This document shows, piece by piece, positions 1 to 64,000 of a DNA stretch of 64,000 nt (positions are counted from its first letter, which is position 1; each line of letters starts with the position of its first letter). The translations under genes and the position numbers were made by a program. The notes beneath the pieces were generated by a model, which worked only from the letters and a program-made list of their open reading frames with translations, had not been told where the DNA came from and ran no database searches. The DNA lies in assembly GCA_043806135.1 (NCBI GenBank), contig JAZDHG010000009.1, positions 430-64,429 of the forward strand. The letters run 5' to 3'. This DNA comes from Candidatus Omnitrophota bacterium (lineage in GTDB: Bacteria; Omnitrophota; Gorgyraeia; B26-G9).

Positions 1-2
1 AA

Positions 3-929
3 AGTATTATCTTCCGTCAGGTCGTGACCACGGTTAGAAGCGATGTTGAATCCGGATCAAGTTTATCAGCTGCTTTAGAGAAGCATCCTAGAATATTTAC
101 GCTGCTGTATACAAATATGGTAAAAGCGGGTGAGACCAGCGGTATGCTGGATGAGATCCTGGACCGTCTTGCCGGTTATCTTGAAAAGAGCGGAAGTTTA
201 CAGCGTAAGGTTAAATCAGCTATGGTTTACCCTGCGGTTGTTTCTCTGATGGCATTAGGTATTACATTAGTTTTGCTCTTGAAAGTTATTCCCACATTCA
301 AAGAAATTTTTTCTACCTTAGGCGGGACACTGCCTTTGCCTACACAAATACTCATAGGAATATCAGACACTTTAAGACAGTATTTTTTAATTGCAGTTAT
401 AATTCTGGGGTTGATCGCAATCGGTGTTAGAAAATTGGTACAGACGACTAAAGGCAGAGCGAAATTTGACCAGCTTAAACTTAATTTACCTGTTTTTGGT
501 TCATTGCTGCGAAAGGTTGCAGTAGCGCGGTTTTCGCGTACATTATCCACATTGATCAGGAGCGGTGTGCCTATTTTAGGTGCTTTGGAGATCGTGGGCA
601 AGACTGCAGGCAATGTTGTCATCGAAGATGCTGTTGAAAAGGCGCGTATCGGAATCCGTGAGGGAGAAAGTATTTCATCTCCTCTTGCCAAGAGTAAAGC
701 TTTTCCGCCTATGGTCACACGAATGATTTCGGTGGGTGAGGAATCAGGTGAGCTGGAGAAGATGTTGACCAAGATAGCGGATTTTTATGAGGATCAGGTA
801 GATGCTGCGGTAAGCGGTCTGACCAGTTTAATTGAGCCTTTGATCATTGCCTTTTTGGGTATTGTTGTTGGCTCAATTGTAGTGGCCATGTTCCTTCCAA
901 TATTCAAAATCACTGAGCTTATTGGATAG
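3..929 (+). CDS. pilC: Type IV pilus / T2SS platform protein PilC/GspF, C-terminal part (5' end lies outside the window)
   Basis: 301-aa ORF that is open to the window start; shows the GspF-family repeat domain with three TM helices (sequence around ...AMVYPAVVSLMALGITLVLL... and the C-terminal ...IIAFLGIVVGSIVVAMFLPIF) and sits in a pilus gene context. Confidence 0.85.
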   Translation, partial: SIIFRQVVTTVRSDVESGSSLSAALEKHPRIFTLLYTNMVKAGETSGMLDEILDRLAGYLEKSGSLQRKVKSAMVYPAVVSLMALGITLVLLLKVIPTFKEIFSTLGGTLPLPTQILIGISDTLRQYFLIAVIILGLIAIGVRKLVQTTKGRAKFDQLKLNLPVFGSLLRKVAVARFSRTLSTLIRSGVPILGALEIVGKTAGNVVIEDAVEKARIGIREGESISSPLAKSKAFPPMVTRMISVGEESGELEKMLTKIADFYEDQVDAAVSGLTSLIEPLIIAFLGIVVGSIVVAMFLPIFKITELIG

Positions 930-985
930 ATATCTTAAGCTTTTGTTATTGCAATGATTAGAATAAAAATATACTTTTAAAAAGT

Positions 986-1014
986 ATTGACAAATGTTCG
1001 GGAGCAAGGTATAA
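986..1014 (+). promoter_or_regulatory. Consensus sigma70 promoter (TTGACA-N17-TATAAT) upstream of the pseudopilin operon
   Basis: TTGACA at 986-991, a 17-nt spacer, TATAAT at 1009-1014. Confidence 0.6.
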
Positions 1015-1136
1015 TTGTAGTAGAGGCAATATATCTAAATAATTTAGATTGCGCCCTTTTATCGAGAAAGGCAAACCCGTTGAAAAACGGGGGCCCCGTC
1101 AACGCCTAAGAAGTTTATATTACACGATAGGCTGCC

Positions 1137-1269
1137 GGGCCCGGTGAAATAAAGAAGCATGAAGCCGGGGCAAAGCCACGGGTCTAAAGGTTTTCCTGAA
1201 AAGACGGCCGGGTTACCGAAATAAAGGGAGAAAACCGATGATAGCCGAGCTACCGAAATAAAAGGTAGG
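1137..1269 (+). repeat. GC-rich intergenic block carrying three direct repeats of ACCGAAATAAAG, each lying in or beside a short hairpin
   Basis: cccggTGAAATAAAGaagcatgaagccggg (1139-1170); ttACCGAAATAAAGgg (1213-1228); ctaccGAAATAAAAggtagg (1250-1269). Local GC is far above the surrounding DNA. Confidence 0.5.
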
Positions 1270-1291
1270 TCGGTTTTTTGTCTTTAGAAGC

Positions 1292-1448
1292 CATCCTATA
1301 ACAGTGAAGTAGCGGATGTCTTGATTGCATAGATTAGAGAGGAGATTACAGTGATTATAGAGAAAGATTACTTAACTGAGAAAACAATCGCCTGCACTTA
1401 TAATGTGCATAGTGAACTTGACCCAGGATTTATACTAGGAGTGTGGAA
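1292..1448 (+). repeat. Degenerate copy of repeat family A: terminator-like hairpin, catagattag block, and a hairpin that ends in the SD
   Basis: catcctataacagtgaagtagcggatgtcttgatt... aligns with the 22585 and 57800 copies. The 3' end cccaggatttatactaggag supplies the SD for the ATG at 1449. The central ~130-nt domain of the full copies is missing here. Confidence 0.5.
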
Positions 1449-2111
1449 ATGAAAGGGAAAAAGGGATTTACCCCGTTAGAGAAAACCATTCGGCTTCGTT
1501 TAGGACAGGCCACCGATGAAGGCGGTAGTAAACACCTTACAGAAATCGCCTATGGTTTATCTTGTAAGAGGCCAAGGAGCTTAGGGGGGGCAATGCTGCT
1601 GTTTGCGCATATCGGCCGCCGCGTGAGAGAAAATTTTTCTAACAGTATAAAAAAACATAGTTCTCTAACGGGGTTTACTCTGGTAGAAATTCTTATATCA
1701 ACAGCTATAATGGCCATTGCGATCACTTCTACTTTGCAGATTTTGAACTATCTTCTGATGATGAATGAAACAAACGATGTTACTGTGCTATGTATGAATG
1801 AACTGCAGGGAAGGATAGATCAGGTTCGTAATACGCTTTATTCAGATGTAGTAGGTGTATATAACGGCAGGCAGTTTCAGATTGCTGAGTTGACTAATCG
1901 CGGTATACAGCATAGAGGGGTGTTTATTGCCAGTGAAATTGAGCCCTTATTTATAACTCGGGTAAAGGTAGTTGTTTGCTGGAGAAACAGAACAAGGATA
2001 ATCGGTGAGGATGTTAATTTTAACGGGGTGCTTGATGCAGGGGAAGATACTAACGGAAACGGAGAACTGGACTCTCCGATCATGATGGACGCGGCGGTTA
2101 TTGACAGATAA
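1449..2111 (+). CDS. Pseudopilin / minor pilin-like protein with an unusually long N-terminal region before the class III signal motif (SLTG|FTLVEIL)
   Basis: SD AGGAG sits 7 nt upstream of the ATG at 1449. The protein begins MKGKKGFTPLEK... and the canonical prepilin cleavage/methylation motif LTGFTLVEILISTAIMAIAITSTL appears about 80 residues in. The true start and processing are uncertain. Confidence 0.6.
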   Translation: MKGKKGFTPLEKTIRLRLGQATDEGGSKHLTEIAYGLSCKRPRSLGGAMLLFAHIGRRVRENFSNSIKKHSSLTGFTLVEILISTAIMAIAITSTLQILNYLLMMNETNDVTVLCMNELQGRIDQVRNTLYSDVVGVYNGRQFQIAELTNRGIQHRGVFIASEIEPLFITRVKVVVCWRNRTRIIGEDVNFNGVLDAGEDTNGNGELDSPIMMDAAVIDR

Positions 2112-2132
2112 ATTTTAAAGGAGAATTTTCAG

Positions 2133-2795
2133 ATGTTCAAGAAGAAATGCGCATATACGCTGGTGGAGCTTTTAGTGTCGCTGGCTATATTTTCAATTGT
2201 GATCGGTTCGTTGTTAACCATACTTATTTCACAGAATAATTTTTTCAGCAGAGCTTCAGCAAGAATGGACGTGGGCGTAACGGCGCGGAAAGTAATGGAT
2301 AATATGATCAAGGAACTAAGAAGTTCGAAGCTTGATGAAGTCATTATTTATAATATTCCTATGGATCAAGGAGGAGTTCTTGATTATACAGATGCTCTAA
2401 GCATTAACTTCCGGGTTCCGGTTGATTTCGATTCAGATGGCGATGTGTTTGATAATTTCGGCAGAATTGAATGGGGCACAGAGGAAGAACTTGACGGAAG
2501 CATAGAATACTTTTGGGACAGTGCTAATGACAGGGTAATTAGAAGATTGTGGGACTCGACAGGCGTTTCTAATTTCGAATCAGTGATTGCAGAAAATATT
2601 ACTGATTTTAGAATTAATGCGTTTTCCTATGCCGGCGGCGGTAACTTAGTGCCGGCTACTGTGAATCCAAACGATGCATTTGCCCCTGAAATCGTTACGA
2701 TCGCGGTTACGGCCCAAAGAGATACGGTTGGCGGAAGGGTATTAGCAGTGCCGCTGACTTATACATTGACTAATAGCGTTACATGGCGCAATTAA
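2133..2795 (+). CDS. Pseudopilin / minor pilin-like protein (atypical N-terminal motif KKKCAYTLVELLVSLAIFSIVIG)
   Basis: The N-terminus has a prepilin-like hydrophobic helix with a conserved Glu (YTLVEL). It lies in an operon with other pseudopilins. Confidence 0.55.
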   Translation: MFKKKCAYTLVELLVSLAIFSIVIGSLLTILISQNNFFSRASARMDVGVTARKVMDNMIKELRSSKLDEVIIYNIPMDQGGVLDYTDALSINFRVPVDFDSDGDVFDNFGRIEWGTEEELDGSIEYFWDSANDRVIRRLWDSTGVSNFESVIAENITDFRINAFSYAGGGNLVPATVNPNDAFAPEIVTIAVTAQRDTVGGRVLAVPLTYTLTNSVTWRN

Positions 2796-2828
2796 GAATT
2801 TGCAGATAAACTTCAAAGGAGGTGCACT

Positions 2829-5561
2829 GTGAAAGTGCTCAAAAATCAAAAGGGAACGATCCTGGTTGCTACCTATATTGTATTATCCGTTATTATTGTG
2901 GTTGCGAGTGCTTTTTTCACCTTGGTAGTAACCAATAACAAAGCTGTAGTTAAAGCAAATAACGGAGCAAGAGCGCTCAGCTATGCGGAAAAGGGAATTG
3001 CCTATGTTTATTTTGAATCCTATAATCTTGGCTGGGACTGGTATACGCATGAGTGGAATGGCGCGAAAAATAAGCTTATTAAAATCCCTGCAGCCGATAG
3101 ATTAAAATCCCGCGATGACTGTGAGTTTGATGATAGTACGGGTTTTTATGTTCATAACAGCGGAGAGTTTATGGTTAAGGCTTATCCTGATCTGGTTAGA
3201 GAGGATGACACAATTGTGGTTTCCATGGGCATATGCGCAGGAGAACGGAGAGTAATCATGTACTATCTTACCCGGCGGGGTATTTATGACTTTTTTGTCT
3301 TCTCTCCTTATAATCTTGATCTGTATGGAGCTGTAGGCAGGGACCCGAAAATGAACGGGGGAGGGATTCATTCTAACGGAGACATATCTGTGAGCACGTA
3401 TATGCGGCTTGAAGATGTATCTGAGCTGAGCGCAGGTGAAAACGGGAGCATCTATTATACCAGCAGCCAGTATGCAGCCCCATATTATGCGGATGTTCTG
3501 GACGGGGTTATGGACGGCAGGGCGCCGATAACAAGACTGGATAATCTTGCTAATCTCTTTCGTAATGACATTGTTGATCCGATGCAGTCAGGACCATTCG
3601 GTTATTATAATTCAGCTAAAGCATGGGGATGGAAATCATACGCTTATTATTTTGTGAGAGATAGTATGGGCTATTACCCGACTGACGCTTTCAGCAATAC
3701 GGATGCACACTTTACCGGCAGTGATAATAGCAGATTCAATATTAATCCCGGAGCCTGGGATGGAACCAGCGGTACGGTTAATAACTCGTCAGAGCCTCTG
3801 AATGTATATAATCTTTGGATAAAGCCTTATGAGCTGGATGAAGATGGTAATAAGATTGCACATGTCTGGGCCCAGATGCCGGCAGAGCTGGACGAGGAAT
3901 GGGCCTGGGATAAATATATCGGAAGTAGGAGTTCTTCTGAGCAGCCGACCAGTTTCTATACTTACAACAACAGCGGTACTGCGGTAGATGTGGCTAATAC
4001 CTACTGGGAGATTCTTGGCCCAAATAATGTGGTAATGCTAGACCCGCCTATCGGCGGCACAGCAGAAGAATGGGCGGCTTTTAATCTGGCCCATCCTTCA
4101 GCCAAGCAGTACTGGGATATGTATAAAGCTCCGGATTATTGGCAGGCTGTACGCGGGAACAGTTATTACGGTACATATCTAAATGAAGAGGCTATGGACG
4201 GAACTTATGGTAACGACAGGGCGATCAGTGAATATATTGATGTCAAGCATACCAACTCTATGAAGCAGCCCAGCGCATGGGAAGATTTTTTAAAGGACTC
4301 AGGGCTTGATGGCTTTGTACGTGACGGCAATACCGGAGGGGAATATCTTACCCCGCCGGATTTTGAGGAAAGCTATTCCAGACTGGCTGAAAAAGACGGC
4401 GTGATCATCAATCTTGACGCAGAATATAGTGGTGGTTTTGCAAATTATGATGAATGGCAGGCGGCCATGGAAAGAAGTATTGATATTGCCGTAGATATGT
4501 TTAATGACGGGAATTCGGAAAAGGGAATTGCCAAAAAAGTGGAGTTTATTAATACCTTTACAGGAAAATGGAACGTGGTTCTCGAGTTAGATCTGGAAAA
4601 AATGCAGCAATGGAGCAAATACCCGCATAATGGGATATTGTACACTAAAGTTCCTATAAGAATAACCAATGCCTCAGAACTTGCCAGGGCAAGGGAAAAA
4701 TACGGGTTTACAGTTTTGGGTGAGGAAAATATTTATTTGCAGGGTGATTATAATACGGTAGACTGGGTCACCAGCGCGATCATTTCCCAAAAACGTGTAT
4801 TTACTCTATCTGATGATTTTAATGACCCGCAGGTTGCGCCGGCACCGCAGAATTATCCGGATTATCCCTATATTTATGTCAAGGACAATGGAACCGGAAC
4901 TTTTGCGGAAGTTCCCTATGCCTCAGGCGGCGGAAGCTGGGTTTATTCAGGTTATCTTGATAACGATGGGGTTGTTGATATAATTGATTATTATCCGCAA
5001 ATTAATGACGCAAATGAAAGAAGCCTGCTTACAATAATCGGGCAGAAGAATACTAACTACCGCGCTGTGTTTAATAAAGATGACCCTACAGGAGCAGCTA
5101 CGGATACATGGACCTGGTCAGGAACAGGGGAGACGTATACATCAGGAATGATGGCCAATAAGGTAACTAAAAACCAAACCCTTAATTGTCTTATTGCCTC
5201 CAACCGCTGGCTGGGCAGCTATCAGAGCGATAAAGGCGATATCCTTGAGAGCTGGGGAGGATTCAACCGCATTTTTAACGGATCTTATTTTGTGCTTGAA
5301 TATGAAGGGTTTACAGCGGCAAATAGTGAATTTGTTGATTATAGCACCAGTAGTTTAGGATACAATAACCGCGGCAGAAGAATTAACAGTGATTTCTTTT
5401 GGGGTGCATATTATCTGTCCTCATATTATGCTAATGAGTCCATAGAATATGACGAGAGATTTAAAACAGCGACAAGGGCTCCTTCAGATGTCTTCTTCGG
5501 CGGAGCAGAGTCTCTTTGGGCTGAGGCAACAGAAGTGTTTTTCTATAAGACTGACTTTTAA
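2829..5561 (+). CDS. Giant (910 aa) GspK/PilX-like minor pseudopilin or pilus-tip/adhesin-like protein
   Basis: GTG start with an AAGGAGG SD. The N-terminus QKGTILVATYIVLSVIIVVASAFFTLVV resembles the GspK-type leader that lacks E5. The extracellular part is large, rich in Tyr/Trp/Asp/Gly, and has no recognisable enzyme motifs. Confidence 0.45.
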   Translation: MKVLKNQKGTILVATYIVLSVIIVVASAFFTLVVTNNKAVVKANNGARALSYAEKGIAYVYFESYNLGWDWYTHEWNGAKNKLIKIPAADRLKSRDDCEFDDSTGFYVHNSGEFMVKAYPDLVREDDTIVVSMGICAGERRVIMYYLTRRGIYDFFVFSPYNLDLYGAVGRDPKMNGGGIHSNGDISVSTYMRLEDVSELSAGENGSIYYTSSQYAAPYYADVLDGVMDGRAPITRLDNLANLFRNDIVDPMQSGPFGYYNSAKAWGWKSYAYYFVRDSMGYYPTDAFSNTDAHFTGSDNSRFNINPGAWDGTSGTVNNSSEPLNVYNLWIKPYELDEDGNKIAHVWAQMPAELDEEWAWDKYIGSRSSSEQPTSFYTYNNSGTAVDVANTYWEILGPNNVVMLDPPIGGTAEEWAAFNLAHPSAKQYWDMYKAPDYWQAVRGNSYYGTYLNEEAMDGTYGNDRAISEYIDVKHTNSMKQPSAWEDFLKDSGLDGFVRDGNTGGEYLTPPDFEESYSRLAEKDGVIINLDAEYSGGFANYDEWQAAMERSIDIAVDMFNDGNSEKGIAKKVEFINTFTGKWNVVLELDLEKMQQWSKYPHNGILYTKVPIRITNASELARAREKYGFTVLGEENIYLQGDYNTVDWVTSAIISQKRVFTLSDDFNDPQVAPAPQNYPDYPYIYVKDNGTGTFAEVPYASGGGSWVYSGYLDNDGVVDIIDYYPQINDANERSLLTIIGQKNTNYRAVFNKDDPTGAATDTWTWSGTGETYTSGMMANKVTKNQTLNCLIASNRWLGSYQSDKGDILESWGGFNRIFNGSYFVLEYEGFTAANSEFVDYSTSSLGYNNRGRRINSDFFWGAYYLSSYYANESIEYDERFKTATRAPSDVFFGGAESLWAEATEVFFYKTDF

Positions 5562-5582
5562 TAAATCAGGGGGGATTGATAC

Positions 5583-5972
5583 ATGGACACAAAAGTAAAA
5601 ATTACGATAATCACGGTTGCAGCCTTATTGCTTATTATAATCGGTACAAGCATCCATCAGACTTTAAGGCCCCAAAAAACCGGTGTTTTAGACAAGTTTG
5701 AATCTGACACCGTCAAAAGGCAATCTCAGAGTGAACACAAAGACGTCATAAGAGCAAATGTTCCCATAAGAAACAGCAGGTATTTTTTTCCTAACAGGGA
5801 TAAGCCGAAAGTAAAGGTGGATCCAACTGCTATGGACGAAAAGGTTGAACTTGCCGGTGAACAGGATAGGGGTATGCCGGATGAATTTGCCCCTGATACA
5901 GGTCCTGAAATGAAGAACGTGGATGAATTAAAACTCTGGGACGAGCTTTCCGGTGAAAATAAGGCAAAGTAG
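5583..5972 (+). CDS. Hypothetical single-pass membrane protein
   Basis: N-terminal TM helix (IITVAALLLIIIGTSI) followed by a charged C-terminal region; no recognisable domain. Confidence 0.4.
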   Translation: MDTKVKITIITVAALLLIIIGTSIHQTLRPQKTGVLDKFESDTVKRQSQSEHKDVIRANVPIRNSRYFFPNRDKPKVKVDPTAMDEKVELAGEQDRGMPDEFAPDTGPEMKNVDELKLWDELSGENKAK

Positions 5973-6052
5973 CAATCGCCTGAAAAGGCGCATGATTAAA
6001 AGTTTGCTTGAACAGCGGTAAAAATAAAGACAACTCAGGGGAATGAGAAGGT

Positions 6053-7375
6053 TTGACTTTTTCCCGTTCCTCTTTTATAATAACTGTAATGCTCATAGGT
6101 AGAGATTTCTTATACTCAATAATTTTTTTACGTTTTGCTCTTGCGACGGTTATTCTGATAATCAATACTACTCTTTTTGGATTAGCCCATACGCAGGTTT
6201 ATTTCCTGATATCTACTATTTATATTCTCACCATTTTATATTCATTGATGGCTTTAGTAAAGTTTTCCAACACGGCTTTTTTATACCTGCAGATCATCCT
6301 TGATCTGGTAATTGAGACACTGCTTATTCACTACACCGGCGGGGTAGATTCTGTGCTGGTTTTATTGCTGCCGCTTTCGACTATTGCTGCCGGTATCGTT
6401 ATCTCCGGGCGGGCTGCGATAATGATCGCTCTCATGGGCAGCGCAATGTACGCAGGTATTGTGAGCCTTGAATTCTGGGGAATAATTCCTTTACCGGAGG
6501 GGTTTCTAAATGATCTTAATCATGAGGGGTCTTATGTCTTTGCACTGCTCTATTTCCGTGTTACCGTGTTCTGCATCATCGGTTTCTTAAGCGCTTATAT
6601 TTCAGAACAGTTAAGCAGAAAAGACAAAGTGCTTATTTCTTTGCAGGAAAAACTTCGCCGAGAAGACAGACTTTATGCTATCGGAAAACTGGCGGCCAAT
6701 ACGGCGCATGAAATACGCAACCCGCTGGCCTCAATCTCCGGCTGTGTGGAAGCGTTAAACGAGAGCCTTGTTTTAGAAGGCAATAATGAAAAACTATTCA
6801 AGCTGATCATGAAAGAGACTACGCGCTTGAACGATATAATCAACGGGCTGCTTGAATATGTTAAACCGCGCAGGCTGCAGCTTGAAAGGGTAAACATCTC
6901 AAAGATTCTGGATGAGGTCATATTCCTGATTAAAAGCAGTAAGGATTTTAAAAAAGATATCTTAATAAAAAAAGAAGGGCAAGAAAATGGTTTGAGCGTG
7001 ATCTGTGATCCCCAACAGATCAAACAGGTTTTTTTTAACCTGCTTATTAATGCGGTTGAGGCGGTAGATGAAAATGGACGTATAGTTATAACCCAGGAGG
7101 TCAATTCTGACAAGGGTCAAATTGTGATAAGTTTCAGTGATAACGGAGAGGGGATTTCCCCGGATCGCATGGAATCTCTTTTTGAGCCTTTTTCCAGCGG
7201 CAAAGATACAGGTGTGGGATTGGGGCTGGCCATAGTTCTTAGCATAATAGAGGAGCATAAAGGCAATATTAATGTCGAAACTAAAAAGGGTAAGGGGACG
7301 AAGTTTTCCGTTTGCTTACCTTTAAATGAAAAAAATACAGGTGAGAGTGATGCAGGGAAAGATACTTTTAGTTGA
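6053..7375 (+). CDS. pilS: Sensor histidine kinase, PilS-like (multi-TM N-terminus plus HisKA/HATPase)
   Basis: About six N-terminal TM helices; H-box TAHEIRNPLASI; G1/G2 boxes (DNGEGISPD, GVGLGLAIV). Immediately followed by a sigma54-activator response regulator. Confidence 0.6.
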   Translation: MTFSRSSFIITVMLIGRDFLYSIIFLRFALATVILIINTTLFGLAHTQVYFLISTIYILTILYSLMALVKFSNTAFLYLQIILDLVIETLLIHYTGGVDSVLVLLLPLSTIAAGIVISGRAAIMIALMGSAMYAGIVSLEFWGIIPLPEGFLNDLNHEGSYVFALLYFRVTVFCIIGFLSAYISEQLSRKDKVLISLQEKLRREDRLYAIGKLAANTAHEIRNPLASISGCVEALNESLVLEGNNEKLFKLIMKETTRLNDIINGLLEYVKPRRLQLERVNISKILDEVIFLIKSSKDFKKDILIKKEGQENGLSVICDPQQIKQVFFNLLINAVEAVDENGRIVITQEVNSDKGQIVISFSDNGEGISPDRMESLFEPFSSGKDTGVGLGLAIVLSIIEEHKGNINVETKKGKGTKFSVCLPLNEKNTGESDAGKDTFS

Positions 7376-8702
7376 TGATGAAAAAGACTTGTTGGAGTGG
7401 CTGAGCGTTGTATTAGAAAAGGAAGGTTATTCTGTGCGCAGTACTGTTTCCGCAGAGGAGGCGCTTAAAATCTTCCGCGCGGAACAATTTGATATGATTA
7501 TTTCTGATATTAGAATGACACCTGTGAGCGGCATTGAACTTCTCAGACAGGTTAAAAACCATAATCCGGAAATCATTGTCTTGATGATAACCGCATATGC
7601 TTCTGTGGATACGGCGATTAAGGCGCTGCGGTACGGGGCATATGATTATCTGATCAAGCCTTTTAAACTTGATGACATCAAACTTGTGATCAAAAAAGCA
7701 TTTTCCCAAAAGAGAATTTTTACGGAAGATATAAATGTACAAAAAAAGCTGAAAGAGCGGTACCGTTTTGCTAATATTATCGGTAAAAGCGCTACCATGC
7801 AGAAAATATTCGATCTGATCGATAAAGTGGCCAAGACAAATACAACTGTCCTCATAAACGGAGAAAGCGGGACTGGAAAAGAGCTGATCGCCAAGGCATT
7901 GCATTTTAACAGTTTAAAAGCCAATAAGCCGTTTGTCTCGATTGACTGCGGGGCCTTGCCTGAAGATCTGCTTGAGAGCGAGTTATTCGGGCATGTGAAG
8001 GGGTCTTTTACCGGAGCTATTGCCACTAAACAGGGGTTATTTGAAGTTGCCAGCGGCGGTACCTTGTTTTTAGATGAAATAGGTGAGACATCTCAGGCTA
8101 TGCAGGCTAAGCTGTTGCGAGCTTTGCAGGAGCGGGAGATACGGCCGGTGGGGGCAACCAAAACAATTAAGATTGATGTCAGGATCATTGCCGCTACGAA
8201 CAGTAATCTGGAAGAAGAGGTTAAACGGGAAAACTTCAGAAAGGACCTTTTTTATCGTATAAGCGTAATCAGCTTATTTTTGCCGCGTCTTTCGGCTCGA
8301 AAAGAAGATATTGAGCTTCTGGTAAGTCACTTTCTGAAAAAATACCAGATCCCGGGCAGGCCTATGAAAACAATTTCGAAGGAATGTATGGACTTGTTCC
8401 TGGAGTATAATTGGCCGGGTAATGTCCGTGAATTGGAAAATGCAATGGAGAGCGCAGTAACCTTATCAGAGAATGATAAGATTACTGAGGCTGACTTACC
8501 TGAAAGAATAAAGAAAATGGCGCAGTCAGGTGAGTCTGAGAGTGTTGATGAGGAGTCACTTAAGGGCAAGGTTGAGCAGTTTGAAAAAGAATTGATCGCA
8601 AAAACAATGAAAGAAGTGGGTGGTAATAAGAATCTTGTTGCTAAAATTCTGAAGATGACCCGGAGAAATCTTGATTATAAGATCAAAAGATATGGACTGT
8701 GA
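7350..8702 (+). CDS. pilR: Sigma54-dependent response regulator (NtrC/PilR family: REC + AAA+ sigma54-interaction + Fis HTH)
   Basis: REC domain (LLVDDE...D), Walker A GESGTGKE, GAFTGA-type motif GSFTGA, ESELFGH, C-terminal HTH. A sigma54 promoter lies just downstream, in front of the pilins. Confidence 0.7.
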   Translation: MQGKILLVDDEKDLLEWLSVVLEKEGYSVRSTVSAEEALKIFRAEQFDMIISDIRMTPVSGIELLRQVKNHNPEIIVLMITAYASVDTAIKALRYGAYDYLIKPFKLDDIKLVIKKAFSQKRIFTEDINVQKKLKERYRFANIIGKSATMQKIFDLIDKVAKTNTTVLINGESGTGKELIAKALHFNSLKANKPFVSIDCGALPEDLLESELFGHVKGSFTGAIATKQGLFEVASGGTLFLDEIGETSQAMQAKLLRALQEREIRPVGATKTIKIDVRIIAATNSNLEEEVKRENFRKDLFYRISVISLFLPRLSARKEDIELLVSHFLKKYQIPGRPMKTISKECMDLFLEYNWPGNVRELENAMESAVTLSENDKITEADLPERIKKMAQSGESESVDEESLKGKVEQFEKELIAKTMKEVGGNKNLVAKILKMTRRNLDYKIKRYGL

Positions 8703-8982
8703 GGCAAGTTAAAAGTTAAAAGTAGATTAGCTGATGGCTCATAGCTCATGGGAAAAGCAAAAGAAACCGAAAGATGAAGGATGACCGCTGCGCTGGGAGG
8801 AAGGACGCAAAAGCAGTTATGAATGACTAATTATGAGTTACGAGTGAAAAAGGTGAGCGGTAGCGTTGCCCCCTCCACACGGCAAGGCGGGCAGGCGTTT
8901 CGTCTTACGGCAACGTGCATCGTTTTAAAAACAGACTAGTTTTAGCCGTAACCATTAAACGTAACCGATACGGGCTTCGCTA

Positions 8983-9000
8983 CCGTTAGACGTTACCGAA
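8983..9000 (+). promoter_or_regulatory. Candidate upstream activator motifs (CCGTTAGA + TTACCGAA) about 270 nt upstream of the sigma54 promoter
   Basis: ctaCCGTTAGAcgTTACCGAAtgtaaata carries the same two short motifs found in the pseudopilin loci upstream regions (1213-1260 and 1470-1483). Confidence 0.3.
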
Positions 9001-9260
9001 TGTAAATATATCTTCTTGATAGTACAGTAAATTTAAAAGTAACTGCAAAAGATGAGAAGGTATTAGGCCTGCCATTTAAATCGTTTTCTTTTATAAACTC
9101 TTTATAAGGAAATAATTTTCAGAGAATGAGAAAAAAATTTCCTGCATTTAAAAGGTCAAGGAATTTATCCACAATTAGTGCTTAATGTATTAAACATGTA
9201 ACTTATTAGATCGCAGTAAATTGTGCGTATTTTTAGCTTGAATTTAATTTAAATAATATT

Positions 9261-9276
9261 TGGCACGCCTGTTGCT
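9261..9276 (+). promoter_or_regulatory. Sigma54 (-24/-12) promoter TGGCAC-N5-TTGC
   Basis: TGGCACgcctgTTGCt at 9261-9276, about 60 nt upstream of the pilin start; fits the adjacent PilR-like enhancer-binding protein. Confidence 0.8.
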
Positions 9277-9337
9277 CTTTATAACATGGGCTTTAACTAT
9301 TTGTTAACCGTTTTTGAAATTAGAAGGAGGTGTTATT

Positions 9338-9823
9338 ATGAATCGTAAAGGTTTTACTCTTGTTGAAATCATGATTGTTGTAGCGATTATCGCATTACTC
9401 GCAGCTATTGCTATACCTAACCTTTTACGTGCCAGACTTAACGCAAATGAAGCAGCAGCTCAGTCAACATTAAAAACTGTTTCTACAGCTTGTGAAAGCT
9501 ATAGAGCAGCGCAAACCCTGCCATCATATGATCCGTCGGCAACTGGAGCCAATATGACCGGCGCTACTCCGCCTTACCTGGATGTGGGGATTTTCGCGGC
9601 AGCTGGAAGACAAGGATATCTATTTGTATATTCACCACAGGCTGCTGTAGGAGGTATTATACAGCAATATGTTGCTTCTGCTGAACCGGTAACTGACAAT
9701 GTTACTGGTGCCAGAGTATTTGCTATTAATGAAACAGGTGTTTTAAGAGCAGCGGTAGTAGGAACGGCGGCTCCAACGACAACAGCAGCTTATCAAGCGG
9801 CAGCTTTTGTTGTTGTTCAGTAA
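9338..9823 (+). CDS. pilA: Type IVa major pilin PilA (MNRKG|FTLVEIMIVVAIIALLAAIAIPNLL)
   Basis: Canonical class III signal peptide and N-methyl-Phe/Glu5 motif. AGGAGG SD 8 nt upstream of the ATG at 9338. Confidence 0.9.
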   Translation: MNRKGFTLVEIMIVVAIIALLAAIAIPNLLRARLNANEAAAQSTLKTVSTACESYRAAQTLPSYDPSATGANMTGATPPYLDVGIFAAAGRQGYLFVYSPQAAVGGIIQQYVASAEPVTDNVTGARVFAINETGVLRAAVVGTAAPTTTAAYQAAAFVVVQ

Positions 9824-9856
9824 TCTGACGCCTTGTCTTTTGAGAGAATTAAAAAA

Positions 9857-9889
9857 GGAAGCGGTAAAAAATCCCGCTTCCTTTTTTTA
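9857..9889 (+). terminator. Rho-independent terminator after pilA1
   Basis: GGAAGCGG-taaaaaatc-CCGCTTCC followed by TTTTTTT. Confidence 0.7.
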
Positions 9890-9971
9890 TTGCTAAACTG
9901 AATTTTTTGATATATTATAACTATAGAAAATTTTAAGCTTTTAACCTGATCAGAAAATTGCCTGTTTGGAT

Positions 9972-10469
9972 ATGCGGAAATTTAAAAATAAGTTTGCTTA
10001 TAAATTTATAAGGGCATTCACTTTGGTTGAAATACTGATCGTGGTTACGATCATTGCTATGCTTGCGGCATTAGCTATTCCTAATCTATTGTACAGCCGA
10101 ATGCTTTCTAATGAGGCTATTGCCCAAGGGACTTTAAAAACAATTGCAAGCTCTTGTGAATCCTTTCGCACGACAGATATGACGCGTAGTTTTCCGGTAG
10201 CAATGTCTGACTTAACGACGGCTGTACCGCCTTATTTTGCCGATGCTGTTGATACCGCTACAACGGGTGCCCCTAAGAGCGGTTATTTTTTTGAATATAT
10301 ACTCATTGGTGCGCAGCAATTTGTCTGTTCGGCCAGGCCTGCTACATATCGCGCAACTGGTATCAGGACTTTTGCTGTAAACGAAACAGGGCTGCTCCGG
10401 GCAATTGATAATAACGGAGTACTCATAAATACAGAGGCATTGTATGAAGCAATGACTCCTGCTCAATAA
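9972..10469 (+). CDS. Second type IV pilin paralog (leader MRKFKNKFAYKFIRA|FTLVEILIVVTIIAMLAALAIPNLL)
   Basis: Pilin N-terminal helix nearly identical to pilA1 but with a longer leader and Ala at position -1; the C-terminal domain diverges. Confidence 0.75.
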   Translation: MRKFKNKFAYKFIRAFTLVEILIVVTIIAMLAALAIPNLLYSRMLSNEAIAQGTLKTIASSCESFRTTDMTRSFPVAMSDLTTAVPPYFADAVDTATTGAPKSGYFFEYILIGAQQFVCSARPATYRATGIRTFAVNETGLLRAIDNNGVLINTEALYEAMTPAQ

Positions 10470-10477
10470 TTGATAAT

Positions 10478-10972
10478 ATGCTGCGAATGATGCTAAGAAA
10501 TAAAAACGGCTGGACCATTATACAGACAATGATTTTGGCCGCAGTGATCGCCCTTTTTCTGGTATTTTCCTTTTCCGGAATTTTATCCTTGCGCAAATCG
10601 CTCAATGAATCCCGGGTGAAAAATATCTTAAAAAGTTTAGCCGCAAAGCTGCTGACGCACAAATTAGAGAGCAGCCGGGATTCTTACCCTGATGATCTGA
10701 GCTTTATAGAAAATAGTGTTTTTAAGAATGTTTTTAAAAAGCCGTTGATTTCCGGAGAGCTAAGCTTTGAATATTCAGGCTACTGGTTTATTTATGCCCC
10801 TGGAAGCAAGGATGCGCTGGGAAATATAAGCAGATATACTTTTTTCTCTAAGCCTGTTCAATATAATGTGTTTGGATTTAATTCTTTTGTGATGAATGAA
10901 GGAGCGACTGTATACATAGACAAGGGTAAGTATCCAGCAGTTGTTGATAAATTTGACTGCCCAGTTATGTGA
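10478..10972 (+). CDS. Pilin-associated small membrane protein (degenerate pilin-like N-terminus KNGWTIIQTMILAAVIALFLV)
   Basis: Hydrophobic N-terminal helix preceded by a Gly, with Gln in place of the usual Glu5; it lies directly downstream of the pilins. Confidence 0.35.
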   Translation: MLRMMLRNKNGWTIIQTMILAAVIALFLVFSFSGILSLRKSLNESRVKNILKSLAAKLLTHKLESSRDSYPDDLSFIENSVFKNVFKKPLISGELSFEYSGYWFIYAPGSKDALGNISRYTFFSKPVQYNVFGFNSFVMNEGATVYIDKGKYPAVVDKFDCPVM

Positions 10973-11055
10973 CTTTTGAATAATTTGATTTTTCTTTAAT
11001 TTGGCGTGAAAATATCAGCAGGACATAAATTATATTAAAAAAAGTATAATTTTAT

Positions 11056-11084
11056 TGACATGATAATGGGAAAAGTGTTAATAT
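11056..11084 (+). promoter_or_regulatory. Sigma70-like promoter upstream of the GGDEF gene
   Basis: TTGACA-N17-TTAATA in an AT-rich spacer. Confidence 0.35.
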
Positions 11085-11350
11085 ATTCACAAGGTTTAAA
11101 GTTGTAAATCTATTAGTTTTAAGGAAAAGGAGTTTAGAAAATGACATGGAAGTGCTTTTCTAACCAAACAGGCAAATATTTAAATTTGCTCTACACAGAA
11201 GAAACCGTTCAAAAATCAGCCCAGCAGCAATATTCTGAGAACTATTTAACTTCATTTAGAAATAAAATTCGTTATTCTATGCAAAAAAGTAAAAACTCTG
11301 ATATTTTAGTTTTTTGGGGAGGAGGTAGCAGAGGTAAACGAGCATAAAAT

Positions 11351-12628
11351 ATGAATAAGCTGCTAATCTTACTGCCTTTGTTGGGAATTATTTTTTTAAT
11401 TATTTTTTGGATTATAAATCCATTGATCGGGCCAAGTTTATCCGTGATTACGATTCCTTTTATGGCGCTTACCCTGGCTGCGATCAGGGAGAGAAAAAAG
11501 GGGGAAAAGGAGTTAGATGAGGCAGTAAAAATGTTTCAGGCAGAAAAAGAGGAAATTAAAAAGGAAATACAGAGAAAAGAAAAAAATCATGTAGAGCAGT
11601 ACATGGCTTTGCAGACTTTTAGCCGGGATCTTTCTACGTCGCTGAACAAAGATCAGCTGTTGAGAGTTATCGTAAGTACTTTTTCTAAGCTGACTCGTTC
11701 GGCTTCGGGAGAAAGCCAGTGTTTTTTGTTAAGCCACGATGACATAACGCAGGAGTTCAAATACGAAGTCGGTGATAATTTTGATTCCAACACATTAAAA
11801 ACAACTAGTTTCAACGCGGAAGATGATCTTATAAAGACAATAACGAAAACCAAGAAGATACAGACCTTTATAAGTGATATTTTCGGCGGCGATTCTAATA
11901 TCAGGTATTTTTTAAAAGAAGAACGGATCACGTATCTTTCTCAACTGGGATCGCTTGCTTTAATCCCTTTGATTTTAGAAAATGAGGTATGGGGGATAAT
12001 TGTTGTTTTCTGCCATGAAGGCGCAGCAGCCAGAATCAATAACGAGGAATTGTTTTATCTGCTGCTTGTTGCGCAGGCCTCAATCGCTCTGGGAAGCGCT
12101 ATACACCGCGGACTGGCTTCGGTCGACAGGTTGACACAGCTATATAATAGAACCTTTCTGCATAAGCGTATGAACGAAGAAATTGAATTTTGCAACCGGC
12201 AGTTACTGCCCATGAGTATACTGATGATCGATATTGACCATTTTAAAGATATCAACGATACTTATGGTCACCAGGAAGGTGATATGGTTTTAAAAAAAAT
12301 CGCTCAGATCGTCAGCAATTGCGTACGCTTGACCGACCTTTGCGCTAGATACGGCGGGGAAGAGTTTGTAGTTGTTTTACCAGGTATCGCGGAAAACGAG
12401 CAGGATGGGTTCTCTATAGCAGAACGGCTGAGAGCTTCTGTAGAAAAAGCGGATTTTGTCATCCTGGGTCAAAAACATCTGAAGATTACGATAAGTGTCG
12501 GTGTAACTGTACGCAAATACCCCGAAGATAAAGAAACCGATATGGAAAAACTTATAATCCGTGCGGACAGATTGCTGTATAAAGCTAAAAATGAGGGAAG
12601 AAATTGCGTGCGGTATGACGCACAATAA
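11351..12628 (+). CDS. Diguanylate cyclase (TM + sensory domain + GGDEF)
   Basis: GGEEF active-site motif (RYGGEEFVVVLPG), DxFK(D)INDTYGH motif, N-terminal TM helices. Confidence 0.8.
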   Translation: MNKLLILLPLLGIIFLIIFWIINPLIGPSLSVITIPFMALTLAAIRERKKGEKELDEAVKMFQAEKEEIKKEIQRKEKNHVEQYMALQTFSRDLSTSLNKDQLLRVIVSTFSKLTRSASGESQCFLLSHDDITQEFKYEVGDNFDSNTLKTTSFNAEDDLIKTITKTKKIQTFISDIFGGDSNIRYFLKEERITYLSQLGSLALIPLILENEVWGIIVVFCHEGAAARINNEELFYLLLVAQASIALGSAIHRGLASVDRLTQLYNRTFLHKRMNEEIEFCNRQLLPMSILMIDIDHFKDINDTYGHQEGDMVLKKIAQIVSNCVRLTDLCARYGGEEFVVVLPGIAENEQDGFSIAERLRASVEKADFVILGQKHLKITISVGVTVRKYPEDKETDMEKLIIRADRLLYKAKNEGRNCVRYDAQ

Positions 12629-12639
12629 ATAGGTGGAAA

Positions 12640-14322
12640 ATGTTTCAAAAACAAAAAAACTCTATAGGGCTTGAAATTGGTGATGGATTGGTAAAAGCAA
12701 TGCATATTGTTTCAACCCATAAAGAAAATAAGCTTATTGGTTTTGACATGGTGAGTGTGAACTTCCGCGAAGGCCGCCAGGGTATCGTCAATGCCATGAA
12801 AGATGTTCTCGGCAAATTGGGCTTAAATAAAAATGACAAAATTAATATCTCTGTATCCGGAGAATCTGTTATGGTGCGTGATATACACTGGCCGCAGATG
12901 ACTGATGATGAGATCAGGAAGGCCTTGAAGTTTGAAGTTGAGCGCCAGGTTCATTATAAGACTGAGGAAATTGTTTTTGATTATTATTCTGTTTTGGATA
13001 AGTCTATAGCTGAGACAAAAACAAGGGTTATCCTTGTCGCGGCTAAAAAAGATCTTATTGAAAACTATTCCAGCCTGATAGAGTCTGCAGGTTATAAGTG
13101 CGGATTCGTGGAAGTGGATACCTTCAGCTTGCTGAACTGCTTCTATGTTAACGGTCCTGATGTTCCGCCTGAAAAAACAATAGCGATTATCAATATCGGG
13201 CTTGAAGTTACGAATATTGATATTATAAAAGGAAAGATCGTTGGACTTACTAAAGATGCTTTTGTGGCTTGGAGCAATCTTGTGGATGTTTTGCCGGAAG
13301 GCGTAGAGTTTGATTTTGATAATGTCACTGCGCTAAAAGGATTAATGGGCACGGACGATGTCTATGAGCTTAGTTTGTTTATTATGAATGCGCTTTCCAA
13401 TCAGGTGCGCAGAACAATAGAGTTTTACGAAAGTCAGGGACGCGATACTGTAGAAGAAATATATTTAAGCGGAAAACTGGCGATGTATAAAAACCTGGAT
13501 AAGTATCTGCAGAATATCTTGGGCTTAAAAGTAACTGTTTGGAATCCGCTAGCAAATGTGAGTTATAATGCAAAACTGTTTGAAGGAAAGCATCTAAAGG
13601 AAAAGGCCCCGATGCTTGCTTTGTGCAGCGGTTTGGCCTGCAGAAGGGCTTTTGATATTGATCTTACGACTTCCAGAAAAGCGGAGCAAAGGAACAAGTT
13701 TGTGAGTTTTCTTGGACAGCATAAGGCACTTGTATATACATTTGTAGTTGTAGCATGCTTTCTTGCCGGCTTATGGGTAATTCTTTTGAGCCAGATCAAG
13801 GTGAAGGAAAACCGCAAGCAGGCGTTACTGTTTGAGAATCAAAAATTAAACGAGGTCCTCAAAGATATAGAAAACCTGAAGCAGGGAAGATTGATTTTAG
13901 GCGAGCATGTGAATATTGCGAAGACTTTGCTTTCGCATAGATTGCTCTGGAGTAAAAAACTTTTTCAAATAAGTAAAAGTGTATCCAATGAGATGTGGCT
14001 TAAGGAAATATTAATTAAGGAATTAAGCCCATCAAGTGCACCTCGTGAAAGTACTGCTCAGATCGGTACGGCCGTGGAAACCTCCGGCGCGGCAGAAGCT
14101 GTGCCTGAAAGGCCTCAGCTGGTTTTGATTATAAATGGTGTTGTTTATTCAGAATCGAGCAAAAACCTGCTGGGTGAGGTTAATCAGTTTATCAGCAATT
14201 TGAACAATGACCAGGGATTTAAAGAGGATTTTATTAAGATAGAGCTAAAACGTTCTTTTCGTGATACAGTCGGCAGCACGCCGATAATGAATTTCAGGAT
14301 TGAATGTACTTTAAATAGGTAA
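12640..14322 (+). CDS. pilM: Type IV pilus assembly PilM-PilN fusion protein
   Basis: Actin-like ATPase PilM fold over the first ~340 aa (SIGLEIGDGLVKAM...), then a TM helix (ALVYTFVVVACFLAGLWVILL) and a coiled-coil/periplasmic PilN-like region. 560 aa total against ~350 for a stand-alone PilM. Confidence 0.7.
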   Translation: MFQKQKNSIGLEIGDGLVKAMHIVSTHKENKLIGFDMVSVNFREGRQGIVNAMKDVLGKLGLNKNDKINISVSGESVMVRDIHWPQMTDDEIRKALKFEVERQVHYKTEEIVFDYYSVLDKSIAETKTRVILVAAKKDLIENYSSLIESAGYKCGFVEVDTFSLLNCFYVNGPDVPPEKTIAIINIGLEVTNIDIIKGKIVGLTKDAFVAWSNLVDVLPEGVEFDFDNVTALKGLMGTDDVYELSLFIMNALSNQVRRTIEFYESQGRDTVEEIYLSGKLAMYKNLDKYLQNILGLKVTVWNPLANVSYNAKLFEGKHLKEKAPMLALCSGLACRRAFDIDLTTSRKAEQRNKFVSFLGQHKALVYTFVVVACFLAGLWVILLSQIKVKENRKQALLFENQKLNEVLKDIENLKQGRLILGEHVNIAKTLLSHRLLWSKKLFQISKSVSNEMWLKEILIKELSPSSAPRESTAQIGTAVETSGAAEAVPERPQLVLIINGVVYSESSKNLLGEVNQFISNLNNDQGFKEDFIKIELKRSFRDTVGSTPIMNFRIECTLNR

Positions 14323-14326
14323 TCTC

Positions 14327-14896
14327 ATGAAGAAAAAACTAAGTCAAAAAGATCAAATATTTATTTCCGGAAGTATCATAATCGGGATAATAGTGTTGCT
14401 CTGTTTTATGTTCATTTTTCAGCCGATGCTGAAAAAGATCATGGATTACACTAAAGAGGAAGAAAACATAAAGGCGCAATTGAGAAAGGCAAGTAATTTA
14501 GCAGCGGATAAGGAAAAGTTAGCTGCTGAAGTTAAGAATATTTCAAAAATGATATTTTTTTATGAAGAAAGACTGCCGAAGAAGACAGATATTCCGCAAG
14601 TCCTGGATGAACTGGTAAAGATTGGAGAAAAATCTGAAGTAACATTTATTTCTATCGAACCGCAGGAGATTAAAAGAGTACATGTCGGACAGTCGGGTCA
14701 AAAAAACTATATAAAGATCCCGATAGAGCTAATATTAAAAGCAGGCTATCACGAGTTTGCCTTATTTGTCAACGGAGTGGAAAATTTCCCCCAGTTCATG
14801 CGGGTGGATAATGTAAAAATAAATGGTGATGTCAGCAATACTAGAAAGCATGATATCAGTCTTACGGTCACTGCTTTTGCTTTAGAGGACAATTAA
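14327..14896 (+). CDS. pilO: Type IV pilus assembly protein PilO-like
   Basis: N-terminal TM helix, a coiled coil, then a periplasmic domain; positioned between pilMN and pilP/pilQ. Confidence 0.6.
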   Translation: MKKKLSQKDQIFISGSIIIGIIVLLCFMFIFQPMLKKIMDYTKEEENIKAQLRKASNLAADKEKLAAEVKNISKMIFFYEERLPKKTDIPQVLDELVKIGEKSEVTFISIEPQEIKRVHVGQSGQKNYIKIPIELILKAGYHEFALFVNGVENFPQFMRVDNVKINGDVSNTRKHDISLTVTAFALEDN

Positions 14897-14898
14897 AA

Positions 14899-15342
14899 AT
14901 GCGACGATTTGCAGGAAGAATTACAATTAATGCAATACTGGTTTTAATAATCAGCGTGTTTTGCACTATGCTGCTGGTGTTTGATTCGCAGGCCGAAGAA
15001 TTTATTGAGCATAAGGATAAATTCATTTACACGCGAGATGGCCGCAATGATCCTTTTCTGCCTTTGCTTAGCGCTAAAGGGCTGGTGCAGGAAACGGGTC
15101 CAAGCACAAAAGAAGATATGATGCAATATGTCAGTAAAATAAATGTAAGCGGGATCCTGTGGGATGAAACGATGCCTTTCGTAGTGATAAATAATAAAAT
15201 GCGAAAAGAGGGCGACGTCGTAGAGAACCTGACAATCAAAAAAATAAACGTTAACGGTATAATTTTAGGATATCTTGACCTGACACATGAAATTATATTG
15301 ATAAAAAAGAAGAAAATGAACGATCAAGGAGGGGTTCAATGA
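14899..15342 (+). CDS. pilP: PilP-like small periplasmic or lipoprotein pilus assembly protein
   Basis: Signal/TM N-terminus, ~147 aa, immediately upstream of the secretin with overlapping stop/start. Confidence 0.45.
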   Translation: MRRFAGRITINAILVLIISVFCTMLLVFDSQAEEFIEHKDKFIYTRDGRNDPFLPLLSAKGLVQETGPSTKEDMMQYVSKINVSGILWDETMPFVVINNKMRKEGDVVENLTIKKINVNGIILGYLDLTHEIILIKKKKMNDQGGVQ

Positions 15343-16973
15343 AAGCAATAAACGAGTTCTCAAGGAAGAGAATATTTCTGATGTTGTTTATCTATCCGAG
15401 TCTCTTTCTCAGCATCATAATGCCGGTTTCCCAGGTGAGTTTTGCGATTGAAAGCGAAATAGAAAATAGCTTGGATGAGGAAATTACCGAGGCTGTGGCC
15501 AAGAATAGTTACGGGCAAAAATTGCTTTCCATAACGCTTAAAGAAACTGACTTAAGAGAAGTACTGAATATACTTGCTTTTAAAGGCGGGGTGAATATTA
15601 TCGCGGGTGATGATGTCGATTCCAAGGTTAATGTGCAGCTTAAAGATGTTCCCTGGGAACAGGCCCTTGACGTAATATTAAAAACCTATAATTATACTTA
15701 TAAACGGGAAGATAATCTTATCCGGGTAATGAGTCTGGCCAGGGCATTGGATGAAGAGAGTAAACTGCCGCTTGAAACAAGGATTATACCGCTTAATTTT
15801 GCCAAGGTCATCGATCTTAAAGAATCCTTGGGTAAAATATTGAGTAAACGCGGAACTATTGAAGTTGACGCCCGCACAAATTCCCTGATCATTACGGATG
15901 TTCCTGAAACCGTGCAAAAAGTTGAGATCGCGGCGATGGAACTTGATACCCGAACGCCTCAGGTTTTGATAGAAGCCATGATGGTTGATGTTAAGATTAC
16001 GGATAATGAAGAATGGGGAAGTATAATAAGCCAGCTTACAAATCTTAAATCCCGTAATAATTCAAATATTCTGACAACCAATATGCCTGCTTCACAGAAA
16101 AATAGCATTTCTTTCAATGCGGTCACTGACAATTTTGATATCAGCGGTTTTATTGATATTCTGATCACTCAAAATAAGGCGTCTATCCTGGCAAGCCCCA
16201 AAGTCTTAACGCTTGATAACCAGGAAGCAAAGATCGAAATAATTTCGAAGATCCCTTATTCAGAATCTGTTGATACAGGGGGAGGCACGACTGTTAATAT
16301 AAAATTTGAAGAGGCGGGCGTAAAACTTTCTGTAACTCCGCATGTAACAAGCGGTAAATTTATTTCTATGAATGTAAAACCTGAGCAAAGTTTTAGTATC
16401 GGGGAGTTCGGCGGACGTCCGATCATAGATTCAAGAAAAGCGGAAACAAACCTGCTGGTTAGAGACGGACAGACTATTGTTATCGGCGGATTGCGCCAGT
16501 CCAATGACACCTATAGCTTTAACAAAATGCCGATTTTGGGAGATATTCCTTTCGTAGGAATGCTTTTTAAAAGTAAGGTTAAGAAAAAGGAAGAAACAGA
16601 ACTTGTCCTATTTGTCACTCCGCATATAATTGTGCAGTCTATGCTCACAGACAGGGATTTGGAACTTTATGAAAAACTCGGCAATAGCGAAAAGATTGTT
16701 ATTGACGAAAAAACTGAGATGCAAAAACTAAAGGACTTTATGGGAACGGCAAAGGATCGGTTAAAGGCTAAAGAGATTGCCGAGCAGGAAGTATCGATGC
16801 GTAAAATGGAATTAGAAAAAACTGGAATTAAGGAAGACCCCGGAGTGAACACTAAAAAAAGTTCTAAAACTCTGCTTGGACCAAAAGCCGAAGATGATCC
16901 TGAAAAACGGGATAATCTGGAAATTGAAGCAAAAAAATTCCGCGACTCCTTAAACATGATGCAGACCAATTAA
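15339..16973 (+). CDS. pilQ: Type IV pilus secretin PilQ
   Basis: Signal peptide; secretin N-domain (ITLKETDLREVLNILAFKGGVNII); C-terminal secretin motifs (ILASPKVLTLDNQEAKIEI, IVIGGL, IPFVGMLFK...TELVLFVTPHII). Confidence 0.9.
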   Translation: MKAINEFSRKRIFLMLFIYPSLFLSIIMPVSQVSFAIESEIENSLDEEITEAVAKNSYGQKLLSITLKETDLREVLNILAFKGGVNIIAGDDVDSKVNVQLKDVPWEQALDVILKTYNYTYKREDNLIRVMSLARALDEESKLPLETRIIPLNFAKVIDLKESLGKILSKRGTIEVDARTNSLIITDVPETVQKVEIAAMELDTRTPQVLIEAMMVDVKITDNEEWGSIISQLTNLKSRNNSNILTTNMPASQKNSISFNAVTDNFDISGFIDILITQNKASILASPKVLTLDNQEAKIEIISKIPYSESVDTGGGTTVNIKFEEAGVKLSVTPHVTSGKFISMNVKPEQSFSIGEFGGRPIIDSRKAETNLLVRDGQTIVIGGLRQSNDTYSFNKMPILGDIPFVGMLFKSKVKKKEETELVLFVTPHIIVQSMLTDRDLELYEKLGNSEKIVIDEKTEMQKLKDFMGTAKDRLKAKEIAEQEVSMRKMELEKTGIKEDPGVNTKKSSKTLLGPKAEDDPEKRDNLEIEAKKFRDSLNMMQTN

Positions 16974-17014
16974 AAGGCGTATTGGATATAGGCAAAATTA
17001 AATAATGGAAGGAC

Positions 17015-17042
17015 TTGACAATATATGATTTAAGGGTATAAT
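17015..17042 (+). promoter_or_regulatory. Consensus sigma70 promoter of the rimP-nusA-infB operon
   Basis: TTGACA (17015-17020), 16-nt spacer, TATAAT (17037-17042). Confidence 0.6.
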
Positions 17043-17074
17043 AAACACAACTGCTAGGGGAAACAAAAATGTAA

Positions 17075-17100
17075 AGTGGGAATTGCTTCCCGCTTTTTTT
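17075..17100 (+). terminator. Leader hairpin + U-tract between the promoter and rimP (attenuator-like)
   Basis: GTGGGAA-ttgc-TTCCCGC then TTTTTTT, lying inside the 5' leader. Confidence 0.45.
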
Positions 17101-17575
17101 GTGGAGAAAACAGGTGGATGTTCAAGGAAAGCTTAAAGAAATTATTAAGCAAATTGCAAACAGACAGGGATTATTGGTTATTGACACGAATATATTTAAG
17201 CATGGCGGCACACTTCAGATAAGAATACTGGTGGATAAAAATGGCGGTGTTTTGCTCGGTGATTGCGCAAAAGTTAATAGATCACTCAGTGAATATATAG
17301 AGGCACAGCAGATATTGGACGATGATTTTACAATCGAGGTTTCTTCACCTGGGTTAGACAGAAAATTCGTTAAAATTGATGATTTTATAAGATGTGTAGG
17401 CAGAAGGATTAATGTTACTACGAGACAATCAATAGAAAATGGCAGTGAGTTTTGCGGTAAATTATGCTCTGCCGCAGATGAAGAGATAAAGATTTTATTA
17501 GACAGTAACCAGGAATTAACAATAAATTTAAATAATATTGAAAAAGCTAAATTGGAAATTGGGTGGAAAAGATGA
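17099..17575 (+). CDS. rimP: Ribosome maturation factor RimP (start uncertain; alternative GTG at 17114)
   Basis: RimP-like sequence (EVSSPGLDRKFV...), ~155 aa, immediately upstream of nusA. Confidence 0.8.
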   Translation: MWRKQVDVQGKLKEIIKQIANRQGLLVIDTNIFKHGGTLQIRILVDKNGGVLLGDCAKVNRSLSEYIEAQQILDDDFTIEVSSPGLDRKFVKIDDFIRCVGRRINVTTRQSIENGSEFCGKLCSAADEEIKILLDSNQELTINLNNIEKAKLEIGWKR

Positions 17576-18723
17576 GTAACGAGTTACTATTGGTATTAGA
17601 TTATATTGAACGGGAGAAAGGTATTGATAAGTCCATTATTATTTCTGCGATTGAATTAGCTTTGCTTTCTGCTGCTCGCAAACGTTTTGGAGAAGATAAG
17701 GAGCTTAGTGTTAGTATCGACGAAAAAACCGGGAAAATTATTGTAATGCGAGATAATGCAAAGATCAATGAAGGTGATTTTGGACGAATTGCGGCTCAAA
17801 CGGCCAGGCAGATCATTACCCAGAAGATCAGAGAGGCTGAAAGAGAAGTAGTTTATAATGATTTTCAGGCGAAAATAGGAGACATTACAAACGGTATTGT
17901 GCATCGCTTTGAAAGGGGTAATATTATTGTGGATCTTGGAAAAACGGAAGGGGTTTTGTCTTATAAGGAGATATTGCCTAATGAAGAGTTTAAACAGGGA
18001 CAAAGGGTCCGGGCTTTGATCTTAGCTGTTAAAAAGACAAACAAAGGCCCTCAGATCATTCTTTCCAGGACCAATGCCGGATTTGTAAAGCGTTTGTTTG
18101 AACTTGAGGTGCCGGAAATTTATGAGGGCATTGTTGATATAAAATCGATTTCCCGTATGGCAGGAGAACGTACAAAGGTTGCGGTAAGTTCCAAGGATGA
18201 AAAAATTGACTGCGTAGGGGCTTGTGTCGGTGTGAGAGGTTCAAGAATTAAAAATATTGTAATGGAACTGCACGGTGAGAAAGTTGACATAGTCCGCTGG
18301 CATGAAGAAATAAAGGAATACGTGAAAGCGGCGATAAGCCCTGCCAAAGTAACGAAAATAGACTTGAAATTAGAAGAAAAAAAAATGAATGTTGAGGTCG
18401 ATGATGATCAGCTTTCTCTGGCAATAGGTAAAAAGGGGCAAAATGTGCGGCTGGCTTCAAAGCTTATCGGATGGTCCATAAACATTATGAGTGCTTCACA
18501 GGTCAAAGAGGGAAATGAAAAGGAAAAAACTGCGGCAAAACAGTCAGTTCTTGGCAGTATCTCCGGCATAGGTAAAAAAACACTGGAGGCGCTTATTGAT
18601 GCGGGGTTTGATGATATTGCGGTTCTGTCTAAAGCGCAGGTAAGTGATTTGACTGCTGTTAAGGGTGTTGGAAAAAAACGTGCTGCGCATATACTTGAAG
18701 AAATAAAAAATATTGAAAAATAG
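17572..18723 (+). CDS. nusA: Transcription termination/antitermination factor NusA
   Basis: NusA N-terminal domain, S1 and two KH domains; conserved operon position. Confidence 0.9.
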   Translation: MSNELLLVLDYIEREKGIDKSIIISAIELALLSAARKRFGEDKELSVSIDEKTGKIIVMRDNAKINEGDFGRIAAQTARQIITQKIREAEREVVYNDFQAKIGDITNGIVHRFERGNIIVDLGKTEGVLSYKEILPNEEFKQGQRVRALILAVKKTNKGPQIILSRTNAGFVKRLFELEVPEIYEGIVDIKSISRMAGERTKVAVSSKDEKIDCVGACVGVRGSRIKNIVMELHGEKVDIVRWHEEIKEYVKAAISPAKVTKIDLKLEEKKMNVEVDDDQLSLAIGKKGQNVRLASKLIGWSINIMSASQVKEGNEKEKTAAKQSVLGSISGIGKKTLEALIDAGFDDIAVLSKAQVSDLTAVKGVGKKRAAHILEEIKNIEK

Positions 18724-18880
18724 GGTTCTTTCTTGTTTAAATTGAACGAAACAACCTGATTATACCGATTAAAAGTCCGATTACAGGGGGCATTTTTAAT
18801 TTGTTATAATAACTTGCAAATCATTAAGTTATATAAAACTATTCAACCTAATTAAGAATGACCCAAAAATAAGGGGTTAT

Positions 18881-20857
18881 ATGAGTAAAAGAGTTCATGA
18901 ATTAGCAAAAGAACTGGGATACTCCAGTAAAGAGCTGGTCAAAAAGCTCAATGAAATGCATGTTGATGTCAAGGGGCATATGAGTGCTATTGACGATGAA
19001 ACTGCAGAAATTGTGTGTCATGAACTCCTGGCTAAAAAAGAACCGGAAAAGAAAAAACAAAAAATAAAAAAGAAGGGGGAAGAAAAAGCAGCCCCGGAAT
19101 TAAAACCATTACAGGTTAAAGTCCCCATAAGTGTGAAAGACTTTGCTTCTAAAATTAATAAGAGTTCTCCAGATGTGATTAAAAAATTAATGACAATGAA
19201 AATCATGGCCTCGGTTAATCAAAATCTTGATGAGGAAACTACCAGACAAATAGCTCGGGAATTCGGTTTTTCCCTGGAAAAAGCACTAACTGAAGAAGAG
19301 ACCCTGCTGATCAAACACAAGCAATCCGATAACGGACAGGGGCTCAAGTTTAGATCTCCGGTAGTCACACTGATGGGACATGTTGATCATGGGAAAACAT
19401 CATTACTCGATGTTTTGCGCAAATCAAATCTAACCTCTAAAGAAGCGGGCGGAATAACGCAGCATATAGGCGCCTATGAGGTGAACCTTCCTAAGGGTAA
19501 AATAACATTTTTGGATACTCCGGGGCACGAGGCTTTTACGGCTATGCGCTCAAGAGGAGCGACAATTACGGATATTGTTATTGTTGTTGTGGCTGCGGAT
19601 GACGGGTTAATGCCCCAGACGTATGAGGCGATTAATCATGCCAAGGCAGCGGGTGTGCCTATGGTTGTTGCCATAAATAAAGTAGATTTGCCGGGAGCTG
19701 ATGTTGATAAAGTAAAAAGACAGCTTGCTGATATCGGCCTGACCAGTGAAGACTGGGGCGGCAGTACTATTACAGTTGAAGTTTCGGCAAAAAAAGAAAC
19801 AGGGATTAAAAAACTGCTTGAGATGATATTGCTTGAAGCAGAAATGCTTGAACTCAAAGCGAACCCGGACCGGGTAGCAAAAGGTGTTATTATTGAAAGC
19901 AAACTTTCAAGAGGCAGTGGTCCCACGGCAACAATGCTTGTGCAGAGCGGAACATTGCATCCGGGAGATGTTTTTGTCTGCGGCTTGACTCACGGCAAGA
20001 TAAAATCAATGACCAATGATCTGGGCGAAAGGATGGAAAGTGCCGGACCTTCTGTTCCTGTTGAAATATCTGGGATATCTCATGTGCCTATGGCTGGTGA
20101 TAAATTCTATGTTGTTGAGGATGAAAAAAAAGCCAGGGAACTTTCCGTTGCTAAGAATGAAAACCTGCGTCAGGAAAAGCTTATGCCTGCGCAGCGGGTC
20201 AGTTTGGAGGATCTTTTTAACCGGGCACAAGAGGGAAAGATCAAGGAGCTTAAGATTATCATTAAATCCGATGTACAGGGATCGCTTGAGGCCTTAGGCA
20301 GTTCTTTGCAGCAATTAGGGACAAAGGATATCGGTGTTGCCATTATCCATTCTCAGGTAGGAACGATCAGCGAGTCGGATGTAATGCTGGCTATCGCAAG
20401 TGAGGCTGTAATTATAGGTTTTCATGTGGGAATCGATGCTAAAGCCAAGGAAGTCGCGGGAAAAAAGGCTGTTGATATCAGGCTTTACCGTATTATTTAT
20501 GAGGCGATAAACGACGTGCGTTTAAGCATGGAAGGACTGCTTGAGCCTACGATCAAAGAAACGTTTCTCGGAAGGGCTAAAATTCTGCAGGTTTTCAAGA
20601 TCTCAAAGCTGGGTAAAATATGCGGCTGTATGGTTGTAAAGGGAAAATTTGTGCGTAATGCGGAAATTGCCCGCCTTTTTCGTAATGAGGAATGCCTATA
20701 CGAGGGCAAACTGGAATCATTGAAGAGATACAAGGATGATGTGAAAGAAGTGGGCGAAGGGCTTGAATGTGGTATCGGGCTTGATAAGTTTGATTCCATG
20801 CAAAGCGATGATATTATTGAGTGTTATCGACTCGAAAAAATTGCACGAAAATTATAA
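18881..20857 (+). CDS. infB: Translation initiation factor IF-2
   Basis: [26 protein letters not shown]-motifs; IF2 domain order. Confidence 0.95.
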
Positions 20858-20860
20858 AAA

Positions 20861-21844
20861 ATGAAAAAGAAAATTTTAAGCGGCATGCGCCCTACAGGCA
20901 AACTTCATCTGGGCCATTTAGTCGGTGCCTTAAAAAACTGGAGTTTGCTGCAGAGTGATTACGAATGTTTCTTCATGGTGGCTGACTGGCATGCCTTGAT
21001 GAGTGAGTACAAAGATCCGTCCAGATTAAAAGAATTTTCATTGGATAATGTAATAGATTGGATCAGCTGCGGTATCGATCCTGATAAAGCAACCATATTT
21101 ATTCAATCTCAAATACCCGAACATCTTGAGCTTTATATGGTTCTGTCATGCGTAACCCCTCTTGGCTGGCTGGAACGCTGTCCAACCTACAAGGAGCAGC
21201 TTAGGGAGCTGAAGACAAGACAGCTGAACAACTATGCTTTTCTGGGATATCCGGTATTGCAGGCAGCGGATATACTGCTTTATAAGTCAGAGGTGGTCCC
21301 TGTGGGAGAAGACCAGCTTCCGCATCTTGAACTTACCCGGGAAATAGCCCAAAAATTTAATCATCTGTACAAAAAAAATATATTTCCCCATCCACAGGCA
21401 AAGCTGACTAAAACATCCCGCTTAACGGGACTTGACGGAAGAAAGATGTCAAAAAGTTATGATAATTATATCGGCTTGAGTGATACGGCTGAGGAAATAA
21501 GTAAAAAAGTGATGAGTATGTTTACGGATCCAAAGCGGATTAAACTAACCGATCCGGGCAGACCCGAGGTATGTAATGTATACAGTTATTACAGGGTATT
21601 TGCGGATGAAAGCATATGCACGGTTGTTGAAAATGAATGCCAAAGGACAAAAAGGGGATGCACTGATTGTAAAAAACAATTTTCCTCTGTGCTTAATGAG
21701 TACCTTAAACCTATTCGGGAAAAAAGAAAAGAGCTGATGGGTGATAAAAATACTGTTATCAGAATCCTGGAAAAAGGCAGAGTGAAAGCGCATAGTGTTG
21801 CTAGGGCTACAATGGATGAAGTGCGACATACGATTGGGTTATGA
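20861..21844 (+). CDS. trpS: Tryptophanyl-tRNA synthetase with C-terminal Cys4 cluster
   Basis: HIGH-type motif (TGKLHLGHLVGAL), KMSKS, plus C-terminal C-x21/22-C-x6-C-x2-C. Confidence 0.9.
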   Translation: MKKKILSGMRPTGKLHLGHLVGALKNWSLLQSDYECFFMVADWHALMSEYKDPSRLKEFSLDNVIDWISCGIDPDKATIFIQSQIPEHLELYMVLSCVTPLGWLERCPTYKEQLRELKTRQLNNYAFLGYPVLQAADILLYKSEVVPVGEDQLPHLELTREIAQKFNHLYKKNIFPHPQAKLTKTSRLTGLDGRKMSKSYDNYIGLSDTAEEISKKVMSMFTDPKRIKLTDPGRPEVCNVYSYYRVFADESICTVVENECQRTKRGCTDCKKQFSSVLNEYLKPIREKRKELMGDKNTVIRILEKGRVKAHSVARATMDEVRHTIGL

Positions 21845-22584
21845 AATATAAAGTTAATTTAGAAATTTTCGAAGGGCCGCTTGACTTATTGCTTTACCTT
21901 ATAAGGAAAAGCCATCTTAATATCTATGATATTCCTATTGCTAAGATTACTGAGCAGTATTTGGAATACCTGGAATTTATGCGTTTGCTGGATCTTGGTA
22001 TTGCCGGGGAATTTCTGGTTATGGCAGCGACCTTGATGCATATAAAATCAAAAATGCTGCTGCCTCCTGATGAAACCGAGCCTGAAGTTGAAGAAGAAGA
22101 TCCTAGGGCGGAACTTGTAAAAAAACTTCTTGAGTATAAGAAATTCAAGGAGGCGGCAAGCTATTTAGAGGAATGTGAAACCGTACAGCGTAAAATATTC
22201 AAGCGCATTAATCCTGCAGCGGATGTTGAGCCGGAAGAGGAGATTTTCTTTGAAACAAGCCTTTTTGATCTGATCGGAGCTTTTTCTAAAGCCTTGAAAG
22301 ATGTGCCCCGCGATATTTTCAAAGAGATCATTGAAGATGAGTTTACAGTTGATGGTAAGATACACGACCTGCTTCATGTTTTGGTCAAAAAGAGAAAACT
22401 CTCACTCAGCGAAATGTTTGAAAATGCAAAGAATAAGGTGGAGGTAGTGGTCACTTTTTTGGCTATTTTGGAGCTGATCAGACAGCAGGAAATCGTGGCG
22501 GCTCAAAAGGGACTGTTCGGAGAAATTTTTGTTTTTCTCAACGAAGAAAGAATTTTGCCTCCAATGCATGTTAGTACAATATAG
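21841..22584 (+). CDS. scpA: Segregation and condensation protein A
   Basis: ScpA N-terminus (FEGPLDLLLYLIRKSHLNIYDIPIAKIT). Confidence 0.85.
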   Translation: MKYKVNLEIFEGPLDLLLYLIRKSHLNIYDIPIAKITEQYLEYLEFMRLLDLGIAGEFLVMAATLMHIKSKMLLPPDETEPEVEEEDPRAELVKKLLEYKKFKEAASYLEECETVQRKIFKRINPAADVEPEEEIFFETSLFDLIGAFSKALKDVPRDIFKEIIEDEFTVDGKIHDLLHVLVKKRKLSLSEMFENAKNKVEVVVTFLAILELIRQQEIVAAQKGLFGEIFVFLNEERILPPMHVSTI

Positions 22585-22854
22585 ACATCCTGTAACGAGT
22601 GAGCATAGGGATGTCTTGATCTCAGAGATTAAAAACTTGATCACAGCGATATACTAATATAAATTAATCTTTGCCCCGAGAAATCTGCACCCTGAAATTT
22701 TTTTGGAATTTCGGGTACTTAGTCCTGGGAATGCTGCGCATTCCACAGGGGAAGATTTCCGGAGTTGGGTGCCCCGCAAGGGTATAATCTATTAATAACC
22801 GTTGTAATCAGGTATAATCCAGATTATGTATGAGGATTATACCAGGAGTTAAGT
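22585..22854 (+). repeat. Repeat family A, full copy (terminator-like hairpin + ~130-nt structured core + alternative helices ending in the scpB SD)
   Basis: About 95% identical over ~190 nt to 57856-58054; the 5' hairpin CATCC...GGATG+UCUUG resembles copies at 57803 and 1292. Confidence 0.7.
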
Positions 22855-23595
22855 ATGGACGAATTCAATCTAAAGAAAATAATTGAGGCGTTGATGTTTG
22901 TCAGCGAGAAGCCGCTCAACTTTAAGCAAATTTTAGAAATATGTTCAGAGACTGAATTGTCCGAGGTGAAGGACGCGATGAACCAATTGCAGGAGCATTA
23001 TAACCTTCATGAGCGGGGAATACATATCCGTGAAGTTGCCGGAGGCTATCAATTCTCCTCAAACCCTGATTGCGCCGATTATCTCAAAAAACTTTATAAG
23101 ACACGCCGGGTTTTTAGACTTTCGGCACCGGCCTTGGAAACACTTGCGATAATCGCTTATAAACAGCCGATAACCCGCTCTGAGATCGAATTTATTCGCG
23201 GGGTCAATGTGGATGGAGTTGTAAAAAACCTAGAGGACCGAGATCTAGTAAAAATAAAAGGACGCAAAGAGGTCCCCGGCAAGCCGTTGCTTTATGGGAC
23301 TACGGATACATTCCTGCACTATTTCGGCCTTAAATCATTGCAGGGTCTGCCGAGCTTGGAAGAATTTAAGGCTCAAAATATGGAATATGTGCAGGATGAG
23401 CAGCCATTGGTTCTGGAAGAAAGTACGGCCGGTATTGCTGTTGATCAAGATACGGAAAATTCCATTAATAATGAAAATGCTATCGCTCAGGACACCGGCG
23501 ATGCTTTAGTATCTGATGAAAATGAAGAGGTATTTGAAAACGGAGAAGAAGACGATGGGAAAAGTGAACATAAAGAAGCTGCGAGAAGCAATTAA
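22855..23595 (+). CDS. scpB: Segregation and condensation protein B
   Basis: ScpB N-terminal winged helix (IEALMFVSEKPL...) and an acidic C-terminal tail. Confidence 0.85.
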   Translation: MDEFNLKKIIEALMFVSEKPLNFKQILEICSETELSEVKDAMNQLQEHYNLHERGIHIREVAGGYQFSSNPDCADYLKKLYKTRRVFRLSAPALETLAIIAYKQPITRSEIEFIRGVNVDGVVKNLEDRDLVKIKGRKEVPGKPLLYGTTDTFLHYFGLKSLQGLPSLEEFKAQNMEYVQDEQPLVLEESTAGIAVDQDTENSINNENAIAQDTGDALVSDENEEVFENGEEDDGKSEHKEAARSN

Positions 23596-24625
23596 TGCAC
23601 TGGATGAAAAACTTGTCAGCACTTTAAATAAACGCACTGAACTGGCGATTAAGATCGGTAAGATAAAGGACAAGCTTAATAAAAGTGTTTATAGCCCTGA
23701 GCGTGAACAGGAAATATATAATAAATTAAAAAAAATAAACAAGGGCCCTCTGGACAATAAGGTTTTAACAGCAGTTTACCGTGAGATAATGTCCGGAACG
23801 ATTATGCTGCAAAGGCCGATGAAAGTGGCATATCTGGGGCCTGAGGCTACGTTTACTCATCTTGCCAGCCGGAAGAAATTCGGGGCACAGGTTGAGTATA
23901 TAAGCATGCAGACTATAACAGATGTTTTTACTGAGGTCGAGCGAGGCAACTGCGATTTTGGTGTTGTGCCTGTTGAAAACTCCATAGAAGGGGCTATAAG
24001 CCATACGCTTGATATGTTCGTTGATTCAGATCTTAAGATATGCTCTGAGATAAGCCTTGATGTTACGCATAATCTGCTGGCTAACTGCGATATCAAGGAT
24101 ATCAAAAAAGTTTACAGCAAATCACAGGTTTTCGGCCAGTGCCGTTTATGGCTGGAAAGTAATTTGCCGGGCCGGCACCTGATGGAGACTTCAAGTACTA
24201 CCAAGGCTGCTGAAATCGCGGCTTGTGAAAAAAATTCAGCGGCTATTGCCAGCTCTTTGGCAGCGCAGATCTATAAAGTAAATATAAAGGCAAAATCTAT
24301 TGAGGACAGTCCGCACAACGTAACGCGGTTTCTTGTGATTGGGGAGAAAGAGACAGGCTATACCGGCCGGGACAAAACATCAGTGCTTTTTTCCATCAAG
24401 GACCGGGTAGGTGCGTTGCATGATATGCTTCTAGCTTTTAAGAACGCAAAAATAAACCTGACAAAAATAGAATCCCGGCCGTCTAAGAAAAAAGCCTGGG
24501 ACTATTATTTCTTCGTTGATATGCAGGGGCATATTAAAGAACCGCGATTGAAAAAGGCATTGACAAACCTGGAAAAGAAATGCCATTTTCTTAAAATCGT
24601 GGGTTCCTATCCGCAAAGCGTTTAA
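23555..24625 (+). CDS. pheA: Bifunctional chorismate mutase / prephenate dehydratase (P-protein)
   Basis: CM domain (KLREAINALDEKLVSTLNKRTELA), PDT domain (VAYLGPEATFTH), C-terminal ACT domain. The start was chosen at the internal ATG to avoid an 80-nt overlap with scpB. Confidence 0.85.
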   Translation: MGKVNIKKLREAINALDEKLVSTLNKRTELAIKIGKIKDKLNKSVYSPEREQEIYNKLKKINKGPLDNKVLTAVYREIMSGTIMLQRPMKVAYLGPEATFTHLASRKKFGAQVEYISMQTITDVFTEVERGNCDFGVVPVENSIEGAISHTLDMFVDSDLKICSEISLDVTHNLLANCDIKDIKKVYSKSQVFGQCRLWLESNLPGRHLMETSSTTKAAEIAACEKNSAAIASSLAAQIYKVNIKAKSIEDSPHNVTRFLVIGEKETGYTGRDKTSVLFSIKDRVGALHDMLLAFKNAKINLTKIESRPSKKKAWDYYFFVDMQGHIKEPRLKKALTNLEKKCHFLKIVGSYPQSV

Positions 24626-24652
24626 AATATCAAATAATCCCGGAGACTAAGC

Positions 24653-25741
24653 ATGAGCATTAAAAAGTTAGTTAAAAAATCAATATTGACGGTTAAACCT
24701 TACAAGCCCGGCAAGCCTATTGAAGAGGTTAAACGCGAATTCGGCTTAACCCGTGTATATAAGATGGCTTCAAATGAAAACGCGTTAGGACCATCGCCTA
24801 GAGCGGTAGCGGCTATTAAAAAAGGTATTTTAAATATTCACCGCTATCCGGACGGCAATTGCTTTTATCTAAAAAAGGCATTGGCAAAAAAGTTTAAGCT
24901 GCCCCAGGAAAATTTGATAATCGGCAATGGTTCGGATGAAATCATAGTTCTTGCGCTGCGTACCTTTATCAATGAAGGAGATGAGGTAATAATCGCTGAG
25001 CCGACGTTCCTGGTCTATAAGATCGCCGCTGCAATTATCGGGGCAAAAATAGTCAGCGTGCCTTTAAAGGCGTATCATTATGACCTGGAGGCGATGAAGA
25101 AAAAAATAAACAAAAGAACAAAAATGATCTTCATTGCCAATCCGGATAACCCGACCGGAAGTTATGTTAATCGCAGGGAGGTAGAAAAATTTTTGAAGGG
25201 TCTGCCAAAAGATATGATCATATTTTTTGATGAGGCTTATTTTGAATATATGAATGCTCGAGATTATCCCAATTCCATGCGTTATCTGGGTGGAGGTAAT
25301 GTGATTGTCAGCCGCAGTTTTTCCAAGGCATATGGACTTGGCGGATTGCGTATCGGCTGGGCCGCGGCAAGTAAAGAAATAATCGGATATCTAAATCAGG
25401 TACGTGAGCCGTTTAATGTGAATATGCTTGCCCAGATCGCGGCTACAGCCGCGCTCAATGATAGAAATCATGTGATGAGATCGCGAAGACTTATAAAAGA
25501 AGGTAAAAAGTTTATATGTGAAGAATTACAAAAGATAAAATTATTTTATGTTCCAAGTGTTACTAATTTTATTTTGTTCAATGCCGGGAAAAAGAGCCTT
25601 CAGGTATATGATAATTTGATGCGCAAGGGAATTATCGTCAGGGAAATGTCTGCGTGGGGTTTGAAAAATTTCATACGGGTAACCATCGGCACAAATAAAG
25701 AAAACAGATTATTTGTAAAATTTCTTAAAAAATTTATTTAA
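24653..25741 (+). CDS. hisC: Histidinol-phosphate / aromatic aminotransferase (class II)
   Basis: PLP-lysine motif SFSKAYGLGGLRIGW; HisC-family length and motifs; lies in an aromatic amino-acid operon. Confidence 0.8.
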   Translation: MSIKKLVKKSILTVKPYKPGKPIEEVKREFGLTRVYKMASNENALGPSPRAVAAIKKGILNIHRYPDGNCFYLKKALAKKFKLPQENLIIGNGSDEIIVLALRTFINEGDEVIIAEPTFLVYKIAAAIIGAKIVSVPLKAYHYDLEAMKKKINKRTKMIFIANPDNPTGSYVNRREVEKFLKGLPKDMIIFFDEAYFEYMNARDYPNSMRYLGGGNVIVSRSFSKAYGLGGLRIGWAAASKEIIGYLNQVREPFNVNMLAQIAATAALNDRNHVMRSRRLIKEGKKFICEELQKIKLFYVPSVTNFILFNAGKKSLQVYDNLMRKGIIVREMSAWGLKNFIRVTIGTNKENRLFVKFLKKFI

Positions 25742-25762
25742 ATCTAATCGGGGGATAAAATA

Positions 25763-26776
25763 GTGATAATTGTTCTTAAAGCAAATACCACAAAGGAAGA
25801 AAAGCAAAGGATTATTGATAAGGTTCATTCTCTTGGCCTTAAAACTATGGTCTCTGATGGGGTAGAACGTTCAATAATCGGGGTTATCGGAGAGGAAGAT
25901 AAAATAAGACTGCAGCCGCTGGAGGCGTTTCCCGGTGTCGAACAGGTTATACCTGTGCTTTCTCCGTTTAAGCTTGTTTCCAGGGAATTCAAGCCTGAAA
26001 ATAGTCGTATAAAGATTAAAGATGTTACTATCGGCGGGGAGACGATTGTGATAATGGGCGGGCCCTGTGCCATAGAGAACCTGGAGACTTTGCGGGAAAT
26101 TGCCAAGAATGTTAAAAAGGCAGGTGCAACGGTTTTGCGGGGAGGCGCCTTTAAGCCAAGGACTTCACCCTATTCTTTCCAAGGACTTGGTGTCGAGGGA
26201 CTTAAAATAATGAAGCAGGTCTGTGACGAGGTTGGACTCTTAAGCATTAGCGAGGTTATAGATCCCCGCGATGTGGAATTAATGGCTGATTATGTTGATA
26301 TTATGCAGGTTGGAGCCAGAAATATGCAGAATTTTAACCTGCTTAAAGAGATCGGCAAGTGCAAAAGGCCGGTTGTGTTAAAAAGAGGCATGATGGCGAC
26401 AATAATAGAATTTCTTATGAGTGCAGAATATATCTTGAGCGAGGGTAATTTTAATGTTATCTTATGCGAACGCGGAATACGCACATTTGAGACATATACA
26501 CGCAATACCCTGGATATTAACGCTGTTCCGGCGGTCAAGATCCTTTCACACCTGCCGATTATTGTGGACCCTTCTCATGCTACCGGAAAATGGAGCCTGG
26601 TCACGCCGGTGAGCAAAGCGGCTATTGCCGCGGGCGCGGACGGTCTAATAGTAGAGGTGCATGTACACCCTGAGGAAGCGATGTCTGATGGTACTCAATC
26701 TTTGAATACGGAAAATTTTGCGACTTTGGTAAAAGAAGTCAGGGCTGTGGCTCATGCTGTGGGAAGAAAGAGCTGA
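25763..26776 (+). CDS. aroF: DAHP synthase, type I-beta, with N-terminal ferredoxin-like regulatory domain
   Basis: KDO8P/DAHPS TIM-barrel motifs (GARNMQNF, KRG, IVDPSH) and a ~75-aa N-terminal extension. Confidence 0.8.
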   Translation: MIIVLKANTTKEEKQRIIDKVHSLGLKTMVSDGVERSIIGVIGEEDKIRLQPLEAFPGVEQVIPVLSPFKLVSREFKPENSRIKIKDVTIGGETIVIMGGPCAIENLETLREIAKNVKKAGATVLRGGAFKPRTSPYSFQGLGVEGLKIMKQVCDEVGLLSISEVIDPRDVELMADYVDIMQVGARNMQNFNLLKEIGKCKRPVVLKRGMMATIIEFLMSAEYILSEGNFNVILCERGIRTFETYTRNTLDINAVPAVKILSHLPIIVDPSHATGKWSLVTPVSKAAIAAGADGLIVEVHVHPEEAMSDGTQSLNTENFATLVKEVRAVAHAVGRKS

Positions 26777-26779
26777 GAT

Positions 26780-27625
26780 ATGAGACTTAAATTTAAAAAA
26801 ACGGTTATTGTAGGTCCGGGGCTTATCGGAGGTTCTATCGGTATTTTTTTGCGTAAAAGCGGGATAGCCGCATCTGTGGTCGGGGTTGCCAGGCATAAAA
26901 GTACCTTGAGCAAAGCGTTAAAAAAAAGCGCCATTGACAAGGCCGAGACAGATCTGAAAAAAGCGGTTATTGATGCGGACCTTGTTCTGATTGCCACTCC
27001 GGTAGAAGCTTTAAAAAAAATAATGCGTGAAATAAAAGACAGCCTTAAACCAGGCTGTATTGTTTTTGATGTAGGAAGCACCAAAATGGAGATTGTTCTT
27101 CAGGCACAAAAGACGCTGCCGAGAAACGTGTATTTTATCGGCGCGCATCCTATGGCCGGATCTGAAAAGACAGGTGCAGAGTTTGCCAGGGGAGATCTTT
27201 TCAAAGGTTCGCTGTGTTTTATAACAAAGACTATAACTACGGAAAAAACAGCGTTGTTAAAAATTAAGGAACTCTGGAAAAGGCTTGGGGCAAAATGTGT
27301 TGAGATCGATCCCTATGTGCATGATAATATCGTTGCCTCTATCAGCCATCTACCGCATCTGATTAGTGCGGCGCTTGTAAATAGTGTTCCGGCTAATTAC
27401 CTTAAGTTTGCAGCCACGGGATTTAAGGATACTACTAGGATCGCTGGCGGAAGCCCTGAGATCTGGCACGATATTATCCTGAGTAATCGAAAAGCAATAC
27501 TGAAACAAATAGAAAAGTTTGAAGCTGTGTTAAAAAAACTGAAAAAATCTATAGTATTGAAGCAGGGGAAACAGCTTACCGGACAACTGCAGCAGGCGAG
27601 AGAAAAGAGGCAGGGGATAGAATAA
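26780..27625 (+). CDS. tyrA: Prephenate/arogenate dehydrogenase
   Basis: Rossmann GxGxxG (IVGPGLIGGSIG) and the TyrA catalytic-domain pattern (GAHPMAG). Confidence 0.8.
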   Translation: MRLKFKKTVIVGPGLIGGSIGIFLRKSGIAASVVGVARHKSTLSKALKKSAIDKAETDLKKAVIDADLVLIATPVEALKKIMREIKDSLKPGCIVFDVGSTKMEIVLQAQKTLPRNVYFIGAHPMAGSEKTGAEFARGDLFKGSLCFITKTITTEKTALLKIKELWKRLGAKCVEIDPYVHDNIVASISHLPHLISAALVNSVPANYLKFAATGFKDTTRIAGGSPEIWHDIILSNRKAILKQIEKFEAVLKKLKKSIVLKQGKQLTGQLQQAREKRQGIE

Positions 27626-27838
27626 GAATATCTGCCTGAATTTGTGGAAGCGCTTAAAAATTCACCATCATCTTTTATTAATTCGAGATTAAACACGAAA
27701 GAACCATTTTAAGTAAACCTCTTTAGAGAACTCTGTTCTCTGACGGTTTACGCGGACGGTGGCTTTAAACTATCGTCAATTTTAATAGGTAATAACTGCC
27801 GATTAAAATCAGTGGCTTCCTCTAACGGAGTAAACGGG

Positions 27839-28513
27839 ATGAGCATGATTATTGCTATAGATGGGCCTGCGGGCGCGGGCAAAAGTACGATCGCAAAACT
27901 GCTGGCTGAAAAATTGGGCGTTCTTTATGTAGATACAGGTGCTATGTACAGGGCACTGACATTAAAAGTGCTTCGTCTTAATGCTGACTTTAAGGACACG
28001 GAAAAACTTATTAAGATCGCATTTGATACCGATATAAAACTAAAAAAAAGCAAAGATCACAATACCATTGTCCTGCTTGACGGTGAGGATGTGACCGCGC
28101 CTATCAGAAAGCCTGAAGTGACTAATTCTGTGTTTCATGTGGCGAGCATATCCCCCATACGTAACTTGATGGTGAAATTTCAAAGAGAGTATGCCCATAT
28201 CGACAATATTGTGATGGAAGGCAGAGATATCGGAACGGTGGTTTTTCCCAAGGCGCAAAGAAAGTTTTATCTTGACGCCAAGGCAATAATTCGCGCACGC
28301 AGACGCAAGCTTGAACTTGAGCAAAAAGGCATTGAGATAGATATCGAAGATATAGTCAAACAGATTAAAGACAGAGACGCAAAAGATAAAGCGCGCAAAT
28401 GCGGGCCGCTTAAAAAAGCGGAAGACGCGGTTTATATCGATACTTCAAACATGAACATTCCGGAGGTTGTAAATTGCCTGTTTACGTATATAAAAGATGA
28501 AAAAAAGAAATAA
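27839..28513 (+). CDS. cmk: Cytidylate kinase
   Basis: IAIDGPAGAGKST P-loop and the YVDTGAMYR motif. Confidence 0.9.
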   Translation: MSMIIAIDGPAGAGKSTIAKLLAEKLGVLYVDTGAMYRALTLKVLRLNADFKDTEKLIKIAFDTDIKLKKSKDHNTIVLLDGEDVTAPIRKPEVTNSVFHVASISPIRNLMVKFQREYAHIDNIVMEGRDIGTVVFPKAQRKFYLDAKAIIRARRRKLELEQKGIEIDIEDIVKQIKDRDAKDKARKCGPLKKAEDAVYIDTSNMNIPEVVNCLFTYIKDEKKK

Positions 28514-29132
28514 TTTCTATATATTCTGCCGTTTTCTGCTTTTTGTAACATTTAAAATGCTGTTTTTCTTTAAATCCAGCGGTAAAGAATATCTTCCCAA
28601 AAACGGCGGCTGTATCATTGCTTCAAATCATTTGAGTTATCTTGACCCTATTGTGCTCAGCATTGCCAGTCCCCGAATCTTAAGCTTCATGGCCAAGCAG
28701 GAATTATTTAAAAACCCGATTTTTTCAAAGCTGATAACCGCATTGAATTCTTTTCCGCTTGAGCGCGGAAGCGCGGATCTCAAGTCAATACGTTTTGCCA
28801 TAAATAAGCTAAAAGATGAAGGTACTTTGATAATTTTCCCTGAGGGAACGCGCAGTGTCAGCGGTCAGATCAATGAGGGACAGGCCGGAGTAAGTATGCT
28901 TGCGGCAAAGGCCAAAGTGCCGGTAATACCCACTTTGATTAAAGGCACGGATATAGCTCTGGCTGTTGGTTCTAAAAAGATCAGGTTGTTTGTGCCTTTA
29001 AGCGTTCATTTCGGTAAACCTCTATATTTTACTTCAGGATCAGACAAGGATAAGTTAAAAGAGGAATATTATCAATTTTCCCGGGATATTATTGCTGAAA
29101 TCCAAAAGCTAAAAAGTGCTTGTAAAGCATAG
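28497..29132 (+). CDS. plsC: 1-acyl-sn-glycerol-3-phosphate acyltransferase
   Basis: NHLSYLD (HX4D) and FPEGTRS motifs. Confidence 0.85.
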   Translation: MKKRNNFYIFCRFLLFVTFKMLFFFKSSGKEYLPKNGGCIIASNHLSYLDPIVLSIASPRILSFMAKQELFKNPIFSKLITALNSFPLERGSADLKSIRFAINKLKDEGTLIIFPEGTRSVSGQINEGQAGVSMLAAKAKVPVIPTLIKGTDIALAVGSKKIRLFVPLSVHFGKPLYFTSGSDKDKLKEEYYQFSRDIIAEIQKLKSACKA

Positions 29133-29344
29133 AATAATTTGTTATACTTTAACAATCAATTTTGAACTCAAAATAGTCTGAAACAGTGTATACAGACGCT
29201 TGAGTTCCTAAAACCCAGACTCAAAGAACTTAAATTGAGTCTGGAAAAAAGGAGATCAAAAAAAGCAGTTATTGATTTCCTGCTATGGCTGTTATTCGTT
29301 GAAATATTGGCCATATGTATAATGAAAAGGAGGTAGTTAATGCG

Positions 29345-30952
29345 ATGTCACGAAAAAAAAGAAAATTTTCCAACTTGGATGAGCTAGGGCAAAATAAGGA
29401 TAGTGTTTTTGCAAAGGAACTTGAGGCGTTTTCTAATCAGGCTCCGATAATATTAAAGGAAGGTGAAATAATTAGCGGTAAAATAGTCGGTATTACAGGC
29501 AAAGAGGTGCTTGTTGATATTGGCTACAAGTCTGAAGGTATCCTCACCGTCGATGAATTTGATGATCCCTCCGAAATCAAGATCGATGCTCCAATTGATG
29601 TTTTGCTTGAGACCAAAGAAGATGAAAACGGTATGGTTATTGTCTCTAAACGAAAAGCTGACAGAACTCTGGGCTGGGAAAGAATAGTCAATAATTATAA
29701 AGAAGGTGATACTATCGAGGGTAAGGTCCACCGCAAAGTCAAAGGCGGGCTTATGGTCGACATAGGACTGGATGCTTTTTTACCTGCTTCTCAGCTGTCT
29801 CTGCGCGGCGTGCATAACATTGATCAGCATCTGGGCAAGACGTATGAATTCATGATCGTAAAGGTGAATAAGCCCAGAAAGAATATCGTATTATCCCGCA
29901 GAGAGCTTTTGATGAAAGAAAGAGAAGAAAGTAAAGAGCGTCTGCTTAAAGAGATCGCCAAGGGGCAGATCAGAAGCGGCCTGGTTAAGAACATCGCGGA
30001 TTTTGGTGTTTTTATTGATTTGGGCGGAGTTGACGGACTTCTGCACATTACTGATATGAGTTGGGGACGTATTTCTCATCCATCTGAATTGGTCGCTATC
30101 GGGGATACAATTGAAGTGAAAATTCTTGATATTGATACAGAAAGTAATAAGATTTCGCTCGGGTTAAAACAGAAAAGCGCAAGTCCCTGGACCGGAATTG
30201 ATGCAAAATATCCTGTAGGGGAAAAGATAAAAGGAAAGGTTGTTAATATCGTTCCTTACGGCGCGTTTATAGAGCTGGAAAAAGGTGTCGAGGGATTAAT
30301 CCATATTTCTGAGTTCTCCTGGACAAGACGCATATCTCATCCATCGGAAATTCTGGCTATTGGTGATATTGTGGAAGCCGTAGTGCTCAACCTGGACATA
30401 GACAATCAGAAGATAGCTCTTGGCATTAAACAGACAGAAAACGATCCATGGCAGGGAATAAGCGGCAAGTATGCCTCAGGCTCAAAAGTCAAAGGACGGG
30501 TTAGAAACCTGACTGATTACGGCGCATTTGTTGAGCTGGAAGAGGGTATTGACGGATTGGTCCATATCTCTGATATGTCCTGGACAAAGAAGATCAATAA
30601 TCCTTCTGATTTTCTTAAAAAAGGCCAGAAACTCGAGGTTGTGATTCTTATTGTTGATGAGGTAAACCATAAGATATCTCTTGGCTTAAAGCAGCTGAGC
30701 GAAGATCCATGGCCAAAGATCGCAGAACGTTATACTCTTGATATGCCGGTGGAAGGCCATATAACAAAAGTTACTACTTTCGGTATTTTTGTGGAAATTG
30801 ATAATGAACTGGAAGGCCTTGTGCATGTGACTGAAATCAACGTGGAACCGACAATGAAACTCGAAGACAGCTTCAAGGTGGGAGACAAGGTCAGTGCTAA
30901 GGTTATCAAGGTTGATAACGAACAAAGAAAGATAGGCCTGAGCATGAAATAA
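29345..30952 (+). CDS. rpsA: 30S ribosomal protein S1
   Basis: Six tandem S1 domains; AGGAGG SD upstream. Confidence 0.9.
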   Translation: MSRKKRKFSNLDELGQNKDSVFAKELEAFSNQAPIILKEGEIISGKIVGITGKEVLVDIGYKSEGILTVDEFDDPSEIKIDAPIDVLLETKEDENGMVIVSKRKADRTLGWERIVNNYKEGDTIEGKVHRKVKGGLMVDIGLDAFLPASQLSLRGVHNIDQHLGKTYEFMIVKVNKPRKNIVLSRRELLMKEREESKERLLKEIAKGQIRSGLVKNIADFGVFIDLGGVDGLLHITDMSWGRISHPSELVAIGDTIEVKILDIDTESNKISLGLKQKSASPWTGIDAKYPVGEKIKGKVVNIVPYGAFIELEKGVEGLIHISEFSWTRRISHPSEILAIGDIVEAVVLNLDIDNQKIALGIKQTENDPWQGISGKYASGSKVKGRVRNLTDYGAFVELEEGIDGLVHISDMSWTKKINNPSDFLKKGQKLEVVILIVDEVNHKISLGLKQLSEDPWPKIAERYTLDMPVEGHITKVTTFGIFVEIDNELEGLVHVTEINVEPTMKLEDSFKVGDKVSAKVIKVDNEQRKIGLSMK

Positions 30953-30980
30953 CGTTTACGAGCCATAGAGTAAATATAAA

Positions 30981-31009
30981 GCGGGTGGATAAAACCACCC
31001 GCTTTTTTT
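30981..31009 (+). terminator. Rho-independent terminator after rpsA
   Basis: GCGGGTGG-ataaaa-CCACCCGC then TTTTTTT. Confidence 0.75.
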
Positions 31010-31058
31010 GTTATCAGTTAGTTTATTTAAAAAATTTCTGGCACATGTTTGAAACAGT

Positions 31059-31216
31059 GGCTGTGCTCCGCCGCAGCGGACAGGCTGCCCCTTAGCCCCC
31101 AGCCTTCCCCCGCACCAGAAAGACGGAGTCTTACGGTGCAGGGTAAAATTTCCTTTGTTAAATTAAGAAACCATGCCATGTATCGAGCTTTGCTCTGGTG
31201 CATGGGAATCAAAGCT
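31059..31216 (+). repeat. Repeat family B copy 1 (structured ~150-nt element)
   Basis: Conserved with 54792-54949 and 62848-62980. Internal hairpins GCACC-AGA-AAGAC-GGA-GTCTT-AC-GGTGC and CCATGTA...TRCATGG. Confidence 0.7.
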
Positions 31217-31469
31217 CCCGATACAGAGCATACGGGATAAATTCGACCATGTAACTTACCTCAATAATTCTGTAAGTTACGGTCTCATTTTAAAACCGCC
31301 CCTGAGAAATGTACACTTATTTTCTAATGGTTTAGGCTCACTGACTCTCCGCCTTTGGCGGATCGCCTCCGAAAAAGCAGTCCTGCCTTACGGCGCTACA
31401 ACATCGTGTTTGCGTCCAGCCACCTAAAACAAAGAAATATATGCTAAAAATTCCAAAAGGGGATAAGAA

Positions 31470-31610
31470 AAATATTACTGTTTTTTGACGCAATACGCAA
31501 CTCACAATTCATAACTAATTTCGCGACTTTTTACTTTTACCTTTTTACTTTTTACTTAGAATTGCGTCCATCTTCCTTCGGGTTTTTACGCAATACACAA
31601 TCCGCGATAC
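31470..31610 (-). repeat. Repeat family C fragment (inverted relative to the 47760-47900 copy)
   Basis: ctttttacttttacctttttac and the gaattgcgtccatcttcc blocks match the reverse complement of 47790-47895; tandem tacgcaa motifs. Confidence 0.45.
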
Positions 31611-31626
31611 GCAATTCTGCTTCCAA

Positions 31627-32157
31627 TTATTTTCTATCGAAAAAGATATTCTTGCCAGTCGCTGATAGGGGAATTGCCAGGGCAGTCTTCACCCCTTTAT
31701 CCTTAAAAAGATCGATGTTTAAAGCCGCTTTTCCAGCAGAATACATTATTCTATTATCTATTCTGAAATCACTGGCAATACTTACCGCTGAGCCCGTGGC
31801 AATGCCCAGATCAATGGAATTAAAAGCGCAGATGCCTTTGGCTTTTGTTAGAGCAGCGCAGTCTTTATAGCCGCAAAAACCGCAGTATGTCAGGCCTATA
31901 GCGCCTGTCTTTGTGCCGATGAGCAGAATCGCGCCTGCATGTCTTAAATTTTCCGCGTCTCTTTTAAATCCGGGCTTATTATGCTTTTTGGCCGCTTCAT
32001 TCATGGCCTTGATAAGTTTTGATTTTTCCTTTTCCGTGCTGATTATCAGTGTTTTGATATTATCAACGCCTCTGACTTTTGGAGCCGTACGTGCTGCTGC
32101 GGCCATAAAACCGGCTATTTGCATAAGAGCGTTTTTTTCCGCTTGCGAGTTTTTCAT
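31627..32157 (-). CDS. Hypothetical protein with conserved CGFCGYKDC motif (possibly DUF2148-like)
   Basis: 176-aa ORF on the minus strand with a Cys-rich motif; family assignment from memory only. Confidence 0.35.
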   Translation of the reverse strand: MKNSQAEKNALMQIAGFMAAAARTAPKVRGVDNIKTLIISTEKEKSKLIKAMNEAAKKHNKPGFKRDAENLRHAGAILLIGTKTGAIGLTYCGFCGYKDCAALTKAKGICAFNSIDLGIATGSAVSIASDFRIDNRIMYSAGKAALNIDLFKDKGVKTALAIPLSATGKNIFFDRK

Positions 32158-32214
32158 TATATCTCCTCCTTTTCCAAAATTGTAACAGCCTCGTGTTAGG
32201 ATGTCAAGGGTACC

Positions 32215-32243
32215 AAAAACCCCACCCCCGGTGTGGGGTTTTT
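32215..32243. terminator. Bidirectional terminator-like hairpin (A-tract / GC stem / T-tract), copy 1
   Basis: AAAAACCCCACCCCCGGTGTGGGGTTTTT. Confidence 0.55.
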
Positions 32244-32392
32244 GAGGTTAACCATCGACTATTAGCTATTAACCGTCGTCCATAGCCTACAAAGCTTGTT
32301 GACAGGTATGGTTTGAGGATGTACTATATTTTTTGGGTTAAATGTGGGCGAATGGGCTGTACCGATAAAACAGTGTTTAAAGGAAAGAAACA

Positions 32393-32965
32393 ATGGTTAA
32401 AATTAAAGAATTAAGTGAAATTGCAATTGCTATAGATACTTGGAACGATATTTTTTCCGATTTTGATCCCAGGCCTTTGAGCGAACGGATTCTTTCTGAA
32501 GATTTTATTATTGAACTAAAACAGCGTTATCGGGAAGCAAATAAAGGGGATCTTATTGTGATAATTTGCGCTCCGCAATCTCTTGAGGACAAAAAGTCGG
32601 AACGCACAGTCTCTAAGAGATTAAAACGCCATTTCCTGCACAGAGCTTTAATGCGAAGAAAAGAAAATAATCGTATTCGCATCCGGGGCATTGTATTTGT
32701 GCTGTGCGGTATTTGTTTTCTTACCTTTTTAACCCTGGCTGCCTATTATAAGTGGTTTAATGATTTAGCGATAAATATTATGAGTATTATAGTGATGCCT
32801 TTAGGATGGTTTGGTATATGGGAAGGATTTTCTAAGATTGTAGATATTTCATCCTCATTTATCCAAGAAGAAAGGTTTTATAATAAACTTAGCAAAGCGC
32901 AGTATTGTTTTACATATATCGCTGCTAATGCTGAACCAAAGCAAAGCGAAAACAAAAAAGGATGA
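32393..32965 (+). CDS. Hypothetical membrane protein
   Basis: Soluble N-terminal half followed by 2-3 TM helices; no recognisable domain. Confidence 0.4.
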   Translation: MVKIKELSEIAIAIDTWNDIFSDFDPRPLSERILSEDFIIELKQRYREANKGDLIVIICAPQSLEDKKSERTVSKRLKRHFLHRALMRRKENNRIRIRGIVFVLCGICFLTFLTLAAYYKWFNDLAINIMSIIVMPLGWFGIWEGFSKIVDISSSFIQEERFYNKLSKAQYCFTYIAANAEPKQSENKKG

Positions 32966-32977
32966 ACTTCCAATCAG

Positions 32978-33007
32978 AAAAACCCCACCCCCGGGGTGGG
33001 GTTTTTG
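32978..33007. terminator. Bidirectional terminator-like hairpin, copy 2 (nearly identical to 32215-32243)
   Basis: AAAAACCCCACCCCCGGGGTGGGGTTTTTGG. Confidence 0.55.
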
Positions 33008-33272
33008 GTGATCCCTCTCAAACTGAGGACAGGTGAATGATTAAGCTGCAGCATGTTTAACATATTGATATATTGGGTGTATTTTGGGGTAAGTTCAAAT
33101 TGTAACTTATGTTCCCGGTTTATTTTGTTAACTATGTTACCAGTTTTTACCCAAGATTGGATTGCATAGGTTCAATCTCTTTTTTATTCCCCTTTTTAGC
33201 TCGACAAATTGTTTAGAGAATATTATAATTAACACAGAGGCAAAAAGGGGAGAGACGTAGAAAAAACAACCA

Positions 33273-33734
33273 ATGATTCATGATTCTTTAAAAAATTTTA
33301 ATGATTACATAAATGTGCATCCGTGGTTTAAGCAGGTGTCCAGCTATCTGGAGGGCGGGATCGCGGATATTGCCGTGGGCAGGTATGCTGTCGGCGACGG
33401 GGTTATCGCTTTGGTGAGTGAGTATAACTCAAAAGATATAGGCGTTGGTTATATCGAGGGGCATCGTACGTATATTGATATCCAGATAATGTTAAACGGT
33501 ACGGAAAAGATCGGAGTTTGTAATATCGATGACTGTAAAAAAGAACCTTATGATCTGGAAAAAGATTTACAGAAGATGACCGGAGCCGTGGATTTTTTTA
33601 CCTTAAAACCCGGCTATTTTGCCGTGTTTTTCCCCCAGGACGGACACATGCCCCAGATCAAGGCCGGGCAAAAAAGCGAGCATGTGAAAAAGATGGTGAT
33701 CAAAGTGGAAATTACCGGCAAGCAAGATCATTAG
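33273..33734 (+). CDS. YhcH/YjgK/YiaL (DUF386) family protein
   Basis: YIDIQIMLNGTEKIGV and LKPGYFAVFFPQDGHMP...VKKMVIKVEI line up with E. coli YhcH motifs. Confidence 0.7.
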   Translation: MIHDSLKNFNDYINVHPWFKQVSSYLEGGIADIAVGRYAVGDGVIALVSEYNSKDIGVGYIEGHRTYIDIQIMLNGTEKIGVCNIDDCKKEPYDLEKDLQKMTGAVDFFTLKPGYFAVFFPQDGHMPQIKAGQKSEHVKKMVIKVEITGKQDH

Positions 33735-33768
33735 GCTTTATTGCTGCTCTTAAGGAAGGAAAATAGTC

Positions 33769-35682
33769 TTGCGAAATGAGAAAAAAATCGCTCTCCCTTT
33801 TCCCTCTGGGTATCTTATAGTATGTATCTTAACAAACCTTTTTTTTCTAAATGTCTGTTTTGCTCAGCAGTTTTGCCCTTCAGAACATCCGGCCCAAATA
33901 AGGATGGGAGTAAGGGGGGCAAACAGCCGGGATAATGTATGGGGATACACAGATATTTTCTTTCCAGTTTATAATAACAGAGACTCTATACTCTATGGAG
34001 CAAGTGATTTTCTGATCTTCCTTAATCCAAAGATCACTATGACTGATTTCTCCACCGATGAAGAAAATTTTGGTGCAGGCTTTCGATATCTGGCCTCAGA
34101 TTTATTATTTGAACAAGGTATTATTTTTGGTTGTAATGTTTATTATGATACAGCTTACAGTGAAAACGGATGCCGCCATACCCAGATTGGTTTAGGAGTA
34201 GAATTTTTGTCACAAGTTCTGGATTTAAGGACTAATTATTATTTACCAGCCTCAGATAAGCAAATCGCAGATCATTATTATGACTTTGCCCAGAGAAGTC
34301 TCAGCCAATATTTTAAAGAAGAGGAGTCATTGCGGGGATATGATGCGGAAATAGGGATTCCCGTTCCAATACTAAGCAGTATTATCGAAACATGGGTTTA
34401 TGGAGGCGGGTACTGGTATAATTCAACGATCAGCGAAAATATAGAAGGATTAAAAGCAAGGATACAAATAAACCCTGCGCCGCTGATAACATTCAGCGCT
34501 GAAGTTAAAGATGATAATGTGTTTGGAAGTGATACTTTTGTCGGCGGGTTTGTTAGTCTGCCATTTGACTTTGGTAATTTATTGCAACGCAAAAATCCGT
34601 TTGAAGGATGGCAGGAGGCAGCAAAATTTCAAAGAGGAAAAAGATCTTTAGCTCAACGTATGACAGAACCGGTAATAAGAGATATAAATATTATCACAAC
34701 TGCTAAGACTCGTTCAGAAAAAGCACATGATATGATCTTTGTCGATAACTCTAACGTTGCGGACAGCCTTGAAGACGGCTCATTGGATCACCCGCATAAT
34801 ACATTATCTGAAGCTTTTTCAAATTCTATTTATGAAGAAGGGGTTTGGATATATGTAAATAGTGGTGATGGCAGCAGCACTGGCTATACGGGGAATTTTA
34901 CGCTTGTAAATAGAGTTGTTGTTTGGGGACAGGGGTATCAATATCTTAATTTAGGCGGAGGGGATTATCCGAAAATAGATGGCGGCGGAGCAGGTAATGT
35001 TTTCACTTTGGGAAATGACAATACTATAATGGGCTTACAAATACAGAATGGAGACGAAGGGATTTACGGGAAAAATATAACCAGCACTGAAATAAGGAAT
35101 AATGTTATTACCAATAATATCGGAGATGGAATTCATCTGGAAACAGATAGTACATATAATTTATCTGCTCAAATCTCAGGCAATACGATCGATAGTAATA
35201 TTGCTAATGGGGTAGTTATATGGAGTGAGGATTCAAGTCTTATATCTGCTGCCTTCACTCAAAATACGATTGATGATAATGGTGGTACTGGAATTTACCA
35301 TTGGAGTGGGGATTCAAGTACCATTAACACAACTTTTTCGGGAAATACAATTAGCAGTAACGGAGGCAGCGGAATTTATCTGCAAAGCAATACAAGTAGT
35401 GTGTTAACGAGTTCTCTTTCAAGAAATAAAATATACGCAAATGCCTTAGACGGAGTTTATTTGTCGGATTTAGGCAGCAGCATTCTGACTTTGGATATGG
35501 GAAACGGTGCCCGGGGTTGCGGAGGGTATAATTCGGTCTATAGTAATGGCGATAGAGACGTAGATAATGATACGGCACTTACGGTAAAAGCTGAAAATAA
35601 CTGGTGGGGGCCAGCATTAAGTTCTACGCAATTTGGAGGTGATGTGGATTATAATCCTTATTTAAGTTCCGATCCTAATTAG
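33769..35682 (+). CDS. Secreted right-handed parallel beta-helix repeat protein (possible adhesin; N-terminal beta-barrel-like region)
   Basis: Signal peptide (cleavage after CFA); C-terminal half has tandem approximately 22-residue repeats (NNVITNNIGDGIHL, GNTIDSNIANGVVIW, GNTISSNGGSGIYL...) typical of beta-helices. Confidence 0.55.
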   Translation: MRNEKKIALPFPSGYLIVCILTNLFFLNVCFAQQFCPSEHPAQIRMGVRGANSRDNVWGYTDIFFPVYNNRDSILYGASDFLIFLNPKITMTDFSTDEENFGAGFRYLASDLLFEQGIIFGCNVYYDTAYSENGCRHTQIGLGVEFLSQVLDLRTNYYLPASDKQIADHYYDFAQRSLSQYFKEEESLRGYDAEIGIPVPILSSIIETWVYGGGYWYNSTISENIEGLKARIQINPAPLITFSAEVKDDNVFGSDTFVGGFVSLPFDFGNLLQRKNPFEGWQEAAKFQRGKRSLAQRMTEPVIRDINIITTAKTRSEKAHDMIFVDNSNVADSLEDGSLDHPHNTLSEAFSNSIYEEGVWIYVNSGDGSSTGYTGNFTLVNRVVVWGQGYQYLNLGGGDYPKIDGGGAGNVFTLGNDNTIMGLQIQNGDEGIYGKNITSTEIRNNVITNNIGDGIHLETDSTYNLSAQISGNTIDSNIANGVVIWSEDSSLISAAFTQNTIDDNGGTGIYHWSGDSSTINTTFSGNTISSNGGSGIYLQSNTSSVLTSSLSRNKIYANALDGVYLSDLGSSILTLDMGNGARGCGGYNSVYSNGDRDVDNDTALTVKAENNWWGPALSSTQFGGDVDYNPYLSSDPN

Positions 35683-35700
35683 TATACATAACAAAATCAA

Positions 35701-35729
35701 AAGATTGAACCGCGCAGGTTCAATCTTTT
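35701..35729 (+). terminator. Rho-independent terminator
   Basis: AGATTGAACC-gcgca-GGTTCAATCT then TTTT. Confidence 0.7.
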
Positions 35730-35785
35730 CCTCTGTCGACTATTGACCATCGACCATGAGCGATTGACTATCGACGGAAACCTGA

Positions 35786-35814
35786 TTGACAACCTGAAGA
35801 GTCTATGTTATTAT
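35786..35814 (+). promoter_or_regulatory. Sigma70-like promoter upstream of tyrS (TTGACA-N17-TATTAT), preceded by CGACTATTGACCAT-type repeats
   Basis: TTGACA 35786-35791, TATTAT 35809-35814. The repeated gactattgaccatcgacc / gattgactatcgac motifs also occur upstream of tgt (48300-48340). Confidence 0.45.
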
Positions 35815-35834
35815 ACGCAAAAAGGTAAGGTGAA

Positions 35835-37076
35835 ATGAAGTTTAAGCCGGTTAATGAACAATTAGAGATAATTAAACGCGGGGCGGTTGAGCTTATATCA
35901 GAGCAGGAGCTCACAAAAAAACTGCAGAAATCTTTTGAGACAGGGAAGCCGCTTATTATAAAAGCAGGTTTTGATCCCAGTGCTCCGGATATTCATTTGG
36001 GCCATACTGTATTGCTTCGTAAGCTCAAACAGTTTCAGGACCTCGGCCATGAAATAAAATTCCTAATCGGTGATTTTACAGGCATGATCGGAGACCCTTC
36101 CGGGAAATCCGAGATCAGAAAACAGCTTACCCGAGAGGAAGTCAGCGTTAATAGCAAAACCTATCAGCTGCAGGTCAGCAAAGTCCTAAAAAAAGAGATC
36201 AATCCTGTGTTTAATAGCCACTGGTTCGAAAAATTCACGCCTTATGAATTTCTGCGCCTGAGCGCGCATCTAACGGTTGCCCAGATGCTGGCTAGAGATG
36301 ATTTTAAACAGCGTTATGCCAAAGGTCAGGATATCAGTATTCTGGAATTCATGTATCCGCTGCTTCAGGGATATGATAGCGTGGAATTAAAGGCAGATGT
36401 GGAGCTTGGCGGTACGGACCAGAAGTTCAATCTGCTGGTAGGCAGGCAGATGCAGAAAGACTGCAATGTGCCGCAGCAGTGCGTGCTCATGATGCCGCTG
36501 CTTGAAGGGCTGGACGGGGTGCAGAAAATGAGCAAAAGCCTTGATAATTATGTGGGAATTAATGAGCCGGCGGATGTGATGTATGGGAAAATAATGTCTA
36601 TATCTGATGAGCTGATGTACCGCTATTATGAACTGCTTACTGATGTACCGCTTGCACAGATAAAAAAATATAAGAGCGATATCGCCTTAGGAAAACTGCA
36701 TCCTAAAAAATGCAAAGAGGATCTCGCGCTTCTTATAACCAAATGTTATTATAGCGCGGATGAGGCACAAAAAGCAGGCCAGACCTTTAATAGCCGCTTC
36801 AGCGGCGGCACGAACTGGGACGATACGGATAACTTTGAGAGTGTTTTTATTAAGAGATCACAATGGCAAGACGGTAAACTTTGGGTATGCAAAATACTCA
36901 CTTTGACCGGAGCGTGTAAAAGTAATTCTGATGCCAGGCGTCTTATTCAGCAAAAAGCAGTTGTTTTAAACGGCAAGACTTTAACCGATGCTAACCTTGA
37001 ACTTCCCGTGCCGGAAAAAGAATATCTTCTTAAGGCCGGGAAAAAGAAATTTGTCCGAATATTAGTGGATGGATAA
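35835..37076 (+). CDS. tyrS: Tyrosyl-tRNA synthetase
   Basis: HLGH (HIGH) motif, KMSKS, C-terminal S4 domain. Confidence 0.9.
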   Translation: MKFKPVNEQLEIIKRGAVELISEQELTKKLQKSFETGKPLIIKAGFDPSAPDIHLGHTVLLRKLKQFQDLGHEIKFLIGDFTGMIGDPSGKSEIRKQLTREEVSVNSKTYQLQVSKVLKKEINPVFNSHWFEKFTPYEFLRLSAHLTVAQMLARDDFKQRYAKGQDISILEFMYPLLQGYDSVELKADVELGGTDQKFNLLVGRQMQKDCNVPQQCVLMMPLLEGLDGVQKMSKSLDNYVGINEPADVMYGKIMSISDELMYRYYELLTDVPLAQIKKYKSDIALGKLHPKKCKEDLALLITKCYYSADEAQKAGQTFNSRFSGGTNWDDTDNFESVFIKRSQWQDGKLWVCKILTLTGACKSNSDARRLIQQKAVVLNGKTLTDANLELPVPEKEYLLKAGKKKFVRILVDG

Positions 37077-39150
37077 AAATAATCAAATCCTCAGTCAATC
37101 CGCACAATTTTTAAAAGGTGTTGGTCCTAAGAAAATAAAATCCCTGAACAATCTCAATATTTTTACTGTGCGCGATCTGCTTTTTTATTTCCCGCACAGA
37201 TATGAAGACAGAAGCAATCTTAAAAAAATCAATAAGATCAGTGTCGGAAGTGTGGAAACTATACGCGGTCGCGTATTGACTATGGGGCTTAGGCGATTGC
37301 GGGGAAGAATAACTATTTTTCAGCTTGCCGTCGGCGATGAGAGCGGAGTGGTCTACGGGACATGGTTTAATCAGCCGTATATGAAAAATGTTTTTAAAAT
37401 TGACGATGATGTGATCCTGCACGGTAAGGTTGACCGCTATTCAAAACTGCAGATAAACTCACCTGAATATGAAATACTAAAAAGCGATGATAAGGAGACT
37501 ATTCATACAGGACGCATTGTACCGGTTTATCCGCTGGGAGCGGATGTCTATCAGCGCTATTTGCGTTCTTTGCTTAAACGCACTCTGGATAGTTATCTGG
37601 ATGAGGTTATTGAATTTCTGCCGCAGCAAATGCTGAAGGAAAACGAACTTTGTCCTATTAAACAGGCACTGCAAAATGTGCATTTTCCGGATAATTTCGA
37701 GAAATTGGAAAATGCCCGCAAAAGATTGATCTTTAATGAATTTTTCCTGCTGCAGCTGGCTATTGCCATAAGAAAGTATGATATGAAGGAAAATGTTGCC
37801 GGGGTAGGATTTAAAATGCGCGGCAAACTTTTGGATCAATTCGCGAAGAAGCTGCCTTTTGAACTTACCTCAGATCAAAAGAACGTAATAAAAGATATTG
37901 AAGATGATATGCGCTGTGTAAAGCCGATGAACCGGCTTTTACAGGGGGATGTGGGCAGCGGAAAGACGATTGTCAGCATGTGGGCACTTGTCGGATGTGT
38001 GGCTGATAAATATCAGGCCGCGCTAATGGCGCCGACAGAAATTCTTGCCCGCCAGCATTATAATAATATAACGGAAATGCTTGAACCTCTGGGGATAAAA
38101 GTGGTGCTGCTTGTCAGCGGAATGAAGAAAAGAGAAAAAGAGGAAATAAACAGGCAGATCACGGAAAATAAGGTGAATATTGTAATCGGTACCCATTCTC
38201 TGATCCAAGAGACGGTTAAATGGAAAAAATTGGGCCTGATCATAGTTGATGAACAGCATAAATTCGGTGTAATGCAAAGGGTCAAGCTGCAGAAAAAAGG
38301 CAAAGCCCCGGATGTTCTGGTTATGAGCGCAACACCGATACCGCGGACATTGGCCATTACAGTTTATGGAGACCTTGATGTATCAACAATTCATGAATTG
38401 CCGCCGGGAAGAACGCCGGTGGAGACTTACTGGATCAGTGAGAAAAAAAGAAATGATTTCTATGTGTTCTTAAAGAAAAAGATAAAAGAGAAAAATCAGG
38501 TTTATGTTGTCTACCCTTTGGTGGAAAAATCCAAAGTTCTGGATCTTAAGGCTGCTACAAAGATGTACGAGCATTTTAAAAATGATATCTTCCCCGATGT
38601 TAATGTGGGATTGATACACGGCAGGATGAAGGACGAGGAAAAGAAAGGCGTAATGCGGCTGTTCAGGACAGGTGAGATAGATATACTAGTGGCTACAACC
38701 GTTATTGAAGTGGGTATTGATGTGCCGAACGCCTCGATCATTCTCGTCGAACATGCCGAACGCTTCGGCCTTAGCCAGCTGCACCAGCTCAGAGGACGCG
38801 TGGGACGGGGAAGAAAACAGGCTTACTGTGTGTTGCTTTCAGAAGCGAAAAGCGAGGATGCCGCTAAAAGGCTCTCGGCAATGATTAATACTAATGACGG
38901 GTTTAAAATAGCCGAGGTCGATCTGCTTATTCGCGGACCGGGTGAATTCTTTGGGACAAAACAGCACGGCATGCCTGAGCTTAAAATCGCCAATATCTTG
39001 ACCGACAGGCAGATATTGCTTGCGGCCCGAAAAGAAGCATTTGCCCTGTTCAAGGGAAATCCGGATATAAAGAATGAAAAAAATAACCTGATGATCAGTG
39101 AAATGTTTGCTATATTCCCCCAGAATCAGGAACTTCTTTCTGCCCGATGA
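37069..39150 (+). CDS. recG: ATP-dependent DNA helicase RecG
   Basis: Wedge domain plus SF2 helicase motifs (DVGSGKT, DEQHKFGV, SATPIPRTL, QLRGRVGRG). Confidence 0.9.
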   Translation: MDKNNQILSQSAQFLKGVGPKKIKSLNNLNIFTVRDLLFYFPHRYEDRSNLKKINKISVGSVETIRGRVLTMGLRRLRGRITIFQLAVGDESGVVYGTWFNQPYMKNVFKIDDDVILHGKVDRYSKLQINSPEYEILKSDDKETIHTGRIVPVYPLGADVYQRYLRSLLKRTLDSYLDEVIEFLPQQMLKENELCPIKQALQNVHFPDNFEKLENARKRLIFNEFFLLQLAIAIRKYDMKENVAGVGFKMRGKLLDQFAKKLPFELTSDQKNVIKDIEDDMRCVKPMNRLLQGDVGSGKTIVSMWALVGCVADKYQAALMAPTEILARQHYNNITEMLEPLGIKVVLLVSGMKKREKEEINRQITENKVNIVIGTHSLIQETVKWKKLGLIIVDEQHKFGVMQRVKLQKKGKAPDVLVMSATPIPRTLAITVYGDLDVSTIHELPPGRTPVETYWISEKKRNDFYVFLKKKIKEKNQVYVVYPLVEKSKVLDLKAATKMYEHFKNDIFPDVNVGLIHGRMKDEEKKGVMRLFRTGEIDILVATTVIEVGIDVPNASIILVEHAERFGLSQLHQLRGRVGRGRKQAYCVLLSEAKSEDAAKRLSAMINTNDGFKIAEVDLLIRGPGEFFGTKQHGMPELKIANILTDRQILLAARKEAFALFKGNPDIKNEKNNLMISEMFAIFPQNQELLSAR

Positions 39151-39740
39151 TGTTTTCAAAGAGCGGGTGCATAATTACAAACCAGGCGATGAAAACTAGT
39201 TCACATACCCAGACACCAAAGGCCATGGGTTTGGAGCTCAGAGTTCCCGTTTTATATGCGGAGACCTCTGTATAGACAATAAATTTTGTTAGGCGAAAGT
39301 AAAAAAGATTTTTCTGAAAAATATTTTTACTCATTCTCGACTGACATCCTGTCATTCTCCGAGGTAAGTTATAGCTGCCAGACATCCTGTCGCATATATA
39401 TCTTAAATCCGTAAAAACATTTCCCCGTAAAATCTAGGTTACTCATAAATCTTCTCCGTATAAAAATCCGGATTGTCGACATAAACTGCATTTGCAGTTT
39501 TTAAGACCTGGTTATGTATTTCAAGGTCCAAAATAGTTATTCACATTCTGAGACTGATTTTTTTTATTTTCTAGCTGATAAAAGTTTTCCCTGCGATATG
39601 AGCCATTAGCTATCCTGCAATTGCTTTTTTTATTGATTTAAAATCTTAAATTGACCTTTTTGTGTTTTTTTGCTATATTTAATTCTATATCCTTATGGTC
39701 AAAAATCTCTACAAATATAACCTTACGGAGATAAATTCAC

Positions 39741-40232
39741 GTGAGTAAAGATGTTTTTACGCATCATCGGCTTCAGTTTAAATCCCATATCGGGTTTTTG
39801 CTGGCAGCCATCGGCTCTGCTGTGGGGATGGGAAATATATGGCGTTTTTCGTATCTTTGTTATAAAAACGACGGCGTGTTTCTGATGCCGTACTTTATAG
39901 CCTTGTTCGCAGGCGCTATCCCCTTGATGAGCCTGGAGATAGCTCTAGGACATAAAATGCGCGGTTCAGCACCGGCATCGGTTGTCAGTATTGATAAAAA
40001 ATGGGAGCGGGATGTTTCTGTTAAATTCATTGCTGCGCTTATATTACTGGGATTACTGCTCACTACGATATTTGAGGAGATCGCTGCGCCCTACGGTAAT
40101 TACTCACGCCTTGCGATTATCCTTATTGGCAGAGATGGGATCATCATGACTGTTTTTGTCGCGTTTTTTGCCGCCTTAAGCGCATGGAAAGTAGATCCGC
40201 AGCACATGATGATTGAACTGGGAAAAAATTAG
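39741..40232 (+). pseudogene. Truncated neurotransmitter:sodium symporter (NSS/SNF) family transporter; only the N-terminal ~95 aa are family-like
   Basis: GFLLAAIGSAVGMGNIWRFSYLCYKNDGVFLMPYFIALFAGAIPLMSLEIALG matches NSS TM1-TM2. The ORF is 163 aa against ~450-500 for an intact NSS. GTG start. Confidence 0.5.
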
Positions 40233-40295
40233 ATTGAGATTGTTTTGAACTAAGTTGCTTAATAAAGCACTATACTCAAAAGGAGGTTGCCAGGA

Positions 40296-42353
40296 ATGGA
40301 AAATTATTCTGAAAGTACTGTTCGCAATGTTGCATTGGTCTCTCATTCTGGTGCAGGTAAAACATCTTTAGCTGATTCAATGCTTTTTAACTGCGGACAG
40401 GTAAACCGGCTTGGACGCGTTGATGATGGCAATTCTATCAGCGATTTCGATCCTATTGAAATAAATCACAAAATTTCGATTAATGCCTCTATCATGCATT
40501 GCATATCAGGCAATACGAAAATCAATATTATTGATACTCCCGGATATGCGGATTTTATCATGGAGCTGCGTAATTCCGTTCCGGCAGCAGATGTGGCCAT
40601 AGTCGTGATTAGCGCTACGGACGGAATTGAAGTAGGCACACAGAGGGCCTGGGGAATACTCGATGAGATAAAACTGCCCAGGGCTATATTTATAAGCAAG
40701 ATGGATAAAGAAAACGCTGATTTTTACGGCACAGTGTTTGACATTAAAAAAGAATTTGGAGATCAATGTACTCCGTTGTTTTTACCTATAGGAAAAGAAT
40801 CGAATTTTAAAGGTGTGGCGAATCTTTTGAATAAAGCTGGATGGGAAGGTCTTAGTGAAGATGAAAAGAAGCAAGCGGAAAAATTCCGAGAGGCATTTAT
40901 CGAGATCGTGGCTATGGCTGATGACTCGATAGTTGAAAAGTATCTTAACGGCGAAGAATTAACACAGGATGAAATATGCCGTGTTTTTAAGATCGCCTTT
41001 AAAGACAATACCGTGATCCCAATCTTTTGCGGTAATGCGATTGACGGCAAGGGTGTAAAGGAATTGATTGAGAAGATCGTCAATTTTTTTCCGGCACCGT
41101 CTGCTGCAGGAACGGTGGAAGGAGTTGATCCCCAAACCAAAGAGAAAAAGGAAGTGATAACTAAAACAGATCAGCCCTTCTCCGGATACGTGTTCAAAAC
41201 TATATCTGATCCTTATGTTGGACAGCTGAGTGTGTTCAGGGTGGTTTCCGGAAGTCTTAGTTCTAATACAGAATTTTTAAATGTCACAACCGGCGCTTCT
41301 GAGCGTTTTGGACAACTTTATGTGCTGCAAGGTAAAGAGCAGCTTCCGGTTGTGGCTGTGGCTGCAGGAGATATAGGAGCTGTTGCCAAATTGAAGAATA
41401 CGCATACAGGCGACTCGATGAATGGCGCCAAAAACAAAGTGTTGTTTAATGTAAGCCATAGCATGGAACCGTCAATTTCCTATTCGCTTAAACCAAAAAC
41501 AAGGCAGGATGAGGAAAAGATCTCTCAGGCCCTGGCTAAGATGACTACAGAAGATCAGGGGATCAGGGTATCGCGCGATCCGCAAACAAAGGAATTAATC
41601 CTTTCCGGTATGGGTGATATGCATCTTGAGATCGCCATTGAGCGTCTGAAAAGCCGTTATCATGTTGATGTTGATGTGGGAACGCCTAAAGTTCCTTACA
41701 AGGAAACCATAAAAAAATCAGTTAAAGTGCACCATAAATATAAAAAGCAGTCAGGCGGACGAGGCCAGTATGGTGATGTCTGGCTGGAGATCTCTCCATT
41801 GCCCAGAGGCGGGGATTTTGAATTTGTGGATAATATTGTCGGAGGATCTGTGCCCAGGCAATATATACCTTCTGTTGAAAAAGGCGTACGCAAGAAAATG
41901 GTTGAAGGCATTATTGCCGGATACCCGCTTGTTGATATCCAGGTATCCCTTTATGACGGTTCTTATCATGAAGTCGATTCCTCGGACATGGCGTTTCAGA
42001 TAGCCGCAGGCATGGCTTTAAAAGAAGGAATTCTTGATGCAAATCCCGTATTACTTGAGCCGGTTATGAACGTGGAAGTAGTAATAGGCCCGGAATATCT
42101 GGGCGCGATTAACGGAGATTTAAGTTCCCGCAGAGGACGTGTACAAGGTATGGAACAGGCTGGTAAATATGAAAAGATCAAAGCTCAGGTGCCTCTTTCT
42201 GAGATGCTCAGGTATGCAACCGATTTGCGTTCCATGACTCAGGGAAGGGGATCTTACTCGATGACTTTTTCTCATTATGAAGAAGTCCCGCATAAACAGG
42301 CTGAAAAGGTTATTAGCCAGTCAAAGGTTGAAGAAAAAGCAGAGGTGCATTAG
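40296..42353 (+). CDS. Elongation factor G paralog (EF-G-like GTPase with degenerate G1 and switch II His->Tyr)
   Basis: Five-domain EF-G architecture. G1 is SHSGAGKTS rather than AHIDAGKTT; G3 is DTPGYADF rather than DTPGHVDF. GGAGG SD 9 nt upstream. Confidence 0.7.
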   Translation: MENYSESTVRNVALVSHSGAGKTSLADSMLFNCGQVNRLGRVDDGNSISDFDPIEINHKISINASIMHCISGNTKINIIDTPGYADFIMELRNSVPAADVAIVVISATDGIEVGTQRAWGILDEIKLPRAIFISKMDKENADFYGTVFDIKKEFGDQCTPLFLPIGKESNFKGVANLLNKAGWEGLSEDEKKQAEKFREAFIEIVAMADDSIVEKYLNGEELTQDEICRVFKIAFKDNTVIPIFCGNAIDGKGVKELIEKIVNFFPAPSAAGTVEGVDPQTKEKKEVITKTDQPFSGYVFKTISDPYVGQLSVFRVVSGSLSSNTEFLNVTTGASERFGQLYVLQGKEQLPVVAVAAGDIGAVAKLKNTHTGDSMNGAKNKVLFNVSHSMEPSISYSLKPKTRQDEEKISQALAKMTTEDQGIRVSRDPQTKELILSGMGDMHLEIAIERLKSRYHVDVDVGTPKVPYKETIKKSVKVHHKYKKQSGGRGQYGDVWLEISPLPRGGDFEFVDNIVGGSVPRQYIPSVEKGVRKKMVEGIIAGYPLVDIQVSLYDGSYHEVDSSDMAFQIAAGMALKEGILDANPVLLEPVMNVEVVIGPEYLGAINGDLSSRRGRVQGMEQAGKYEKIKAQVPLSEMLRYATDLRSMTQGRGSYSMTFSHYEEVPHKQAEKVISQSKVEEKAEVH

Positions 42354-42371
42354 AAATAATTTTAAACGGTT

Positions 42372-43013
42372 ATGATAGAAAACGTGCAGAATAAGAAAAA
42401 CGGTTTTACCCCGTTAGAGAAAGATAATAATTTTAATCGCGGGTTGAAAACTTATTTAGCCGATGCTAGCTTAAAGGTATCACCTGAGCATGCCGTTAGA
42501 GTTCGAAGAACTCTAACGGGGTTTACCCCGCTTAGAGATAATAAGAAGAAACATAATGTTCTCGGAGCATACTTTATAACAGGTGTTAATAATAATTTTT
42601 GTTCAAATAAAAAACATGGTTATAAATCTCTAACGGGGTTTACCTTAATTGAAATATTAATCGCCTTGACGATTTTGGGCATTGGATTGGTTTCGGTGTT
42701 GGCTTATTTGCCGATTGCTCTTGATGCTTCAAAAAAAGCAGCGGATTTAACAACAGCAGCTTTGATAGCTCAAAAATACATTGAGGGAATAAAATCAGCA
42801 AGCAGTAATGATATAACTTCTGCGGACGCATATGATACCTTGGGAGTATATGCGGCGGATAGTGATTTTGATGGTTTTTCTTATTTTATATCTATAAGCA
42901 ATCCCGGCGCATCAGACACGAAAGAAGTTACTGTAAATGTACGGTGGAGCTTTAAGGGTAAAGATAGTGTTGAAACTTTCAGAACGATGATTGTAAAATA
43001 CGATCCGAACTAA
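42372..43013 (+). CDS. Pseudopilin-like protein with a long stop-free N-terminal region before the SLTG|FTLIEILIALTILGIG motif
   Basis: Canonical prepilin motif about 90 codons into the ORF. The upstream region carries repeated GFTPLEK / LTGFTPL coding motifs that are really nucleotide-level inverted repeats. The start is uncertain. Confidence 0.55.
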   Translation: MIENVQNKKNGFTPLEKDNNFNRGLKTYLADASLKVSPEHAVRVRRTLTGFTPLRDNKKKHNVLGAYFITGVNNNFCSNKKHGYKSLTGFTLIEILIALTILGIGLVSVLAYLPIALDASKKAADLTTAALIAQKYIEGIKSASSNDITSADAYDTLGVYAADSDFDGFSYFISISNPGASDTKEVTVNVRWSFKGKDSVETFRTMIVKYDPN

Positions 43014-43025
43014 CTAAAAAAAAGT

Positions 43026-43106
43026 AGCGAGTAGAAAGTAGAGAGTAATAGGCAGTGATAAAATATTACAAAAATCCTGCTACTCGCTTCTCGCTACTGG
43101 CTACTC
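43026..43106 (+). repeat. Long inverted repeat (AGTAGCGAGTAG ... CTACTCGCTTCTCGCTACT) between pseudopilin C and yebC
   Basis: Arms are reverse-complementary; related AGCGAGTAGCAAG direct repeats occur at 47703-47735. Confidence 0.4.
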
Positions 43107-43129
43107 TGACAAAATAGGAGTGATAATTT

Positions 43130-43882
43130 ATGTCTGGACATTCAAAATGGGCGAGTATAAAACATAAGAAAGCAGCAACGGATTCAAAACGCGGTAAGGT
43201 GTTTACTAAACTTATAAGAGAGTTAACTGTTGCCGCGCGCGAAGGCGGCGGCGACCCGGACGCAAATCCGCGGCTCAGGCTTGCCATGCAAAAGGCTAAA
43301 GATTCTAATATGCCTAAAGACAACATTGAAAAAGCGATAAAAAAGGGCACAGGAGAGTTGCCTGGCGTAGTTTATGAATCGATGGTTTATGAAGGATACG
43401 GCCCTAGCGGGGTGGCAGTTCTTGTTGATGTTCTTACCGATAACAAGAACAGGGCTGCGGCGGAAGTACGCAGTATATTTACCAAGAAAAACGGGAATAT
43501 GGCCGGAGCCGGCTCTGTTGCCTGGCAATTCAAGCAGAAAGGCCTGATAATAGTCGCCAAGGACAAAAGCGAAGAAGATAAACTGATGAATATCATTCTT
43601 GAAAACGGGGCTGAGGATATGCAGAGCGGAGAGGATACTTATGAGATCAGCACGCAGCCGAGAGAATTTGAAACGGTTAAAAAAGCTATAGAAAACTGCG
43701 GTATTGAGATCATTTCCTCTGAAATAACATTGGTGCCTGATTCTACGGTCAATATTTCCGATAAAGGAGCTGCCCAGCAGGTGCTTAATCTCATCAATGC
43801 TTTAGAAGATAATGATGATGTGCAGAATGTTTACGCTAATTTTGATATTCCGAATAATATATTATCTCAGATAGAATTATAA
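43130..43882 (+). CDS. yebC: YebC/PmpR family DNA-binding transcriptional regulator
   Basis: [31 protein letters not shown]... is the family N-terminus. Confidence 0.9.
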
Positions 43883-43889
43883 GGAAGAT

Positions 43890-44405
43890 ATGCGCGTCTT
43901 AGGAGTTGATCCCGGGCTGCAGTGTGTAGGATACGGTGTTATAGAATTTAATAAGCAGGAGGTTTGTACATCTGTGCGGGGACGCGATGGCAGACTTAAG
44001 CTTATTGAAGCTGGTATTATCAGAACATCATCAAAAGATAAACTTACGAACAGGCTCAATATTATATACAATGCCCTTAATCAGGTGCTTAGTGCTCACC
44101 GGCCTGATGTGGTTGCTTTAGAGGAGCTCTATTCTCATTATGAAAATCCTAAGACAGCAATAATGATGGCGCATGCGCGCGGGGTTATCTGCCTGGCGGC
44201 TGCGCAGCAGAAACTGAATGTTGCCGGCTATGCTCCGAGAAAGGTAAAAAAAGCAGTCACCGGAGCGGGAGCCGCGACAAAGTCGCAGATGCAGAGAGTT
44301 ATTAAGGAAATCCTTGGACTGAAGTCTGTGCCTGAGCCGCATGATGTTGCCGATGCCTTGGCTCTGGCCATAACACATATTAATATCAGCAGCAGGAAAA
44401 TATGA
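43890..44405 (+). CDS. ruvC: Holliday junction resolvase RuvC
   Basis: MRVLGVDPGLQCVGYGVIE and catalytic acidic residues; ruvCAB operon order. Confidence 0.9.
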   Translation: MRVLGVDPGLQCVGYGVIEFNKQEVCTSVRGRDGRLKLIEAGIIRTSSKDKLTNRLNIIYNALNQVLSAHRPDVVALEELYSHYENPKTAIMMAHARGVICLAAAQQKLNVAGYAPRKVKKAVTGAGAATKSQMQRVIKEILGLKSVPEPHDVADALALAITHINISSRKI

Positions 44406-45022
44406 TCAGCAGAATAACTGGAAAAATAATACAAAAAAAAGAAAATTCACTGTTGTTGGAAGTGAACGGGTTCGGGTATGAGGTTTTTATTCCGTACGGG
44501 ATAATGAAGTGTCTTAACTCCGATAAAACCGAATGTGAATTTGTTACATTTCATTATCATCAGGTGGATCAAAATAAAAGTATACCGATCTTGATCGGGT
44601 TCATGAACGAGATCGAGAAGGAATTTTTTGAGAGATTTATTACTGTATCCGGTATCGGACCTAAGGCCGCGATCAAGGCAATAGCTGAGCCGATACAGGT
44701 TATAGCCAGGGCAATTGATTCCGGAGATATTGCTTTCCTGAAATCCTTGCCCGGCATCGGTACGCAAAGAGCAAGAGAAATAGTCGCTAAACTCCAGGGG
44801 AAAGTAGGAAAGTTCGGCCTTATCAGGGGAGTTGCCCCTGAAGAGAAGGCAACCGTTACCAATAGTGATATTGAACAGGAGGCATTAGCTGTTCTTTTGC
44901 AGCTGCAATATAAAAAACCGGAAGCAGAGAAAATGATCAAAAATGCCATGACCAGAAATCAAGATGTTAAAAATTCGGAAGAGCTGTTAAATGAAGTCTA
45001 CAAACAAAGATCAAATCAATAA
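44402..45022 (+). CDS. ruvA: Holliday junction branch-migration protein RuvA
   Basis: MISRITGKI...NGFGYEV N-terminus and HhH domain (GIGPKAAIKAI, LPGIGTQRA). Confidence 0.9.
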   Translation: MISRITGKIIQKKENSLLLEVNGFGYEVFIPYGIMKCLNSDKTECEFVTFHYHQVDQNKSIPILIGFMNEIEKEFFERFITVSGIGPKAAIKAIAEPIQVIARAIDSGDIAFLKSLPGIGTQRAREIVAKLQGKVGKFGLIRGVAPEEKATVTNSDIEQEALAVLLQLQYKKPEAEKMIKNAMTRNQDVKNSEELLNEVYKQRSNQ

Positions 45023-46058
45023 TGATGACGGGATGTTAAGAGAGCCTGTGCTTATGCAGCAGGAGACAGAAGAGGATCTGGTCCTTAATCTGTCGCTTCG
45101 GCCGCTGCAATTTGGTGATTTTATCGGCCAGGAAAAACTTAAAGAGAATCTGCAGATCGGTATTCAGGCGGCAAAATCAAGAAACGAACCTCTGGAGCAT
45201 TTAATGCTCTCAGGTCCTCCCGGCCTTGGTAAAACCACGCTGGCTCATATTATTGCCCATGAAATGGGAACAAAGATCACTACCACTTCAGGACCTGCTA
45301 TAGGAAGAGCGGGTGATCTTATCGGTATACTTACCAATCTAGAGCACGGAGATATTCTTTTTATTGATGAGATACACCGCCTTTCAAAAATAGTTGAGGA
45401 ATTTCTCTATCCGGCAATGGAAGACCATAAAATAGATTTTATTATTGATAAAGGTCCTTATGCCAAGACGATCCAGTTTAACCTTAAACCTTTTACGCTT
45501 ATTGGGGCAACAACTCGCTCCGGACTGCTCAGTGCTCCTTTGCGCAGCCGCTTCGGGATGTATTACCATATTGATTTCTATCCCTGGGAGGATCTGGTAA
45601 GTGTTGTGAAAAAATCCGCGGAAAAACTGGGATTGAATCTTGATCAGGAAAGTGCAGAGATTATCGCTAAAAGATCACGCGGTACGCCGCGTGTGGCTAA
45701 TCGGCTTTTACGCCGGGTCAGAGATTACAGCGAGGTCAAGGCAAACGGCAGGGTCGATGCACAGATAACAGATGTTGCTTTGAATCTGCAGGGGGTAGAT
45801 GATCTCGGGCTTGATGAGATCGACCGCAGGGTTCTAGGGGTAATAATTGATGCTTATGAGGGGGGGCCTGTGGGTATAGAATCTCTGGCGGCCACACTCA
45901 ATGAAGAAAGCGATACGATCGTGGATGTGGTAGAACCGTTTCTATTAAAGAGGGGACTGCTTAAACGCTCATCACGAGGACGCCAGGCAACAGAGCTTGC
46001 CTATAAGCACCTTGGCCGCAAAATAACAAAAGACAAGCAAAAGGAGATATTTGAATGA
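44991..46058 (+). CDS. ruvB: Holliday junction helicase RuvB (start may be the ATG at 45033)
   Basis: GPPGLGKTTLAHIIA Walker A, DEIHRL Walker B, sensor motifs. Confidence 0.9.
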   Translation: MKSTNKDQINNDDGMLREPVLMQQETEEDLVLNLSLRPLQFGDFIGQEKLKENLQIGIQAAKSRNEPLEHLMLSGPPGLGKTTLAHIIAHEMGTKITTTSGPAIGRAGDLIGILTNLEHGDILFIDEIHRLSKIVEEFLYPAMEDHKIDFIIDKGPYAKTIQFNLKPFTLIGATTRSGLLSAPLRSRFGMYYHIDFYPWEDLVSVVKKSAEKLGLNLDQESAEIIAKRSRGTPRVANRLLRRVRDYSEVKANGRVDAQITDVALNLQGVDDLGLDEIDRRVLGVIIDAYEGGPVGIESLAATLNEESDTIVDVVEPFLLKRGLLKRSSRGRQATELAYKHLGRKITKDKQKEIFE

Positions 46059-46606
46059 TGGCAGGCAAAAGAATACTTTTGCATATGTGCTGCGCTCCTT
46101 GCGAGATATATCCGCTTAAAAAATTGAGGCAGATGAATTTTGAGGTGGGAGGTTTTTTTTATAATCCGAATATATATCCGCATTATGAGTATATCTTGCG
46201 TAAAAAATATGTAATGGAATATTCCAACCGGGTTAATTGTAATATATATTTCTGTGCAGGGTACCCTGACAATGAATTCAATGATGTTGTTAAAGATAAT
46301 TGTGAGCGGCCCGAGCGCTGCATGAATTGCTGGTATCTGAGACTGAAAAAAACAGCTGAACACGCAAGAAAGATCAAGGTTGAGACATTTTCCACAACCT
46401 TGCTTGTCAGCCCGTACCAGGATAAACAGGCGATAAAACTTTTGGGAGAAGAGGCAGCAGCTGAAAATGGGGTCAGTTTTTTCTATTATGATTTCAGCGT
46501 TGGATACCAGGAAGCGGTAAGGATCTCCAAAATGGAGCAATTGTACCGCCAAAAATACTGCGGTTGTAAGTACAGTCTTACCGAGAGTTCAGCGGTTAAG
46601 GTGTAA
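46055..46606 (+). CDS. queH: Epoxyqueuosine reductase QueH (DUF208)
   Basis: LLHMCCAPCEIY and YCGCKYS Cys motifs; next to queA and tgt. Confidence 0.75.
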   Translation: MMAGKRILLHMCCAPCEIYPLKKLRQMNFEVGGFFYNPNIYPHYEYILRKKYVMEYSNRVNCNIYFCAGYPDNEFNDVVKDNCERPERCMNCWYLRLKKTAEHARKIKVETFSTTLLVSPYQDKQAIKLLGEEAAAENGVSFFYYDFSVGYQEAVRISKMEQLYRQKYCGCKYSLTESSAVKV

Positions 46607-46664
46607 AGTGTTTAAAATCAAAATGTGAATGACTGTAAGAGAGGATAGAGATTTTTAGAAGAAA

Positions 46665-47705
46665 GTGAAAATAACAGATTTTGATTATCGACTTCCGCAG
46701 GAATTGATCGCGCAGTTTCCTGCAAAACGCCGTGATGAATCACGGCTTTTAATTATCGAGCGAAAGACGGGACGGATTAAACATGGCTGGTTCAGGGATA
46801 TTGCCGGGATGTTTACGAGCGCAGATGTGCTGGTTTTAAATGATACAAAGGTAAAACCGGTGCGCTTGATCGGGGATATCGAAGACAAGGTTATTGATAT
46901 CCTTCTGGTTGAAAGGATAAAGAAGAATGTCTATTTTATAAAGGCTAAGCCGGGTAAGAAACTTAAGCCTAAAACAATTATCAGATTTGCTGAGAATAAG
47001 TATTCTGCTGTTGCGGTGGAATCGGATGATGCCAGAGGGCAGGGTATGAAATTAATTGAATTCAAGGGGGAATTGGATATTGAATCTGTCTTGGATGAAA
47101 TCGGCGTGATGCCCTTGCCGCCTTACATCAAGAGAGAAATTGTTGCGGCAGATTGTGCAAGATATCAAACCGTATATGCAAAATCCCCTGGGGCGATTGC
47201 CGCACCCACGGCAGGACTGCATTTTACTGAACAGATATTAGATCAGATCAAAGAGAAGAATACCGGTATAGTTCAGCTTACTCTGCATGTGGGACTGGGG
47301 ACATTTTTGCCTGTAAAAGTTGAAGATATAAGAGGGCATAAGATGCATAAGGAATCATTTGAGTTAAGCCCAAAGACAGCTGTGGAGATTGAAAGAGTAA
47401 AACACTCAGGGGGCAGGATCTGTGCTGTGGGAACGACAGCGGCCCGGGTTTTGGAAACTTGTGCCGGGGAAGAGGAGAGTTTTTCCCTTAAGCCGGGAAA
47501 AGGGCAGACAGACTTGTTTATTTATCCGCCCTATAAGTTCAAGGCTGTGAATATGCTGCTTACCAACTTTCATCTGCCGAAAACCACACTGCTTATGCTG
47601 GTATGTGCTTTTGCCTCAAGGGAGCTGGTGCTGGAGGCTTATAAAATGGCTGTTGATGAAAAATACAGGTTCTTCAGTTATGGGGATGCCATGCTTATTA
47701 TATAG
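46665..47705 (+). CDS. queA: S-adenosylmethionine:tRNA ribosyltransferase-isomerase
   Basis: FDYRLPQELIAQFPAKRRDESRLL N-terminus; GTG start. Confidence 0.9.
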   Translation: MKITDFDYRLPQELIAQFPAKRRDESRLLIIERKTGRIKHGWFRDIAGMFTSADVLVLNDTKVKPVRLIGDIEDKVIDILLVERIKKNVYFIKAKPGKKLKPKTIIRFAENKYSAVAVESDDARGQGMKLIEFKGELDIESVLDEIGVMPLPPYIKREIVAADCARYQTVYAKSPGAIAAPTAGLHFTEQILDQIKEKNTGIVQLTLHVGLGTFLPVKVEDIRGHKMHKESFELSPKTAVEIERVKHSGGRICAVGTTAARVLETCAGEEESFSLKPGKGQTDLFIYPPYKFKAVNMLLTNFHLPKTTLLMLVCAFASRELVLEAYKMAVDEKYRFFSYGDAMLII

Positions 47706-47759
47706 AGTAGCGAGTAGCAAGAAGCGAGTAGCAAGAAAAAAGAACGAAGTCCGAGCAAT

Positions 47760-47900
47760 GATGGACGATCACTTCCTACATAATGCTTGGCGGGCAGGCG
47801 CTTTGCTCCTTGGGACGAAGGACGCAAAATAAATTATAAATTACTAGTTATGAGTGACGAGTTAAAAGACAAAGAAGTAAAAAGGTAAAAGTAAAAAGAA
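47760..47900 (+). repeat. Repeat family C copy (ggcgggcaggcg / ggacgcaaaa / ttatgagtgacgagt / gtaaaaaggtaaaagtaaaaag blocks)
   Basis: Shares blocks with 8790-8930 (same orientation, blocks permuted) and with 31470-31610 (inverted). Confidence 0.45.
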
Positions 47901-48394
47901 CAGACTGTGTTATCCTGAAATAGGTTTACAGAAAAATAAATTAACCGCAGATGGACGCGGATGTTCGCGGATAAAGAAGTATACATTTAAGCCATTATAA
48001 CAAGACAAAGTTTCTTGAAGTTACTTAAGGTTGCAGTATGGAGTTTGATGTCGGGAGGAAGGAAATAAAAATCATATATTAGTTTGCGGCGGGAAAAGCC
48101 ACGACCTTCATAAACGCAACAATCAATAAGAAAAATGAATTTTTCTTTTAATGTTGATTTATGAAGGCCTAACTCGGCGATGCCGAGTTAAATATATGAT
48201 TTTTACGGTACCAATCCGCGCTAATCAGCGTTTATCGAGTGAATGTATTTAATGAGCGGGCGGTTAATTAAATTATTTGTGTTTAAAAGTGTCAACTATT
48301 GCAGGACAAGACAACTATTGGCTATCGACTATTGACCATTGATCAGACTTGTATACTCCTAGACTAATATGTCCAATAAAAGGATAAGAAATAC

Positions 48395-49513
48395 ATGAGC
48401 TTCAAGGTAGTACATAACGATAAAAATTCAAAAGCCAGATCGGGATTATTGAATACAAATCGCGGCATTATTCAAACACCGGTTTTTATGCCTGTGGGGA
48501 CTCAAGGTGCGGTTAAGGCGATATCTCCTGAAGCGCTTGAGAAAATGGGTGCTGAGATCATTCTCGCTAATGCCTATCATTTGTATTTAAGGCCCGGAAC
48601 CGAGCTGATAAAAAAATCCGGAGGATTGCACAAGTTCATGAACTGGCACGGGCCGATACTTACTGATAGCGGAGGCTACCAGGTGTTCAGCCTTTCGATT
48701 TTAAGAAAGGTTACGGATAAGGGAGTGAAGTTCCAATCACATATCGATGGGTCAACGCATTTTATCGGACCCATGGAGTGCCTAGAAATACAGGATATCC
48801 TGGGAAGCGATATCTGTATGGTGCTTGATGAGTGTGCCCCGTACCCGTGCGATCATGAAAATGCGAAGATCGCGGTGAAACGCACCCTTGATTGGGCCAG
48901 GATAAGTTCCAAGGTAAAAGTAAACAGCGGTAATAAAGTCTTTGCGATAGTGCAGGGGAGTACATATGAGGATCTAAGGGCAGCATGCGCAAAAGAACTT
49001 GTAGATATGGATTTTGACGGCTATGCCATCGGAGGCGTTAGTGTGGGAGAGCCTGCGGAGCTTATTTATAAAATCGTCGATTATACCCTGCCTCTTTTGC
49101 CGGATAATAAGCCGAAATACATTATGGGCATGGGCACACCTGAGGATATACTTGAGAGTATCGGCCGCGGTGCTGATATGTTTGACTGTATAATCCCCAC
49201 GCGCTATGGCCGTACAGCGAATGCTTTTACCAGCCGAGGAAAATTAAATCTGCGCAATGCCTGTTACACCCAGGACCTTGAGCCTGTTGACAGCGCATGT
49301 TCCTGCTACCTTTGCGGAAATTTCTCCCGGGCTTATGTAAGGCATCTATTTTACGCTAGCGAAATGCTGGGCCCACAGCTTTTATCTTTACATAATGTGC
49401 ATTTTTATTTAAATCTTATTAAACAAGTTCGGGAGGCAATTGCTGCTGATAAATTTAATGAATTTAAAAGTGATTTTTTACAAATATACAAAAATAATCA
49501 AGAAGATAAATAG
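48395..49513 (+). CDS. tgt: Queuine tRNA-ribosyltransferase
   Basis: TIM-barrel TGT motifs and Zn site CxCxxC...H (CSCYLCGNFSRAYVRHL). Confidence 0.9.
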   Translation: MSFKVVHNDKNSKARSGLLNTNRGIIQTPVFMPVGTQGAVKAISPEALEKMGAEIILANAYHLYLRPGTELIKKSGGLHKFMNWHGPILTDSGGYQVFSLSILRKVTDKGVKFQSHIDGSTHFIGPMECLEIQDILGSDICMVLDECAPYPCDHENAKIAVKRTLDWARISSKVKVNSGNKVFAIVQGSTYEDLRAACAKELVDMDFDGYAIGGVSVGEPAELIYKIVDYTLPLLPDNKPKYIMGMGTPEDILESIGRGADMFDCIIPTRYGRTANAFTSRGKLNLRNACYTQDLEPVDSACSCYLCGNFSRAYVRHLFYASEMLGPQLLSLHNVHFYLNLIKQVREAIAADKFNEFKSDFLQIYKNNQEDK

Positions 49514-49597
49514 ATATTTCTGGTTTTAAGAAATCTTTTCTTGAAATTAAAGAGGAGTGTCATAGAGTTCTTTTATTTGAAAAGGGGGAGGCATGCT

Positions 49598-51079
49598 GTG
49601 GGATATATTTTAGCCATAGATCAGGGGACAACCGGAAGCAGGGCGATATTGTATGATAAAAAGACAAAACAAAAGGCCAGTGCTTATGAAGAGTTTCCTC
49701 AGTATTTTCCGAAACCGGGCTGGGTTGAGCATGATCCGCAGGAGATATGGCAGAGCGTTATAAATTCTATCCAAAGAGTACTTAGGAAAGTCCCAAACGC
49801 AAAAATTGATGCCATCGGGATTACCAATCAACGAGAGACAACAGTGGTTTGGGATAAAACTACTTCAAAGCCGGTTTTTAATGCCATCGTCTGGCAATGC
49901 CGCAGGACCTCAGTTCGCTGCGATGAATTGAAGGATAAAAAAGGAGCTGTCGAATTTTTTAAGTCAAGAACAGGCCTGCCTATAGATGCTTATTTTTCCG
50001 CAACAAAGATTGAGTGGATATTAAAAAATATAAAAGGAGCATTAGCAAAAGCAAAACAGGGAAAACTGCTTTTCGGCACTACTGATGCCTGGATATTATG
50101 GAAGCTAACCGATGGGGCAGTGCACGCGACTGATTTTACCAATGCTTCAAGAACTATGCTTTTTAATATTAAAACACTTGATTGGGATGAAAAAATTCTC
50201 AAAATATTCAGCATCCCGAAAACAATGCTGCCCTGTGTTAAAAGTTCATCAGGGATTTTCGGTAAAACCGCAGCACATGGCAAACTGCCTGCAGGTATTC
50301 CTATTTCCGGTATAGCCGGAGACCAGCAGGCCGCTTTATTCGGCCAGACCTGTTTTGATCCGGGTACCATAAAAAACACCTATGGTACAGGATGTTTTAT
50401 GCTGCTTAATACTGGGAAAAAATGTATTAAATCAAAGTACGGGCTTATTACCACTTTAGGCTGCAGTGATTCAGAAAAGCCTGTCTATGCACTGGAAGGT
50501 GCAATATTTATCGCCGGCGCGGCAATCCAATGGCTGCGGGATGGATTAGGTATACTGGATAAATCATCTTCATCGGAAAAGATGGCAAGCTCCGTAAAGG
50601 ATAATGGCGGAGTTTATTTTGTACCTGCGCTTGTGGGTTTAGGTGCGCCGTATTGGGATCAGAATGCCCGAGGCAGTATCTTCGGTATTACACGCGGCAC
50701 AAAAAAGAGCCATATTGTAAGAGCTGCTTTAGAAGCAATGTGCTATCAGACAAAAGATGTGGTAAATGCCTTAGAGAGAGACTCAGGACTTAGGATACGC
50801 GTTTTGCAAGTAGACGGAGGAGCAGCGGCTAATGATTTTCTTTGCCAGTTTCAGTCGGATATTCTGGGAGTAAAGATAATCAGGCCTAAAACCATTGAGA
50901 TTACATCGTTAGGTGCTGCATATCTTGCGGGCCTTGCAGTTGGGTTTTGGAAAAACACAATACAAATAAAAAAGTGTTGGGCAAAAGATAAAGTTTTTAG
51001 GCCGAAGATTTCAAAAGCAAAATCAGAAGCACTTTATAAAAAATGGCAAGAGGCAGTAGTGAGGACTCTTTCAAAATAG
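49598..51079 (+). CDS. glpK: Glycerol kinase (GTG start after GGGGGAGG SD)
   Basis: FGGY kinase N-terminus ILAIDQGTTGSRAILYD; conserved over full length. Confidence 0.9.
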   Translation: MGYILAIDQGTTGSRAILYDKKTKQKASAYEEFPQYFPKPGWVEHDPQEIWQSVINSIQRVLRKVPNAKIDAIGITNQRETTVVWDKTTSKPVFNAIVWQCRRTSVRCDELKDKKGAVEFFKSRTGLPIDAYFSATKIEWILKNIKGALAKAKQGKLLFGTTDAWILWKLTDGAVHATDFTNASRTMLFNIKTLDWDEKILKIFSIPKTMLPCVKSSSGIFGKTAAHGKLPAGIPISGIAGDQQAALFGQTCFDPGTIKNTYGTGCFMLLNTGKKCIKSKYGLITTLGCSDSEKPVYALEGAIFIAGAAIQWLRDGLGILDKSSSSEKMASSVKDNGGVYFVPALVGLGAPYWDQNARGSIFGITRGTKKSHIVRAALEAMCYQTKDVVNALERDSGLRIRVLQVDGGAAANDFLCQFQSDILGVKIIRPKTIEITSLGAAYLAGLAVGFWKNTIQIKKCWAKDKVFRPKISKAKSEALYKKWQEAVVRTLSK

Positions 51080-51105
51080 AGATTGTTTAACTGAAAGTTG
51101 AGCAT

Positions 51106-52554
51106 ATGAAAACATACGATGTAATTATTATCGGAGCCGGGGTTGTAGGGACGGCTATCGCCCGAGAATTGTCCCGTTATAAATTAAATACAGCTGTGCT
51201 TGAAAAAGAGCAGGAGTTTGCTTTTGGAGTTTCAAAATCTAATAGCGGAATAATCCATCCCGGAACGCAGAATCCCTCTAATTCATTAAAAGGCAGGTTG
51301 TGCGTAGAAGGCAATAAACTCATCAGAAAAATTGCCGGGCAATTAGGGGTGGATTTTCAAGAAGTAGGTGCGTTGATCGTTGCGTTTAAAGAAGAAGATA
51401 TTCAGCAGCTGCTTCAACTTAAAAAACAAGCCCAAAGGCTGGGCGTGCCGAAATTGAAAATAGTAAAACGCAGCTGGCTTAGAAAACACGAACCTAATCT
51501 AACTCAAGATGCGGTTGCCGCGTTATATGCGCCTACGGCAGGCATTATAAGCCCATACCGATTGACATATGATATGGCTGAAAATGCTCTTGCTAATGGA
51601 GTAGAGATCTTTACACAGCAAAAAGTTGCGGGAATTATTCCTAAAAAAAACGCAGATGCCCGGAAAACGTTTGAGGTTAAAACTTCATCCGACACATTCC
51701 AAACGCATTACATTATAAATGCCGCCGGTTTATATGCTGATGATGTATCTGCTATGGTCGGAGTTAATGATTTCAGCATAAAACCGCGCAAGGGTGAGGA
51801 GTTTATTCTTGATAAAAAGAAAGAAAATATGACCCGGCGCCTGCTTTTTCCTCTTCCTTCAAAAAACTCCAAAGGTATACTGGTAATAAAAACAGCGGAC
51901 GGAAATCCGATGATCGGGCCGACAGCGGAAGATGGCGATGATAAGCAAGACTTCTCAACAACTGAGGCAGGTTTTCGAAAAGTGCTGAATAATGCACAGC
52001 GCATGGTCCCAGCAATAAAAGAGACCGATATCATTGCTTATTTTGCGGGCTTGAGGCCGGCAGCAGGGGATGATTTTATTATCCGGCATGAAGTGAGTAT
52101 GCCGGGTTTTATCAATGTAGCCGGGATACAGTCGCCGGGACTTACTGCCGCGCCTGCGATCGCAAGAATGGTTTGCGGCATACTAAAAGATAATGGTTTG
52201 TCACTAGAAAAAAAATCGGCATTTCATGCGCGGCGGAAAAGAACGATCCACTTGTTTTTTCTTCCCTTTTCCCGTGCTGCAAAACTGATCAAAAAAGATC
52301 CGGCTTACGGGGATATTGTCTGCCGCTGTGAAATGGTCTCAGCCAAAGAGATCAGAGATGCTATAGAGCGCGGGGCAAAAACACTAGACGGTATAAAATT
52401 CAGAACTAGGGCGCAGGCAGGCAGATGCCATGGCGGTTTCTGTACAACTCGCATCATGAAGATATTATCTGATTCTATGAATACACCCCTTACTAAAATA
52501 ACAAAAAAAGGGCCAGGATCTGAGGTGGTCAAGGAGGATAGGTCAGATGCTTAA
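51106..52554 (+). CDS. glpA: FAD-dependent glycerol-3-phosphate dehydrogenase, GlpA-like, with C-terminal BFD-like [2Fe-2S] domain
   Basis: DVIIIGAGVVGTAIAREL dinucleotide-binding motif; C-terminal CRCEMVSAKEIRDAIE...CHGGFC. Confidence 0.7.
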   Translation: MKTYDVIIIGAGVVGTAIARELSRYKLNTAVLEKEQEFAFGVSKSNSGIIHPGTQNPSNSLKGRLCVEGNKLIRKIAGQLGVDFQEVGALIVAFKEEDIQQLLQLKKQAQRLGVPKLKIVKRSWLRKHEPNLTQDAVAALYAPTAGIISPYRLTYDMAENALANGVEIFTQQKVAGIIPKKNADARKTFEVKTSSDTFQTHYIINAAGLYADDVSAMVGVNDFSIKPRKGEEFILDKKKENMTRRLLFPLPSKNSKGILVIKTADGNPMIGPTAEDGDDKQDFSTTEAGFRKVLNNAQRMVPAIKETDIIAYFAGLRPAAGDDFIIRHEVSMPGFINVAGIQSPGLTAAPAIARMVCGILKDNGLSLEKKSAFHARRKRTIHLFFLPFSRAAKLIKKDPAYGDIVCRCEMVSAKEIRDAIERGAKTLDGIKFRTRAQAGRCHGGFCTTRIMKILSDSMNTPLTKITKKGPGSEVVKEDRSDA

Positions 52555-53524
52555 AAGGGATCTGGTTATTGTCGGAGGCGGACCTGCCGGTATGGCCGCG
52601 GCAATTGCCGCCTGCGAACATGGAATTGAAGATATTTTGCTTATAGAACGGGATCAGTATCTTGGCGGTATATTAAATCAGTGTGTGCATACAGGATTCG
52701 GGCTTGATTATTTTAAAGAGGTTCTTACCGGGTGTGAATATGCGGCCCGGTTTATTAAAAAAATTAAAAGCATACGGCAAATAGAAATAAGCATGAGATC
52801 CTTTGTCGTGGATCTTTCGAAAGATAAGGTACTGACTTTTTTAAAACCGGGAAGCTTAAAACAAGTTCAGGCAAAAGCGCTGATCATGGCTACAGGCTGC
52901 CGAGAAAAAACGCGGGAGATGATACATATTCCGGGGGCAAGGCCGGCAGGTATATTTTCCGCAGGACTGGCGCAAAAACTTATAAATATTGAAGGCCTGC
53001 TGCCTGGCAGAAAGGTTATTATTGTCGGATCAGGAGATATCGGTCTGATTATGGCCCGGCGCTTTTTTCTGGAAGGAGCAGAGGTTAAGGCCGTTATTGA
53101 GATCCAGCCGAAAAGCCAGGGGCTTATACGCAATCAGGTGCAATGCATCGAGGATTTTGCCATACCGTTTTTTTGCTCGCATAAGATCGAAAAAATTTAT
53201 GGTAATAATAGAGTGGAGAAGGTGAGAGTTGTCCGGGTAGATGAAAATCTTAACGCGATCACAGGGACGCATTTTGATATTGAATGCGATACTGTGCTTA
53301 TATCAGTCGGACTGATACCGGAGAACGAACTTATAGAGATGGCCGGGGCGGCTATGGATGAAAAAACTAAAACCCCGGTATCTGAGGAATTAAACAAGAC
53401 TTCAATAGCCGGATTGTTTGTCTGCGGCAATTCATTCAAGGTATATGATCTTGTTGATTCTGTTTCCCGGGACAGCGAGATAGCCGGCAGGCTTGCCGCG
53501 GAATATTTAAAAGGTTTAAAATGA
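52547..53524 (+). CDS. NAD(P)/FAD-dependent oxidoreductase (pyridine nucleotide-disulfide oxidoreductase-like partner of GlpA)
   Basis: Two Rossmann motifs (VIVGGGPAGMAAA and IIVGSGDIGLIMA). Confidence 0.65.
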   Translation: MLKRDLVIVGGGPAGMAAAIAACEHGIEDILLIERDQYLGGILNQCVHTGFGLDYFKEVLTGCEYAARFIKKIKSIRQIEISMRSFVVDLSKDKVLTFLKPGSLKQVQAKALIMATGCREKTREMIHIPGARPAGIFSAGLAQKLINIEGLLPGRKVIIVGSGDIGLIMARRFFLEGAEVKAVIEIQPKSQGLIRNQVQCIEDFAIPFFCSHKIEKIYGNNRVEKVRVVRVDENLNAITGTHFDIECDTVLISVGLIPENELIEMAGAAMDEKTKTPVSEELNKTSIAGLFVCGNSFKVYDLVDSVSRDSEIAGRLAAEYLKGLK

Positions 53525-53880
53525 AGAAAAAAATCATATGTATTGAATGTCCTAAAGGCTGTGTTTTATCGGTTGAGGTACAGAATGATGAAATAATCTC
53601 CATGTGCGGCAATGAATGCCCTAAGGGGCAGGAGTATGCATTGTCTGAGATAAAAAATCCTTTAAGAATATTTACTTCCTCAGTGTTGACTCAGGGCCTG
53701 TCGTTAAAAATGATCCCGGTGCGTACAGATAAACCTATTCCTAAAGATAGGCTTTTTGCGGCCATGAAAGAAGTGAAAAAGATAAGGCTTTCTAGGCCGG
53801 TTAATGCAGGAGATATTATCGGAGAAAACTTTTTAGGTTTAGATGTAAATTTGATAGCAACCAGAAATAGTACAGGTTAA
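53521..53880 (+). CDS. DUF1667-like small Cys-rich protein (third subunit of three-component G3P dehydrogenase clusters)
   Basis: CIECPKGC...CGNECPKG motifs; 119 aa; translationally coupled to the preceding gene. Confidence 0.55.
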   Translation: MKKKIICIECPKGCVLSVEVQNDEIISMCGNECPKGQEYALSEIKNPLRIFTSSVLTQGLSLKMIPVRTDKPIPKDRLFAAMKEVKKIRLSRPVNAGDIIGENFLGLDVNLIATRNSTG

Positions 53881-53960
53881 GCAGGATCTTGTAATAAATC
53901 AGGCTCTTTCATTTCACTTAAACAGGAAAGAGCTTAAAATTTCTAAAAAGAGAGGGTGAA

Positions 53961-54641
53961 ATGGTGTTAAAAATAGGTCATCGCGGTGCATCCGGATATG
54001 AGCCGGAAAATACCCTGCTTTCTTTTCAAAAAGCATTGGAGCTTAAGGTTGATATGATTGAGCTTGATGTCCAGGGGTGCAAAAGCGGGCAGTTGATGGT
54101 CATACATGATATCAAAGTAGACAGGACAACAAACGGTACCGGGTATGTTTGTCAAAAATCATTTGAAGAATTGAGGACTTTAGACGCAGGTAAAAAACAG
54201 AAAATCCCGACTTTGCAGGAAGTTCTCGACCTGGTTGATCGAAAGGTAAAAATTAACATTGAGATGAAAAGCGAAGGTACAGCCAGTCCTATTTTTAATG
54301 TTATTCAGAAATATGTTAAGCAAAAAGGCTGGGGCTGGGATGATTTTCTGGTCTCATCATTTAATCATTATGAGCTTCAGGAATTCAGCCGATTAACAGC
54401 TCAGGTTAAGACCGGAGCGATAATTGCAGGTATTCCGATCGGATATGCCCAGTGCGCAAGTGATCTAAATAGTTATTCTTTGCATCCGTCCAAAGAATTT
54501 ATAAATCAGGCATTAGTTGATGATGCGCATAAAAGAGGATTAAAGGTGTTTGCCTATACGCTCAATGAGCCGGAAGATATCCAAAAAGTGAAGATATTGG
54601 GAGTGGACGGAATTTTTTCCAATTTTCCGGACAGGATCTAA
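53961..54641 (+). CDS. glpQ: Glycerophosphodiester phosphodiesterase
   Basis: GDPD motifs HRGASGYEPENTLLSF and ELDVQ. Confidence 0.85.
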   Translation: MVLKIGHRGASGYEPENTLLSFQKALELKVDMIELDVQGCKSGQLMVIHDIKVDRTTNGTGYVCQKSFEELRTLDAGKKQKIPTLQEVLDLVDRKVKINIEMKSEGTASPIFNVIQKYVKQKGWGWDDFLVSSFNHYELQEFSRLTAQVKTGAIIAGIPIGYAQCASDLNSYSLHPSKEFINQALVDDAHKRGLKVFAYTLNEPEDIQKVKILGVDGIFSNFPDRI

Positions 54642-54791
54642 GAAAAAAAAGATTGAACTGGAAACTAAGGGGTCAGCCTGTCAACTCGAAACTAATTGAC
54701 ATGGGAAACAATAGAAAGAGGGACGTTGTTTAAGGTTTTAAAGTGTAGTTATGGTCATCAAAAGCTAATTATTTAGTGCATTTTTGAGGTA

Positions 54792-54949
54792 GGGGCTGTG
54801 CTCCGCCACAGCGGACAGGCTGCCCCTTAAAGCACAGCCTTCCCCCGCACCAGAAAGACGGAGTCTTGCAGTGCAGGGTAAAATTTCATTTGTAAAATTA
54901 AGAAACCATGCCATGTATCGAGATTTGCTCTGGTACATGGGAAGCAAAG
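54792..54949 (+). repeat. Repeat family B copy 2
   Basis: See 31059-31216; same orientation. Confidence 0.7.
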
Positions 54950-54976
54950 AAAATTAAACATAGATTTCAAATTGGG

Positions 54977-55159
54977 GAATATAAAACCCTAAGAACACCT
55001 CCTGGGTGTACTCTTTTGGTTGTTGCCTTGACGGATGCCTCGGGTGCGGTGGTGGAATCTTACGAGTATGATGTATACGGAAATACTAAAATTCTAGACG
55101 CTAATCACTTACCGCTAGCCGCTAGCCAAATCGGCAATCCTGCAGTTATTTCCTCTTGA
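54977..55159 (+). pseudogene. Orphan YD/RHS-repeat fragment (...LTDASGAVVESYEYDVYGNTKIL...)
   Basis: YD-repeat signature xYxYDxxGN directly after the family B repeat; only ~60 codons, with no start of its own. Confidence 0.4.
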
Positions 55160-55256
55160 TCAAAACAAAATAGTGGAATATTGGTGTAAAATATTATATA
55201 CTAATGACGTTTAAATATTAAATTTCAGGGGGTTGCATCAAAAATTAGGAGGAGAA

Positions 55257-55586
55257 ATGAATTTTGAATCTTTAGCGTTCGCGCAAGGTGCTTCAGGCAG
55301 CGTGCCTCAGGGGCAGGGGAGTTTTATGATCTTGCTGCCGATGTATTTAATTATCTTTCTGGTATTTTATTTTTTCCTTATTAAGCCGCAGCAGAAGCAG
55401 CAGAAGGAAAAACAGGACATGGTGAATGCTATAAAGAAAAACGATGAGGTTGTCACCGTAGGCGGTATCCATGCCACAGTAGTGAATGTGAAGGATAAAA
55501 GCGTGATTTTAAAGGTTGATGACAATGTTAAGATAGAGTTCGATAAGAATTCTATTACTTTAATCAAAAAATCAAGGCAATCATAA
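55257..55586 (+). CDS. yajC: Preprotein translocase subunit YajC
   Basis: Single TM helix + QQKQQKEKQDM + conserved C-terminal beta domain (VVTVGGIHATVVNV); AGGAGGA SD. Confidence 0.85.
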   Translation: MNFESLAFAQGASGSVPQGQGSFMILLPMYLIIFLVFYFFLIKPQQKQQKEKQDMVNAIKKNDEVVTVGGIHATVVNVKDKSVILKVDDNVKIEFDKNSITLIKKSRQS

Positions 55587-55624
55587 AGAGTTATAGCCGT
55601 TGAACAGATCCCAGGAGGAAAAAC

Positions 55625-57799
55625 ATGCCGAAGAATTTGAAGGTCAAATTTTTATTAATAAGCGCATTAGTTGTTTTTTGTGTTTGGGTTATTTACCCGA
55701 TTCAGGAAAAAATTAATCTCGGACTTGATCTGCAGGGCGGGATATTTTTGACCTTGCAAGTCGATATGAGCAAGCTGCCCAAAAATATTAAGGAAGATGT
55801 ACGTTCGGATATTGTGGACAGGACGATTGAGATTATCCGCAAAAGAGTCGATCAATTCGGGGTAAAGGAACCCTCGATAACCCGCCAGGGAGAAAACAGG
55901 ATCATTGTTCAGCTGCCCGGGGTTACGGACAGAAAGCGGGCCCGCGCACTTATCGGAAAAACAGCTCAGCTTGAGTTCAGGATCGTAAACGATGATGATG
56001 AGATGATGAGAGCGGCGATTGAAGGCGATGTTCCTGCCGGATATGTATTAACTAAAGACGAGGATGATAAAGAACTGCTTCTTGAAGAAACAGCAGTAAT
56101 GACCGGAGACAGCCTGTCGGATGCTATTGTCAGCCGTGATCAATATGGTAGACCAAGTGTAAAACTGGAGTTTACCGGAACAGGGGCGACTAAATTTTCC
56201 AATATAACAGGTGCGAATGTAAACAGGAGACTGGCTATTGTGCTTGATAATGAGGTTTATTCGGCACCAATGATCAGAGAACGCATCTCAGGCGGAAACG
56301 CGGAAATTACAGGAAGCTTCAGCGCTAACGATGCTAAAGACCTTTCTACTGTATTACGCACCGGTGCATTGCCGGCTCCCATAACATTCGGGGAAGAGCG
56401 TACGGTCGGACCGCTGCTTGGGCAGGATTCCATAAATAGCGGGGTGAAAGCGACACTTTACGGAGGTCTTGCGGTGTTCTTATTTATGGCCTTTTATTAC
56501 TTGGTAGGAGGTGTCCTGGCAAATATTGCCCTGCTTTTTAATATCCTACTGGTGTTTGCTGCTCTTGTGATCATGAAAGCTACGCTGACTTTGCCCGGTA
56601 TTGCCGGTATTGGACTGACTATCGGTATGGCTGTGGATGCGAATGTGTTGATAAACGAGCGCATCAGAGAAGAATTAAAACTCGGGAAGTCAACACGTAC
56701 GGCAATAAATAACGGTTACAGCCGCGCTTTCCCGGCGATTTTAGATTCAAATGTCACAACGATAATTGCGGCTATTCTGCTGGTTTGGCTGGGCTCAGGT
56801 CCTGTAAGGGGATTCGGCCTTACCCTGATTATCGGTTTAATAGCAAGTATGTTTACGGCGATTGTAGTGACCCGTATGCTTCTTGACATGCTTACTTTGA
56901 AATGGAAAGAACTGCCGCTTAAGATGATGCAGCTTATTTCTGAGACAAAAATTGATTTTATTAAAGCAAGATGGATTTTCTATACGATATCGATCGTTCT
57001 CATAGTCGCCGGAATGTTTTTATTCTCCCGCCGGGGTGATGATAACTATGGCATTGATTTTGCCGGCGGTTCCCTTCAGGAGTTTCAATTCGAAAAACCG
57101 GTGGAGATTGACAGTCTGCGTCTGGCGATGTCAAAAATCGGCCTGGCAGATGCTTTGATACAGCAGGATAAAAAGAAGCCGGAGATTGTTCTGATCAGAA
57201 CTGAAGAAGATAAAGCAGACGCAATTATAGGTGAATTCGCAAACACATTTCCGGACAATAAGGCAGAGATATTGAGTGTTGAAAGCGTTGGTCCGGTCGT
57301 GGGAAGGCTTTTAAAGAAAAACGCGGCAATGGCGTTTATGCTTGCATTGCTGGCGATATGTATATATATCTGGATAAGGTTCAAAGACTTTGTCTACGGG
57401 ATTGCCGGTGTTGTCTCTCTATTCCATGACGTTCTTGTTGCCATTGCTTTTTGCGCCCTGACAAACAGACCGATTGACCTGTTAATAGTTACTGCGTTAA
57501 TGACAATAGCAGGGTATTCTATAAACGACACAATCGTTACCTATGACCGTATTCGGGAAAATCTACGCTTAATGCGCAAAACTTCTTTCAGAGATGTTAT
57601 TAATATAAGTATCAACCAGACCCTGGCACGTACAATATGGACATCGGTAACCACCTTGTTTATTGTTTTTGCCATTTACCTGATGGGCGGCAGGGTGCTG
57701 CATAATTTTGCCTTTGTATTGATAATCGGCCTTTTCAGCGGAGTTTACTCAACTGTTTTTATTGCCAGTCCGCTGGTCTATGCTTGGGAGAAAAAGTAA
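55625..57799 (+). CDS. secDF: Protein translocase subunit SecDF (fused)
   Basis: 724 aa; two periplasmic domains and 12 TM helices; typical SecD (ALIGKTAQLEFR) and SecF regions. Confidence 0.9.
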   Translation: MPKNLKVKFLLISALVVFCVWVIYPIQEKINLGLDLQGGIFLTLQVDMSKLPKNIKEDVRSDIVDRTIEIIRKRVDQFGVKEPSITRQGENRIIVQLPGVTDRKRARALIGKTAQLEFRIVNDDDEMMRAAIEGDVPAGYVLTKDEDDKELLLEETAVMTGDSLSDAIVSRDQYGRPSVKLEFTGTGATKFSNITGANVNRRLAIVLDNEVYSAPMIRERISGGNAEITGSFSANDAKDLSTVLRTGALPAPITFGEERTVGPLLGQDSINSGVKATLYGGLAVFLFMAFYYLVGGVLANIALLFNILLVFAALVIMKATLTLPGIAGIGLTIGMAVDANVLINERIREELKLGKSTRTAINNGYSRAFPAILDSNVTTIIAAILLVWLGSGPVRGFGLTLIIGLIASMFTAIVVTRMLLDMLTLKWKELPLKMMQLISETKIDFIKARWIFYTISIVLIVAGMFLFSRRGDDNYGIDFAGGSLQEFQFEKPVEIDSLRLAMSKIGLADALIQQDKKKPEIVLIRTEEDKADAIIGEFANTFPDNKAEILSVESVGPVVGRLLKKNAAMAFMLALLAICIYIWIRFKDFVYGIAGVVSLFHDVLVAIAFCALTNRPIDLLIVTALMTIAGYSINDTIVTYDRIRENLRLMRKTSFRDVINISINQTLARTIWTSVTTLFIVFAIYLMGGRVLHNFAFVLIIGLFSGVYSTVFIASPLVYAWEKK

Positions 57800-58054
57800 A
57801 GACATCCTATAACGATAAAGTAGCAGGATGTTTTGATCACATAGATTAGATGGAGATTAATGGTTTAATCCTTGCCCCGAGAAATCTGCACCCTGAAATT
57901 TTTTTGGAATTTCGGGTACTTAGTCCTGGGAATGCTGCGCATTCCACAGGGGAAGATTTCCGGAGTTGGGTGCCCCGCAAGGGTATAATCTGTTATTAAT
58001 CGTTGTAATCAGGTATAATCCAGCTTAAGCATGAGGATTATACCAAGGAGTTTT
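57800..58054 (+). repeat. Repeat family A, full copy 2 (ends in the SD of rnfE)
   Basis: About 95% identical to 22664-22854 over the core. Confidence 0.7.
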
Positions 58055-58687
58055 ATGAACAAAAAGATTGTTTATCTTAAAAATTGTATAAAAAGCGGAG
58101 TTTGCCTTGAAAATCCGGTTTTCAGTTTAATGCTTGGATTGTGTCCGACGCTTGCGGTTACGGTTACTGCGGAAAACGGCATTGGGATAGGGCTTGCCGC
58201 AACATTTGTCCTGCTTGGCTCAAATGTAATTATTTCAATGATAAAGAATTTTGTGCCCCCTCAGGTACGTATTCCTTGTTATATCCTGGTAATTGCGACG
58301 TTTGTTACAATCGTTAAATTACTTTTACAAACTTATGTGCCCTTGATTTATGCTAAACTGGGGCTGTTTGTGGATATTATGGTTGTGAACTGTATAATCC
58401 TCGGCCGTGCCGAGGCATTTGCCAGTAAAAATACGGTGAGCATGTCTGCAGCTGACGCCCTGGGCATGGGTATAGGATTTACACTTGCGTCCGCAGGTAT
58501 CGGGGCTATACGCGAAATCCTGGGTGCGGGAACATTGCTTGGCAGGCCTTTGTTCGGGCCGTTATTTAATCCAATGCTGGTAATGATTTTGCCGCCGGGA
58601 GCTTTTTTGACGATTGGTGTTATTATAGCGGTTTTAAATCGTCTTAACCCTGGCCGGGAAAAATCCCAGAGCGGATGTTGTAATTAA
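58055..58687 (+). CDS. rnfE: Rnf/Nqr-type electron transport complex subunit RnfE
   Basis: NPVFSLMLGLCPTLAVTVTAENGIGIGLAATFVLLGSNV is the RnfE/NqrD signature; AAGGAG SD (supplied by the repeat) 5 nt upstream. Confidence 0.8.
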   Translation: MNKKIVYLKNCIKSGVCLENPVFSLMLGLCPTLAVTVTAENGIGIGLAATFVLLGSNVIISMIKNFVPPQVRIPCYILVIATFVTIVKLLLQTYVPLIYAKLGLFVDIMVVNCIILGRAEAFASKNTVSMSAADALGMGIGFTLASAGIGAIREILGAGTLLGRPLFGPLFNPMLVMILPPGAFLTIGVIIAVLNRLNPGREKSQSGCCN

Positions 58688-58711
58688 AAATAAACACTAA
58701 GAGGTCATAGC

Positions 58712-59305
58712 ATGGAAATAAATTTTGTTAAAATATTCGGGATCATAATTTCAGCTGTTTTTGTGAATAATTTTGTGTTTTCTCGTTTTCTGGGGTTGTG
58801 CTCATTCGTTGGTATATCTAAAAAACTTGATGTAGCTCTGGGCATGGGTATTGCCATGACATTTGTGGTCACAATGTCATCAATAATAACATGGCCTGTG
58901 TATCATTTTATTCTAGTGCCTTTTCATCTTGAATATCTGAATATAATAACTTTTATTTTGATCATTGCCTGCTTTGTGCAGCTGGTTGAAATGTTTATGC
59001 ATAAATTCAACCTAGCACTGTATAAAGCCCTGGGTATATACCTGCCGCTTATTACAGTTAATTGTGTTGTACTTTTTGTTACGCTTTTGAATGTTCAGGA
59101 TAATTTAAATTTCGTGGAAAGCATTATCCAAGGATTCAGCGCAGGAGTTGGGTTTGCCATGGCGCTTGTTCTGATGACCAGCATCAGAGAAAAACTTGAA
59201 ATGGCAAAAATTCCAGAGCTTTTAAAAGGAACTCCGATAGCTTTTATCATCGCCGGGTTAATGTCGCTTGCATTCCTGGGGTTCAGCGGTCTGACAATCG
59301 GATAA
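58712..59305 (+). CDS. rnfA: Rnf electron transport complex subunit RnfA
   Basis: FVNNFVFSRFLGLCSFVGISKKLDVALGMGIAMTFVVT signature. Confidence 0.8.
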   Translation: MEINFVKIFGIIISAVFVNNFVFSRFLGLCSFVGISKKLDVALGMGIAMTFVVTMSSIITWPVYHFILVPFHLEYLNIITFILIIACFVQLVEMFMHKFNLALYKALGIYLPLITVNCVVLFVTLLNVQDNLNFVESIIQGFSAGVGFAMALVLMTSIREKLEMAKIPELLKGTPIAFIIAGLMSLAFLGFSGLTIG

Positions 59306-59309
59306 GCCT

Positions 59310-59960
59310 ATGAATCTAAAAACAAAAATTCGCAGATACTTTATAGCGGGCATCGTTGTCCTGCTGCCTTTGTTCATCACAATCTATGCTCTTTCTATCA
59401 GCGTAAGATTTCTGGATAACCTGCTGGGACGCTTTATCAGGCCGTATATTGAAATCACTTACGGCAGATCATTTTTTGGTCTTGGTCTGCTGGCTATAAT
59501 CGTGATTATTTTTCTTACGGGCATTCTGGCAACCAATGTTTTTATAAAAAGAGTGATGCCTTTTTTTGAACGAATATTTTTGCGTATTCCGTTTGTTTAT
59601 CAAATCTACCCTTCAATAAAACAGCTTGTTAAATTTCTTTTTTCAGAAGACAAACTTCACTTTAAGAAAGTTGTATTGTTTGAATATCCGAGAAAAGATG
59701 CTTTTACATTAGGTTTTATTACTAATGAATTCAAGTCAGAAAGCATCGCCGGAGCAGACTTGGACTCGGTTTGTGTTTATATTTCTTCTGCCCCGAATCC
59801 CATAACCGGCTTTTTTGTGATCGTGCCGAAAAGAGATGTTACGGTATTGGACATAACCATTGAGGATGCTTTCAAGATAATTATTTCCGGCGGAGTGCTT
59901 ATGCCCAAAGATCTTCTTGCCCAAAAACTCAATCTGAGAAGAATAGACGAACCCGGATAA
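59310..59960 (+). CDS. DUF502 family membrane protein
   Basis: N-terminal pattern RRYFIAGIVVLLPLFITIYAL...; ~215 aa with two TM helices. Confidence 0.6.
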   Translation: MNLKTKIRRYFIAGIVVLLPLFITIYALSISVRFLDNLLGRFIRPYIEITYGRSFFGLGLLAIIVIIFLTGILATNVFIKRVMPFFERIFLRIPFVYQIYPSIKQLVKFLFSEDKLHFKKVVLFEYPRKDAFTLGFITNEFKSESIAGADLDSVCVYISSAPNPITGFFVIVPKRDVTVLDITIEDAFKIIISGGVLMPKDLLAQKLNLRRIDEPG

Positions 59961-60010
59961 GGGCGCATATAAATTCTAATAGATGATTTTAAAACAGAAA
60001 GTGTGATAAG

Positions 60011-61141
60011 GTGAAGATTTTAATTATCCACGCTACTGCCGGTGCCGGCCATCTTAAAGCCGCACAAGCCCTGCATCAGGCATTTTTTACTAATGCCCAA
60101 GAGAGTGATGAAATTAAGAAAATTGATGCGCTAGATTATACAAATGATTTTTTCAAAAAAGCGTATCCAGCTGTCTATATTTTTTTGGTAAAATATGTTC
60201 CGTTTTTATGGGGCTGGATATTTCATCTGCTTAACTGCGGCTCACTTAGACCGATCATAAGGCCTATGCGTCACTTTTTTAACTCTATACAGTGTAAAAA
60301 GCTGATCAGCTATGTTTTAAATGAAGCCCCGGATGCGGTGATTTGCGAGCATTTTCTTTCTGCGGAGTTGATGTCGCATTTAAAGCGTAAAGGGAAATTC
60401 AAAGGTTATGTGCTTTGCGGAGTGACAGATTTTGGTGTGCATCAGTTCTGGATCAATGAGGGAACTGATTTTTATTTTGTGGCAAGTGAGATGACCAAGG
60501 ATGAACTTGTTTGTAAGAGAGTGCCTGAAGAGAAGGTAATAATCACGGGTATCCCTGTTGAGGAAAAATTTTCTAAGAAAATCTCCAAAACCCAGATGCG
60601 TTTAAAATTAGGGCTTGATGAAAGTAAATTTACGGTGCTGATCACCAGCGGAGGATTTGGAGTTGGTCCGATCAAAAAGATAGCCGGGCTTTTGGATGAA
60701 ATCCAGGCGGATCTTCAAATGCTGGTGATCTGCGGCCAGAACCCTCAACTTCTGGATTTTTTTAAACATCAAACCTTTAAAAAGAAGATTAAGGTTTTCG
60801 GTTATGTTAATAATATGGAGGAGTGTATGGAGGCCTCTGATATTATAATCTCAAAGTCCGGAGGATTGACTGTGTCTGAGTCGCTGGTGAAAGGGCTTCC
60901 CATGCTCATTATCCGACCCATACCAGGACAGGAAATGAGGAACGCCCAGATAATCGAAGACTATAAAATAGGCATCAGGATAAATTGTATCAGCGAGTTA
61001 ACTGAACAGGTAGAAAAAATGCTTGAGGGCGAGGGTAAAGTTTTAAAGGAAATGAAGGATAATGCCTTAAAACTGGCAAAACCGGACGCAGCGCAAAGGA
61101 TATGTCAATGGGTGACGGAAAACTTATTACCGAGGAAATAA
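60011..61141 (+). CDS. MGDG-synthase/UgtP-like GT28 glycosyltransferase (diacylglycerol glycosyltransferase)
   Basis: N-terminal MKILIIHATAGAGHLKAAQAL (MGDG synthase N domain) and a C-terminal GT-B domain. Confidence 0.6.
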   Translation: MKILIIHATAGAGHLKAAQALHQAFFTNAQESDEIKKIDALDYTNDFFKKAYPAVYIFLVKYVPFLWGWIFHLLNCGSLRPIIRPMRHFFNSIQCKKLISYVLNEAPDAVICEHFLSAELMSHLKRKGKFKGYVLCGVTDFGVHQFWINEGTDFYFVASEMTKDELVCKRVPEEKVIITGIPVEEKFSKKISKTQMRLKLGLDESKFTVLITSGGFGVGPIKKIAGLLDEIQADLQMLVICGQNPQLLDFFKHQTFKKKIKVFGYVNNMEECMEASDIIISKSGGLTVSESLVKGLPMLIIRPIPGQEMRNAQIIEDYKIGIRINCISELTEQVEKMLEGEGKVLKEMKDNALKLAKPDAAQRICQWVTENLLPRK

Positions 61142-61806
61142 GACAAAATCTTGAGCAGATCAAACTGCGTCTTGAGTTTGAGGAGTATTTTTCTAAAGAG
61201 GGCATTCCTTTTGCTAATGTACTGACAGTTAATGCACCCACAGATAAAAAAGAAGCGTTTGAGGCGCTTCTGAGTCTTGCAGAAAAATGTCAGATGTGTT
61301 CGTTATATAAGACAAGGACAAATCTTGTTTTCGGAGACGGCAGCCTGAATGCCCAGATCATGTTCGTGGGAGAAGCTCCGGGACGGGAGGAGGACTTAGC
61401 CGGAATTCCTTTTGTCGGTGCTGCCGGTCAGCTGCTTACCAAGATCATAAAGGCCATGAAACTTGAGCGCAGTGATGTATTTATTACTAATGTATTGCGC
61501 TGCCGTCCACCGGAAAACCGTAATCCGCTGCCTGAAGAGGTGGTCTGCTGCAGGCCTTATCTGCTTGAACTGGTAAAAATAATTAAGCCTAAGATAATTT
61601 GCACTCTGGGGAAATTTGCCGCGCATGCAATGCTGAATGTTACAAGACCGATCTCAAGGCTCAGAGGAAATTTTTATGATTTTGAAGGGATTAAACTTAT
61701 GCCTACCTACCATCCGGCATATCTTTTGCGCAACCCTCAAGATAAAAAACTTGTCTGGGATGACATGAAAAGAATAATGAAATACCTAAAAGAAGATGAA
61801 ACTTGA
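61102..61806 (+). CDS. Uracil-DNA glycosylase, family 4
   Basis: [18 protein letters not shown]...[12 protein letters not shown]...[12 protein letters not shown] motifs. Confidence 0.85.
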
Positions 61807-62689
61807 CCGCTACATTGATGAATTTATTGATTACTTATCTTTGGAAAGAGGGCTTTCGCAAAATACGATTTCCTCTTACCGTCGCGATTTAAATAAATTT
61901 TCGCAATATATAGAGGATAACCATATTACTGATCTGCTCAATCCGACCAGGGAGGATTTTGTCGGTTTTATTTATGATCTTAAAGAAAAGAATCTAAAAT
62001 CAAGTTCAATTGCAAGAAATATAGTAGTTCTTAAGGTTTTTTATAGGTACCTGGTAAGCCAGAAATATACACTGAGGGACCCGGCTGAGCTTTTAGAGTC
62101 TCCTCGTTTATGGCGCTATCTGCCTGATGTGCTTTCTATACAGGAAGTGGAAAATTTTTTAAATGTGATAAGGGGGGATAAGATCAAGGAACTGCGCGAT
62201 CGGGCCTGTTTTGAATTACTTTATGCCACAGGTATGCGGGTTTCAGAGCTTGTTGATCTGAAACTAAAAGATATAGATTTTAAGCTCGGGGTCATACGCT
62301 GTTTCGGTAAAGGACAAAAAGAAAGAATTATTCCTATGGGAGGGTATGCTCAGTCAGCCCTGGTTGAATATTTGGAGAAAAGCAGAGGAAAATTGTTAAA
62401 AAACAAAGAGTCGAAGCATCTCTTTGTTTCTAAATTCGGGATGAAACTCAATCGAAGAAGGATATGGAAGCTTATTAAGCAGTATGTTGTTTTGGCAAAT
62501 ATTTCCAAGCGGGTTTCACCGCATACATTGCGTCATTCGTTCGCGACTCATTTACTGGAAAGGGGTGCGGATCTGCGTATTGTACAGGAACTTCTTGGTC
62601 ATAGCAATATTGCCACAACTCAGATATACACGCATGTAGATAAGAATAGGCTAAAATCAATTCATAGTAAATTCCATCCGCGGCCTTAA
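61796..62689 (+). CDS. xerD: Tyrosine site-specific recombinase XerC/XerD
   Basis: N-terminal SAM-like domain; catalytic R..HxxR..Y (HTLRHSFATHLLE...LGHSNIATTQIYTHV). Confidence 0.8.
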   Translation: MKLDRYIDEFIDYLSLERGLSQNTISSYRRDLNKFSQYIEDNHITDLLNPTREDFVGFIYDLKEKNLKSSSIARNIVVLKVFYRYLVSQKYTLRDPAELLESPRLWRYLPDVLSIQEVENFLNVIRGDKIKELRDRACFELLYATGMRVSELVDLKLKDIDFKLGVIRCFGKGQKERIIPMGGYAQSALVEYLEKSRGKLLKNKESKHLFVSKFGMKLNRRRIWKLIKQYVVLANISKRVSPHTLRHSFATHLLERGADLRIVQELLGHSNIATTQIYTHVDKNRLKSIHSKFHPRP

Positions 62690-62847
62690 TTAGGCGTTTT
62701 GGCTCAGAAAGAGGTGGCGGTTCTATTTGATTGATGAATGATATTAGTTTTAACAGAGAACGATTCTTGAAAATAAGAAATGTTTTTGTTTTATGTTGTT
62801 GGGGTGATGCACCCGCATGATTTTCACTGAAAATCAAAACGCAAGTA

Positions 62848-62980
62848 CAGGCCTGCCCCAGACCCCAGCCTTCCCCCGCACCAGAAAGACGGAGTCTTAC
62901 GGTGCAGGGTAAAATTTCATTTGTTAAATTATGAAGCCATGCCATGTATCGAGCTTTACCCTGGTACATGGGAAGCAAAA
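62848..62980 (+). repeat. Repeat family B copy 3 (5'-truncated relative to copies 1 and 2)
   Basis: See 31059-31216; same orientation. Confidence 0.65.
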
Positions 62981-63409
62981 CTTGTCCCTCTTATTGATGG
63001 CGGGATAATGCACTTGGTTTTGAATGGAGAAAATATGACATGTGATATATTCAGTAATGCAATTATATTGCAGGCTAAACGCTGCTCGCTGAAAGTTGGA
63101 TATAATACAAAACTGATTGCAAAACTTATGTATCAAAGTAGGATATTAATTGTTTTCAGTTTTTGAAAGTTATGGTTTTTTTTGAATTTCTTGACAAAAT
63201 TGAAGATCACAGGTAAACTTTATTCTAATAAGCAGAATGAGTTAGAATTCTGCGTATTAAATAAAATCATATAATTTTAATAGTCTAATATCGGAGAGAG
63301 ATGTTGATTGTTTTTCTACGATTAATCTGCTTTAAAATATAATCTATTAGAAAAGATTTTCTAATAGATTTTTTTATTTTAAGGATAAACAAAAAATGGA
63401 AGTGAATTT

Positions 63410-64000
63410 ATGAAGCTTTTAAAAAATCGTTGCCTTGAGAGCATAACTGTCTTAGTTGTATGTATTTTTATGGGTGAGGGGGCACTGCCTCTAATGTTTT
63501 CCGAAGCGAATGCTGCGCAATTTAAAGTTTTTGAGCATACATATATTCGCCAAGAAGGTACCCCGGCAATGGAAATTCTTGACTTTCCCGTGCTGAATCC
63601 TCAAATAGTATGGACTTTGCAGGCCTTTAACGGCGGCATGGAAGACGGCGAAACAGAGTACGAGAAAGTCTCAAGTGCTACGTTAAATGTAAACGGACTA
63701 GAAGTACTGCGTACAAACCAATTCAATCAAAATACCTCATATATAGAAGAAGTTGTAACCCTTTCTACAAATAATACTATATCTACTCAGCTGCGCAGTA
63801 AGCCCGGAGGCTGCTTAATGGTAGCTATTGTAGGGGAGGATGATCAGCCCCCAACAGCAGTATGGCAGAGCCCTGCTGATAATCAATTTTTCAAAACACA
63901 GCAGCTTACTGCAAGCCTAATTGTAGCTGATGATGTTTCCGGCTTAAACCCGCAAACTTTAAGCATTACAGACAATGCAAGTGATATTACCGACCAATTC
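63410..64000 (+). CDS. Secreted hypothetical protein, N-terminal 197 aa (ORF open to the window end)
   Basis: Signal peptide MKLLKNRCLESITVLVVCIFMGEGALPLMFSEANA; no stop before position 64000; lies downstream of family B copy 3. Confidence 0.5.
   Translation, partial: MKLLKNRCLESITVLVVCIFMGEGALPLMFSEANAAQFKVFEHTYIRQEGTPAMEILDFPVLNPQIVWTLQAFNGGMEDGETEYEKVSSATLNVNGLEVLRTNQFNQNTSYIEEVVTLSTNNTISTQLRSKPGGCLMVAIVGEDDQPPTAVWQSPADNQFFKTQQLTASLIVADDVSGLNPQTLSITDNASDITDQF

Follow-up and report, generated by a model that had tools for sequence, protein, structure and literature searches.

A modular, structured non-coding repeat family in Candidatus Omnitrophota and its possible kinship with hairpin-dependent transposons

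What are the hairpin-rich repeats that lie between the housekeeping genes of this Omnitrophota bacterium? The window, by which we mean the whole 64,000-nt stretch of contig JAZDHG010000009.1 analysed here, holds three copies of an element that the initial annotation had put at about 150 nt, and for which it had offered three identities: a small RNA, a structured leader in front of genes for RHS-type toxins, or one end of an element mobilised by Xer recombinases. We conclude with good confidence that the repeat is a non-coding, modular, structured element that is neither an RHS leader nor a Xer site. Our best explanation of its nature, still a tentative one, is that it is a gene-less relative of a hairpin-dependent transposon of the IS200/IS605 or RAYT type.

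The window has a GC content of 41%, carries almost every gene on the + strand and has a positive GC skew over its whole length, with no sign switch. Pfam annotation of about 45 window ORFs returned housekeeping functions only (type IV pilus/T2SS, nusA-infB, aromatic amino-acid, cmk-plsC-rpsA, tyrS, recG, fusA, ruvCAB, queuosine, glycerol, yajC-secDF, UDG and xerD). No transposase, reverse transcriptase or nuclease gene was among these ORFs, and a search of the window for remnants of HNH or Y1 genes found none. Copy 1 lies 78 nt 3′ of rpsA, just beyond the rpsA terminator; the DUF2148 gene on its other side is convergent and has its 3′ end towards copy 1. Copy 2 is situated between a GDPD gene and yajC, and copy 3 is 158 nt 3′ of xerD and 430 nt 5′ of a gene for a secreted protein. 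A scan for promoters and intrinsic terminators in and around the window copies gave no conserved one. On reading the sequence, a promoter-like look was also seen upstream of yajC.

The three direct, same-strand copies were confirmed, at 31044–31214, 54779–54949 and 62847–62982, and both hairpins described for them were found in all three. The copies range from 135 to 171 nt in length, and their pairwise identities are 90% (copies 1 and 2, over 171 nt), 91% (copies 1 and 3) and 90% (copies 2 and 3), with BLAST E-values of 1e-40 to 1e-55; copies 1 and 2 have an extra 15–30 nt in common on the 5′ side. Their shared strand is little informative, because nearly all window genes lie on the + strand. 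In two other sequencing runs, Logan contigs of this strain (99.6–99.9% identical) stop within the copies: contig L004 ends at window position 62892, inside copy 3, and contig L009 starts at 54838, inside copy 2. Such breaks are the behaviour of a genuine genomic repeat, and the element is a practical breaker of short-read assemblies for this organism.

Judged on its sequence, the element is non-coding. The observation that changes in the small ORFs on both strands of the copies are almost all non-synonymous held up, and we rejected a protein-coding reading on this ground and because no reading frame is open in all copies. One ORF, beginning MPCIE, is open for 74–84 codons in all three window copies and was likewise rejected, as it closes after 8 codons in two related copies on contigs L007 and L008. 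The block GCA(G/A)TCCTGCC, common to copy 1 and L007, is read in different frames in the two. When the conserved minus-strand ORF was used as query in a protein search, no homologue came up.

Relatives of the element were few. Exact-pattern scans for its core in GTDB species genomes, JGI metagenomes and IMG/VR gave nothing or chance matches of 20–22 nt, and a BLAST search of plasmid and phage records was negative. Rfam 15 had no match on the element at the gathering threshold, and at E up to 10 it gave noise only on copy 1, L007, L011 and L017. A six-frame “concatenated peptide” protein search led, by way of a spurious ORF (P0006), to contig L007, and an exhaustive phmmer search with P0006 added one more member (P0007, on contig L008). 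Both contigs come from ENA ZHAN22-2 metagenomes and carry the same core at 92–97% identity, and in both an insertion of 36 nt forms a nested hairpin in the hairpin 2 loop. Contigs L011–L013 and L017 were reached via rpsA homologues. The core is absent from these, and the basic element of the relatives, about 230 nt long, consists from 5′ to 3′ of a GC hairpin (GGGGCYGTTCCGCCCC and TTAAACCCCAGAC), an AT hairpin (CTTTCTTTT...AAAAGAAAG), GCAAAG and a further domain, B. With nhmmer and a covariance model (CM), B was found in L007, L008 (truncated), L011–L013 (two copies each) and L017. Eight family members were available, five with the core and three of the short form, from five or six genomes. 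A JGI relative with 85% S1 identity carries B modules (JGI contigs L011–L014); all other members are on ENA contigs and NCBI MAGs only. On these matches, the element appears to be restricted to a narrow clade within Candidatus Omnitrophota.

Set beside its relatives, the unit of about 150 nt is the best-conserved part of a longer modular element (Table 1). The repeat itself is real, but its true extent is greater, copy 1 running on to about 31462. Copy 1 is the full expanded element (31057–31462, ~405 nt) with two extra hairpins, and copies 2 and 3 are 3′-truncated derivatives that have P1, P2 and the junction and lack B. The P1 domain of copy 1 is homologous to GGGGCTGTTCCGCCCC-TTAAACCCCAGAC of L017 and L011; likewise, GGCTGTGCTCCGCC...CCCCTTAGCCCCCAGCC, at the 5′ side of the window copies, is homologous to the GC hairpin region of the relatives. 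L008 has a shorter P1 and copy 3 lacks part of it, and the inner stem of P1 has G-C replaced by A-T between copies 1 and 2 and L007. The core sits where the relatives have a simple AT hairpin, between CCCCAG(A/C)C and GCAAAG, and in the window copies it ends in the same GAAGCAAAG junction. With the shared P1 and junction on either side of the core, hairpin 1, the linker and hairpin 2 are a lineage-specific expansion of P2. An alternative long-range pairing is available in copy 1, of 31105–31119 with 31194–31208. Hairpins that correspond to hp3 but have other tips are present in copy 3, L007 and L008 (TTGTCCC(GCC)...(GGC)GGGA), and the hp3 region of copy 3 is 77% identical to L007 over 48 nt.

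Downstream of the core, copy 1 and L007 align with a Smith-Waterman z of 16, L008 too can be aligned with copy 1 there, and B at copy 1 scores 137.7 bits (E 4e-27) with covariance model R1. The domain has a predicted long-range helix, in which TTATTTTCTAATGGTTTAG pairs with CTAAAACAAAGAAAT, and a central hairpin whose tip is GGCAATCCTGCC in other members and the variant GCAGTCCTGCC in copy 1. Both the nhmmer profile and the covariance model place B in the window only at copy 1, and R1 found no B domain downstream of copy 3. After copy 2, a 19-nt remnant matches L007 at 95%. The B profile, confined to the region downstream of copy 2, gave E 0.03 there (1 of 200 shuffles scored as high), and a CM search of this region for B found nothing, so that its homology to B is marginal and amounts to the 19-nt remnant. 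What usually follows the core is the B domain rather than a gene.

Table 1. Features of the three copies in the window.
Feature	Position	Strand	Description
Copy 1, P1 (5′ hairpin domain)	31057–31104	+	GTGGC...GCCCC with inserted inner hairpin GCTGTG/CGCAGC, then junction CCCCTTAGCCCCCAGCC
Copy 1, core (expanded P2)	31105–31214	+	Hairpin 1, linker, hairpin 2, junction
Copy 1, hairpin 1	31109–31143	+	CCCGCACC-AGA-AAGAC-GGA-GTCTT-AC-GGTGCAGGG
Copy 1, AT-rich linker	31144–31175	+	
Copy 1, hairpin 2	31176–31205	+	CCATGTATCGAGC-TTT-GCT(C)TGGTRCATGG
Copy 1, core junction	31206–31214	+	GAATCAAAG
Copy 1, optional hairpins	31215–31285	+	hp3 and extra hairpin
Copy 1, hp3	31215–31238	+	TCCCG...CGGGA
Copy 1, extra hairpin	31251–31280	+	Perfect, 9 bp, GTAACTTAC/GTAAGTTAC; copy 1 only
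Copy 1, B domain	31286–31462	+	Predicted structured module, ~170 nt, CCCC/GGGG closure
Copy 2, P1 and core	54779–54949	+	Hairpin 1 54844–54878, hairpin 2 54911–54940; ends GCAAAG
Region 3′ of copy 2	54950–55175	+	ORF with weak YD-like stretch, and short B central-hairpin remnant
B central-hairpin remnant, 3′ of copy 2	55125–55143	+	GCCAAATCGGCAATCCTGC
Copy 3	62847–63008	+	5′-shortened P1, core, hp3; without B domain
Copy 3, parts	62875–62909; 62942–62971; 62983–63008	+	Hairpin 1; hairpin 2; hp3

The fold of B is supported by covariation. RNAalifold predicted 43 pairs with 90% of cells paired, and 17 of the 43 had compensatory double changes, a count that comes from 4–5 distinct sequences and a structure predicted from the same alignment, and that would be the same for RNA as for single-stranded DNA. 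None of 500 shuffles reached 17, and slid controls gave 1–3. In the short form of the three relatives, compensatory changes were found in 19 of 68 pairs. A fold with compensatory changes, the generic sign of a structured non-coding RNA, was thus present in both B and the short form. Read on the + strand, B has 12 G·U cells against 6 A·C cells, which hints weakly at the + strand as the folded one.

The proposal of a small or structured RNA has partial support, which comes from the adjoining B domain, absent from the initial annotation, with its strong covariation. The 150-nt core gives none, as none of its 30 pairs is compensatory; the core is too invariant to test. A strand had also been assigned to the core, on the argument that an A→G change in copy 1 opposite a T keeps the stem paired, as U-G, only if the + strand is the RNA. 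The change is real, but the argument cancels. Three one-sided changes in the core keep pairing on the + strand only, and three of its four unpaired cells would be G·U on the − strand (a G→A of copy 2 in hairpin 1, and two in the hairpin 2 tip of copy 3), which leaves the core without a strand signal.

The RHS and Xer readings are largely refuted, and it is very improbable that the element serves RHS-type toxin genes as a structured leader or forms one end of an IMEX-like element mobilised by Xer. The former had been suggested by a YD-repeat fragment next to copy 2. An ORF with a YD-like stretch does follow copy 2, but its match is sub-threshold: Pfam RHS_repeat gave E 0.034 with 15 bits against a cut-off of 22, RHS gave E 0.12, and NCBIfam gave no match to this ORF at E up to 1. 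The 3′ end of the ORF (..IGNPA) is encoded by the 19-nt remnant of the B central hairpin. Such a neighbour was found for one of the eight family members, with no YD-like sequence beside the other seven, and copy 1 lies between convergent genes. Copy 3 was correctly described as upstream of a secreted-protein gene, but it stands 430 nt away, and the gene has its own promoter-like site at 63191–63219.

For the Xer reading spoke the short distance between xerD and copy 3 and a linker that reads as dif-like (GTGCAGGGTAA-AATTTC-CTTTGTTAAAT). However, the xerD adjacency is at chance level, and xerD, in its housekeeping context, looks like a housekeeping gene. The best dif candidate was at 31143–31163, inside the element and not at its borders, and copy 2 has a further mismatch in this string. 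The 11-6-11 dif pattern, allowing up to three mismatches, occurs 11 times in the window against 8.2 expected, so that the linker match is at chance level. The GC skew shows no terminus in the window, and recombination between the direct copies would remove essential genes. What survives is the broader intuition of a part of something mobile, which fits the evidence; the enzyme found in association belongs to the Y1/HUH transposases and not to Xer.

Presence and absence of the element were seen at a single site in close relatives. The spacer between rpsA and the DUF2148 gene is 674 nt in the window, with the element, and about 125 nt, without it, in L010 (S1 91% identical) and L016 (81%). In L017 (S1 81%) this spacer is filled, and a short-form element lies directly after the rpsA terminator (CM 118.7 bits). 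It is followed, in one locus, by a promoter-like site (by eye), an HNH ORF, a frameshifted Y1 gene and AGGCAATCCCGCC. The HNH ORF encodes 103 aa (Pfam HNH_5, 1e-4) and has the element on its own strand about 160 nt upstream. The Y1 gene lies 550 nt downstream of the element and matches the transposase models REP_Tyr_transpos of NCBIfam (NF047646, 7e-14) and Y1_Tnp of Pfam (PF01797, 4e-6). A small hairpin is found on either side: AGGCAATCCTGCC within B (L017 11830–11842, +) and AGGCAATCCCGCC after the transposase gene (13013–13025, +). The latter is a near copy, in direct orientation, of the tip of the B central hairpin, in an arrangement that is known from this one locus and in which the left hairpin stands about 140 nt inside the element. 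In L011, two B-containing elements lie in opposite orientations between DUF2148 and tyrS. An inversion between these copies was considered and rejected, as L011, L012 and L013 are collinear, with no inversion polymorphism.

The ends of the element are less well defined than its interior. An inverted-repeat scan of copy 1 and the L017 element found internal hairpins only and no terminal inverted repeats, the flanks of the copies held no consistent direct repeat or target duplication, and a search on both strands for a fixed target or cleavage tetra- or pentanucleotide found no common flank. A classical MITE was rejected because terminal inverted repeats are lacking and the flanks differ. The 5′ borders are ragged, with copies 1 and 2 set against copy 3 and L008, and after GCAAA(G) the sequence varies (AAAACC..., CTTGTCCC..., CTCCCG..., AAAATT...). 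All three window copies are on the + strand, where the positive GC skew corresponds to the lagging-strand template. An orientation tied to the lagging-strand template has been reported for IS608 and ISDra2 (PMC6006769).

The lack of inverted termini and target duplications, the position behind a terminator and the lagging-strand-template orientation all fit a transposon reading. The element would then be the structured non-coding terminus of a unit of the IS200/IS605 or RAYT type, or a descendant of one, and a Y1 (HUH) transposase would recognise its hairpins on single-stranded DNA at the replication fork and move the unit. Y1/HUH enzymes are known to act on single-stranded DNA hairpins at the lagging-strand template (PMC6006769). 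A full transposon might comprise a B-type left end, the Y1 and HNH genes and a right hairpin, GGCAATCCYGCC; in the window we would see its passengers or remnants, devoid of genes and comparable to PATEs or REPINs. That a transposase of the Y1 type moves the element is our inference from this arrangement. The folded body is probably also transcribed: a covarying domain as large as B, and a core so exceptionally conserved, point to an additional use of the element as RNA.

Several observations temper the transposon reading. The Y1 link comes from a single locus, L017, in which the gene is frameshifted, and the HNH and Y1 genes there could be a separate insertion beside the element. The opposite orientations of the two L011 copies count against it. 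A domain of 170 nt with several helices, one of them long-range, looks, as modelled, more like a functional RNA than like the recognition hairpin of a transposase. Between copy 1 and L007 the core is 97% identical and B about 70%, and a core so much better conserved than B between genomes makes the simple neutral decay of a selfish repeat an inadequate account.

The main rival, which we consider unlikely though a serious contender, is a free-standing family of structured small RNA genes of about 230–405 nt that act in trans or bind protein. Ordinary duplications and deletions would account for the variable copy number, copies 2 and 3 would be decaying pseudo-copies, and the transposase of L017 would be incidental. 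The strong covariation of B and the short form speaks for such a family, as do core conservation across genomes far above that of the flanks and the excess of G·U over A·C cells (12 v 6) on the + strand of B. Hairpin insertions of variable length at helix tips (P1, P2, hp3) occur in many structured RNAs, and in L011 a strong sigma-70-like site, TTGACA-17-TACAAT, can be read upstream of one copy. However, the window copies have no conserved promoter or intrinsic terminator in or around them, no Rfam family and no conserved neighbour gene, and the truncated copies, the presence and absence at one site in close relatives and the two orientations in L011 have the look of mobile or unstable DNA.

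There are two lesser rivals. In one, rather improbable, it is a portable promoter or operator cassette, with hairpin 1 as palindromic operator and TAAAAT in the linker as −10 box, whose downstream target would be the B RNA in copy 1, yajC-secDF in copy 2 and the secreted protein in copy 3. The linker GGGTAAAATTTCCTTTGTTAAATTAAGAAAC is indeed the most invariant stretch and adjoins the nested perfect palindrome AAGAC-GGA-GTCTT, and copies 2 and 3 lie 280–430 nt 5′ of + strand genes. Yet the promoter scan gave no site within the element, the −35 match is 3 of 6, copy 1 is faced by a convergent gene, and the gene after copy 3 has a promoter-like site of its own, as the yajC upstream region seems to have. 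The asymmetric internal loop of hairpin 1 (AGA v AC) also suits a single-strand hairpin better than a duplex operator. The other lesser rival, to which we give a slightly smaller chance again, sees the element as an OMEGA-like guide RNA, partner of the minimal 103-aa HNH nuclease, with solo RNAs in the window. It draws on the L017 locus, where the RNA would lie on the same strand about 160 nt 5′ of the HNH ORF in a unit that also encodes a Y1 transposase, and where the ORF weakly matches NCBIfam guided_IscB in its HNH region only (E 0.046). With 12.9 bits, that match falls far short of the cut-off of 175. The protein contains neither a RuvC nor a PLMP region, no match came from Rfam HEARO or the other RNA families associated with IS elements, the RNA and the ORF have a promoter-like site between them, and the arrangement was seen at one locus. 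In its boldest form, just as improbable, this rival would make the element the guide or scaffold RNA that works with an RNA-associated HNH nuclease of very small size, not described before, which an IS200/IS605-like transposon of Omnitrophota carries together with a Y1 gene; the window copies would be solo or expanded RNAs, and the 150-nt core a lineage-specific added domain under selection.

Other identities were tried and set aside. A sigma-54 promoter in the 5′ flank was rejected, as TGGCAC-N5-TGA is without the GC of the −12 box. Template and variable repeats of a DGR were rejected, there being no reverse transcriptase gene and changes not being limited to adenines. A group II intron domain V/VI, a K-turn, an integron attC site, a retron, a CRISPR, and a tmRNA or tRNA att duplication were rejected on anatomy, and Rfam is silent on all the identities named in this paragraph.

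If the transposon explanation is right, the element would be a new, unusually large and highly structured non-coding module associated with HUH/Y1 transposons, from an uncultivated phylum of which little is known. The element also adds a covariation-supported fold, of RNA or single-stranded DNA, that Rfam lacks, and a case of module growth by nested hairpin insertion, seen in the hairpin 2 loop of L007 and L008 and in P2 of the window lineage. A false lead is removed in either case, for the locus gives evidence of neither an RHS-toxin leader nor a Xer-mobilised island.

Among known systems, the element resembles IS200/IS605 transposons and PATEs in being intergenic and hairpin-rich, without terminal inverted repeats or target duplication, in the tie between orientation and replication strand in the window, in its presence and absence in close relatives, and in having at one member a Y1 gene with a similar small hairpin, in direct orientation, on both sides. 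Unlike the 20–40-nt subterminal hairpins of TnpA, its body is a multi-helix structure of 230–405 nt; the accessory gene in L017 encodes a 103-aa HNH protein, not TnpB or IscB, and no cleavage or target tetranucleotide is definable at the element ends. The L017 transposase scores better as a RAYT than as an IS200 TnpA. REPs and REPINs are non-autonomous extragenic palindromes tied to a single-copy Y1 transposase; REPs measure 20–40 nt, and REPINs are inverted doublets of about 100 nt that occur in hundreds and flank the RAYT gene in inverted orientation (PMC3116915, PMC3337134). The element shares with these its extragenic palindromic make-up, the RAYT model as best match of the L017 transposase, and a short GC hairpin, GGC-AATCCY-GCC, that recurs beside the L017 transposase gene. 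Unlike REPs and REPINs, it is modular and 230–405 nt long, has direct, not inverted, hairpins around the L017 transposase gene and is present in three copies in 64 kb.

The omega-RNAs, or HEARO RNAs, of IscB, IsrB and IshB were reportedly described by Weinberg in 2009 and Altae-Tran in 2021. They are large structured RNAs in IS200/IS605-type elements, located 5′ of an HNH ORF, often solo, and mobile. The L017 element is like them in lying upstream of an HNH ORF and in its mobile-DNA behaviour; it differs in having no match to Rfam HEARO, an ORF of 103 aa without RuvC and PLMP, no identified guide segment and a single occurrence. The BOX repeats of pneumococci, ERIC of enterobacteria and Correia elements of Neisseria are modular hairpin repeats, those of Correia and ERIC with inverted termini. 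Like them, the element is multi-copy, intergenic and non-coding, with modules in varying combinations and stable predicted single-strand folds; it has no sequence relationship to them, and none of them is known to have a 170-nt domain that covaries or a Y1 transposase gene beside it. The fold is absent from Rfam. Hairpin repeats tied to HUH transposons are a known kind, and what is new in this one is its size, its modular growth and its covarying domain.

The spacer between rpsA and DUF2148, which in the window houses a copy of the element (a non-coding modular hairpin repeat), carried genes in two relatives. In L017, a contig of GCA_043814605.1, a gene for a 103-aa HNH endonuclease was followed by one for a Y1 transposase (REP-associated/IS200-like) that is split in two by a frameshift. 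In L011, which has 85% S1 identity to the window, an 82-aa ORF, a 1177-aa PAS histidine kinase and a response regulator lay between the same two genes. This spacer is a hot spot of gene acquisition.

Further repeats were found around rpsA in other relatives. L016 (GCA_016213925.1) bore six tandem units of GCATGAAGCAA; their motif, GAAGCAA(G), is similar to the GAAGCAAAG junction between the P2 hairpin domain and the downstream part of the element, though coincidence is possible. The 920-nt spacer after rpsA in L018 was occupied by a different set of GC hairpins with a common GCATCGTGC core (CCTGCATCGTGCAGG, CCCGCATCGTGCGGG), which suggests further hairpin-repeat families in the clade. In two ENA contigs bearing the element, L007 and L008, a large imperfect palindrome of GCTAATAG-type units lay 3' of it, in opposite orientation relative to the element.

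The window also held a second repeat family, whose two 181-nt copies were 96% identical and which had no match in Rfam. Its 42-nt head occurred three times, including directly 3' of a c-di-GMP riboswitch, and L009, a Logan contig of the same strain, terminated within the family. Spacers contained short low-complexity tracts (TTTTTAC-type, GCTACT-type) that were repeated in both orientations; the end of L005, another same-strain Logan contig, at window position 31528 is probably due to one such tract. A near-identical pair of 32-nt GC-rich palindromes (AAAAACCCCACCCCCGGKGTGGGGTTTTT) flanked an ORF for an uncharacterised 190-aa membrane protein, and these resemble terminators that act in both directions, or else the edges of a gene insertion.

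The sodium:neurotransmitter symporter gene of the window was shortened to 163 aa and spanned only positions 1–71 of the 524 in Pfam SNF. At the same place after recG, L011, L017 and L018 had an intact gene of 506–508 aa; the window gene is probably a pseudogene. A GGDEF gene was also present in the window. The c-di-GMP-I riboswitch, located 5' of an ORF and a series of pilin-like (N_methyl) genes, matched Rfam RF01051 at 36.3 bits, barely over the gathering score of 35.

Positions of the features described in the window and in other contigs
Sequence	Position	Strand	Feature
Window	1146-1220	+	c-di-GMP-I riboswitch
Window	1443-2111		ORF downstream of riboswitch
Window	11351-12628		GGDEF gene
Window	22664-22844; 57865-58045		Second repeat family, 181-nt copies (one between scpA/scpB, other after secDF)
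Window	1314-1355; 22609-22650; 57826-57867		Second repeat family, 42-nt head
Window	31527-31553 and 47872-47898; 43075-43107 and 47704-47736		Low-complexity tract pairs
Window	32212-32243; 32978-33009		Paired palindromes
Window	32393-32965		Membrane protein ORF
Window	39741-40232	+	Symporter gene
L017	12081-13025		HNH endonuclease and transposase genes
L017	12473-12700; 12711-13001		Transposase gene parts
L011	11761-15903		Genes between rpsA and DUF2148
L016	~11607-11675		Tandem units at rpsA 3' end
L018	11900-12560		GC hairpins
L007	630-692		Imperfect palindrome
L008	1270-1345		Imperfect palindrome
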